Shown: positions 1-47,805 of the stretch, in pieces
Layout: each line of letters starts with the position of its first letter
How positions within the stretch are numbered: position 1 is the stretch's first letter
Origin: Asterionella formosa
Taxonomy: Eukaryota
Assembly: GCA_002256025.1 (NCBI GenBank)
Contig: NKIB01014093.1
Span: forward strand, 1 to 47,805
Direction of reading: 5' to 3'
DNA: 47,805 bases
Notes under the pieces: generated by a model
Databases searched by the model: none
What the model was told of the DNA's origin: nothing
The model's input: only the letters and a program-made list of their open reading frames with translations
Translations under genes and position numbers: made by a program

Positions 1-50
1 AATAGATGGATGTAGCAGTGAATATAAATATTCTTCCGAATACCGTGACG

Positions 51-512
51 ATGATGCTCGTTTGCCTCCTCCCCCTTCTTCTTTCTACTGTCGTTTCGGC
101 CCAAGCGGTTACAGGAAAGATTGTGTCTTGCAGTGGATGAGCCTTAAACCGTCTCCCAGAGCTGAAAAGCTTCTTGAAAGACGGTGAAGCTGAGTGGTAC
201 CAAGGCGTGGAAGTGCAGTACGTGAGCGGAAAGTCTGCCGTTTTAAGTATTTTTCATGACGGGGAGTTTCAACAGGACATCAAACTAACACCACTGACAA
301 GCAAGGAATTGATGCATTCTCTCATGGAGGGCTATGGTTTTGTCAAGAAAAGTGACGAAGAAATTGCAAAAATGAAGGAGGCCAAGAGCATAAAGGACGA
401 GGCAGAACGGGTCGAAATGGAGGCTCATCGCGAACGTCACCTATTGCATAGAAAGGAAATGGAAGAAAGGCGTGAAGCCCAGCGACGATCAGCCGCTGCT
501 GCTGAATTGTAA
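51..512 (+). CDS. SELENOM: Selenoprotein M (SelM/Sep15 family), 153 aa, selenocysteine encoded by TGA 138-140
   Basis: ATG51 reads MMLVCLLPLLLSTVVSAQA (signal peptide) VTGKIVSCSG-[TGA]-ALNRLPELKSFL, in frame with ORF 174..512. This matches the SelM CxxU motif (CGGU.LNRL.E.K.F). C-terminus AAEL is ER-retention-like. Confidence 0.92.
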
Positions 513-544
513 AAGGGTAGGAAGAAGATATGTTGGTGAAAAGT

Positions 545-639
545 ACCTCTTATTGAGCTTGCATGACGTTTCTATGCACCTCCTGTGGCTTTCAATTTAT
601 GAGCCAGGAGGACAGAGCCCGATAAAGTTCCAAAGAGGT
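545..639 (+). promoter_or_regulatory. SECIS-like element in SelM 3' UTR
   Basis: Lower helix acctctt/aagaggt and gagctt/aagttc; core ATGA (563-566) opposite GA (621-622); upper stems gtttct/agagcc (one mismatch), cctcc/ggagg and tggct/agcca. Confidence 0.75.
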
Positions 640-1437
640 TCAGCCATCAACTATTTATCTGATACCCAACATCGAATTATGGTAGTGCTTCAAATACAGA
701 AGACTTAATTTACAAATAATTATTAGATGACAATTTGGTGCAAGATATAATTCTAAATTTGACACCAAAATATATTTTGCATTCATACCAGATCAATTAG
801 ATCTGCTTTTAGTATAGATGAATAAAATTGTGAATATAGCAGATCAATGGCTAACTGGAAAGGAACATCATACCCTCCAACATATGCTTGTTCACCTCAA
901 TGGGCAATAATAGCACACTAGCAGCATAATGGAAATCATTGCAGTACCACCTAAACTCTTACAGTCATCATTTCATTACCTTATATAGTACGACAAAAAA
1001 TCACAATTAGTCTAAATTTACTGTGACCATTCAAGCAGAAGTATGCCTAGATGATTGAAGCTTGCCATTAAATTGTGCTAGGTATGGATAATTAGTACTT
1101 AGAATATGTCGATCTCCTGATCTGAAGCTTTCCAACTGACCATTTTGCAAACCAACATAAGAATGAGACTCTGTACGTACTTCTCCTAGATATCTGAGAG
1201 CATTGTAATCAAATTTTGACAAATTTGATGGAACCATGAACAAGCTGCCACAATGATTTAAAACCCAAATTCCCTATAGTGGGGAGTTGACCACCAAACA
1301 GAACTCCACGAAAACATGTAACAGCACCACACCTGCAACCTTTTTGGCCTTCCCTACTTTAGTGGGCCTTTTATCCTGTATACATTGGCTGCTCCTTGAA
1401 ACCTTCCTTGCCAGACGAGAGCACTTCTCATTACATG

Positions 1438-1907
1438 NNNNNNNNNNNNNNNNNNNNNNNNNNNNNNNNNNNNNNNNNNNNNNNNNNNNNNNNNNNNNNN
1501 NNNNNNNNNNNNNNNNNNNNNNNNNNNNNNNNNNNNNNNNNNNNNNNNNNNNNNNNNNNNNNNNNNNNNNNNNNNNNNNNNNNNNNNNNNNNNNNNNNNN
1601 NNNNNNNNNNNNNNNNNNNNNNNNNNNNNNNNNNNNNNNNNNNNNNNNNNNNNNNNNNNNNNNNNNNNNNNNNNNNNNNNNNNNNNNNNNNNNNNNNNNN
1701 NNNNNNNNNNNNNNNNNNNNNNNNNNNNNNNNNNNNNNNNNNNNNNNNNNNNNNNNNNNNNNNNNNNNNNNNNNNNNNNNNNNNNNNNNNNNNNNNNNNN
1801 NNNNNNNNNNNNNNNNNNNNNNNNNNNNNNNNNNNNNNNNNNNNNNNNNNNNNNNNNNNNNNNNNNNNNNNNNNNNNNNNNNNNNNNNNNNNNNNNNNNN
1901 NNNNNNN
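1438..1907. other. Assembly gap (N run)
   Basis: Run of n bases. Confidence 1.
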
Positions 1908-2181
1908 CTTAATCACAGCAAACGATCCTTTCTTTCCATCAGCCTTTGCTTAGGAGACTAGATTACTCTTTTACTTATTTTGAATCATTTCGTGGGTGTT
2001 CGGACAACGATTCTCAATTGTTTTTTGTCGCAACTGAATTTTTCCTCGGTACTCGGAGTAGTTTCGAAGAAAATCATTTGATTGACCCATCACAAGATTC
2101 TCTCATTCCTACTTGTTCTACTGTTCCCGTCTTCCTCTTGTGCGTGACTGAGGTTATCCTCCAGAAAAATTGTTAGACGCC

Positions 2182-2952
2182 ATGTCTTTTAGTCACTCCA
2201 ACGCGCCTACTGCAAAGACTGCTGTCGACCAAAGGCCAACTGTAGGAGATAAATGGATCCCACCTGCGCCCATGCCAGCCAGACCACCTCCTCTGCCTCC
2301 TTCCGCAGCCAGCAACTACCAATCGACTAAACCTACCATAATAAACTATCAAACATCCAACACGCCGCTGTCGCATTCTAGTTTCAGAGGAGATGTTTCA
2401 ATCCAACCAAATACAGGACACACCAATAGCGCAGATGGTGACTCATTTGTGGAATCGGTGTGGAAAATGAGAGTCGCCAATATGATTGCATGTGCACTGG
2501 CGCTTTTGTTGGAAATACCCAATTTTCTGGGACATGTTTTTGCGTTACAGCCAGCCAAAGCCGTGTTGGGCGTGTACTTGTCATTCTTTGCTGGGTTACT
2601 CTGCTGTTTTGAATTTCATAATCCGTGGGTGGACAAAATCATTGACGAGCAATGTGGAATTCTTCGTCACCCCATTGGTCGTTCTTTCATTCTTTTGCTC
2701 ATGAGTGGCTTAGCTATGGGACAAGCTACTATTGTGGATTTTATTTTGGGGTTGGTCTTTTTGGCAAATGCCATTTTTACCGTTGTAGCGTTTATACGCT
2801 ATCCGGAGTACCGCCGACAAACAGAAGAGCAGCCAGATTTATTCCAAGCGGCCAAGACAAGGGCTCGTCAATATGCTTGGGCGAATCCAGAAAAAGTGAC
2901 AAACTTATTTGGAGGAGGAGAAGGAGAAGGCTTAATGCGAACTGTTGTGTAA
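2182..2952 (+). CDS. COPI-associated / Tvp15-like Golgi membrane protein
   Basis: Pro-rich N-terminus then about 4 hydrophobic helices with GVYLSFFAGLLCCFE and HPIGRSFILLLMSGLA motifs typical of COPI_assoc proteins. First ATG at 2182. Confidence 0.7.
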   Translation: MSFSHSNAPTAKTAVDQRPTVGDKWIPPAPMPARPPPLPPSAASNYQSTKPTIINYQTSNTPLSHSSFRGDVSIQPNTGHTNSADGDSFVESVWKMRVANMIACALALLLEIPNFLGHVFALQPAKAVLGVYLSFFAGLLCCFEFHNPWVDKIIDEQCGILRHPIGRSFILLLMSGLAMGQATIVDFILGLVFLANAIFTVVAFIRYPEYRRQTEEQPDLFQAAKTRARQYAWANPEKVTNLFGGGEGEGLMRTVV

Positions 2953-3975
2953 TCGGGCTCGCCCTTTTTCACTTTGCAATAGGTGAGAGGCGAGGTATTA
3001 GTACGGCCCTATAATATGTCCAATGGTGCTGATTTATAACCAGCAGCATCTAAGATTTAACAGAAGGGGAGTGTCACTCTTGTGCGGAGAAGGCAGTGTA
3101 GGTGGCTATCGGATCAATTGTTAGCCAACACAAATGTTGACTACGAAGGCGAGAGGCTACTAAATTTGAAATTGACGCTGATACTACCTGTATCTTGTTG
3201 TAGATGTAAAGTAGACAAGTAGTAGTAGTAGTAGCTATGAACACAACCGGTAGTCTAGATACTTCGAACTGTGTGCATGTGCATGTAAAACAGTGTGTAG
3301 ATGCTAGACCCATACCGAAAGTTGCTTCATCATACTAATGCATGTTGTAATGATTTGTTGTTTTGTCAACCTTGCTGACTTGGTGTGGAATGTGGAAAGG
3401 CCGTTGTGGTTTATCAAGAAAATTAGCTCGTATGCCTTTCATACATTTGCGTACCGGTACCTGGTAGTGCAAACCAACCGTCTTCAACCCCACGTCTGTC
3501 TTCCCCAGCTCACGTGAAAACCAAAAAAGCACGACATAACTAACGATATAGCATACCAGGGCACCCGGCACACGAACCGCTTATAAAAGACGGGTAGATT
3601 GTTTCATTTTGTTTTATGATTGATGACTCGAGGCAGTGGCAAGTCTAGTTCTCGGAAGCGTCGAAACAATCACGCTACAACATGACACCAGCCCAACTCG
3701 TGAAAACGACGAGACTGTCTGGCAGCTAATCTGAATTATGGATGGACAACAAACCATTAGTCGATGAGCCATCGATCATAGCACAATACAGCAACACACT
3801 CTTTTTATCAAAGAAAAATTCTACCATCAGCAACACTCGATAATTCGCACAAACTCAGGATGTTCACTCAAACGAACCCACAGTGGTGATGGCAATATAT
3901 GCAAGTTATCGCTTTGCCGGAATGGAATTTTGGGGACTAGACAACGTCATAAACTCGTCGACATCAAGGCATAGA

Positions 3976-4105
3976 NNNNNNNNNNNNNNNNNNNNNNNNN
4001 NNNNNNNNNNNNNNNNNNNNNNNNNNNNNNNNNNNNNNNNNNNNNNNNNNNNNNNNNNNNNNNNNNNNNNNNNNNNNNNNNNNNNNNNNNNNNNNNNNNN
4101 NNNNN
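3976..4105. other. Assembly gap (130 N) flanked by identical 11-mers caaggcataga
   Basis: 3965-3975 is identical to 4106-4116. Confidence 0.95.
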
Positions 4106-4235
4106 CAAGGCATAGAATTTTTCTGAAGGGTGCATAAACTCAGTTACAACTGACTGTGTTTTAAGGTTGTTACCGGTACATGGTTAAAGAAATCCTCCGA
4201 TTTGAATCTACAATGCTGGAACATTGGATCCCCCT

Positions 4236-6000
4236 TCAACCACGACTATAGCAGACACTTGATTGGCCGACGGTGGAATCATAAATACTTATGTCGATCT
4301 TGTCAATAAGACCAGACGCGTATTGTCTACACACCTTGATAACGTACTTTTTGCCGCTGAATTGATAGGTAAACTTGGAGTTGGAAGAATCAAGTTGTGC
4401 TTGGAGGAATGTGCCCTTGCTGTGTTTCTTGACAATAACAAGCTTGTTAGCACCCGTTTCGGTTTGAAGGTTGAACGATTTGGCTATGTTGTACTGCATG
4501 TAAAGGTTATGCAACTTGACAATAGCATACCCGCCACCATTCTCAGCGAATGCAGTGATAGTACCTTTCCAAGCCCCGGTTGTCGAAGGATTTATGGCAA
4601 TTCTTCGGCCAGTGTACCACCCAAGGGACCAATCTGTTGACATGTATAGATCTAGTTGGTCAACAAGGGGTGCGATTGACTGTAGAGTTCAGAGTAATTC
4701 ACAACCTTTACTTACGATTCTCAGCATTGAAGCATTTCTCTGGGAAATGTTGGGTAAATGTTCCAACGCCCATGTATCCAGAATTATCTCCGTCTGAATG
4801 ATTCAGCGTGCACATGAAGGATGAATGTGATGAGGTATATGCATCCATTGTGGTCAAAGACTTTGCACAATCTTCCTTTAAAAACTTACATTCCTCAGAA
4901 TATGTACTGCTATGAAGGAGCCCGAAGTTATGACCAAGTTCATGCGCAGTCAACGAAACCCGCTCACAAAGCTGGTCTGCATACCAAGAGATAGCACCAC
5001 CAACATACGCCGCACTGACAAAGCCATTAAAAGTTGCCTTTGGAAAACAGATCATAAGGTGGTCAATATCCCCTACTCTTCCTGTTCCAAATCTACCATA
5101 TTTGGCTTCAAGCAGGAAAGCGTTGGTTTGATGGTTGGAAATCACAGTCTTTGTCTACCACGAAATTTATGCAAACAGTTGTTCTTACCTTCTGCTATGG
5201 CGACGATTTTGTCTCGGGCTGTGTTAAGTGCATATGCATCTTTGNNNNNNNNNNNNNNNNNNNNNNNNNNNNNNNNNNNNNNNNNNNNNNNNNNNNNNNN
5301 NNNNNNNNNNNNNNNNNNNNNNNNNNNNNNNNNNNNNNNNNNNNNNNNNNNNNNNNNNNNNNNNNNNNNNNNNNNNNNNNNNNNNNNNNNNNNNNNNNNN
5401 NNNNNNNNNNNNNNNNNNNNNNNNNNNNNNNNNNNNNNNNNNNNNNNNNNNNNNNNNNNNNNNNNNNNNNNNNNNNNNNNNNNNNNNNNNNNNNNNNNNN
5501 NNNNNNNNNNNNNNNNNNNNNNNNNNNNNNNNNNNNNNNNNNNNNNNNNNNNNNNNNNNNNNNNNNNNNNNNNNNNNNNNNNNNNNNNNNNNNNNNNNNN
5601 NNNNNNNNNNNNNNNNNNNNNNNNNNNNNNNNNNNNNNNNNNNNNNNNNNNNNNNNNNNNNNNNNNNNNNNNNNNNNNNNNNNNNNNNNNNNNNNNNNNN
5701 NNNNNNNNNNNNNNNNNNNNNNNNNNNNNNNNNNNNNNNNNNNNNNNNNNNNNNNNNNNNNNNNNNNNNNNNNNNNNNNNNNNNNNNNNNNNNNNNNNNN
5801 NNNNNNNNNNNNNNNNNNNNNNNNNNNNNNNNNNNNNNNNNNNNNNNNNNNNNNNNNNNNNNNNNNNNNNNNNNNNNNNNNNNNNNNNNNNNNNNNNNNN
5901 NNNNNNNNNNAATGCCATCAACGCTCTCCAATCCTCGAATCCCACCGGCTGATACTGCCGCCAATAGGTATAATACAACAGCAATACTTAATTGACGCAT
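4236..6000 (-). CDS. Secreted zinc metalloprotease, peptidase M11 (gametolysin-like); multi-exon, interrupted by gap 5245-5910
   Basis: Signal peptide MRQLSIAVVLYLLAAVSA at 6000. GT-AG introns 5106-5188, 4794-4889 and 4634-4715 give HELGHNFGLLHS (metzincin HExxHxxGxxH), EEYGDNSGYMG (Met-turn) and CFNAENHWSLGWY, hallmarks of M11. Confidence 0.85.
5245..5910. other. Assembly gap (N run) inside the M11 gene
   Basis: Run of n bases. Confidence 1.
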
Positions 6001-7368
6001 ACTTATGATTTCCTTTTACTTCGATTGTATCCTTGGAATCTAGTGTCATTTTTGTGATCTCATTACCGATATAAGTGTGTGCAGCAAAAGTGATAATGAG
6101 GTAAGTCAACTCCGACTGTAACCGTGTATATATTTGTCGACTCCTAGTATTGATATTTTTCAAGGACTTGATTGTGGTCGCATTGGTGTCTTGTGTCTTT
6201 ATCTTTCATAGTTATTTATTTAGCAAGGAGCAGAATTCTTCATAGAATCTTATAGTGAACGAAGACAAAAGAAACAAATCCTCATCGCGGGTCTACAATT
6301 GTCGTCCTTTAACAACTATAAAAGTTTGATTTGAAGACACTAATACATAAACTGCATTTAGCTATGTAAATGTTGCAGCAATTCAGGCAAGCATGCTAGA
6401 CACCACGAGGAAGATGATACAATTTCCTATTTTATCGTCATTCTATTTATTTATACCAGTAAAACAAGTGAAGTCGGAACAAAAGAAAGTACCTGTAGGG
6501 TCTAACATGTCATGGAGTGTTTCTTACTTATTAGATACCGATAGTGTTCTGTGGGTACCAGGTACCAGGTACTTCTTGTACCAATATACCGTACCTGGTA
6601 GTCAATATGTGAATATACCGTCATACACATCCAATAGCTAGTGCTCACAAAACAGTAAAGCAAAATCTGAAACGGTTTATTTCCCATCATCATACTTCTG
6701 CTTTTAAATCTGTTTATTCAGTTGATCGCCCTGCTCCTTCAAAAGTAAAAAGCAGAAAACAAAGTGGAGTTGGCATTTTTGACACTGACCTCTTAGTCGA
6801 CATACGTTTGTGTGATGAAATAGCAATCCAGGGTTGATATTACAAATACTTAATCCTGATGCTTGCAGACATTGTAGCCAATTAATCTGGATTTCAGCTG
6901 TCGATCGATCTCCTGGTGCTTATTGTCCTCTTAAAGTCCACAAACTCGTCAAACTGCAGCAAAATATAGTACCTGTGGAAATTTTCAATGGGAAGCCAAT
7001 GCAGGATGGCACATACAATCTGCAACAGACTGCAGTCATAGCAATTCAGCAATTCACGAGTGTTTTACTTCTCGCTTGCATCTGCCAGTCATTTAGTAGA
7101 CTCATACAAATAGACGGTACGTCTGTACGTAGACTGCAACGATTAAAAGTATACGTAGAACCAACACAACGATACGTCCTACATAGCAGTCACAGCCTAC
7201 CGGTAGTTCTTGTATTATATTGTACTCCCCCCAAATATAATACAGAACAAACAGTCGAAGATTATGAGATGACTTCAGGCACTGTTAACGACCGGTACGC
7301 AGTACCTTTGCTTTCCCTCGCATTTTGAAGTAGAATCTGATTCTCTATTGCTCTGCTTGCTTCACTGC

Positions 7369-9118
7369 ATGCCTCCTACAATGCGCAAAGCACCTCAATC
7401 TGCATCTCATGCAGCCTTTGCTTCTCCCTCACCTGAGGAAGACCCTCGAAGTTTGGATGAGTTTCTGGAACAAGCCTACCGCGGAGCAGAAGGAGGATTT
7501 CCGTGGTCCTACTGGATCACTATGTTTAGTCTCGGTGTGGCTAATAGCAGTGATGCCAGCGAAATTCTTTGCCTCAGTTACATTTTGAGCGATAGTGCCT
7601 TCCAAGAGGAGATATTGCGCGATGAGGCCTGGCGAGCCGGTGTTTTGGCAGCCGCTGTGTTTCTAGGGATGCTCCTCGGCGGTTTGTTCATCGGGACTAT
7701 TGGTGATTGGGTCGGGAGGCACCCGACATTAATGGTGGGATTAATATGCAATTCCGTAGCTGGTGTCCTATCAGCAGCGGCCCAGAATTCTATCCAATTG
7801 TCGTTCGTCAGGTGCATAGCAGGGGTTGGAATTGGAGCGACGGTCCCACCCTTGTTTACGCTCGTGACAGAGCTGGCACCACCATCGCGACGAGGGTTCT
7901 TTGTCACTTTTTGCGCCAGTTTTTGGATGGTAGGGTCTATATTTGTGGCATTAGCTGCCTTGGTATTTTTGGATTACTTTAAACTATCCTGGAGGATCTT
8001 TGCCATTGTCTGTGCGATTCCATCCGCCGTGGGGGCCATTATGGTTTCGTCGCTTGTTCATGAATCACCTAGATTTCTGGCCTTGCAAGGGAAGCAAGAA
8101 GAAGCATTGATGGTTGCGAATAGACTCGCACGGCAAATGAGATACCACGGAACCTTGTTGTCCATGTTGGATATTCTGCATTTCTACCCTAGATCTAGTC
8201 ACGGCAATCAACGGCCGGTTCAAACGGCAACTGGTTGTGCATGGGTATTTGGGATCCTTCGACTGGCGATGCTTGATTTTTTGAATTCCACCTCTAAGCT
8301 TTACCAGCCTCAACTACGTCCTATTACGTGGCCACTGCAGACGGTTTGGTTCAGTCTTTCGTTTGGTTCCTATGGTACGTCAATAGATCTGGCTAGTGTT
8401 TGTGTAATCTCCATATATCTAAGGAATCTAATCCAATCTCCCTCATCAAGGCATTTTGACTTGGATCAATTCGTTGTTTGTTGCTGTTCATCTGGAAAAT
8501 GTTTACTTCAATGCTTTGCTTTTTGCTTTTTCCAATCTCCCGGGAAATCTCTTGAGTGCTTTCTTCATGGATAGGACGGGCCGCAAGAGCATGCTAGTTG
8601 TCTCTTCACTTGCCGCGGCATTGTCACTCGTCAGTTTTGCGTATTTTGCATCGGAGAGTAATAACACCCTCAACGCGAGTGGGATTGTCGCAAGCGCTTG
8701 CATGTTCCAAGCGTTTACCATTGCTGCCTGGAACACCATTGATTGCATGACATCAGAGCTCTTTCCGACGGCTGTTCGTTCTACTGGCATGGGTGTCTGT
8801 GCTGCCAGTGGGAGAGTGGGTGCCATGGTGGCGCAGTTTGTCAATGGAGCTTTGGTGGGGAATCCAGTTCGGCTCTTGTTGGTGGCGTCAATGTCATTGG
8901 TGATTGGGGCCATTACTCCGTGCTTGCTACCACCAGGAGACATGTCAATGCGACCATTGGAAGATACGTTGCAACGTGATGCGAATGTGGAGGGCGAAGA
9001 AATGGACTTGGCGCATGGAGAAGGGGAGAAAGATGCCCATACTTCTTTCGACTGTATCCAATCAAGTGACTTTTCCTACCATTCAACTGCAACTATTGAA
9101 AGCGACAGAATGACATAG
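7369..9118 (+). CDS. MFS transporter, SV2/SVOP-like (about 557 aa; intron 8375-8450)
   Basis: MFS motif A GTIGDWVGRH, VRCIAGVGIG, ELAPPSRRG, ESPRFL, ELFPTAVRSTGMG. The GT-AG intron joins ORFs 7348..8574 and 8456..9118 as SYG-ILTW. Confidence 0.88.
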
Positions 9119-9696
9119 GTGATTCGAATTGACCAAGTAACTCAACCAAAACGAAGAGGAAAATCATATTTTTCCTATGTTCAATGCTCCTAGTTTCTGC
9201 ATGCAAAGATAGTGCACGACGATTCGGTTACAACAATTAGAGAGTATGCGACCCCGCCATTTCCCAAAGAAAAGAATCGATTGCTCCTGAATACAAAGTT
9301 GGAATCCAGAGGTTGAGGAAATGGATCCTTCTTTAATATTTCATTCTCAGATTTATAGCATTCAACGCGAGATACTATAGTCGATTCGAAATGTTCTCTG
9401 GATTCGGACAAGGCTTTATATAGAATTTTTAAAGATTAGGATCGCATGAGGTGTGTCCCACATCAATTGAATGTAGTTGTTGGTACGATGAAGACAATCA
9501 CTCCATAAAGAAGGACAAAGTGAAAGAATGTGGCTAAACTTCAGTTCACTGCTTTTGTCATAAGTTCCTGCAAGAACAACATACATAGCGGGGGTATCCC
9601 CGATTCAATAGAATCTTGGTTGGACGCGTTGAATAAACCAGTGAGTGAAAAGTTTTGGTGTAAAATTGCTAGATTTTGAAAAGAGTCCTATTTCTA

Positions 9697-10659
9697 CTAC
9701 AATTCATCGTCACTATCGTCATCCATAATGTCTCTCTCTGGATAATCCCCCACATGACAATTCTTGCCTCTCACAAAACCTCCATATCCAGCAAGTGCAT
9801 CAAAGTATCTAGTCCCTTGTGGTGTGCATCCGTTCGTTTTGCCGACAGGTTCATCAAAGATAATACCAACCCACCATCCTGTTAGTTCCGGTACCTCTCC
9901 AACGAATGCCACACGACCTCTCCTTCCCCCAGGTTGTACTTGACATCTCATATTCAATTGTATGCCTTGTACTGACTCTGTACCTGGAGCATCATCGTTT
10001 GCGTTTGTCACTTCATTTTCGACTTTGGATGGTGATTGTTCAATAATTTGCACAACTTCTCCACATTCATCGTATTCAAAGCCTCGGGGCAATTCCAATC
10101 CCAGTTTCCCTTGTCGTCTCGCTTCTACCCAAGCTGCATGTTCCTTGGCATGTTTGGCTAACGTGAAATGAGGATCTTGCAGTTTCTTATTCCGTTCCCA
10201 ATCTCTCAAGGTCCCTTTCCGAGCATCATAATCTGTTTCTGACATGCTGTACTTCTGCACCAGACTCGTATCTTCGTAGAGCCCTCCCTTGCTTCCCGAG
10301 TATGGATCCAAGTCCATACAATGGATGGTCATACCATGTTGTAGTGAGAAGTATCCCAACTGCAATGTATCTGGCATGTCTGGTGCTATCTCTCCAATGA
10401 CATGGCCGTGAGCTTGAATTTGCAAATGTTGAAAGCACGGAGGAGTCCCGGTCTTTCGATGAATGACATGACGCAAATCCCATAGCGTGTCGTGTGCATC
10501 GAAGCGAATTTCAATGTGTTGTTGCACTAGATTGGAATGTGTCAAGTCCAATAACAACGTCGAGGGATGCAAATGATTGTATTGATACGGGTCATTGGCT
10601 GTCACGTAGGAACGCACGGCAAGGAGATCTTCGTTTTTGATTTCAGGATTGGCTGCCAT
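9697..10659 (-). CDS. TBCB: Tubulin-folding cofactor B (ubiquitin-like + CAP-Gly)
   Basis: N-terminal Ubl region, EDTSLVQKYSMSETDYDARKGT, CAP-Gly RRGRVAFVG..WVGIIFDEPVGKTNG..RYF..YGGFVR, GDYPE, C-terminal DEL. Confidence 0.92.
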   Translation of the reverse strand: MAANPEIKNEDLLAVRSYVTANDPYQYNHLHPSTLLLDLTHSNLVQQHIEIRFDAHDTLWDLRHVIHRKTGTPPCFQHLQIQAHGHVIGEIAPDMPDTLQLGYFSLQHGMTIHCMDLDPYSGSKGGLYEDTSLVQKYSMSETDYDARKGTLRDWERNKKLQDPHFTLAKHAKEHAAWVEARRQGKLGLELPRGFEYDECGEVVQIIEQSPSKVENEVTNANDDAPGTESVQGIQLNMRCQVQPGGRRGRVAFVGEVPELTGWWVGIIFDEPVGKTNGCTPQGTRYFDALAGYGGFVRGKNCHVGDYPERDIMDDDSDDEL

Positions 10660-11229
10660 TGTTTCGTTTCTTGAATTCTGTGGGGTTGCTGATTGTTGCT
10701 AAGAATGACATTTGGTGTTTGCGAACAGCAATGCACCAGCACTGATGGGGTTGCCATGATATCATTACATAATATCCATATGTATACTACCGTATGTACC
10801 GGCAAATTGGCTACATATGTAGGATCCAATTTCTTGGGACCATGTATGAATTACACGTATACTCGTTAATATTTATATCTTCATCATAAATAGCAACAAA
10901 TAGGTAACTAATTTTGATGCAAACATACATACCGGTATATACATCATACAGTAGACTACACGGGAGCACATACGTACATTGGATAATACCGGCAACATGA
11001 TTGCTTGTTGATATTCGCATGATCGTCAAGATACAACCTCCCTCCAGCAGCAGTACATAGCACGAGTATATTTCTTTTTTATACCGGTAGTAGACTACCG
11101 GGTAATACCTAGTCTGCCGATCCATTCGCACCTGTTTCCCCTGTGACGGAGTTGTGAAGGTCATCTCCTCGTTCCTATTTCCGAGCGAGCCACAGCAAGA
11201 AGCAATACTACTACTACCGGTGTTATAGA

Positions 11230-12057
11230 ATGAGATTCTTCGTACCTCTTTTCGTGGCTTGCACCACGTCTACCATCAAGGCGGCGTTTACCAGTGCAGG
11301 AAACAAATGGACTCGTTCGCATCAAGTTCATTTTCGCATGATGGCAACAACATCCAACAACCCAATGATGGATATTCCATCCCTACCTGATGTATCACCA
11401 ACTTCGAAACGTCTCTTTCTTGTTCGTCACGGGGAAGTGATTAATCCAGGTGGGGACAAGGCTGTTTATTATGGTGCCATGGATGTTCCGTTGTCAACAT
11501 TGGGCAAAATGGAAGCCAAGGCTGCCGGAATGTTTTTATCGCACTTCACCTTGCAACATATTGCGTCTTCGCCTCTATCAAGAGCTGTGTATGGTGCTCA
11601 ACAAGTCATGGATCAACAACAGCTACAACAGACCGGGGCTGACATTTTGATTTTGGAAGGATTTCGTGAATTGGACCGTGGTGCATGGTGTGGATTAACC
11701 AAGGAAGAAATCACACCTGAATTATTGGATAGATTCGATGCTTGTGATGAAAGTGTTACTCCAGCTGGAGGGGAAAGTTATAATTTTCTCAAGGATCGCG
11801 TCTTGGACGCAAGGGACAAGATATTGGAACAAACGGATCTTGGCCAAGCCAGTGCAATCGTTTCGCATTTACAAGTCACTCGATCCATCCTTAGTGACGC
11901 TTTGATGATTCCTACCAGTCGTATGGCTGCGATCAAGGTTGCCACTGCCAGCATCACGTGTATCGATTATGATGCTTCTACTGGAATACAAACTGTCCAC
12001 TTTCAATCGATCAAACCAAATGTTGGCCTGGTAAGTAGTGTAGACGGAGCGAATTAA
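11230..12057 (+). CDS. Histidine phosphatase (phosphoglycerate mutase-like) superfamily protein, probable plastid presequence
   Basis: LFLVRHGE, SSPLSRA, ELDRGAWCG, GGES, IVSH motifs. N-terminus MRFFVPLFVACTTSTIKAA-FTS resembles signal peptide + Phe. Confidence 0.85.
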   Translation: MRFFVPLFVACTTSTIKAAFTSAGNKWTRSHQVHFRMMATTSNNPMMDIPSLPDVSPTSKRLFLVRHGEVINPGGDKAVYYGAMDVPLSTLGKMEAKAAGMFLSHFTLQHIASSPLSRAVYGAQQVMDQQQLQQTGADILILEGFRELDRGAWCGLTKEEITPELLDRFDACDESVTPAGGESYNFLKDRVLDARDKILEQTDLGQASAIVSHLQVTRSILSDALMIPTSRMAAIKVATASITCIDYDASTGIQTVHFQSIKPNVGLVSSVDGAN

Positions 12058-12285
12058 TGAAGAAACGGTTTCAATTGCCTTGGGAACAAATAGTCAAGTG
12101 CAATAATAACATATAGGCCATAAAATCAAGAGGATTTCAAAAGTGTCCAGATTATCATGAATATTAAGACATAGATTGATGGTCGCCAATATGTTGAAAG
12201 TCATGCTCTTACTAGCTTTAAAAGATGCATTCACATGTTGATTAAGAAAATATCAACTTTTCTAGAGATCATCACAAATATCTAG

Positions 12286-14608
12286 TTAGTACCCAACCGT
12301 GCGAAGGCAATCCATAAAATCAACCACATCAACACCTTCGCCATTAGCACTATTCGTTCCTTGACGAGCCATTTCAGCTACCATAAGAAGTTGCTTGATG
12401 CCGATTGGCTGGGTGATGGTAGTCGCGATCTCGTCAGCATCAGGACCTGACATTTTGGCTGCATGTCTCAGCACTTCAGAGATTTGGTCAGGCGTTTCCA
12501 ACAACGGTACATCCAGGGTCACTCCAAACGCTTGTGTCAACCCAAGGTCAGCCAAGAGTTCAGGACAGGATGTTGTTCCAATCACCAACAAGCGACGGCC
12601 CTCATCGGGAGGGATCTTCTTCAGCAATACAAGCAAAGTCTGTAAGACAGTATTTGAGAAACGGGGCCCAATTGGAACATATTCAATAATACGTTCAATA
12701 TCATCAATAAGAATCAAGGAAAGAGGCGACTTGTAAGAATCCATGAAAGCTTTATGTATGGTTGTACATTTCGCCATTTCAGAGTGACCAATCATTTCGT
12801 CAGCACTGATCATTCTGATAAATGGGAAATCCGACTCCACCGCAGCTTTAGCAGCAAGCGCTGTCTTTCCGGAGCTGGGAGGACCCTTGAGCAACACACT
12901 CATCAAAGGTGTCTTGGCAGAGGAGCGCACTGAAAAAATCACAGATAGTTAACAACGTGTCAGGTGGGAAGAATACCCCGAATCCATTGCGGAGACTAAG
13001 AATAATACACTTACCTTGTTCCACAAGTCTAACCATTGTTGTCATAAGATTGTCAAACCCGTCATCATAGGGCACAATTCCATTGCGATACAATGCCCTC
13101 AATTCCTGTGGCTTGGCACCAAATTTGGGCTCCACATCGCCCAACGCCTTTTGAAAATCAGCCCACTGTAGGATCAACGCCTTATCATCTGGAGCTTTGG
13201 ATAAATCGTTTAAGTCCACACATCTGGTCAAGGCATAACTCGATGCTGCCTTGACCAACCCTTCCAATTCAGCACCCGAAAAATTCTTACAGCTTTCGGC
13301 CAGTTCAGGGAGGCGGTCGATGACTTCCTTCTCCAAGCGTTTGTGCTCGTACATATTCTTGGTATGAATGTTGAGAATCTGAATGCGACCCTTCAGATCC
13401 GGCAATCCAATTTCCACGTGTACTTCCAAACGCCCGGGACGAAGGAGGGCATCATCGATCATATCCTTTCTGTTGGTCATTCCAATGAGCAATATATTGT
13501 TGAGCGAATCAACACCGTCAATCTTACTCAACAATTGGTTGACGACACTGTCCGACACCCCCGTTCCATCTTTGATACTTCCACGCTGCTTACAAATTGC
13601 ATCCATCTCGTCCATGATCACGATATGCAACATAGATTGATCTCCTTGTTCCGCTTGCTCTTTTTCAGCGTCGTAAAAGAGTTCACGAATTTTTTCTTCC
13701 GATCCACCTACAAATTTGTTGAGAATTTCAGGTCCATTGACAATCTTGGGCTCTCTGGCATTCAATACTTTACCAATCTGTCTTGCAATCAATGTTTTTC
13801 CACACCCGGGTGGACCATATAAGAGCATGCCACGAACGTGATTGATCCCCATTTGTTGAATAATATGTGCTGGCCAGATCCGAGACGCAAAGGCACGCCT
13901 AAATATTTGGTTGAATTCCGCATCTAATCCTCCAATTCCTAATTTTTCAAAATCAAAGTCGCTCAAGAATATGTTATTGGCAGTTTGAGCTCCTGCCACC
14001 TTTCCTCCTTTCAATACCAATCCATTGGCGTTTTCAGCCCGAGAAAAGATCAATACTGTAGGAGACAGCAACTGCCCTTGACCAGCATATTCGCTTCCAT
14101 TTTGTTCCAATTCCATGTTTCCTAACGATTTGATCGTCAACTCAAGCTTGGTCCCTTCAAAGTCCATGGCTATGACCCGCCCCACTTCCATGGGTTGATA
14201 TTCATAGTTCGTCAAAACATCTGCTGATAGTCGCTCGCTGTCCACCTCTCGAGGTTTCCCCTTTGTGTTTGCAGCCTTCTTGGCCAAGAAATCCACCGTA
14301 AATTCCAACGAGGCCAGACAAAAGTTAGGTGGCGCCGAAAAGGCTTTGACTTCGACGGGAGCTCCCAGACTGAGTTGAAGGAACCGACGCTGCAATCCAT
14401 TCATGGCAATCTGACCATCTTGAACTTCGGCGTGTTTTTCACAAGTGTAGGGATGAGAGCGTGCAATGCGTATGAGCAGTCCTCCTTCGGGAGGATCAGC
14501 ACCACCTAGCAATGCGTGGAAGGTGTTGGCCGAGACGTAGACCTTGTTGGTCAACGCCAAGCGATTGGAAGGCAGATTTGCTACTGCAAGGATCGTAGGA
14601 GAGGACAT
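12286..14608 (-). CDS. NSF: N-ethylmaleimide-sensitive fusion protein (vesicle-fusing ATPase), about 745 aa; intron 12930-13014
   Basis: GIGGLDAEFNQIFRRAFASR, D1 Walker A GPPGCGKT, DEMDAICKQRG, D2 GPPSSGKTALAA, DDIER, GPRFSN. The GT-AG intron joins EQ-VRSS. Confidence 0.96.
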
Positions 14609-15678
14609 GGGGGCTGGTGGAAGTATCTCTGTTAAATAATAGATGGCAACGATTCGATCGTGCACTCCGTGTTTTTCTGTTTGTTGTTTGGATTATTAAT
14701 TGTTTTTTACTGTTGTTGCTTGTGCTCGTCGTGGTACCAGGTACGTATATGTACTTGTGCTATTACCCCGGTATCCTCCTCGTCGGCGCTTTTTAGTCGT
14801 CCCCATTTGTTTGCTCTCGGGTGTGTATACATTGAGCATCAGGTGCCTGGTACCCGGTACTTGGTACCAGGTACCCTGTTACAAGACTAACAATGCATGT
14901 ACCGGTATGTATGAAAGAATGGATGATGTCGATGAGGATGCATACAGGTAAATCATGCAGGCAACACATTAGCCGCATTTGAGTCCCCCCCAAGTCTTGC
15001 TTGTACATGTTGAGAGGATTCGACTACCGTATCATGCTACATATTTGGTAAAACACCTATGACCATTTTGATACCTTTCTTGGAGCTGACGAATAAAACC
15101 TCAACCCATGCTGCCAGCAATATGAAGAGCGAGTGGTTTTGACGAGTGCCACTGGTGTACGGTTGTGTATAATACAAAGTGTAGATAATCAAAATTATTC
15201 CCTGGTACCATGTGCTCTCCATAAATTCTCAAGACGGTTTCACTATTTGTGTTGTAGAAAGTTCTTCATACCAAATATATTTCACGCATCACTGAGCATG
15301 AATATTGGTCCTGAGCCTACAGGCGAGTTGGTAAATGCAATGCACGTTCTTCGGAGAAATAAAATTATTTTGAATATGTATGGCAATCACATATGGAGTA
15401 TGTGAAATGTCTCTGCATTGATCAATGTTTTCTTGAGGGCCAACGACCCAAGAGAAGCACGTCCTTCCTTTCGTGGATTATTTACCTGTAAGCATATCCA
15501 TCACCTTGTAACAATCTCTTTGCTCGGTCGAGACTTCAGGCCGATGTAGTCTCGAGCATGGGTGATGTTGAGGTCGATGTGGTAATATGGTGCGATTTGA
15601 AAAAAAGGCTAAATCAACAGATTTGTGTCTTCATCTTGTTGTATCTATATAGCCTGCTGAGTTTACTTTAGTTATACT

Positions 15679-16545
15679 TTAGCACATTTTGATAGCCTTA
15701 CCCTGAATGATACTAAAAAACTCTGCCCTCGTCTTTGAGTTTGACTCAAAGCATCCTCGCACACTGGATGTGACTGTCGAAGCTCCCACCTTTTGCACCC
15801 CTCTCATCACCATGCAAAAGTGAACACACTCTACAACCACGGCCACACCCAACGGATTGACCGCTTCCACAATGGCGTCTGCAATTTGCCGAGTCAAACG
15901 TTCTTGGACTTGCAATCGACGAGCAAACATGTCGGCAATCCGAGCAAGTTTGGAAAGTCCCAAAATCTTTCCATTAGGAATGTACCCAATGTGCACACGT
16001 CCAGTAAAAGGCACCATGTGATGTTCGCAGAGTGAGTGAATGTCAATGTCACGAACTACCACCATTTCATCGTGGTTTTCAGAAAAGACGGCTCCATTCG
16101 TAACTTCTTGACACGTTTGATTGTATCCCCGGGTAAAGAATAAGAGGGCCTTCGCCCATCGAGTGGGAGTTTGGATCAACCCTTCCCGAGATGGGTCTTC
16201 CCCGATGCATTCCAGAATCGTTTGACAGGCGGCCTGCATCTTGACCAATTTGGCGTCAGTCGCTTCTTGGGAGGCCTTGGCTTTTTTGGCATGCATAATG
16301 GCAGTTTCGTCTGATGCGTCGGTTATCGAAGCAGACCGACGTTTTCCAGTTTGCCGACTGAGCAGGCGCTGACGCGTGACTTCGCAGGTTTCGCAGATGC
16401 ACACTTTCCCAGACGAAGCTCTGCAAGTCACGGTATCGTTATTGCTGCTGCTGTCTTCCTGCTTGGCTGTGGAATCTGATTCAAGAGTTTCGATTTCTGC
16501 TTGTTCAGCCATGACAACTTTGTCGAAGTGGGGCGGCATGCTCAT
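15679..16545 (-). CDS. GCH1: GTP cyclohydrolase I
   Basis: [60 protein letters not shown]. Confidence 0.97.
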
Positions 16546-17541
16546 TCAAATGGTGATTCAAAAGGAGTGAAGGGAACCAACAATGAGGTTTCAGTGCTAA
16601 ATATGTGCTTTTCTCGAGTATTACCGGTATTCAATATGGAGGAGGCGTTGATGTACCAGGTATGTGTAGTCATTTGATATACCGGTTTTTCTTACATAGA
16701 TCGGGTGCTACAGGACGAGGATCATGACGTGATTCGGATGTCATCGTCCACACTACCGGTATCGGTATGCATGTCGTATCAGCCACACGTTCTTAAAAAA
16801 AGTTAAGGACCCATAATTGAAACATTTAGCTCAGGTTTTTCCGAAGTAAAAACCACCATTCACTACTGGAATTTGTGATGAAGGACGTGCTACAACAGGG
16901 GCGGATTTCCTTCTGTTTTTATGCATTTGCGTACAGTAGCTATCTGTATGTACTACTGTACGTCTCGAGACTCACATGTGCATGGTCTCGTACACTTCGC
17001 TCTCTTCATGAACGTTGGGGGGGGGGGTTGATCGTACCAGAACAGCCAGACACAGAAACAACCTGTGTAACATGGTACTAGTACCCTGGTACCGGTATGG
17101 TACTGCTGGTACTGGTAGTACCGGTAATTGGGACAAGAAGTGGGAAGCCTTCGTTTCCGCCTAGCGAAGATTCAACTTATCATGTATCCACGATGTCGAG
17201 ATTCATTTATCATAACGGGGACACTTGGCTGGTGCTCATCAAAGTGCGTGAGCTTGCTCGTCGCATCCTGGTAGTTATAAAGTCGAATGAGTTGGCTTTG
17301 GGTGTATCAAACCTCCCATCAACAAAACGAAATACTCTGCATGGTATGAGGCAGATGAGATTGATTGTACATGGTTATAAACTTATATGTCTGATCAATG
17401 GATGTGAGAGACATGGTTCTATCCATGAATGAATGAATGATCTGGCAAATGAAAACAATATGTGGAGATAAGCTCATTTGATTACTCAGATAGACCAAAC
17501 ATGAAACTAGCTTAGTAACTCACAATAAGAATACAGCAACC

Positions 17542-17775
17542 AGGGAATGGATTTATTGTAAGCACGCCTTCTGAGATGGTGGGTTTGGTTCCTGCATTTG
17601 CCATCTGCCTTTTTCATGTAGTCCCTAGGGTTCCAGGGGGTGCAGCTGACGAAAATACAGGTCCCATTGTACTGTACAGACAAATAAAACTGGTGAAACT
17701 GGTACTAATTGTGTCCATTACTTGGGCCTGAGTGCAATTATTAGATAGCTTTAATGTACTAGAAAATTTTATTGA
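17542..17775 (+). mobile_element. Degenerate copy of the tRNA-derived SINE-like repeat (homologous to 37010-37251)
   Basis: Aligns over its length to the reverse complement of about 37018-37251, with a 34-nt identical block 17609-17642 = rc(37151-37184). B-box-like GGTTTGGTTCC; no clear TSD. Confidence 0.8.
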
Positions 17776-18554
17776 AATTTACCCAACTAGCAATAGTGTG
17801 GTCTAAAAGCACATAATATGTGAGGTTAAATTTTCACCAATGAAAGAGAAATTAATGCCTCTGACTATAGCCTTCCTTGTCTAATAAAAGATCTACACAC
17901 AGGAAATACTTTAACAATGTGCTTCCTCAGCTATTTTTACCAATTAATAATATTCTGTTATATAGCCCATTCATACTTGCTTGCATCTAGGTATGGGTTT
18001 ATTGTTGTGCTTATTCCTACAAAATATACAGTTTAACAACTTCAAATTGTTCTGCAGCTTTAAGTAGACCTGCTGGATAGTCAAATAGAAGAAAATGTTG
18101 TCATAAGTACATGGGTGTCAACTACCTTGACTATTTCATCAGCTCAATCTCACTCATTCCTTGAATTTACATTTCTGGTTGGAACAAAAACCAACTTATA
18201 CAGAATGTACTAAACCCAACTAATCAAATCTAGACACCCTACTGCCGATGTTTCTATTTTGGATGAGAGCTGTAGAAACATATTAAGAAAGATGATAAAT
18301 ATAGTGGTGGTAACACTTGTGGAACTTACTGCACTTGCCTGAAATTTTCAATGTTGTTCATGGATCCAACTTGTTTGAACTTCAAGTCGATGCAAACCTA
18401 TATTGTACAGATGCATGCGACAGAGTGGGCGACAGTGCTTATCCAATCTCTCAAGAATGCCCGTTTTAAGGTCGGAAAGTCGAGCGAGAGTTCCATCATG
18501 CCGACATGAGATTTTTCATTTTCCCTTTTGTTCTTTGATAAGTTTTACATGCGT

Positions 18555-20027
18555 TCATGTCCGCCTTCGTTTTGTAGTCGGTTTTTCGTCCTCGTCGTCA
18601 CTATTATCATCATCTTCATCACTGCTATCATCGCTCTCTCCACTCTCGTTGTGCTCAATGTTGTCATCATCATCATTGTTGTCATCATTTTCGTCGTCGT
18701 CGTCATCGTCATCATTGTTGGCATCATTTTCGTCGTCATCGTCATCATCGTCTTCATCGTCATCACTACCATTTGTTCCAGTAACCGTACTACTCTTTTC
18801 CAGTTCCTTCGCATTGCTCCTCTCTTCATTGTCCGAGTCGACATAATCTTCAACATCATCCTCAACATCCAAATCTTGATCTTCCACCCAAGGTCCGTCT
18901 TGTCCAAATAAGACACAATTTAGTCGTTGCTTCAGATAGACACAGTCCAATTGCTTCTTCGAAGTACAATCGAAGAGACGCAACATCCTGTCCAATCCAA
19001 CACAAGCCAAGACATTGGACGACGGATGCTTCTTTAATTGGCGAATAGACCCACAAGGCCCAACAAAGCGTCCCCAGGCTTTGTCGGCGCCTTTCTTCTT
19101 CTTTCCCAGGTTACGTAAATCAAATGAATGGAGGTATCCAGCCGCATCAGCAACGGCCATAGTATGGTCATTGGTGCTACACAATGCGGTGACCCGATGT
19201 TCCAAAGACGCATGGTTGTCGGGTGTGTACAAGACGGGCCGACGAGAGGTCCGGGCATCGTAGATTCGCACTTGATGATAGGCCGTGCCAGCTGCTAACA
19301 GGTTGCTGTCATAAAACAATAGGGCCGTGGTCCAAACAGGTTGTTGGAGCAAGGTTTGTGGATCCGGTGGTAGATTCTTAGCCTTCCACACGGATTTCCC
19401 CGTTTCCATGTCCACAAATTGAGTCTCGCGTTCCCGGCCACTGACGGCGACTCGGTTTTGAAGATAGTCGGCATCCATGGCTGTGCACAAGTCCTTGTTG
19501 GTATATTGTCCCTTGGTGTACGATAGGGCCGTCGATGATGTGTTTATAGTGGCATAGGAGGCAACAACGTCTTTGGATTTCGGATTGACAATTGAGAGGC
19601 GTCCAATAGAGTCAACAGCCGCAATGCGGTTTTGCTGTGAAAAATGTCTAAGCGCTACTGGTCGATGAGGTAGCTGTGGTGGTGGCGGGTCGCCTTTGTC
19701 GTTGGCAAAGACTTCTCCGATTGTGTCGACGCAGCGATATCTTCCAAACGTTCGTTCCTTCACTTCCATGTTTTCCCAAACTTGAATCTCGCCCGTCACT
19801 CGCAGGGCGGCGAACTTTGAATCATCGCCATTCAACCAACACATGTCTACAACACCCCGGCTTCGTGCTTGCGGTTCACTAGGCGCGATTCGAGAGACTC
19901 CTTCGGTAGTGACTGGAAAGGCTTCTTGTTGCGTTGCTCCTCGAAATTCATCTGGACGCTTGGGCCGGCCCAGTTCGGGGATGGATTCCTTGAGCAAGCC
20001 ACATTCGTCGCCAGTTAGGAGTCTCAT
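18555..20027 (-). CDS. WDR74: WD-repeat ribosome biogenesis factor WDR74/Nsa1
   Basis: N-terminal LTGDECGLLK, VWKAKNLPPD.L.L.QPVW, VRIYD....RRPV, G..GSIR, GLDR.LR.FD..VYLKQRLNCVL. Acidic tail plus basic NLS KRRRT. Confidence 0.9.
   Translation of the reverse strand: MRLLTGDECGLLKESIPELGRPKRPDEFRGATQQEAFPVTTEGVSRIAPSEPQARSRGVVDMCWLNGDDSKFAALRVTGEIQVWENMEVKERTFGRYRCVDTIGEVFANDKGDPPPPQLPHRPVALRHFSQQNRIAAVDSIGRLSIVNPKSKDVVASYATINTSSTALSYTKGQYTNKDLCTAMDADYLQNRVAVSGRERETQFVDMETGKSVWKAKNLPPDPQTLLQQPVWTTALLFYDSNLLAAGTAYHQVRIYDARTSRRPVLYTPDNHASLEHRVTALCSTNDHTMAVADAAGYLHSFDLRNLGKKKKGADKAWGRFVGPCGSIRQLKKHPSSNVLACVGLDRMLRLFDCTSKKQLDCVYLKQRLNCVLFGQDGPWVEDQDLDVEDDVEDYVDSDNEERSNAKELEKSSTVTGTNGSDDDEDDDDDDDENDANNDDDDDDDENDDNNDDDDNIEHNESGESDDSSDEDDDNSDDEDEKPTTKRRRT
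18585..18770. repeat. Coding low-complexity (TCA/TCG)n tract encoding the Asp/Asn-rich tail of WDR74
   Basis: Imperfect trinucleotide repeats; explains the spurious poly-S/M/I ORFs in other frames. Confidence 0.9.
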
Positions 20028-20554
20028 GTTGGCTGTGATGAATAATTATAAACCGGTGTATACATATACAATGTACTGGTAGTGTTGTTCTCTGAGGTCT
20101 TTGTTTTCTTGTAGCTGGATTCTTTCAGGACGTGAGCGAGGAGGAATTGACAGTCGACAGAGTGTACCGCCGGCAGCTAAATAATACAAACAGCACGCAC
20201 ACCTTCTTACTATATGTTGAATGGTCTGTATGTCATCGTCTGTCCTCTACCGGCGGCGTCGCCCAGCGGACATCATTCTTGATGCGCTTGTATCGTGGGT
20301 TCACCACAGCCAATCAAACATTTTATAAGAACGACCACCAAGAATGAACCACCACTGATTGTGTTGATGGATAGCATACCGGTAAGCAAGACATACATAG
20401 TTATACATCACAATACATACTTTGGCTCACACCGATTACCGAACCAACACCAGTATCTTATCTACCAACTATTTAAAATACAGAGCAAGAAACAAAGCAA
20501 AGGTCTAATTATATATACAGGTAGTCAAGGCAACGTTGCCCCCCTTTACCAGCA

Positions 20555-22168
20555 ATGATGGCATCATCTGCTCAAACGGCGCAACAAATCAAGACGCTAC
20601 TGAAGCCTGTCAAGGAGGAAAAGTCCGATGCTGCACGATTAGATGAACTTCGACGATTGTTCGGTCACTTGTTACTAAAAGGAGAGTTTACACTTGCTGG
20701 CATTGATTGTAGTGCAGGAGGCGCTGCCGGACAAAAATGGCGGGCATTTTTACTCAAAAGCTTTCACACCACCGTGATGCAACTGCAGCAAGCTATTGAA
20801 CGCGATGGCCGCAAATCAGCAGTCCGAACGCTATTTGGAGTGGTGGCGGCTTGTCCTGTGAATGGTCCTGTGCCCTATTTGAATGTAGCTTTGTTGGAAC
20901 AGTGGTTATCCTCCTTGTCAAAAGTGCAAGACTTGGAGGATAAGGCCTTGCGCACCATGGTGCAAGGAGAGTTTCTGCAATCCTACAGTGATGTGCAGTA
21001 TTATGCATGGGTCGCTATTGCAAAGATAGCCAAGGAACGATACCAAAATAAGTCCTCAAATGGAGCAGACAATGAACGCCTCTTTCAACTGCTCCTTATG
21101 ATTCCGATTCCAACCAATCAGAAAAATTTAGACAATGGATCCTACATGTTTACTCCACCAAAAGATTCACTCATCGTTGACGATGACGATGAGGACGAAG
21201 ATGATTCGGGGACAGAGGACGATCCTGATCACAACAGCAGCGACGACGAATCTAGCGAGAGCGAAGAAGAAGAAGAGGAAAAGACTCCATCTCGAAAGCG
21301 CAAGCGCACATCGTCAAAGCCCCGTACTTTTGCCTTTGAACAGCTCAAGGCGCATCGCAAGGCACTCTCCAACGCTTGGTTAAACATCTTGAAGTTGGAC
21401 CTCCCCACTTCTGCTTTGAAACAAGCCCTCATTGTTTTGCCTCAAGTACTTCCTCAAGTACCAGAAGCACTTCGGTTCTCGGATTTCCTCATGCAGGCAT
21501 TCAATAACCGAGGCGTTTTGCCTATTTTGGCCTTGGATGGACTATTCATACTCATGATGCAACACAATCTTGACTACCCTGCATTTTACTCAGTACTTTA
21601 TTCTCTCATTCAGCCATCGCTATTATACGTCAAGTACCGTACACGCTTTTTTGAGCTTCTTACCAAATGTCTCATTCATAATCAAATGCTCCCATCTCAC
21701 ATTGTTGCCGCCTTTTGTAAGCGACTTTTGAGAATCAGTCTTTCTGCACCACCACCATCGATTCTCTTTTGTTTGGCCCTAACCGGCAATCTGCTTCGAA
21801 AACACCCTGAATGTGCTTGTTTGATTCATAGAGACACAGCCTTGGAGGATGCCTTTGATGCTGAAACAAATGATCCGACGAAGTCGCGGGCCTTGGAATC
21901 CAGTCTGTGGGAACTTAATGCCTTGGCGCATCACTATTATCCTGCTGTCACCACCCTGGCAAAATCGATTGGCACTGAAACGGTCACAACACCAATGCAT
22001 GATCTGCCAGACTTTTTGGCGCATACATACAAGTCACTCTTTGATCAAGAAAGAAAGCAATCGCGCAAGAAAGTGGCATTGACTTTCCATGAACCCGTTG
22101 CATTATTTGGAGAACAGGATGTCTTGACTGGCATTGTGAGGGTGCCGACAACCACTAATACGAGCTAA
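20555..22168 (+). CDS. NOC4: Nucleolar complex protein 4 (CBF/Mak21 family)
   Basis: LALDGLFILM..HNLDYP.FY..LY.L, YRTRFF.LL...L, LPSHIVAAF.KRL.R.SL.APP, NLLRKHP.C, ALESSLWEL..L.HHYYP. Confidence 0.93.
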   Translation: MMASSAQTAQQIKTLLKPVKEEKSDAARLDELRRLFGHLLLKGEFTLAGIDCSAGGAAGQKWRAFLLKSFHTTVMQLQQAIERDGRKSAVRTLFGVVAACPVNGPVPYLNVALLEQWLSSLSKVQDLEDKALRTMVQGEFLQSYSDVQYYAWVAIAKIAKERYQNKSSNGADNERLFQLLLMIPIPTNQKNLDNGSYMFTPPKDSLIVDDDDEDEDDSGTEDDPDHNSSDDESSESEEEEEEKTPSRKRKRTSSKPRTFAFEQLKAHRKALSNAWLNILKLDLPTSALKQALIVLPQVLPQVPEALRFSDFLMQAFNNRGVLPILALDGLFILMMQHNLDYPAFYSVLYSLIQPSLLYVKYRTRFFELLTKCLIHNQMLPSHIVAAFCKRLLRISLSAPPPSILFCLALTGNLLRKHPECACLIHRDTALEDAFDAETNDPTKSRALESSLWELNALAHHYYPAVTTLAKSIGTETVTTPMHDLPDFLAHTYKSLFDQERKQSRKKVALTFHEPVALFGEQDVLTGIVRVPTTTNTS

Positions 22169-22380
22169 TGCTAATGACGCATTGGCAGTATAAACGCCTT
22201 TTATTCAGCAGGAAAATGACCACGAGCAGATCCACCACTTGTCGCGATGACTAATAATGTGATTACTCTAGTAGTACCGTCCTAGGTTCTACTGTTTGTT
22301 CACCTCATGTACTTTATTTGTATTATAGCTGCTACTCGTTGTGATCGTACAGGATTCCCCTAGCTTCCGACCATTCTAAA

Positions 22381-24639
22381 TTATCCCCCTTCCCGGAAAA
22401 ATGGAACTACCAACGGCAGAGTCGTTCCATTGAAGTTGACCAATAACTTGGTGAAGTTTGCGCGTCGTTGAAACTTGGTCATCGTCGAACATCCCTTTGC
22501 ATTAACGTGAACCACAACAATGACGCTTTCGTACAGTCTGAGCCTGCAGAGCACAAAATCGTTTTCCAGCTGCTGTGACCAAGGACTGCCATCTAGATTT
22601 ATTAACGTCTTCTGAAATCTGTCGTCCCAGTTGATCTCTGTCCACTCCTCTCCCCTTCGCCTTGTGGATGCGTCAACACTGAAAACGTTCTCCTTGATGA
22701 TTAAGTCAGAACATCCAGTGTTTTGAATCAAATACCGAAGCTCAACAACTGGCAAGGATGTGTATTCCACCTTACCCTCGACTTTGACGCTTCGACACGT
22801 CTCTCCATTTGATCGCTCCACCATTGATACCCAAGCACTGACCTTACCCTGCATCCGCCCTTCTCCTAGAAGCAGCGATCCTTCTTTCGTGGAATGAGGC
22901 CGTACGTTGGCAGCGTCCATTTTCTGATATAGTGATAGAGATGTGGAGTTGTCTTCCAGAATGTCCTGCCATTGCCGCACGTTGAACATTCCAAATCTTG
23001 CAATAAGTGAACTTTGTAACCACACTGCATCGTTGTGAAACACACCAAAATCTCTGATGGATTTTGAAATGCATTGACAACGTAGCAGCGATGTTTTATC
23101 CAAGAATTTCGCAATATCTAGTAGCATTGGTATACTACTAAATACATCCATCACAGGATTCCCAGGCGTCACTTCGTGCATTGCTTCCTGCTCATTTAGC
23201 CCAAAAGTAGTGGTAATCTTTCGACGCTTGGCTGGCGATTGCTCGTCCCCGACTAAATCATCCTCTGCCTGTTTTGGAATTTTTGCTACCTCACATCTAA
23301 GTTTCAAAACTTCTCTCATCAAAACTTCACACTGCGTATTGAGATTCTGCATCAAAGTAGCGGCTGAATCCACAAAGGACGGTCGATCCCACTTTTTCAC
23401 CGATTCTGCTGTCTTGACGCACTCATTCATTGAATCCAACGTTTGTTTTCGGTCGTTATCATTAATCGTCAACGACTTCAGCTGCGTGGATCGTTGCTTG
23501 GATTGCGAACCGGCCAAATTAATGGCAATGGAAAGATTTTCAATGGCCTCATTCAACTTAACCCGAGAATCCTTGGCTCGTTGTTTCTTCCTTTCGTAGG
23601 CGGCACCTGAATTCATGGTCGGCGATATTGATAGTGGCAATGGTTGCTTAAGAAGATTTTTATTCTTCTTGGTAGTCGGAGGTTGAACAGTGGATGGGAC
23701 AATATGGCTTCCTCCAAAACCAAACTGGGATCGCCGCAGAGTTGCTTGTACAATCGAAGCAGTTGGATTGGCACGTGCTTTTGCGTGTGACGCGTTTGAA
23801 TGGTACAAGGGAGCGGCATCCCCAGGAAGTGATGGTGCATAAGGTGGTCGATACTGTGGTAGCTTTGGAACGGCAGGTTCAGATGTGTCATCAAGCAGGG
23901 GCAAATCATTTGGTACCACTTCCTCGCCCTGCGGAAGTTGCACGATGGCTGCTGCTGTGGACACCGCGGAAGCTGTAACATTTTTGGATGATGGGAGTGG
24001 CGGAAATGATGTTTCTAAGCTTTTTGGAATGGGCAATTGATAAGGTCTTCCGTATGCAAAGCGTGACTGATCTTGTGATATCGGCGCTTGCGTCGAAAAT
24101 GCGGTCCCTAACGTCCTTGCCGATGGGGCTTTGGAGGTTTCCACTACTTTCGACGGTTCGACAGACGGCATCTTCGTATCTTCTACACTAACATCTCCAA
24201 TCAGTTTCCCAATTGAACTCATGAGAGCCCCTGCACTGCTATAATTCATGTTCCGACTCGATCGGTCACTTGATTTCAAAAATACTTCTGTCAGCGAAAA
24301 GTCTTGCTCGGAGAGTCGAACCATTTCATCAATATCTCGTCGCGTATCGGGAGAGTATACAGCGGAAGTTACCCTCCTTGGTAAACCTGAATTAGTTCGA
24401 TCGACTGAAAGGGTGAATGTGGGCAGCTTGGCATTTTCTTGGATCTCCATGTGGACCGCATTTGAACGCGAGTACGAGGGTGATGCCGGTCCTCGCAAGG
24501 GAGAGTGCAGAGGCGAGGAACTAGATGCTGCTTCGAGATCTAGCAGATCATCAAAGTGGTAAAGATGGTCTAGGTTCATCTCTGGAGAAGACGCTCCATC
24601 CGATCGATCCAGCAGAGCCGATGAATCTGACGGTATCAT
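22381..24639 (-). CDS. 752-aa protein with a bHLH-like region followed by an F-box-like motif
   Basis: YERKKQRAKDSRVKLNEAIENL (basic + helix 1), WDRPSFVDSAATLMQNL (helix 2), coiled coil, NLS PAKRRK, and IPMLLDIAKFLDKTSLLRCQCISKSIR (F-box-like). Confidence 0.7.
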   Translation of the reverse strand: MIPSDSSALLDRSDGASSPEMNLDHLYHFDDLLDLEAASSSSPLHSPLRGPASPSYSRSNAVHMEIQENAKLPTFTLSVDRTNSGLPRRVTSAVYSPDTRRDIDEMVRLSEQDFSLTEVFLKSSDRSSRNMNYSSAGALMSSIGKLIGDVSVEDTKMPSVEPSKVVETSKAPSARTLGTAFSTQAPISQDQSRFAYGRPYQLPIPKSLETSFPPLPSSKNVTASAVSTAAAIVQLPQGEEVVPNDLPLLDDTSEPAVPKLPQYRPPYAPSLPGDAAPLYHSNASHAKARANPTASIVQATLRRSQFGFGGSHIVPSTVQPPTTKKNKNLLKQPLPLSISPTMNSGAAYERKKQRAKDSRVKLNEAIENLSIAINLAGSQSKQRSTQLKSLTINDNDRKQTLDSMNECVKTAESVKKWDRPSFVDSAATLMQNLNTQCEVLMREVLKLRCEVAKIPKQAEDDLVGDEQSPAKRRKITTTFGLNEQEAMHEVTPGNPVMDVFSSIPMLLDIAKFLDKTSLLRCQCISKSIRDFGVFHNDAVWLQSSLIARFGMFNVRQWQDILEDNSTSLSLYQKMDAANVRPHSTKEGSLLLGEGRMQGKVSAWVSMVERSNGETCRSVKVEGKVEYTSLPVVELRYLIQNTGCSDLIIKENVFSVDASTRRRGEEWTEINWDDRFQKTLINLDGSPWSQQLENDFVLCRLRLYESVIVVVHVNAKGCSTMTKFQRRANFTKLLVNFNGTTLPLVVPFFREGG

Positions 24640-25070
24640 TTGATGTTGATCCCTGAATCAATCCGGCAACGGTGCACAGTTCTGAGCCTCACTGTGCCTT
24701 TCGCTCGAGCTCGACAAGCAAACTTCCAGGTCTCTTGGTATATTATCAATGTGAAGAAGTACGTATCGAAGCAGCTGGTCCTTGATAAACTATTCCTCGA
24801 TTGCTACAACAGTGAACAGCATCATGTAGTCGAGGCGGGTGCCATTTTTGATGATCCGTTGATGGATGACGGAAAGAAAGATGCGCGCAAGCAATCGCGT
24901 CGGCAAGCAAAATATGTTCTTACATACATGTAGGTATGATGTACACATAATCTATACATTACGAACCATGTGCCACGCAAGTTGCAGTAAATGAGAAACT
25001 TAGCCTGATTTTCCTATTAGTAAAAACCGTCTTTTACCGGAATGCGTGCCTAGGTAATACCAGGAACCTT

Positions 25071-25159
25071 TCAAGTTGCGGTAATTGTGCTGAAGTAAAG
25101 TTTTATCTATCTTTATCCCATATTAAATTGTTTATTTAAGCGAAATGACCGCAACTTGA
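25071..25159. repeat. Imperfect inverted repeat (29-bp arms, 31-nt loop)
   Basis: 25071-25099 vs rc(25131-25159): 24/29 identical. Confidence 0.85.
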
Positions 25160-25495
25160 TGGTACGGAGTGTCAGGTACTCATCAAATCACTCTGCATGA
25201 CTCTGCATTGTTTTGCTTTTTATATTACATTTTATCACAACTGGAAGTCTACCGGTAGCTAATAGGAAAACGGATTCTTTCCGGCTTACTAGGCAGGCTA
25301 ATTTCAGTCTCTCTTTGAGGCTCAATTTGAAAACTTTATTGTTACTTTCCTTTAACTTTAGATACATTGCTGGATAGTAAATTTTTGTCCTGATTAAAAG
25401 GGCTCCTTACGTTACAGACAAAAAATGGAAATTAAACTACTAATATTTAGTCATGTGTCAGTCACAACATGAAAAGTTCCACTGACACAGATCAG

Positions 25496-25521
25496 TCTGG
25501 ACTGGACTGGACTGGACTGGA
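25496..25521 (+). repeat. (CTGGA)n microsatellite
   Basis: ctggactggactggactggactgga. Confidence 0.85.
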
Positions 25522-25539
25522 AGGACTCAATACTGCTTC

Positions 25540-26120
25540 AATGGAATGATGTAAACAAGAATCATCAATTCGAAGCATACTACCCATGGAGCATACACAA
25601 CATGTCCAAGTTATCATTTTCCAGTCTACACAAGTACTTTGGAGGTGGGAACTGACAGCATTCTACCCCTTTCCCGAAATTTTGTGTGCCTTTGGGCAGC
25701 CCAAAAACTCTATGCTTTATTTTTTTGGTCTTTCTTGACAAACTTCTCAGTGATTCTTCTTCTTCCTTTTTGTAATAAGAATTACATACCAATGCCTCCA
25801 CAAAGAAATTATGAAAACAGAGCATGCCATCAACCTCCCTCTTAACAGAAGTGTTTATATGCAAGCATGGCATCTTCTGCCGTGACTTAAAGGAGCAATG
25901 ATAACACTCCATTTAGCCACCATTTCGTCGCCCATAAAACTTCCAAACTGATGGGAAGGCCACTTTGCATCATGGACATTCAACAGCATGTCGAAATTTG
26001 CAGTGGCTATAGATAACCACTCTATATGAAATTTGTTTTTGCTATTTATGATCTGCGCACACATTTGCAACATTCTCCTCCACTATGCTCATTGCACCAT
26101 TTTTTAATACATCTGAATGG
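25540..26120 (-). pseudogene. Decayed piggyBac-like (DDE) transposase, C-terminal part
   Basis: With frameshifts the minus strand reads YRVVIYSHCKFRHAV..VHDAK..PISLEVLWATKWWLNGVLSLLL*VT, then EALVCNSYY..HRVFGLPK and a degraded Cys-rich tail. This resembles stramenopile piggyBac-like transposases. Stop at 25887-25889. Confidence 0.6.
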
Positions 26121-27265
26121 TTTCAGGTTTGCACTCTACTTTTTGATCAATGAAAAACAAAATAGAATCGTTCGACAACTCCGAAGGAAAGATTAAATCA
26201 AATAACTGAAAGGCAGTGAATTTCAAATGAATTGGAAATGATGAAAAATTTTGCATTGCTCTTTGATCCATTCAACTACCCAGTGGCCCCAAAAATTGCA
26301 TCCAGCCATAGATAGTATGCTAAACATAAAAGATATTCTACCAGGTAGCATATCATACCAGTATAACAACCTGGACTCTCGACCTTGTTGTAGCAACAGT
26401 AAAGGTATACCAGTAGTCATTGTTAATCGTCATTATGCCGGCAACAACTACCACAAATCGATGATTTGACGACAATCATCATGTCATCTTCCCCTCATTT
26501 GTTATTTTATACTAATCAAATAGAATCGAATAGTCGCTAGTGTATAGTAGTAAACGTTTTTAATTGTAACTACTACATTTGTTTAGATATAGTAGATACA
26601 GTAAGATCGGAAAACCACAAGTGGGCTTGATGACAAAGACGATATTTTGATGCCTCGTCATCGCATTCAAACACGTCTTATTTGTACATATGCACCGTTC
26701 TACAATGCTCCATTTTCTACAAAGGATCAGGCTCAAAACAAAAATTGATTTAGAATTCACTATTTATCTGTTACAAATAGTTGGATCATCATCGTCATAT
26801 TGTTGTTTCCAGAGTACATTTTAATTGAGTCCACAATTGCGGTAAAAACTAACTAATTCCTAAATAGTAATGATACTACTTTATTTGTAAAAGTAGTATG
26901 ATTTGAAAAAAATGGCATTTTTTACTATATTTTTGTCTTCCTACATCATAGTCAGTGGGTGGCTAACGACGTTTAGGTTGTCCCAAAAACCGTTAGCATC
27001 GCCTTTTCGTTTGTCTGGTGACTGAAATCAAACCGAAACCAAAATTTTGTTTTGGGGTGTTTTGGTCCACAGTTAGCACCGGCCTTTGTCTATTATATTA
27101 TAAATCTTTAGAATGGTGAGTAGAGCTAATGTACTTTATTGTCAAGCTATTATCTTAATAACGCTATCTTGAAATAGAATCCAAGCGGCGTAGTAGCCAC
27201 CAGTGCATACAAGAGAATGCGTCTTGTTTGCACAGGTGGCATGCTTTGTTCTGCGAACTCATTTT

Positions 27266-28083
27266 CTAAGGGAGTAAACCTACATAACAAAACTCAGCTT
27301 CATCAGGGTGGGAATGACAATACGCAGCTTTCGCAGCTTCCACTGCCTTAATATCCTTGGCTTTGAATGACACCACCCGCCCATGATTCTTCAATTCCTT
27401 GAAAAAGACATGCGCGATTTCAGTCCTAAGAAATCTCCATACTGCGTAGGTTTCGACATGGTCGGCAGAATAAGAATGTAGGAGATCAAAAAAGGAACAG
27501 GGTGTCACAACAGCTTCATGATCACTACTGCCAAGGGTTTCTTCCCACGCCATCTCAAGTAAGTCTGATGACACATTTAGACGTTCCCGCAGATTCTGAT
27601 CGGAACATGCAAGTACGGCGCACAATTGATCGAATTCTAGGAGAGCTTTCTTGTCATTGACAGGAGCAGGAACAGAAAACGAGACTTGCTTGTCTGCTAT
27701 GTTGAATTCATTGTGCAGCACATCATGGATCATGTATCTAACACCTCCGTTTATCTTGTGCTCCATGACACGGACTCGCCCCATGTGACGACGGCCCTTT
27801 TCTTCGAATTCGACAAAGGCGCCAACTGGGAGAGCTGGATTGGGATCAAGTCCGTCAATGACGGAATGTTTGCTGCGGCAAATGACGAAGTGAGGCTAGA
27901 AATGCAGGAATGAGGGGCTTGTAACGTAAGCGCTGACAAAAACAAATTCAACAAGGAATAACAGCAATGCCAGTAAAATATTCAACTCACCTTTCTGGAG
28001 GCGCCAGTAGGGCCGATAAATGCGTAGATAGGAGCCAGCATAGTCAACGCGACATAAACGACTGGTCGAAAGAAAGGGCTCAT
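27266..28083 (-). CDS. Probable plastid-targeted protein (about 240 aa; intron 27896-27990) resembling the non-catalytic N-terminal region of cyanobacterial/plastid RNase II
   Basis: Exon 1 MSPFFRPVVYVALTMLAPIYA-FIG (signal + Phe). The GT-AG intron joins to ...GAFVEFEEKGR..IADKQVSF..DLLEMAWE..VTP..YAVWRFL..FFKE, in frame with ORF 27266..27784. Confidence 0.7.
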
Positions 28084-28774
28084 AATGGGATGATGATGAA
28101 ATGATCTCTAGTTTTTTGAGTGATAACTCTATAGGAGTCAGGAAGGATCCATGTCAATCATCATATCAGATCATGGTGCCATCATCAGAACATCAACGAA
28201 GATTTTATATATCTACGACATCAAGCTCTGCACTACCACGCACATTTTTGTGGTTATTTCTCTGAACATCACAAAAACGCGAACCCCATCACATACCGTA
28301 TACTGGGCGTACGGTATATAATACACCTGCATATGATGTCGTTGCATGAATGGAAATACGGTACCAGGTACCTGGTACTATGAAAGACACATGTACCGTA
28401 GCAAAGTCTAAGGTACTGGTAACTGGAACTGGTACCTGTTACCTAGTTACCAGGTACCCTGGAACTGGTACATCAAGATAATTTTCAAAATCATGTCAGT
28501 CATGAATATAGTGCACGTAACGAGGCTGCAGTATGTAGGAACCCACATCAACTACTGAAGTATCAAAAAACATTTGGTTGTCTCATTTTGTATTGTTGTG
28601 CTTGTAGTTCTAAATACCAATATATATATGTCACAATTATAAATAGCAAGTGTACTGACCTCTTCTCGATTAGTCATAGTGTCCATAATAGATTCTAAAT
28701 ACTTAAGTGTTCACACGTCTTTAGTCAGAAGCAATACTCTGCGATGGCGTAGTATGAACCTATCCTTCAATGGC

Positions 28775-29482
28775 TTACACAGATGTTGCTGAAACCTTAT
28801 TGTCATCAGTGTCACTTCCTTCAGAAACTGCTATTAAAAATTCCTGACGACAGCATGGACACAATGAGTGTTTTTGGCACCAAAGTTGCATGCACGTTGC
28901 ATGAAATACATGTTCGCATGAAGGGTTCGATGACCAAACAAGCGTCTCTCCAACCTGGAATTGTGAAATACATATGGCACAAAGATTGGAAACAGAATGT
29001 CGGCCTCCTGGTAAAACCATAACTCCACCTCCATGGAGCGTGTCATTAACCACGCTCTTTGACTGTGATAGTAAGTCTTTGGCAAAGTGCTCTTCCTTTA
29101 GAACCTGACACGAAATATGGAGAAAGCGGTTTGAGAACACCCATTCATGGTTCGGTCGTTTCCTTGAAGTCTGCTGCAATAATATTCTTACCAGTTTTAC
29201 TCGATCAAGGCTGACTTGTCTCGTGACCTTTCCTTGTTCCAGGTCTCCACTTGCTTGTTCCATTTCAGCGTCATGATTAGTTCTACAACTGTCGAGCCAT
29301 ACACATAAAGGTATCAATAAGCAGACAAGCAAAGTGGCACCGATAACAATGGCATATGGAACATTATTAGACGACCCTTGGTTTGCATTCTGATAACGTT
29401 GATTGTTCACACTACTGTTGTGTATTGGTGGTTGTGTTTTTTGCGACCAATCATGCGGTTGTGGCCACATCATTTTCGACAT
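28775..29482 (-). CDS. Transmembrane RING-H2 (ATL-like) E3 ubiquitin ligase
   Basis: TM helix VPYAIVIGATLLVCLLIPLCVWL; RING-H2 CAICISQF..CEHVFHATCMQLW..CPCCRQ. Possible in-frame intron 29105-29191. Confidence 0.85.
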   Translation of the reverse strand: MSKMMWPQPHDWSQKTQPPIHNSSVNNQRYQNANQGSSNNVPYAIVIGATLLVCLLIPLCVWLDSCRTNHDAEMEQASGDLEQGKVTRQVSLDRVKLVRILLQQTSRKRPNHEWVFSNRFLHISCQVLKEEHFAKDLLSQSKSVVNDTLHGGGVMVLPGGRHSVSNLCAICISQFQVGETLVWSSNPSCEHVFHATCMQLWCQKHSLCPCCRQEFLIAVSEGSDTDDNKVSATSV

Positions 29483-30950
29483 TGGCTTATTATTGATGAA
29501 TAGAGGAATATATGAAGAAATGATGTTGGCACTCACGAAGTCTGCAGAAAAACCCAATCAGAAAATGCGAAGTCTAAGATCAGTCTTAGTGACAAAAAGT
29601 GAATTATGGACATCACCCGAAAAACGAGCACATCTCGAGACAAGCAAGGATGAGTCAATTGAAACGAAACGAAACGAAATGAAGCAAGCAAACTGGTAGT
29701 AGGTTTCCGTTCCACGGTATTCATAGTCTTCTGATGATGGTGTGGAGTATGAAGTTGCAAAATGAGCATGCTTCTCATCAAAAGATTCCCACCGGCCGTG
29801 GATTTGATTTGAAAGTGCATGATTCTCTCATCGCTGATTACCAGGTAGTCATATACCGGTAGTCAAGCAGACCTGCAGAAGACGATTACCAGGTACCCTG
29901 GTACCAGGTAGTCATTTTTGACATGTAAACACACATGGTAATGTATGTACCCTGTTACTATCTGGTACCTGGTACCAGGTACCCGGTACAGTATTGTGCT
30001 GGAGCTCTGTATTTCTCGATTCATAAACCTGAATACATAAATGAGCAAGATGATGCTCTCATTATATAAGAGCATCCGGTAAAAGACGGTCAATAGTTCA
30101 GGAGAAATTTTAGTGGTAACAACCTATGTCACTGCATTTACCGGTATGCGTGCGCATTTCCTGGACGACATCGTTCTTCGACTCCTCGTCTGCCTTCGCT
30201 GCATGTTGACAATCCGACTGGTTTCTACACACATGTGATCTACGAAATGCACTCTACATCCTGGTACCCTAGTACCGGTACTCTAGACTAGACTACCTGG
30301 TACCTGGTACTTTGACGGTAGTCAAGCCCTACATATTCATACCGGAATAAATGAACTACAAACCCGCGAACAACAAAGAATTTTCCTACCTTGCCTGGAC
30401 GGTCCGGTACTTTTGAGATGTTTAGATACCGGTAGATGTTTCCTATAGTATGAACCGTCTTTTGCCGGACTGTCACTGGTAAAATGTTACATACGATTTC
30501 ATCTACTGGTATACCGGTATGCATATATGCTGAGGAGTTTTCGTTTACATGATGCCAGTACCTGGTACAGGTATCATCACCTTGTGTATATTACAATTAT
30601 GCATGGTTATCGATTCTACCAAGATCGCTCGGAAGCATGCACGGACACGGATTTACATCAGCATCCGAAAATGTTTCTCCTGAGCCGCATCTAAAACTGT
30701 AGTGTAATGGAGTTTAACAGATCTAGTCAGCTGTCCCAAGTGAATATAGAAACCTGCTCATTTGCATGACCGTCCACGTAGATTCAGTTTTTGGCGAAAA
30801 AGGAAGATCATTGCAGTTTGATTTTACTAGGGAGGAATTTTCCATAGTTCCATCAGTTTCGCGCAACAAATACATGATATTCTAAACGCCTATGCCAAGT
30901 TCGAATTCAGTGGAATATTATAATCACTACAAATCCAAGAAGGTGTAATC

Positions 30951-32091
30951 TTACTTGACAAAGTCTTCACCCTTTTGAATTTGCGCCTTCAATTCCGGCA
31001 ACAACTTGTCAAGCCACGTCTGTTCATACGCCGACAGCTGTCCATATCCCAAAACTTCTTCCACACCATTCTTTCCAAATTTGCAGGGACTTGCGAAATA
31101 GGTTGCACTGGTCAAGGTACTTTCCACGAATGCACACTGGATAATCTCTTCTCCCTTTAATGCCTTGAGCACATTCTCCGTAAACAAGAATCCGGCATAG
31201 GCCATGGACAATGTCGCAGATCCAGCTCCTGCCTTGGCTGCTACAACTTCGTCTCCTCCAAATTGAGTTCGAACCGTAAGTGCCTCGCGGTCGGCATCAG
31301 ATAGGACGAGACCCGGCACTTGCGAGAAAAGTGGTAAAATAGTAATGCCAGCATGTCCTCCGATGACAGTGACATTAACATCCTGAGGGTCTTTTCCTTC
31401 CTTGTTTCCAATGAAAGTGTTTGCACGGACCACATCCAACGTGGTGACCCCACAAAGTTTCTTGGGGTTGTAGACACCTGCCTTTTTCAAAATTTCCGCG
31501 GCAATGGGAACCGTCGAGTTGACTGGATTGGAGATAATGGCGATGATAGCATCTGGACAGAACTTGGCGCATCCCTCCACCAAGGTCTTGACAATGGATG
31601 CGTTGGTGTTGAACAAATCGTCACGAGTCATGCCCGGTTTACGAGGGACACCGGCGGGGATTACAACAACGTCTGCTCCAGTCAAGGCATCGCGGAGGCC
31701 CTCGTTGGGACGAGGAGGCCACGCACCAGGGGAGGGGAGTGATCCGATCGTCTTTGATTTAGTTGGTATCTGTGGTGAGAGCACAAGTACGACGAGATTA
31801 AGGATAGTGTGAGTGATGCAGCCAGCGTGAACTGCTCGAGTTCCATCAAAGTGTCTCGTCAGTTGTCAACGAACGTACATGACTCAAGTCCGCAGCGACA
31901 CCAGGGGTTCCAACAATGTCGTAACAGGATAGTTCGTCCACTTCAGGAGATAGCTTTAGGAGAAGGGATAGTGGCTGTCCAATTCCTCCGGCGGCCCCAA
32001 GAACGGCCACCTTGACGTTGGCAGAGGCAGTCGCGGAATAGTTCCGAGCCATCATTCGAGAGGCAGCAGCGCTGTATTTGGAGGCAAGCAT
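30951..32091 (-). CDS. MDH2: Mitochondrial NAD-malate dehydrogenase (about 343 aa; intron 31770-31878)
   Basis: Mitochondrial presequence [86 protein letters not shown]. Confidence 0.97.
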
Positions 32092-32990
32092 GGTGTTGTT
32101 GGAGATTGCTGTTTGTGTACTGTAGAGTGCAGACGTATGGAGACAAGGGGACAAGAGGAGGAGGTAAGTAAGTCCGTTCCAGAGTAATTATTTTGTGAGC
32201 GAGAATTGACCGTCAATCCAAACGACTGGAAGAAAACGAGCGACGCGGCTTGATTGGATCTGCCGGATTTTTACTCGTCGAGCTAAGAAACTCGCAACTG
32301 CAACAGTGGTCTGGAAAAGGATTACCGGTATATGCCTGTCATTTCTGAATGCCATTTTTCGAACACCCCCACCCCACCGCTGTTTGTCAAAAGTTGTTTC
32401 GACTACCTACAGCTCTGTCTCAGAAATTTCTCCCTCCTTGGATGTCCATCGCCATTTTCTCACCTTTTGCTTGGGGTCATATACCGTAACTTGTGTTATG
32501 GTGGAACAAATGTTGTTGCACCTTCTTCGCCAAATAAAGAAAATAACTACCGGTAGTACATATGTATGAACATACTAGGTAGGTTGTACCTTCTCCCGGT
32601 ACATGCATTGTAAATATATATATTATGCATGCAGCTATACTGGACTGATGCTGAAAATGCTGTGGTTTCGTCTGCTCCTGCAGCTCACTTACGCTTCGTG
32701 AGGGGATATTCGATTGATGGCTGAAATTGGGAGGAGCACTTCCGTTCAAGTTTGTATGGTAATTACAATGTGCGTACACGGAATGCCAGTTAATTAAGAC
32801 CATCTACAAGCTTATATGATACTGGTACACTAGTATATGTTTTATTTACCGGTATACCGGAATATATATACCGGTTTATGATATAAATGCATGTAAATTC
32901 TTCCGGTGTATCATAACCGGTATACCGGTACACATTTGATGTCATCAAAATACCTTAGCCATGATATATTTTTACAGGCAGCCACATTCC

Positions 32991-34007
32991 ATGATGACCA
33001 TGGCCACCATCAGCCGTACGATGATGCGATACAGCCGTTGGTTGGATGCACCAAGAAACGCTCGTTTCTTTTCCTCGAATCCCAAGAATACTCGTCTGGC
33101 AGGACGTCGTCGCTTCTACAAACAAGTGGGCGTTGTCACTGTCCCTCCACCCTGGGACGAAGTTGAAACACAGACGGACGTGATGGAATCTCCTATTTCT
33201 CCCGGCGTTGATGGGTCATTTTCGGCTAGTGGTGTGACCAACAATCGATTAACCCAAGAGGTGCGCAAGAAACATCTTCAGCCCACCACGAATCATCTCG
33301 ATCATCAGAATTGGTATGGTATTACTCTGGATGGACGTGTTGTGTCAACTCCTCTAGGCACTCCGTTGGCAGTTCCATCACTGCACTTGGCATGGATGAT
33401 CGCGGCAGAATGGGATGCTCAAGAAACATTTCTGAAACCGGCACAAATGCCACTCATGACGCTGACTTGCACTGCTATTGACCAAACTGCCAATGCTATG
33501 CCAGTGTATCAACAACAAGCCTTGTCCTATTTGCACACTGACACGTTATGTTTTTGGGTCGATCCCATGGAAGAACGAGGCTTGTATAGAAAACAGCAAA
33601 AGGCATGGGAGAAAATACATTCAATTTGTGAAGAATTATTGGGAGATAAACCTGCCATGGTCATTGGGACAACGGACAGTTTGTGGCTGGTGAGGAAAGG
33701 AGGGCTGCCACATTCTGTCGTACTACAGCAACAAGCAAAGGAACTTGTGCACTCTTTGAATGCGTGGGAATTGACTGCGCTGGCAAGTATCACGTCCAAT
33801 TGTAAATCATTACTCCTTGGGCTTGCCATGGTACATTCAGATATTTTGTCACCAGCACAAGCCAGTGAAGCAAGTCGACTAGAAGAAGAATTCAATATCG
33901 ACAATTGGGGACTGGTGGAAGGGGGTCATGATTATGACAGACTCAATAGCAGTATTCAATTGCATGCAGCAGAGATTTTGATTCAGAGTACACGGGAGGC
34001 AGTGTAG
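32991..34007 (+). CDS. ATP12: Mitochondrial F1-ATPase assembly chaperone Atp12
   Basis: RRFYKQV, LDGRVVSTPLG.PL.VP..LA..IAAEWDAQ, MPLMTL.CTAID, DTLCF, ASRLEEEFNIDNWGLVEGGHD. Confidence 0.93.
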   Translation: MMTMATISRTMMRYSRWLDAPRNARFFSSNPKNTRLAGRRRFYKQVGVVTVPPPWDEVETQTDVMESPISPGVDGSFSASGVTNNRLTQEVRKKHLQPTTNHLDHQNWYGITLDGRVVSTPLGTPLAVPSLHLAWMIAAEWDAQETFLKPAQMPLMTLTCTAIDQTANAMPVYQQQALSYLHTDTLCFWVDPMEERGLYRKQQKAWEKIHSICEELLGDKPAMVIGTTDSLWLVRKGGLPHSVVLQQQAKELVHSLNAWELTALASITSNCKSLLLGLAMVHSDILSPAQASEASRLEEEFNIDNWGLVEGGHDYDRLNSSIQLHAAEILIQSTREAV

Positions 34008-34370
34008 TTAGAACATCGACGAAACACACAATTTAGACATTCTATGAAGCGACTACCAATTTTGAATTACAATTTATCATTAAGGCGTGGTTAATTTGAA
34101 ACGATTTAGGCTTTATGATACAAATTTCACATATAATGTCGACAAATGTACAAAAACAAGTAGTAGACACAAGGAATTCTGGGCTTCTTTACTTTGCAAT
34201 GCAGATTTCAATGTGCTTCCTGCAATTATACGGCGTCGAGGAATGATGAATTGTGTATTGTCCAATAGTATGGTATAGGTAAAGTTAACATTAACATAAA
34301 TCATGAAATAAAAATGCGAGGTATTGTCAATTTTGTTTCTCTATTCCCTTAAGAAGAATTAGTTGGTCAT

Positions 34371-35681
34371 CTAACTAGGCGGAGATTGAGTTGAGTATAG
34401 TAGTACTTTTCCCTCGGAATCATGCAGTAGCTTCCTTTCTTCAGTAACAATAATAGGTCGCTCGACGTCCAAATTTACCACAAGAACCATCTGTCCGACA
34501 GAGGATTTCCCGTCTAAATCCCCTCGTTCCATATCTCTAGGCTCAACAACATTCTCGCTTGCAATGTCTGCATTATCGGAATCAGAAAATTCTGCATCGG
34601 CCACTTTTGTGAGATTCTTTTTGAGGACTTCAGCCAAAAATGAACCACCCCAAAAGGTTGGCCACCACAGTCCCATTGTATAAATAGATCCAATTCCGGC
34701 ATTGAAGAGGGCAGGACCGGGACAGAGACCAGCAACTCCCCAACCAATCCCGAACAAGGCGGAGCCTACAAGCAACTGACCATCGATCGTTGTATTGGTG
34801 GGGACACAAAACTTTCCAGTTTGGTTACAAACCTCGCTCATGGCCACAGGGCATTCCATGATGATTTTGTGTTTCACGACATTGTGTCCCGCTACCAACT
34901 GATAGCTCAAGAAGCTCACTACAACACCAGCTCCCATGACGGTAAGAAGTGTAGGATCGAAAGTACCATCCGAGATACCGGCGAGGTTGAGGAAACCAAA
35001 TATCTTGACTGGAAAGATCATACCACTTAGAAATAGTCCAACAGAAAAAAGTCCCCCGGCAGCGATAGCGGCCCAAGCTTTGCGTCGGTAATTCGAGAGC
35101 GTCGCAGTTGTCACTTCGGTTCCAGGAGTGGCTCTAGAATGAAACGCAGCTGTTAGAACAGAAATGCCAGTTATAACATAGCCAATATATTCCAGGAAGA
35201 CTGGAGAGTGTTCGGAGCGGAGAAACGTTGTTTGGGATGAGAGTGGACCCGTCATGAGAAAGCTGGTGAGAAACGCTGTGGACATGAACGAGGCGACAGC
35301 GACAAATGATCGCTTGCTCAAACGAGCCATCCCACAGATTCCATGGCCTGAAGTACAGCCGTTGCCGAGTTTGGTGCCAAACCCGACAAGGAGTCCTCCA
35401 ATGGCATATCCAAGCGGCGAGACCAACGGTGGGTCTTTGAATAAAGGGTTTGCACGTGCAGATTTACCCATATAGATCTGACTTGACAAGAAAAACGCTG
35501 CAATGAAAAAACTTTTCCAGATCAATGATGGATCAGAAAACGTTTTCCTTGGCTCGACCAATATAGCCGATATTATCCCGCTGGCCCCTAGTATATCACC
35601 ATTGACAAGCAGAAGAGTAGCTGCTGAGAGTCCGATTAGTGAGCCTCCGATGATTCCTTCTAGGGGCGTGAAAAGTGACAT
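34371..35681 (-). CDS. YeeE/YedE (sulfur/thiosulfate transporter) family membrane protein, two halves fused
   Basis: GGSLIGLSA..LL..NG.ILGASGI, GFGTKLGNGCTSGHGICG.ARLS.RS, SGM..P.KI.GFL, DPTL..VMG, LFGIGWG.AGLCPGPA. Confidence 0.9.
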   Translation of the reverse strand: MSLFTPLEGIIGGSLIGLSAATLLLVNGDILGASGIISAILVEPRKTFSDPSLIWKSFFIAAFFLSSQIYMGKSARANPLFKDPPLVSPLGYAIGGLLVGFGTKLGNGCTSGHGICGMARLSKRSFVAVASFMSTAFLTSFLMTGPLSSQTTFLRSEHSPVFLEYIGYVITGISVLTAAFHSRATPGTEVTTATLSNYRRKAWAAIAAGGLFSVGLFLSGMIFPVKIFGFLNLAGISDGTFDPTLLTVMGAGVVVSFLSYQLVAGHNVVKHKIIMECPVAMSEVCNQTGKFCVPTNTTIDGQLLVGSALFGIGWGVAGLCPGPALFNAGIGSIYTMGLWWPTFWGGSFLAEVLKKNLTKVADAEFSDSDNADIASENVVEPRDMERGDLDGKSSVGQMVLVVNLDVERPIIVTEERKLLHDSEGKVLLYSTQSPPS

Positions 35682-36720
35682 AGGTTATTGCATTCGGTTT
35701 GTAGTTGCGTTATTTACTGTTTGCAGCTTTCTGTTGGTTGAATGAAATGTTCAGAGGAATTAATTCTATGGGCTAGCTATGTGGCCTGCATATAATTCGG
35801 CCTTTTTTTCGGTTCTTCTTCCTCACATCTTCGTCGATTCAAAAAGTCCGACAAGTCGTGAAACATCGTCGTCTAACTGTTTTAAGTACCTGGTAACTTA
35901 CACCTGCCTTGTGATTTTCCGATATAGTAGCAGGTACTATTCTACAAACATATTCCCGGTAGTTCATTGTTTACTCCGAAAGAAAAATCCTTGATTTATC
36001 CGAAACTACCAGGTACCGTGTTGTACACTGCCCTACCGGTACCGGTATTTCCTCCCAGCAGGAATTTGTCAATAGAGAAATGTCTCGATTCTGCTCTATT
36101 TCTCCGGGCGAGCAAGAATGAGAGAAGATATGTTGTTGTCATGAGTCATGAGGCCTATCAACAACCCCCGGTACGAATTCTGATGGTCGCAATTGTGATA
36201 CCTGGTCCCATGGTAACTAGTAGGTCTACCAGAGTCCAATTACCTGATGGGACCTTCAACCGGTGGTACTGTTGTAGAAAATATTGGAAAAAAATACGCA
36301 CATTTTTACTAGCAAAGCAAGCAACATCGAGCGAAAGTGAAGCCGAACACATGCTCAGGTAAAAGTGTACCTGGTACCAGTGCATGATAAATATGTGTAC
36401 ATGTAAATACTCCGATGCCGGCGAAAGGCTATATACCGGTAGTAACTATTATTATATACATGATACCGGCTTGTTGGGGTTAATGCGATTCATACAAGCT
36501 GTAACGGTATTTTTTGGATTGTACGAGCCTTCCTTTGTAGGAACTCCCCAGGTACGCCGGTGATCCCTTCAAAATAGTTGCGGCGATTCTTAACATTTCT
36601 CGGGGGCAATTTTGGTTCGAGTGATTTTCTCCGGTTCACACATGCAACAATACCAATTGCCCAAATGTGCGACATTCAAGAAGCTATATATCTATGTATA
36701 TAATACAAATGTAGTTGGTA

Positions 36721-36910
36721 ATTCTTGAGGAGGTGATTAACAGACATGGAGCGAGACAATGATTATGACATCCTGTATATGGGGAAAGCAGCACTAGAAC
36801 TACAAGGAATACTCCCAGAGCAACTAGAAGCAAATGACGAGACAAAAGAATTGGCAAGGACTTTCTTAGATGAATTAGAAGGAGATGGAGATGGAGAAGA
36901 TATGGACTAG
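36721..36910 (+). pseudogene. C-terminal remnant of a Tc1/mariner (plant/oomycete DD39D-like) transposase
   Basis: ILEEVINRHG /frameshift/ DNDYDILYMGKAALELQGILPEQL resembles the conserved G.N.Y.IPHM.K..LER.G.LP tail of these transposases. Confidence 0.55.
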
Positions 36911-37009
36911 GGGTTGGTCAGAATGTCAGTTGGAATTTAGGTTTGGGGTACAGGGGTTGTTGCTTTTCGTTTCTGGTGCCGTATGGCTGCATTAGATTCA
37001 AAACTGTAC

Positions 37010-37251
37010 GAAAAACTGTCAATGAAATTTTATAGTACATTAGAGCTATCCAATAATTGCACTTGGGCCTAGCCACCAAATAGACGGACACAATTAATAC
37101 CGGTTTCATTCGTCTATATGGTACAACAGGACCTGTCTTTTCATTGGCCACACCCCCTGGAACCCTAGGGACTACATGAAAAAGACAGGTGGAGAATGCA
37201 GGAATCAAAGCCGCCATGACAGTGGGTGTGCTAACCACTAAGTCATTCCCC
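37010..37251 (-). mobile_element. tRNA(Ala)-derived SINE-like element, 242 bp, with perfect 17-bp TSD
   Basis: TSD tagattcaaaactgtac at 36993-37009 and 37252-37268. 5' head GGGGAAT...GCGGCTTTGATTCCTGC-ATTCTCCA with A-box-like CTTAGTGG and B-box-like GCTTTGATTCC. Second copy at 17542. Confidence 0.85.
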
Positions 37252-38283
37252 TAGATTCAAAACTGTACAGTTCATATCGATATAGCTACTAATTTGTGTT
37301 TCAGCACAGAGGCTATTTATCATACATAGACACTTGCTACAATTTACGATTTACGATCAATAAATAACTATATATAGTACTCATAAACTTAAAAAGTGTG
37401 CTACTACTATATAAATTATGTTTCAACTAGTAGATTGGAATAGTAATAGGCTAACTACTATCTTTCTATGTTGTCCTTATATTGCAGTAGGTGTTTCTTC
37501 TCCATGAGCCAGATATATTCTCAACTTCTCTTCAGAATTAAAGAATTACTTCTCATCGATTTGCCCCTGCTCGTAGAAGCCATCATTATACCCGAATTAC
37601 CAGGATAGAAATCGACAACTGGGGAAAGAGATGAAAACACGCATATTCTTACTAACACCTTTATAATGGGATTAGAACGCGCATTTCCGAATATGTTGTA
37701 TTGTTGTTTATCAACTTTGAACTGGCGGTTCCAAACACTCAAACAAGCCTACCATCTTTTTGTTCCTCCCCATCAGGTCCTCTTTTGAGGTTCCACAGAC
37801 CTTAATCCTACACAAGTTGGCACTCTTCTGGTGTTAGATCTTTTTTCATGGCTGGCGGTTTAATTCAGCTGTTGATTGGATTGTTTGGTTTCTTGATGCA
37901 GAAGGTGGAAGATGAATATGAATATTACTCAACAACAAACCAAGATGAACTGCTGCTGATTTTTGATTAATATGAAATGTAGATAGTGATGGCAGGCCTT
38001 GATGTATCCCCATTATAAGTATCGAAATCGCGTGCATGGCAATGAAAATAATTTCTACAATCATCTTGTTTCGTTTTGCTATCTGTCTTAAAAGCTAAAT
38101 CAAGTCTAAAATTATCACTTTCAGAACAAGAGTAGATGCCATGGCGCTTGACATCGGCATCTGCTATAGTAGAACAGTAAAATTTACCTAGTTCTTCCTG
38201 AAATGGTCGTTATTTGCATCTGCCATCATTGTGAATTTTTTGTGCTTCGTCGTTCCATCATGAAGTTGTTAACAAATTTTCAC

Positions 38284-38384
38284 TGAATCTATTTAAGACA
38301 GAAGCGCCATAAGGGCTCCCATACTGATAATAGAGCAGCAATAAGGCGCTTAATAAATGAGATTTATATTGAATCTATTTAAGA
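38284..38384. repeat. 15-bp direct repeat (tgaatctatttaaga) flanking a 71-bp hairpin-containing insert
   Basis: 38284-38298 = 38370-38384; internal aagcgcc/ggcgctt stem followed by aataaa. Confidence 0.75.
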
Positions 38385-40461
38385 TAAAAAGAAAAATTAT
38401 TAAAGCAAGGGAATACCTGGTGCCCTGGAATGCTTGACTCCAAACGAGTAGAAACAGGTACCACTCCTACCTTTTGTGAAAAATCTAGCTTGTGTAGGCA
38501 GAAGTAATGACTTGAGTTAAGAAGCAATTTATTCCAGGTACAGGTACTGTTAAATCATTACATCTCGTTCATATTCTCAGAATAAATTCAAATTCACCTC
38601 CTATTTCGAACTCAACATGCAATTATATAGAGCTTGTTTATGATAGAACCTGATATTAATTATTATTTTAGAGCTTGATACTTGAACACAGGAACACTCA
38701 CACTCACAACGCACTAAAGGAAAAACCCTTACTGATTAATAGGTTTGATAAAATGAAAATTAATTTATTCTGTAAGTGGTTTATTGAATTTTCAATATTC
38801 CATTCCCACGTACTTGAACAAATGTCTATGCAGCATTACCATGATCATCCAAAGTTGTAATAGCTAGGATTATCCAGTAATGACATTATTTTACCACCAA
38901 CTTCGTAATTGCAAGAACAATGAAGTACATTAGCTAGAATATATCAGTTGTTCATCAAGTTAATAATATAATAATGCATTTTAAATCCATTATCAAAAGA
39001 ATAGTATTCAAAATCATATCTGTGAAAACTTAGAACTTCTGTGGATACTCATTCTTTTGCTTTTCTACCTTATGTTCCTTTGTGTTTGAATTCTACATTA
39101 TTATACATAGAATCGATAAATGCTATCATGTACCAGAGAGTTAATTAGATTTTGATACTTATGAAACACTTGATATTGTAACAACATTCAATACTTGGTT
39201 GATAGTTGCATGATAGACCGTGTCATGTGAGCCATTTCGCTTTCTGGAAAAATTCATGATTTCCTTATGAAATTATGATCGCAAAACTCTCATAGATCTA
39301 CAAAACACTGTAGATAATGATAACACAGATGCATAGTGATGACTATAAGATCAATTGAAATGGATTTCATACATTCATTCTTTTGGTCGTGGTTGTTTTA
39401 TTGTTGGAAAAGTAGCTTAGAATGATGATTATAAATTAAAAAACACTAATTTGCTTGTACGCTTTTTACGCTGGAGATTGTACATGATCTTGGTTGTGGG
39501 TTTTGCAACTGATACTGGCAGCAGCAAACTTTTTTAAGTGAGCTGATATTCCCTTTGCCATATAGCTACCCTTTAGGTTGCTTAAGCTCTCTTCGCAAGG
39601 TTCTCATTGGTCCCTATCAAGAGTGAAAGAGTCCTCATCATGGGGATGTCGATCCAAAATAAAATACTAAGCAAGAAAAATGATGTGATGAGTCGTGAAG
39701 CCATATGTGCATAAATAATCGCGGTCATCTAGCTAGGGCAGTGTCAACAGAAGCAAGATGGAGTGGAAGGGGTGCGCCCTTTCTCGATAGTAAGTAAAGT
39801 TGGTGATGCCAGTGTTCCACTTGTTGTCCCTCTTGAGTTTGAGGTAGTGGCGTGTTTGCAGCTCATGATTGGTGAGGAGGCAAACTGAAAACTATGACAA
39901 CCATGGAAAGAACGAAGATCATAAGTGGGTCTGATAAGCTGCAAAAGTCTATTTTGGGTGCAAGAGTAATATAGAATGTGAGGGAAATATATTTGAATCA
40001 ACTCAAGAAGAAATTATTCAATCATAAAATAAGTAAAGTAAAAACTAAAATGTAAATACAGGTGGAGACAGAACCAGACAAGTCAATTGGGCATTGATGA
40101 TGCTTGATGTGGCAAGGACGAAAATGACAGGATGATGCTCACCATCTTATTTCTGGCTGTCTGGAAGCATGGCACAATGAGGAGATTAAGACAACTCGTC
40201 CAGTAAGAAAATGCAAGCTGCCAATGAATGGGATGTAAAATGATGATTACTCCATCTGTTGGCCTACAAGCAAACGTAGAGATCATTATCAACAGAGCAA
40301 CCTTGGGTATCAAGGTGCCAATACTGCCACCAAGTATTTTGGCAATTAAACCACCATTTCTACTCTTGAAAATAATTCATGCTCCACCAAAACGAAATAA
40401 ATAAATAATTCTACTACCACTTTGTCACTCATGTCCTGACAAAACACCAGAAATACCAGGT

Positions 40462-42426
40462 TTAAAGTTCAGTACTAAAGGTCTCCTTCATACCTTCGAC
40501 ACGTCCACCAGCATCTGCGTAGACATTATAAGACGCCTTTTCGGGAACATCCGACATGAGCTCTCTCAAAAGTTCTGCTTCCATCTCTGCTGCTTCGTTG
40601 CCCAATCCTTCTTCGCTCAGCCATCGCTCCGCATCTAAAGCAGCTGCGGCTCCTGATCCAGCGGACGTTATCGCTTGTCGGTAAATGGCATCTGAGACAT
40701 CACCAGCACAAAAGATGCCCGGCACACTCGTCCTGGTCGAGCCTGGCACGGTCTTGACATAACCAGGATGTTGGTCTTGAAATTCAACAACGCCTTCTAA
40801 AAACTTCGTGGTTGGTGTGTGGCCTATGGCCACAAAGACCGCATCTACATCCATGGTTGTCACTTCATTCGTCTGCACGTTTCGCAAAATGACACTCTTG
40901 ACTATCTTTGGGAGATTATCCAAATCCAAGTTTTCGCTGTTTTCAGTGGTAGGATCCTCCAGGACTTTTCCTACAATCTCTTGAACTACGGTTAGCCATT
41001 GAATGGAAATGTGGGGATGTTCCATTACTCGTTGCGCCAATACTTTGCTTGCCCGGAAAGACTCACGTCGATGAATGACAGTCACTTTTCTGGATGTTCT
41101 CGCCAATACCAAGGCATCTTCCATGGCCGCATCTCCACCACCCACAACAACAACATCCTTGTTGCGAAAGATGGCTCCATCACAGGTAGCACAGGAGGAC
41201 ACCCCATTCCCACGCAATTCATATTCCCCCGGAACTTGTAGCCAATTAGCCTCTGCGCCGGTTGCCACAATGATGCTGTGTGTTTCAATCATAGTACCAT
41301 TGCTCATCTTCACCTTGAGTGGTCTCTTGGAAGTATCCACACTTTCCACAGTACTGGCTTCAAAGACCGCTCCAAAGGTGGCGGCTTGGATGCGCATGGC
41401 AGCAATGACACCAGGACCAGTCATATTAGCCAAGCCCGGATAGTTCTCCACATCAACCCCCTTACCTTGCAGTTGTCCTCCCATGGGAGGAGCAATGACC
41501 ACGGGAGACAGTCCCGCACGTGCGGCATATATGGCAGCTGCCATACCAGCAGGTCCACCCCCAACAATTACGACCTTTTCGGGGAAGTCCCCCGGACCAT
41601 TGTAAGAATGCAAATCTTCATCGTGATCATCATCTTCTTGTTCCAGTTGTTGTTCGAGTTCAGCTTCGAGACGTAATTCCAATTCTTTCATTAGTTCTGC
41701 CTTGGTGGCAGTCGAGAGCGTGGGCGACTTCGTGGTTGCCTTTGTCTTGGTTGTTTTTGGTTTACTTTGTGTGGCGTCCTCCTCCTTTGGGATTGACTCT
41801 CCCGTAAAGCGCTTGCTCAATGGCGGAGCAGATCCATACTTCTTTTTGAGTCGTCTAGCCAATTGATTGGCGGCGGCTCCAACGCAATTGTCGGCTCCCT
41901 TGACCATATCCACGCACTTCTTATGAACGCCGTGGACAAAATCGACTTCCTTTTGGGTATCTACTTGCGCATAATAAGTAACAAGTGCCTCTGAACCCAA
42001 AACAACGTTGTCTGTCATGGCTTGATCAATGACAGCATGTGCCATTTGATTCAGTTGCTGCTCTCCTGCTCCACTGAATTGATTCCAAACTTTGCCGTGA
42101 AGGAAGAAAACAAAGGTCGGCAAGGATCGAATCTGATAGCGACTTGCCAATTCGTGCATGGTTGTCGTGTCGACTTTACAAAATACTGCCTTTTCCTTGG
42201 TTGACGCTGCCAATTTCTTGAAAATCGGAGCCATCATGCGGCAAGGACCGCATCCATCGCTGTAAAAGTCCACTACCACCGGAAGTCCTGTTTCTGTATT
42301 GTGTTTGGCGAGGAGGCGTTCGAATTCACTCGTCGATCGAATGTGACGAACATCGGGCCTGGCTATCACCTTCGTAAAAGTGAACAGTAGGAACCAGAGT
42401 AACGGGACAACTATTCTCGTCATCAT
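40462..42426 (-). CDS. Thioredoxin - NADPH thioredoxin reductase (low-Mr TrxB type) fusion with signal peptide and C-terminal STEL (654 aa)
   Basis: MMTRIVVPLLWFLLFTFTKVIA signal; Trx VVVDFYSDGCGPC..SLPTF; TrxR GGGPAG.AAAIYAARA, VENYPG, IVATGA, GVSSCATCDG, GGGDAAMEDA, IHRR, FVAIGH, AGDVSD..YRQAITSAGSG..AALDAERWL. Confidence 0.93.
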   Translation of the reverse strand: MMTRIVVPLLWFLLFTFTKVIARPDVRHIRSTSEFERLLAKHNTETGLPVVVDFYSDGCGPCRMMAPIFKKLAASTKEKAVFCKVDTTTMHELASRYQIRSLPTFVFFLHGKVWNQFSGAGEQQLNQMAHAVIDQAMTDNVVLGSEALVTYYAQVDTQKEVDFVHGVHKKCVDMVKGADNCVGAAANQLARRLKKKYGSAPPLSKRFTGESIPKEEDATQSKPKTTKTKATTKSPTLSTATKAELMKELELRLEAELEQQLEQEDDDHDEDLHSYNGPGDFPEKVVIVGGGPAGMAAAIYAARAGLSPVVIAPPMGGQLQGKGVDVENYPGLANMTGPGVIAAMRIQAATFGAVFEASTVESVDTSKRPLKVKMSNGTMIETHSIIVATGAEANWLQVPGEYELRGNGVSSCATCDGAIFRNKDVVVVGGGDAAMEDALVLARTSRKVTVIHRRESFRASKVLAQRVMEHPHISIQWLTVVQEIVGKVLEDPTTENSENLDLDNLPKIVKSVILRNVQTNEVTTMDVDAVFVAIGHTPTTKFLEGVVEFQDQHPGYVKTVPGSTRTSVPGIFCAGDVSDAIYRQAITSAGSGAAAALDAERWLSEEGLGNEAAEMEAELLRELMSDVPEKASYNVYADAGGRVEGMKETFSTEL

Positions 42427-42644
42427 GGTGGAATCGACTAGAGGTGTCGGTTTTTCTTCCTCTGGCTGAAATATGGCGAACAACAATGGCTGAGAAACAA
42501 TGCAATTGGACATGTACCGGTAAAATACTACGTCATATTTCTGGCTATTAGTATGTGTATGGACGGAACGCATAAAATATACTCGACTACGGTACACATA
42601 TTAGCAAGGCAAATCATTCGTTTGCATACATATGATAAATATTA

Positions 42645-42775
42645 AGTACCAGGGTACCAGGTACCCTGGTACCAGGTTGAACTGTACCGGTACCAGGGTA
42701 TAGTGTAAAGTATAGAGTGCTTGGTACATAGTAGGTACAGTACCAGGTAGACCAGGTACCAGTACCTACCAGGTT
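42645..42775. repeat. Cluster of GTACC(A/T)GGTAC / TACCGGTA palindromic units (representative of a motif family found in most 5' intergenic regions)
   Basis: gtaccagggtaccaggtaccctggtaccagg...gtaccggtaccagggta...gtaccaggtagaccaggtaccagtacctaccagg. Similar clusters at about 6555, 14730, 17075, 28360, 29840, 30260, 32850 and 36005. Confidence 0.85.
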
Positions 42776-43093
42776 ATGATAATGAAAAGTGGCAACGAGA
42801 AAGAATTCGATTTGCTTCCTTCGCCCACCTCGCTCAATAACAGATATCACTGATTCCGTCGATCAAACTTGATCCTATGTATCCTGCGATGGAATTCTTG
42901 AATTTGATTTTGACCTTAAAACCCAATTGAATTGGATTCCCTAAAAAACGTAGGAAATGGTCGTGAGAGTGTGCATAAACACCGTTTTACCAACGATTCA
43001 ATAAAATGCTAGCAAAAGCCAGTCGCAATGTGAACAACCAAAGGATACTACTGACAATGAACGTGCTGATATTTATATAGCAAGGCCTCAAAG

Positions 43094-44362
43094 TCATTCA
43101 ACTACTACACACTTAAGGCCATGAAAGAGTGGGTGACAAAGCGCTTCAGAGAAACTCATGCGAAGGCCGGGGTTCCTGACTATCAATTTGGAGCAGAAGT
43201 CGGCAAACTCAGAATCAACTGCCTCGGTTACGTTCAAATCTACAAACGCGCGGATAGTTTCAAAAGTGGCAAGGCGAGGCTTTGAAAATCCGTGCTGTTC
43301 CATAATCTGCCTTTTCATGTCGGAGGACAACTCAAAGAGACCACGCACCTCTAACAATTCCCACGTTAAGACACCTAAACTCCACCGGTCCACAAAGCGG
43401 GCATCGTAAACCCCTTCGCCGATGATCATTTCTGGTGGAACAAATTCGGGAGTTCCACATAAAGTGGCACGTTGGTAGTTTCCACCAGGAAGTAGAACAG
43501 CCCAACCAAAGTCGGCCAACTTGATTTTTTCGTTTGCAAATACCAAACAATTTTCACCTTTGATGTCGCGGTGAGCGATACCACGAGAAGCCAGATGTTC
43601 CAAAGCAACGGTGATTTGAAGCACGAAAGAAACCTGTTGGCTTCGAGAAATAGGTTGTTTGTGGCGGAAGTACTCCAAGTCGCCGAAGGGGGCGAACTCC
43701 AATGTTAGGTAAAAGTTCTTTTCGTCCTCCCAATGACCGTGCAAGCGGACAATGTGGTCGTGATCCAAGCTGAAAGAGACATGGTTCACGGTTCACAAGC
43801 AAGATAAGAAGGAGATGATTGTGTAAGTGAAGAAGCGGACTTTTGATTGCGTTTCCATATTGTGGATAGAATACAAGAACGCTGACCTTTTCTGGATTTG
43901 AATCTCTCTGTGAAGCAACTCCATTCGATAGTCATAGTCCTTCAGCATGCTTTCCTTACAGATGATTTTGAGCGCAACATTTGTTCCAGATACACGTTCT
44001 TGCATCTTGAATACGGCACCAAAAGTACCCTGTCCGATTAAATTGAGAGTTTCATAATCATGCGTGGTCCAGTCCGATCGAGCTTGTCCGTTCAAAAGTA
44101 CATTATGGAGGATGTAGTTGTCACTAAGGACGATGCTATTATCTCGTTCAATAGTAACAACGTTTGCGGCTTGCCAAGTCGTAGAATCGTCCAATAATGT
44201 ATTTCGCGGGGTTATGGCGGTAGAAGATGGGGAACACAATTTCTGCCGTTTAATTACATGCTTCTTGTTCTCAGAGTTCACGGGCAAATGACGGCGACGC
44301 TGACGAGCCAGCATGGCAGGGTTGGGCGGGAATTCATGGACTAAGCTTCGGAAGACATTCAT
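43094..44362 (-). CDS. Aurora-like Ser/Thr protein kinase (about 383 aa; intron 43770-43886)
   Basis: IGQGTFGAV, VALKII.K, REIQIQK|SLDHDHIVRL.G.WED..NFYL.LEFA..G, HRDIKGEN, KLADFGWAV, RATLCGTPEFVPPEMI. Confidence 0.85.
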
Positions 44363-44542
44363 GCTGCTTGCGATTACGTGATTTGAGAAGAAGAAAAAGT
44401 GCACGTTTGATTTATGTTAGAAAAAAAGAGATCTGATCTGAAGATCCGTGTTTCAGATATGACGGAAGGAGCTGAAAATTCAAAATCATGCCAAACATCA
44501 CTTTTAAGTCGAATGAAGCATCTTATCTAGTGTGTCGCAGTT

Positions 44543-44905
44543 TTATTCAGTGTGTAGATAAGCTTGCCAAGTCCAATCACCGTCGATAGGATCGCCGTCA
44601 TCAATGACGCCGATGTGGGTTCCAACAGCAAGCCATTCCGTATCTTCCAGAGCTCGAAGACTGCGAACAACACCTTCGTCTTGGGTGTCAATCATCATTT
44701 TAATTCTTTCCTCGGGAAACTCTCGAAGACCAGCAGTGACAAGGTCAGGTGAGCACTCCACTATCATTATCGGGTCGTAGGATGCAATATCTCGTCCATT
44801 GGCGACGTTGGTCTCATACCGTAGAATTCGTACTTGCGTGTGAGATGGCGACAAGCGAGGAATCGTTATGCGTTTGGAAAGGAGCAACGGGAGAGTACGG
44901 TGCAT
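44543..44905 (-). CDS. Small lipoyl/biotinyl-domain-like protein (120 aa), probably mitochondrial
   Basis: ITIPRLSPSH...I..Y....G..I..YD.IM.VE...IDTQDEGVV..L......LAVGTHIGVI follows the lipoyl-domain pattern. First ATG at 44905. Confidence 0.65.
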   Translation of the reverse strand: MHRTLPLLLSKRITIPRLSPSHTQVRILRYETNVANGRDIASYDPIMIVECSPDLVTAGLREFPEERIKMMIDTQDEGVVRSLRALEDTEWLAVGTHIGVIDDGDPIDGDWTWQAYLHTE

Positions 44906-45797
44906 GATGGGACAGGACTCCACCTGGAAACGGCGATTCCTGCGTTCCTCCTTATCTCCTCCTGACAGAAGCGACAATAGGCGGCCGAGAGGTGCGTGCA
45001 AGAGATCTTTCCTGATGAGTTTCGAGTCGTCTTCAAGGAGCTACATAGATTTATATACAGAGCTCCATCCACATCTGATCGTGTAAAGTAAATAAACTAA
45101 GGCGGGCAGACAGGTACGTAGACTTTTTACAAATAATCCTATACCTGTGTCGAGACTGGGGTGGCGCGAGTAGTTTGAGCTTCTGAGTAAACATGATTGA
45201 AGAAGAAGCAGATAAAGGTGGGACGAACAGAGGATGCCTGAGAGGGTTCTATTGTATACAAGTGTGTCGTGGTTTGATTGGCGCGTGCCGATTGATGATG
45301 CCAGTATACAAGAATGAAAACGAAGCCTTAGAGTATCATTATACTGTATTCTCATAATCGTACCGGTATATATGATGGATGCAACAAAATATATGACGAT
45401 GTGTAAAATAAGACACTGTTCTATCATCGTTACTCATCATACATACTACAGTATAGCTGCCGGTAACCGTGTTTGTATGCACATACCGGTAATTTCTTAA
45501 ATTTTACATCACGCTTGATGCGGCGACCTCTCTGAAGTTATTTGTTATTTTATATTTTTATTGCTTCGTTATAGTTACCCGTTGTATACATTTTGTTCTG
45601 TTTCTCATGTGTCTCGTCACTTTGTTGGCTCCCCCCCCCTTCATTCTCGTCTCTTTAGCAGACTTACCCTATAAATTTGAAGTCGAGGCGCGCTACATTT
45701 CAATCATGGCTTCCCTTCCTGCGGTCCGCACAACTTTATTGCTTGCAACCACAAATCCAATATATACTTTTTTGGGAAGTAACGCGAAAACGGAAAA

Positions 45798-46140
45798 ATG
45801 ACTTTGGCGCGTCAATTGTTTGCTTTCTTTGCTTTCGTTTTGGGCATGAATGTAGCTCATACCTCGGAGCCGGCATTTAAATCTGGTGGAGATGTGCTAG
45901 AGTTTGGGACTGTTGCCTCGACTAAAGCCGACACGCATCTTCGCACTGTCAAAACTGAATCAAAGACGGTGGTAAGTGCAAGGAATTGGTTCACCTTGAG
46001 CTGCTATGAAGACTTCGAATCACTCTGTAACTTTTACTTTCCCATCATTGCTTTAGCAGGTCTTGAAGGGGGGGAAGGAAGATTTGCAGTACTGGGATCG
46101 TCAGCTTCAAATTGATTCTTCCATGTCCCTCCGGGTGTAA
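45798..46140 (+). CDS. Small secreted precursor (about 84 aa; intron 45972-46059) with RxL motif
   Basis: Signal peptide MTLARQLFAFFAFVLGMNVAHT; gtaagt...tttagcag intron; exon 2 VLKGGKEDLQYWDRQLQIDSSMSLRV*. Confidence 0.65.
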
Positions 46141-46584
46141 AAGCACTGTATCCACCAAAATTTTCCAAGTTTATATATTTTGGGGAACGTGACAGTTTGG
46201 AACGGAATATGATCGTTTAAGCAAATCGCTTTGCAAATATGCGAGACATCTTTGTGCCATTTTAAGAGTAGTAATTATAACATTGAAGGACTGCAAGGGC
46301 ACAGCGTTTTCATGAGTTCGTTCTATACGTTAAAATAATTTTTTTATAGAGGGACGTCACTCTTTCGGTATTGATAAATCAAATGGCTCATTTTGGTTTG
46401 TTTGTCTTGTGTCATAATTCTTGTGCGATTACTTCGGCCACGACATCAGATATTAACAATAGCTCATAATCGTAAACAGGAGCCATGATCTAGGCAATCC
46501 CTGCACAAGGAAAGTACACGCATGATTGTTCGCGTTACAATTATCATTATAGATTAGTTCAGCAATTCGTTTCAATTATCTTGC

Positions 46585-47805
46585 TCACTGAGTATTTTCG
46601 ACGTCGTCGTCACGAGTAAAATTACCAATTGGGGCATGCTGCATCACCGAACCAAGAACTGGGGACAGGACGGGAATAGGAGGGGCATAGCCGTATACCA
46701 TGCTGCCATCAAATGGCTCGGGAGGCATCACCTGACCCAAAGGAAGGAGAGGAACGGGAGGAACAAATGGAATAGGAGATAAGGCAATGGAAGGCACAGC
46801 TGGTGGGTGATTCAGCTCTGATAGATGCTCCAATGGATATGGTGGCATGTAGTTTCCGTACATTGCAGCTCCATAATGAACAGAGGGATAGTACATTTGC
46901 ATGGCAGCAGCGTGGTAATTCGACGGATACATCAGGGCCGCCGATGCAGTGCCATCGTCATACATGGGGAAAACAGCATGTGGTTCCCTATTGTTAAGGA
47001 GACTGCTGGGGCCGTTCTGCATGAAGTTTTGTCGTCCACGGGAGCTGTTATCCTTTGGCTGAGCGGCCTTCACCTCACAAATCTTCCCCTGTATCTCGAC
47101 CTTGCCCACCAATGCCTCTCCAGTCTGGATATCCTTGCCTTCGTTTCCCATCATCAAAAGCTTGTGCGCAACCTCCTGTTTTTGGGAGTGTGAGTTCAAA
47201 TAAAATGCAGACACAGCTGCAATAGTCAATTCACATCACTGTACAAACTCACTCACCTCCTCCTCAAACGTCACAAAACCAAAACCTCGGGAACGCCGAG
47301 TTTCTCGATCAAACATTACAACCGAGTCTACAAGCTTACCGAATTGTGTAAAGAACTCTCGAAATTCCCCCTCCGTAACTACGAAAATGTCAAATAATGG
47401 TGAGTCTCAGAATATCACAGTGTTGTTGTTGGTTTAATAAGGAAATCACCCCTAACAGACGAGTAGTATGAAACTCATCGACATGCTTCAACAAAACTTT
47501 GTGACTTACTGTTTGCAGGAAGACCACCCACAAATAGCTTTCGGGTGTCCTTCTTGGTGGGCGGGATTTTACCCGGTCGATGGGGAAACGGAGTTGTACT
47601 CAACAGCGAATCTTTTGGATCCGAACATGGTGTCTGGAGCATCATGCTGTGTGATGAACCTGCAGCGTTGTCAACCTGGTTTTCATTGATATGCATCTTA
47701 GGGTTCAAGTTGGATCCTTGCTGAGGGTTGCTGTTATCGTTGGTAGGACCTTGCTGTTGCAACATGGGAATAGTTGTGGAAAACTTGAAGTCGAGGGTCG
47801 CAGTG
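46585..47805 (-). CDS. RRM RNA-binding protein (Musashi/DAZAP1-like); introns 47379-47509 and 47176-47256; start at ATG 47765 or beyond the window edge
   Basis: RNP2 KLFVGGLP, spliced [31 protein letters not shown] (RNP1), [11 protein letters not shown], Pro/Tyr-rich tail. Confidence 0.9.

What the first reader, a model, noticed from the sequence alone, without database searches (positions are those of the whole stretch)
40462..42426. Secretory-pathway thioredoxin-thioredoxin reductase fusion: candidate self-contained ER reductase
Seen: one ORF with a cleavable-looking signal peptide (..FTKVIA|RPD, no plastid-type Phe at +1), a Trx domain (GCGPC, 42241-42252, Gly replacing the usual Trp), a helical linker (YYAQVD..K...LARRLKKKYG plus an acidic coil), an intact low-Mr TrxR (CATC 41182-41193, NADPH motifs GGGD and HRR), and C-terminal STEL. 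Known: plant/cyanobacterial NTRC and mycobacterial fusions have the order TrxR-Trx and NTRC is plastidial; low-Mr TrxRs are normally cytosolic, mitochondrial or plastidial, and how the ER lumen obtains reducing power is unresolved in model eukaryotes. Inference: an inverted-order, ER-retained NADPH disulfide reductase.
Basis: partly seen in the sequence, partly recalled or inferred. Interest (0 to 1): 0.82.

Follow-up and report, generated by a model that had tools for sequence, protein, structure and literature searches.

The report
Secretory thioredoxin–thioredoxin reductase fusion, diatom
This diatom gene encodes a complete thioredoxin system in one signal-peptide-bearing protein, already named NTRC in another diatom and placed next to the plastid there, but its tail and its relatives point to the endoplasmic reticulum.

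Summary
Window 40462-42426 (-) is one intron-less, transcribed ORF of 654 aa: signal peptide, thioredoxin (GCGPC), helical subdomain, acidic linker, intact low-Mr NADPH thioredoxin reductase (CATC, GGGDAA, HRRESFR), disordered tail ending STEL.

It is not a new architecture. It is the ortholog of Phaeodactylum tricornutum "NTRC/sNTRC" (ID 56519, Phatr3_EG02276). That protein is described as an NTR with an N-terminal Trx domain. GFP fusion placed it in the "blob-like structure", read as the periplastidial compartment (PPC).

The ER idea still gains support that my literature searches did not find in print:
- 116 of 121 diatom-type sequences end in EL.
- The nearest non-diatom relatives (Bolidomonas HIEL; HMEL, KSEL, KADL, HAEL) carry canonical retrieval-type ends.
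- The same signal peptide, RPxVR N-terminus and architecture occur in plastid-less choanoflagellates (KTEL, KADL, HTEL, HSEL) and labyrinthulomycetes. The N-terminus is therefore not a PPC-specific adaptation.
- Against this, 45 of 73 non-diatom members lack any x[DE]L.

My reading: a lumenal NADPH-driven disulfide reductase of the ER system (about 0.5), PPC only (about 0.3). Localisation with a free C-terminus would decide.

The parts
40462..42426 (-). Complete intron-less coding sequence (654 codons plus TAA) of the Trx-linker-TrxR fusion, P0001
   Evidence: RNA contigs are colinear without joints.
42361..42426 (-). Signal peptide, residues 1-22 (MMTR / IVVPLLWFLLFTFT / KVIA|RP)
   Evidence: Read from the sequence. 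The same layout is in 79 of 121 homologs, with A/G/S at -1 and invariant R-P at +1/+2. SignalP3 and TargetP2 call a signal peptide with cleavage VHA|RP in the P. tricornutum ortholog (paper supplement).
42013..42360 (-). Thioredoxin domain, residues 23-138. The fold starts 2 residues after the cleavage site.
   Evidence: Pfam PF00085. AF2 pLDDT 96. Closest fold is Trx h1 of Chlamydomonas: Z 21.7, rmsd 1.0 over 111 residues.
42241..42252 (-). Trx active site CGPC (C59-C62), preceded by Gly58 instead of Trp
   Evidence: Invariant C59, G60, P61, C62. The residue before CGPC is G in 69, S in 26, Y in 2, H in 2 and R in 1 of 100 relatives, never W.
41836..42012 (-). Helical subdomain, residues 139-197 (YYAQVD...KKC x9 C...LARRLKKKYG). 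No Pfam family. It holds the diatom-specific Cys pair C171/C181.
   Evidence: AF2 helices 145-155, 161-173 and 183-197 at pLDDT about 95. No Pfam hit at E<=0.01. The two cysteines co-occur: both present in 124, neither in 20, one in 2 of 146 fusions.
41581..41835 (-). Flexible linker, residues 198-282: disordered Ser/Thr/Lys/Pro stretch, then an acidic helix 242-264
   Evidence: pLDDT <50 at 213-235, helix 242-264. Conserved PNLHLA..EL..ELE motif.
40609..41580 (-). Low-Mr NADPH thioredoxin reductase module, residues 283-606 (FAD GGGPAG 289-294)
41182..41193 (-). Redox-active CATC (C412-C415) of the reductase
   Evidence: CxxCDG is present in 108 of 108 relatives.
41053..41142 (-). NADPH-binding motifs GGGDAA (429-434) and HRRESFR (452-458)
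   Evidence: GGGxxA in 108 of 108, HRR..R in 96 of 108. H452 and R453 are invariant in A1.
40465..40608 (-). C-terminal extension, residues 607-654: helix 611-625, then a disordered tail ending STEL (40465-40476)
   Evidence: pLDDT <50 for 638-654. EL ends 116 of 121 sequences. The P. tricornutum ortholog ends ...GMKESVAAEL.
40064..42563 (-). Extent of the longest RNA contig over the gene. This is an approximate transcript, not mapped ends.
   Evidence: run X1 record 1. The other three contigs end at 42450-42477.
42511..42575 (-). Upstream in-frame ATGs (42513, 42573) and a 2-codon uORF (ATG 42536) in the possible 5' leader
   Evidence: Only X1's contig covers 42513.

Best explanation
The gene encodes a self-contained NADPH-dependent disulfide reductase that is made on ER-bound ribosomes.

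Proposed steps:
1. A 22-residue signal peptide is removed.
2. The mature protein begins RPDVRHIRS, directly at strand 1 of a thioredoxin h-like domain.
3. Electrons run NADPH -> FAD -> Cys412/Cys415 (CATC) of the reductase module -> Cys59/Cys62 (GCGPC) of the tethered thioredoxin -> client disulfides.
4. The roughly 150-residue linker lets the Trx reach the reductase of its own or of the partner subunit, because low-Mr TrxRs are dimers.

I think the working compartment is most likely the lumen of the ER system, including the chloroplast ER that surrounds the diatom plastid. The protein would be kept there by retrieval through its exposed C-terminal xxEL, a relaxed descendant of the [HK]x[ED]L ends of its nearest relatives. 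Likely clients would be PDI-family or ERdj5-like oxidoreductases, or proteins that must be reduced before ERAD/SELMA-type translocation. Some molecules may also pass on into the periplastidial compartment.

Shown: the sequence features, expression, fold, conservation, and orthology to P. tricornutum NTRC.
Inferred: signal-peptide cleavage, electron path, retrieval by xxEL, compartment and clients.
For: Architecture and intact catalytic motifs.

The transcript covers the signal peptide and has no intron.

Orthology to Phatr3_EG02276 ('NTRC', ID 56519) includes the same N-terminus (VHA|RPVVRNIRSTHEF) and the same tail (GMKESVAAEL).

Tail evidence:
- EL ends 116 of 121 sequences. The residues before it vary and the tail length varies.
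- The tail is disordered in the model.
- On a FastTree of 108 fusions, the diatom clade (19 rows) is sister to Bolidomonas (HIEL) plus P0364 (HMEL). Next come KSEL, KADL and HAEL forms. In that clade 23 of 25 end [DE]L and 2 end EF.
- [KRH]x[DE]L occurs in 25 of 73 non-diatom signal-peptide forms. Composition predicts 0.0014.

The same signal peptide + [AG]|RPxVRN + GCGPC + TrxR protein occurs in plastid-less lineages:
- Choanoflagellates: Savillea parva KTEL, Acanthoeca spectabilis KADL, Didymoeca costata HTEL, sp. UC4 HSEL.
- Labyrinthulomycetes: Hondaea, Aplanochytrium.

The basic N-terminus is therefore a family trait and not a PPC transit-peptide adaptation.

Other relatives join the module to ER/secretory-type domains: ARMET_C at 34.2 bits against a cut-off of 23.5; a signal peptide + PSI repeats; a signal peptide + four Trx domains.

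The authors of ASAFind 2.0 warn that the BLS phenotype is ambiguous. They report BLS/ER conflicts and a similar pattern with cell-wall presequences (PMC12136025 main text).

P. tricornutum BiP ends DDEL, so the diatom receptor does not need a basic residue at -4.
Against: - The only experiment on an ortholog (GFP fusion, Weber et al. 2009, which I could not read) gave the blob-like structure, read as PPC. It did not give an ER pattern.
- ASAFind 2.0 scores that ortholog as PPC, though only just (0.494 against a cut-off of 0.49), and the protein may have been in the training set.
- STEL and xAEL lack the acidic -3 residue of KDEL/DDEL/DEEL. No call tests whether a diatom ERD2 binds them.
- 45 of 73 non-diatom signal-peptide members end in nothing like x[DE]L. 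These include all 18 rows of the cryptophyte/haptophyte clade and the named labyrinthulomycetes. The trait changes at least 11 times on the tree.
- No lumenal NADPH source is known for diatom ER. The one signal-peptide-bearing NADPH producer reported (6PGDH) is also filed under PPC.
- The tree is a FastTree with SH-like support only.
Confidence: 0.5

Rival explanations
1. Periplastidial thioredoxin system (the published reading). After signal-peptide cleavage, the basic N-terminus RPxVRxIRS acts as a transit-peptide-like signal without an aromatic +1 residue. SELMA carries the protein across the second plastid membrane. It then serves, with NADPH from PPC 6PGDH, as the reductase of the PPC (Trx h2, sPUB, the SELMA machinery). 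The conserved EL would have some other role or be a relic.
For: - GFP fusion of the P. tricornutum ortholog gave BLS (PMC12136025 supplement Table S6).
- It is cited as PPC-located in PMC3101018 and as 'putatively' PPC in PMC8211711.
- R at +1, with net positive charge over the first 11 mature residues.
- ASAFind 2.0 PPC score 0.494 against 0.49.
- 6PGDH and a Trx h are reported in the same compartment, and no PPC glutathione system was found.
- Cryptophyte and haptophyte members, from lineages that have a PPC, have lost x[DE]L: 0 of 18 rows.
Against: - The 'transit peptide' is strand 1 of the Trx fold. The fold starts at +3, leaving no separate targeting domain.
- The same N-terminal motif is present in choanoflagellates and labyrinthulomycetes, which have no plastid.
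- EL is kept in 116 of 121 diatom sequences and descends from canonical retrieval-type ends. PPC residence does not explain this.
- The BLS phenotype is called ambiguous by the field's own reference set.
- The BLS list holds other families that are ER-lumenal elsewhere: prolyl-4-hydroxylase, a DnaJ+PDI protein and pectin esterase (that these are ER families is my own knowledge).
- A C-terminal GFP or a presequence-only construct would hide or remove the EL. The construct type is not known to me, because Weber et al. 2009 is not held.
Confidence: 0.3
2. The protein is not retained at all. It travels on through the Golgi and acts in a post-ER compartment (vacuole, silica deposition vesicle, cell surface) or is secreted. 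The EL end would be incidental to sorting.
For: - Signal peptide with no canonical KDEL/DDEL.
- 45 of 73 non-diatom relatives have no x[DE]L.
- One relative carries extracellular-type PSI repeats.
- The ASAFind 2.0 text notes BLS-like patterns for cell-wall presequences and two BLS proteins found extracellularly.
Against: - An NADPH- and FAD-dependent enzyme has no cofactor supply outside the cell (established biochemistry).
- The strict conservation of EL (116 of 121) and its canonical forms in sister lineages argue for retrieval.
- No secretome evidence was seen.
Confidence: 0.1
3. Translation starts at an upstream in-frame ATG (42513 or 42573). The hydrophobic stretch would then be internal and act as a signal anchor, or not act at all, giving a membrane-tethered or cytosolic enzyme.
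For: - In-frame ATGs at 42513 and 42573 with no stop in between.
- One of four RNA contigs reaches 42563.
- The P. tricornutum entry carries the comment 'N-terminal extension possible'.
- More distant relatives have an N-terminal SAP-like region and a hydrophobic segment before the Trx.
Against: - Three of four RNA contigs end at 42450-42477, downstream of 42513 (contig ends are not mapped 5' ends).
- The upstream peptide is not conserved, whereas 79 homologs start 7-31 residues before RPxVR, most of them at 15-31, including complete transcriptome ORFs.
- A 2-codon uORF lies between the two ATGs.
Confidence: 0.05

Closest known systems
Phaeodactylum tricornutum 'NTRC' / 'sNTRC' (JGI protein ID 56519, Phatr3_EG02276.p1; Weber, Gruber & Kroth 2009; Moog et al. 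2011)
   Same: The order is the same: signal peptide, Trx, helical subdomain, acidic linker, NTR, and a tail ending xxEL. The cleavage-site motif is the same (A|RPxVRxIRS) and so is the tail (GMKES..EL). This is the ortholog.
   Different: It comes from another (freshwater) diatom. The active site is GCGPC rather than SCGPC. Position +3 is Asp instead of a hydrophobic residue (1 of 79). The end is STEL rather than AAEL. The published papers I could read do not mention the C-terminal EL or relatives outside algae with complex plastids.
Plant/cyanobacterial NTRC (NADPH thioredoxin reductase C)
   Same: One polypeptide joins a low-Mr NADPH TrxR to a thioredoxin. The TrxR module matches Chlamydomonas NTRC structures 7p9d/7p9e (E 8e-71; TM 0.88).
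   Different: - Domain order is reversed: Trx first.
- The linker is about 150 residues and holds a folded helical subdomain.
- Gly/Ser stands in place of the Trp before CGPC.
- It has a signal peptide, not a stromal targeting signal (no aromatic +1).
- It carries a C-terminal xxEL.
The name 'NTRC' used for the diatom protein is therefore misleading.
Bacterial AhpF (alkyl hydroperoxide reductase subunit F)
   Same: An N-terminal Trx-fold redox domain is followed by a TrxR-like flavoprotein, so the order is the same.
   Different: The AhpF model scores 228 bits against a cut-off of 502.9, while TRX_reduct scores 325.5. AhpF has a double Trx fold and reduces AhpC. The whole-chain superposition is poor (rmsd 19).
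Mammalian ER reductive pathway (cytosolic TrxR1 through an unknown membrane protein to ERdj5/PDIs; ERFAD/FOXRED2 as candidate lumenal flavoprotein)
   Same: The task is the same if the ER reading is right: feeding NADPH electrons to lumenal disulfide reductases. [quoted passage not shown]
   Different: Here both reductase and Trx would sit inside the lumen in one chain. ERFAD lacks the redox cysteines, whereas this protein has CATC and CGPC. No named animal, fungal or plant member appeared among the 120 listed rows of each of my three searches, which does not show absence.
MANF/ARMET C-terminal SAP-like CXXC domain (PF10208)
   Same: Some relatives of this family carry it after the TrxR: P0126 at 34.2 bits against a cut-off of 23.5, and P0129 and P0145 below the cut-off. 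MANF is an ER-lumenal/secreted protein ending RTDL (my own knowledge).
   Different: The window's protein has no ARMET_C domain.

Membership tests
Low-Mr NADPH thioredoxin reductase (TIGR01292, EC 1.8.1.9) | FAD-binding GxGxxG at the start of the module | tested here: met
   GGGPAG 289-294. Present in 106 of 108 relatives.
Low-Mr NADPH thioredoxin reductase (TIGR01292, EC 1.8.1.9) | Redox-active CxxC in the NADPH domain | tested here: met
   CATC 412-415, invariant.
Low-Mr NADPH thioredoxin reductase (TIGR01292, EC 1.8.1.9) | NADPH motifs GGGxxA and HRRxxxR | tested here: met
   GGGDAA 429-434 and HRRESFR 452-458.
Low-Mr NADPH thioredoxin reductase (TIGR01292, EC 1.8.1.9) | Score above the curated equivalog cut-off | tested here: not met
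   325.5 bits against 343.45. The shortfall goes with an acidic insert at about residues 488-506 (alignment). The fold match is TM 0.92. I still file it as a TrxR module on motifs and fold.
Low-Mr NADPH thioredoxin reductase (TIGR01292, EC 1.8.1.9) | NADPH-dependent reduction of thioredoxin/DTNB | not testable with these tools
   Needs an enzyme assay.
NTRC (plant/cyanobacterial) | NTR module N-terminal, Trx module C-terminal | tested here: not met
   Trx is at 31-128 and TrxR at 284-591.
NTRC (plant/cyanobacterial) | Plastid stroma targeting (in diatoms: signal peptide plus a transit peptide with F/W/Y/L at +1) | tested here: not met
   +1 is Arg in 79 of 79. ASAFind calls the ortholog 'Not plastid'.
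AhpF | Match to the AhpF model above its cut-off | tested here: not met
   228 bits against 502.9.
Diatom 'NTRC/sNTRC' orthologous group (P. tricornutum 56519) | Signal peptide, A|RPxVRxIRS, Trx-first order, tail ...KES..EL | tested here: met
   Compared with the printed Phatr3_EG02276 sequence. 56-81% identity to 120 diatom-type homologs.
Soluble ER residents retrieved by K/HDEL-type signals | Cleavable N-terminal signal peptide | tested here: met
   Sequence rule. SignalP3/TargetP2 results for the ortholog are in the paper's supplement. No predictor was run on the window's own protein.
Soluble ER residents retrieved by K/HDEL-type signals | C-terminal tetrapeptide fitting the classical pattern [KRHQSA][DENQ]EL (pattern recalled, from no call) or the diatom set KDEL/DDEL/DEEL | tested here: not met
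   STEL has Thr at -3. The diatom consensus is [GASR][ASGVT]EL. Sister-lineage and choanoflagellate members have [KRH]x[DE]L, a looser class known to work in animals (recalled).
Soluble ER residents retrieved by K/HDEL-type signals | Signal at a free, exposed C-terminus and conserved among orthologs | tested here: met
   pLDDT <50 for 638-654. EL ends 116 of 121.
Soluble ER residents retrieved by K/HDEL-type signals | Observed in the ER | not testable with these tools
   The one published localisation of an ortholog is BLS/PPC.
Periplastidial-compartment proteins of diatoms | Signal peptide followed by a transit-peptide-like stretch without an aromatic +1 | tested here: inconclusive
   +1 is Arg and the start is basic. 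However, the stretch is strand 1 of the Trx fold, and it is shared with plastid-less lineages. The ortholog's PPC score of 0.494 against 0.49 is borderline.
Periplastidial-compartment proteins of diatoms | BLS phenotype of a GFP fusion | not tested
   Reported for the ortholog. The construct is unknown to me. The reference paper calls BLS ambiguous.

The most novel reading that the evidence does not exclude
The signal-peptide-bearing Trx-linker-TrxR fusions form a family spread across eukaryotic supergroups: diatoms, bolidophytes, labyrinthulomycetes, haptophytes, cryptophytes and choanoflagellates. In the members that end in [KRH]x[DE]L or xxEL, the family would give the ER lumen its own NADPH-driven thioredoxin system. 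[quoted passage not shown] On this reading the diatom protein's PPC assignment is an artefact of constructs lacking the free C-terminus, or only half of a dual location.
Probability: 0.4. Interest if true: 0.85.

Novelty: new member of a known kind. Interest (0 to 1): 0.6.

Why it matters
How the oxidising ER obtains reducing power is an open question. It needs that power to correct wrong disulfides and to unfold ERAD clients. In mammals the electrons come from cytosolic TrxR1 through an unidentified membrane step, and no lumenal TrxR-like activity is known (PMC5751730).

A protein with NADPH site, flavin, reductase disulfide and thioredoxin in one chain, placed behind a signal peptide and carrying retrieval-type ends in many lineages, is a concrete and testable candidate for a direct lumenal route.

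For diatom biology it matters in a second way. The ortholog is one of the reference 'PPC' proteins used to train and test targeting predictors. If its C-terminus decides its location, that reference and the picture of a PPC thioredoxin system would need revision.

If the PPC reading stands, the finding is an ordinary ortholog of a described protein.

Tried and rejected
- Whole-genome searches of the window's own assembly: no genome is held. I could therefore not look for paralogous NTRs, ERD2, or signal-peptide-bearing NADPH producers in this organism.
- Weber et al. 2009 (doi 10.1093/mp/ssp010) is not held. The supplement of Moog et al. 2011 could not be read. The GFP construct (presequence or full length, tag position) therefore stays unknown to me.
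- Earlier scan notes by sequence, by words and by genome gave nothing on this protein.
- The ESM Atlas look-up returned only diatom clusters and bacterial TrxR-Trx clusters, and no structure search.
- Fold search for the helical subdomain: the list of 50 was filled by thioredoxins (model range 1-116), so the subdomain 118-180 was effectively not tested. I do not claim it is a new fold.
- The T. pseudonana ortholog: the gene model in the reference set is mis-built (no signal peptide) and is 'not_identified' in the organelle proteomics table. No information either way.
- Cys171/Cys181 as a structural disulfide, which would favour an oxidising compartment: the pair co-occurs (124 both, 20 neither, 2 one, of 146). 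But the pattern follows one clade, so it is a single event. I had no model coordinates to measure the distance. I kept it only as a lead.
- Neighbouring genes (COPI-associated, MFS transporter, CAP-Gly, AAA ATPase, GTP cyclohydrolase I, malate/lactate dehydrogenase, ATP12, kinase and others) show no functional link.
- Literature searches for an ER-located TrxR or for this fusion outside diatoms found no description. The library holds open-access papers and preprints only.
- Named animal, fungal or plant members: none among the 120 listed rows of each of three searches. This is not evidence of absence.
Full report
**What is there.** The minus strand of window 40462-42426 holds one open frame of 654 codons. 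Its parts are:
- A hydrophobic N-terminus: MMTR, a 14-residue core, then KVIA|RP.
- A thioredoxin domain: Pfam PF00085, residues 31-128, E 6e-23, with GCGPC at 58-62.
- A region without any Pfam family (139-282).
- A low-Mr thioredoxin reductase: PF07992, residues 284-591, E 1e-37. TIGR01292 scores 325.5 bits, 18 below its equivalog cut-off. The AhpF model scores only 228 against 502.9.

The best solved relatives are bacterial, fungal and plant TrxRs (4jnq, E 2e-82). FAD (GGGPAG), redox (CATC 412-415) and NADPH motifs (GGGDAA, HRRESFR) are all present.

**Structure.** An AlphaFold2 model built on 54 homologs has mean pLDDT 83.5.
- The TrxR part superposes on solved TrxRs at TM 0.92.
- The Trx fold starts two residues after the predicted cleavage site.
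- A second model of residues 23-205 (pLDDT 96.2) is closest to Trx h1 of Chlamydomonas (Z 21.7, rmsd 1.0 over 111). PDI a-domains score only about Z 15.
- Residues 141-197 form a confident three-helix subdomain.
- Residues 213-235 are disordered, and 242-264 form an acidic helix.
- The last 17 residues, ending STEL, are disordered.

**Expression and gene model.** RNA contigs from four runs of three studies (lake and freshwater metatranscriptomes and one poly(A) transcriptome) cover the gene colinearly, with no joint. The gene therefore has no intron. All four contigs run past the ATG at 42426, to 42450, 42456, 42477 and 42563. A transcript that starts downstream of the signal peptide is thus not what is seen.

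Contig ends are not mapped 5' ends. In-frame ATGs lie at 42513 and 42573, with a two-codon uORF at 42536. Only one contig covers 42513. Homologs, including complete transcriptome ORFs, start 7-31 residues before the RPxVR motif, most of them at 15-31, so I keep 42426 as the start.

**It is a known protein.** The 120 best homologs are diatom-type fusions at 56-100% identity.

The supplement of ASAFind 2.0 (PMC12136025; I read passages of the main text and searched its supplementary files) lists P. tricornutum protein 56519. It is named 'NTRC', located at 'BLS' by 'GFP fusion [63]' (Weber et al. 2009), with signal-peptide cleavage VHA|RPV.

The sequence printed there for Phatr3_EG02276.p1 begins MGRTMLVGWGALLSVSVNLHGVHA|RPVVRNIRSTHEF...DSCGPC and ends ...GMKESVAAEL. 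It is plainly the ortholog, tail included.

Other papers, of which I read passages only:
- Moog et al. [quoted passage not shown] They place it in the periplastidial compartment with Trx h2, sPUB and 6PGDH.

Weber et al. 2009 itself is not held, so I saw nothing of it. The Trx-first order and the signal peptide are therefore in print.

**The name NTRC does not fit.** Plant and cyanobacterial NTRC has the opposite domain order and a stromal location. This protein has Arg at +1 in 79 of 79 full-length homologs, and ASAFind calls the ortholog 'not plastid'. The residue before CGPC is G in 69, S in 26, Y in 2, H in 2 and R in 1 of 100 relatives. It is never the usual Trp.

**The C-terminus.** Of 121 sequences (the query plus 120), 116 end in EL, 2 in DL and 1 in EF. 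The remaining 2 look truncated. Position -3 is A, S, G, V or T. Position -4 is G, A, S, R or K. The tail before it varies in length.

This is not the KDEL/DDEL/DEEL set used to recognise diatom ER proteins (Kroth et al. 2008, PMC2173943). DDEL is used as the ER-retention tag in P. tricornutum (PMC3229587), and P. tricornutum BiP ends DDEL. On its own the diatom end is therefore suggestive but not canonical.

**What changed my reading.** I ran a search of one representative per 50%-identity cluster and a search seeded with the haptophyte member P0124. Both show that the family reaches far beyond diatoms. The same build recurs: a signal peptide, [AG]|RPxVRN[VI][KR]T, GCGPC, the helical subdomain, the PNLHLA motif and the TrxR. 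It occurs in:
- Guillardia theta and Cryptomonas curvata.
- Pavlovales sp. CCMP2436.
- Bolidomonas and Triparma.
- The labyrinthulomycetes Hondaea fermentalgiana and Aplanochytrium stocchinoi.
- Four choanoflagellates: Savillea parva, Acanthoeca spectabilis, Didymoeca costata and Choanoflagellata sp. UC4.

Labyrinthulomycetes and choanoflagellates have no plastid. This is established knowledge and was not tested here. The basic N-terminus therefore cannot have arisen as a PPC transit signal.

The choanoflagellate proteins end KTEL, KADL, HTEL and HSEL. Unnamed members of that clade end HTEL, HSEL, RTDL and RDEL. Other clades end KTEL, KSEL, HAEL, HGEL, HMEL, KQEL and HTDL.

**The tree.** I built a FastTree of 108 fusions (SH-like support only, several long branches flagged). 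I chose the rows myself: 15 diatom-type sequences out of the roughly 120 available, plus every other fusion of at least 560 residues.
- The diatom clade (19 rows) is sister to Bolidomonas HIEL plus HMEL (support 100).
- This group sits within a clade with KSEL, KADL and HAEL forms (support 97).
- In that clade 23 of 25 end [DE]L and 2 end EF.

The sister position of Bolidomonas agrees with the accepted sister relation of bolidophytes and diatoms. The diatom xxEL thus looks like a relaxed descendant of a canonical [HK]x[ED]L end. Since diatom BiP uses Asp at -4, a basic -4 residue may not be needed there (inference).

**Counts for and against.** Among 73 non-diatom signal-peptide rows, 25 end [KRH]x[DE]L, 3 end in another x[DE]L and 45 end in neither. 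The amino-acid composition of these proteins predicts 0.0014 and 0.0099, so the enrichment is very large.

It is not universal, though. All 18 rows of the cryptophyte/haptophyte clade and the named labyrinthulomycetes lack it, and the state changes at least 11 times on the tree. Many of those members end instead in short acidic tails with a conserved Cys (EECDE, ACEESA, EQGFCS...). I cannot explain these tails.

More distant relatives join the Trx-TrxR module to other parts:
- An ARMET_C domain: P0126, 34.2 bits against a cut-off of 23.5.
- A signal peptide, DUF6445 and PSI repeats (P0146).
- A signal peptide and four Trx domains, ending FEL (P0135).
- An N-terminal SAP-like stretch followed by a hydrophobic segment with acidic residues after it. 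By the positive-inside rule this would put the enzyme on the lumenal side (inference only).

**Weighing ER against PPC.**

For the PPC:
- One GFP experiment on the ortholog.
- A borderline predictor score (0.494 against 0.49) that may be circular.
- 6PGDH, as an NADPH source, filed in the same compartment.
- The loss of x[DE]L in cryptophytes and haptophytes.

For the ER system:
- The exposed and strictly kept EL, and its descent from canonical ends.
- The absence of any targeting stretch separate from the Trx fold.
- The plastid-less relatives.

The ASAFind 2.0 authors themselves write that BLS-like patterns arise with cell-wall presequences. [quoted passage not shown] The BLS list also holds a prolyl-4-hydroxylase, a DnaJ+PDI protein and a pectin esterase. 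Those families are lumenal or secreted elsewhere (my own knowledge).

A presequence-only or C-terminally tagged construct would remove or mask the EL. Whether that applies here I could not check.

I put the ER-system lumen at about 0.5, PPC only at about 0.3, onward secretion at about 0.1 and an alternative start at about 0.05.

**Mechanism.** The motifs and the fold show the parts. The electron path is inferred from the chemistry of low-Mr TrxRs and NTRC: NADPH to FAD, to CATC, to the tethered GCGPC, to clients. Clients are unknown.

In the ER reading they would be PDI-family reductases or substrates awaiting ERAD/SELMA-type export. FAD is available in the ER lumen, because Ero1 is a flavoprotein (established knowledge). 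A lumenal NADPH source in diatoms is not known and could not be searched for, because no genome of this organism is held.

**Literature on novelty.** My searches found neither a description of an ER-located thioredoxin reductase nor one of this fusion outside diatoms. The library is limited to open-access papers and preprints.

[quoted passage not shown] Poet et al. 2017 and Cao et al. 2019 I saw only as search listings.

**Verdict.** The locus is a new member of a described diatom protein family that is misnamed NTRC. It conflicts with the one published localisation, but it is backed by conservation and by canonical retrieval-type ends in sister and plastid-less lineages. A free-C-terminus localisation experiment would settle it.

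Noticed in passing
window 42640-42790: A low-complexity tract rich in GGTACC/GGTAC units lies between this gene and the upstream kinase gene. Short pieces of an unrelated, highly covered RNA contig match it (X1 record 2), so it is repeated elsewhere.
   Followed up: no
window 1438-1907, 3976-4105, 5245-5910: Three runs of N (470, 130 and 666 bases): assembly gaps. They explain the very low GC bins and the all-frame ORFs there.
   Followed up: yes
window 41430: All four RNA contigs read A where the window has C on the + strand. This is the first base of codon 333 on the minus strand (GCT to TCT, Ala333Ser), at a variable position just before the conserved N-x-T-G-P. It is probably a strain difference.
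   Followed up: partly
window 43094-44404 (-): Two adjacent ORFs (203 and 231 aa) each match part of the protein kinase domain: profile positions 1-56 and 54-263. This is probably one kinase gene interrupted by a short intron or a stop.
   Followed up: no
relatives P0126, P0129, P0145, P0142 (not in the window): Trx-TrxR fusions from unnamed protists carry a MANF-type ARMET_C/SAP-like CXXC domain. In P0126, P0129 and P0145 it follows the reductase. In P0142 it sits at the N-terminus, before a hydrophobic segment. Only P0126 is above the Pfam cut-off.
   Followed up: partly
relatives P0135 and P0146 (not in the window): P0135 (937 aa) has a signal peptide, four thioredoxin domains with CxxC, a TrxR, and ends FEL. 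P0146 (1308 aa) has a signal peptide, DUF6445, PSI repeats, a Trx and a TrxR. Both look like secretory-pathway proteins with a built-in reductase.
   Followed up: no
relatives P0334, P0336, P0348, P0357, P0125, P0127, P0304, P0296-P0303 (not in the window): Members without x[DE]L end in short tails with a conserved cysteine: labyrinthulomycete type ...EECDE / ...ACEESA, and cryptophyte type ...WLSEQG[FYH]CS.... Their role is unknown.
   Followed up: no
P0001 residues 171 and 181 (window 41884-41916): A Cys-x9-Cys pair bridges two helices of the linker subdomain. It is present in the diatom clade and absent elsewhere: both in 124, neither in 20, one in 2 of 146. It may be a disulfide staple. 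I could not measure the distance.
   Followed up: partly
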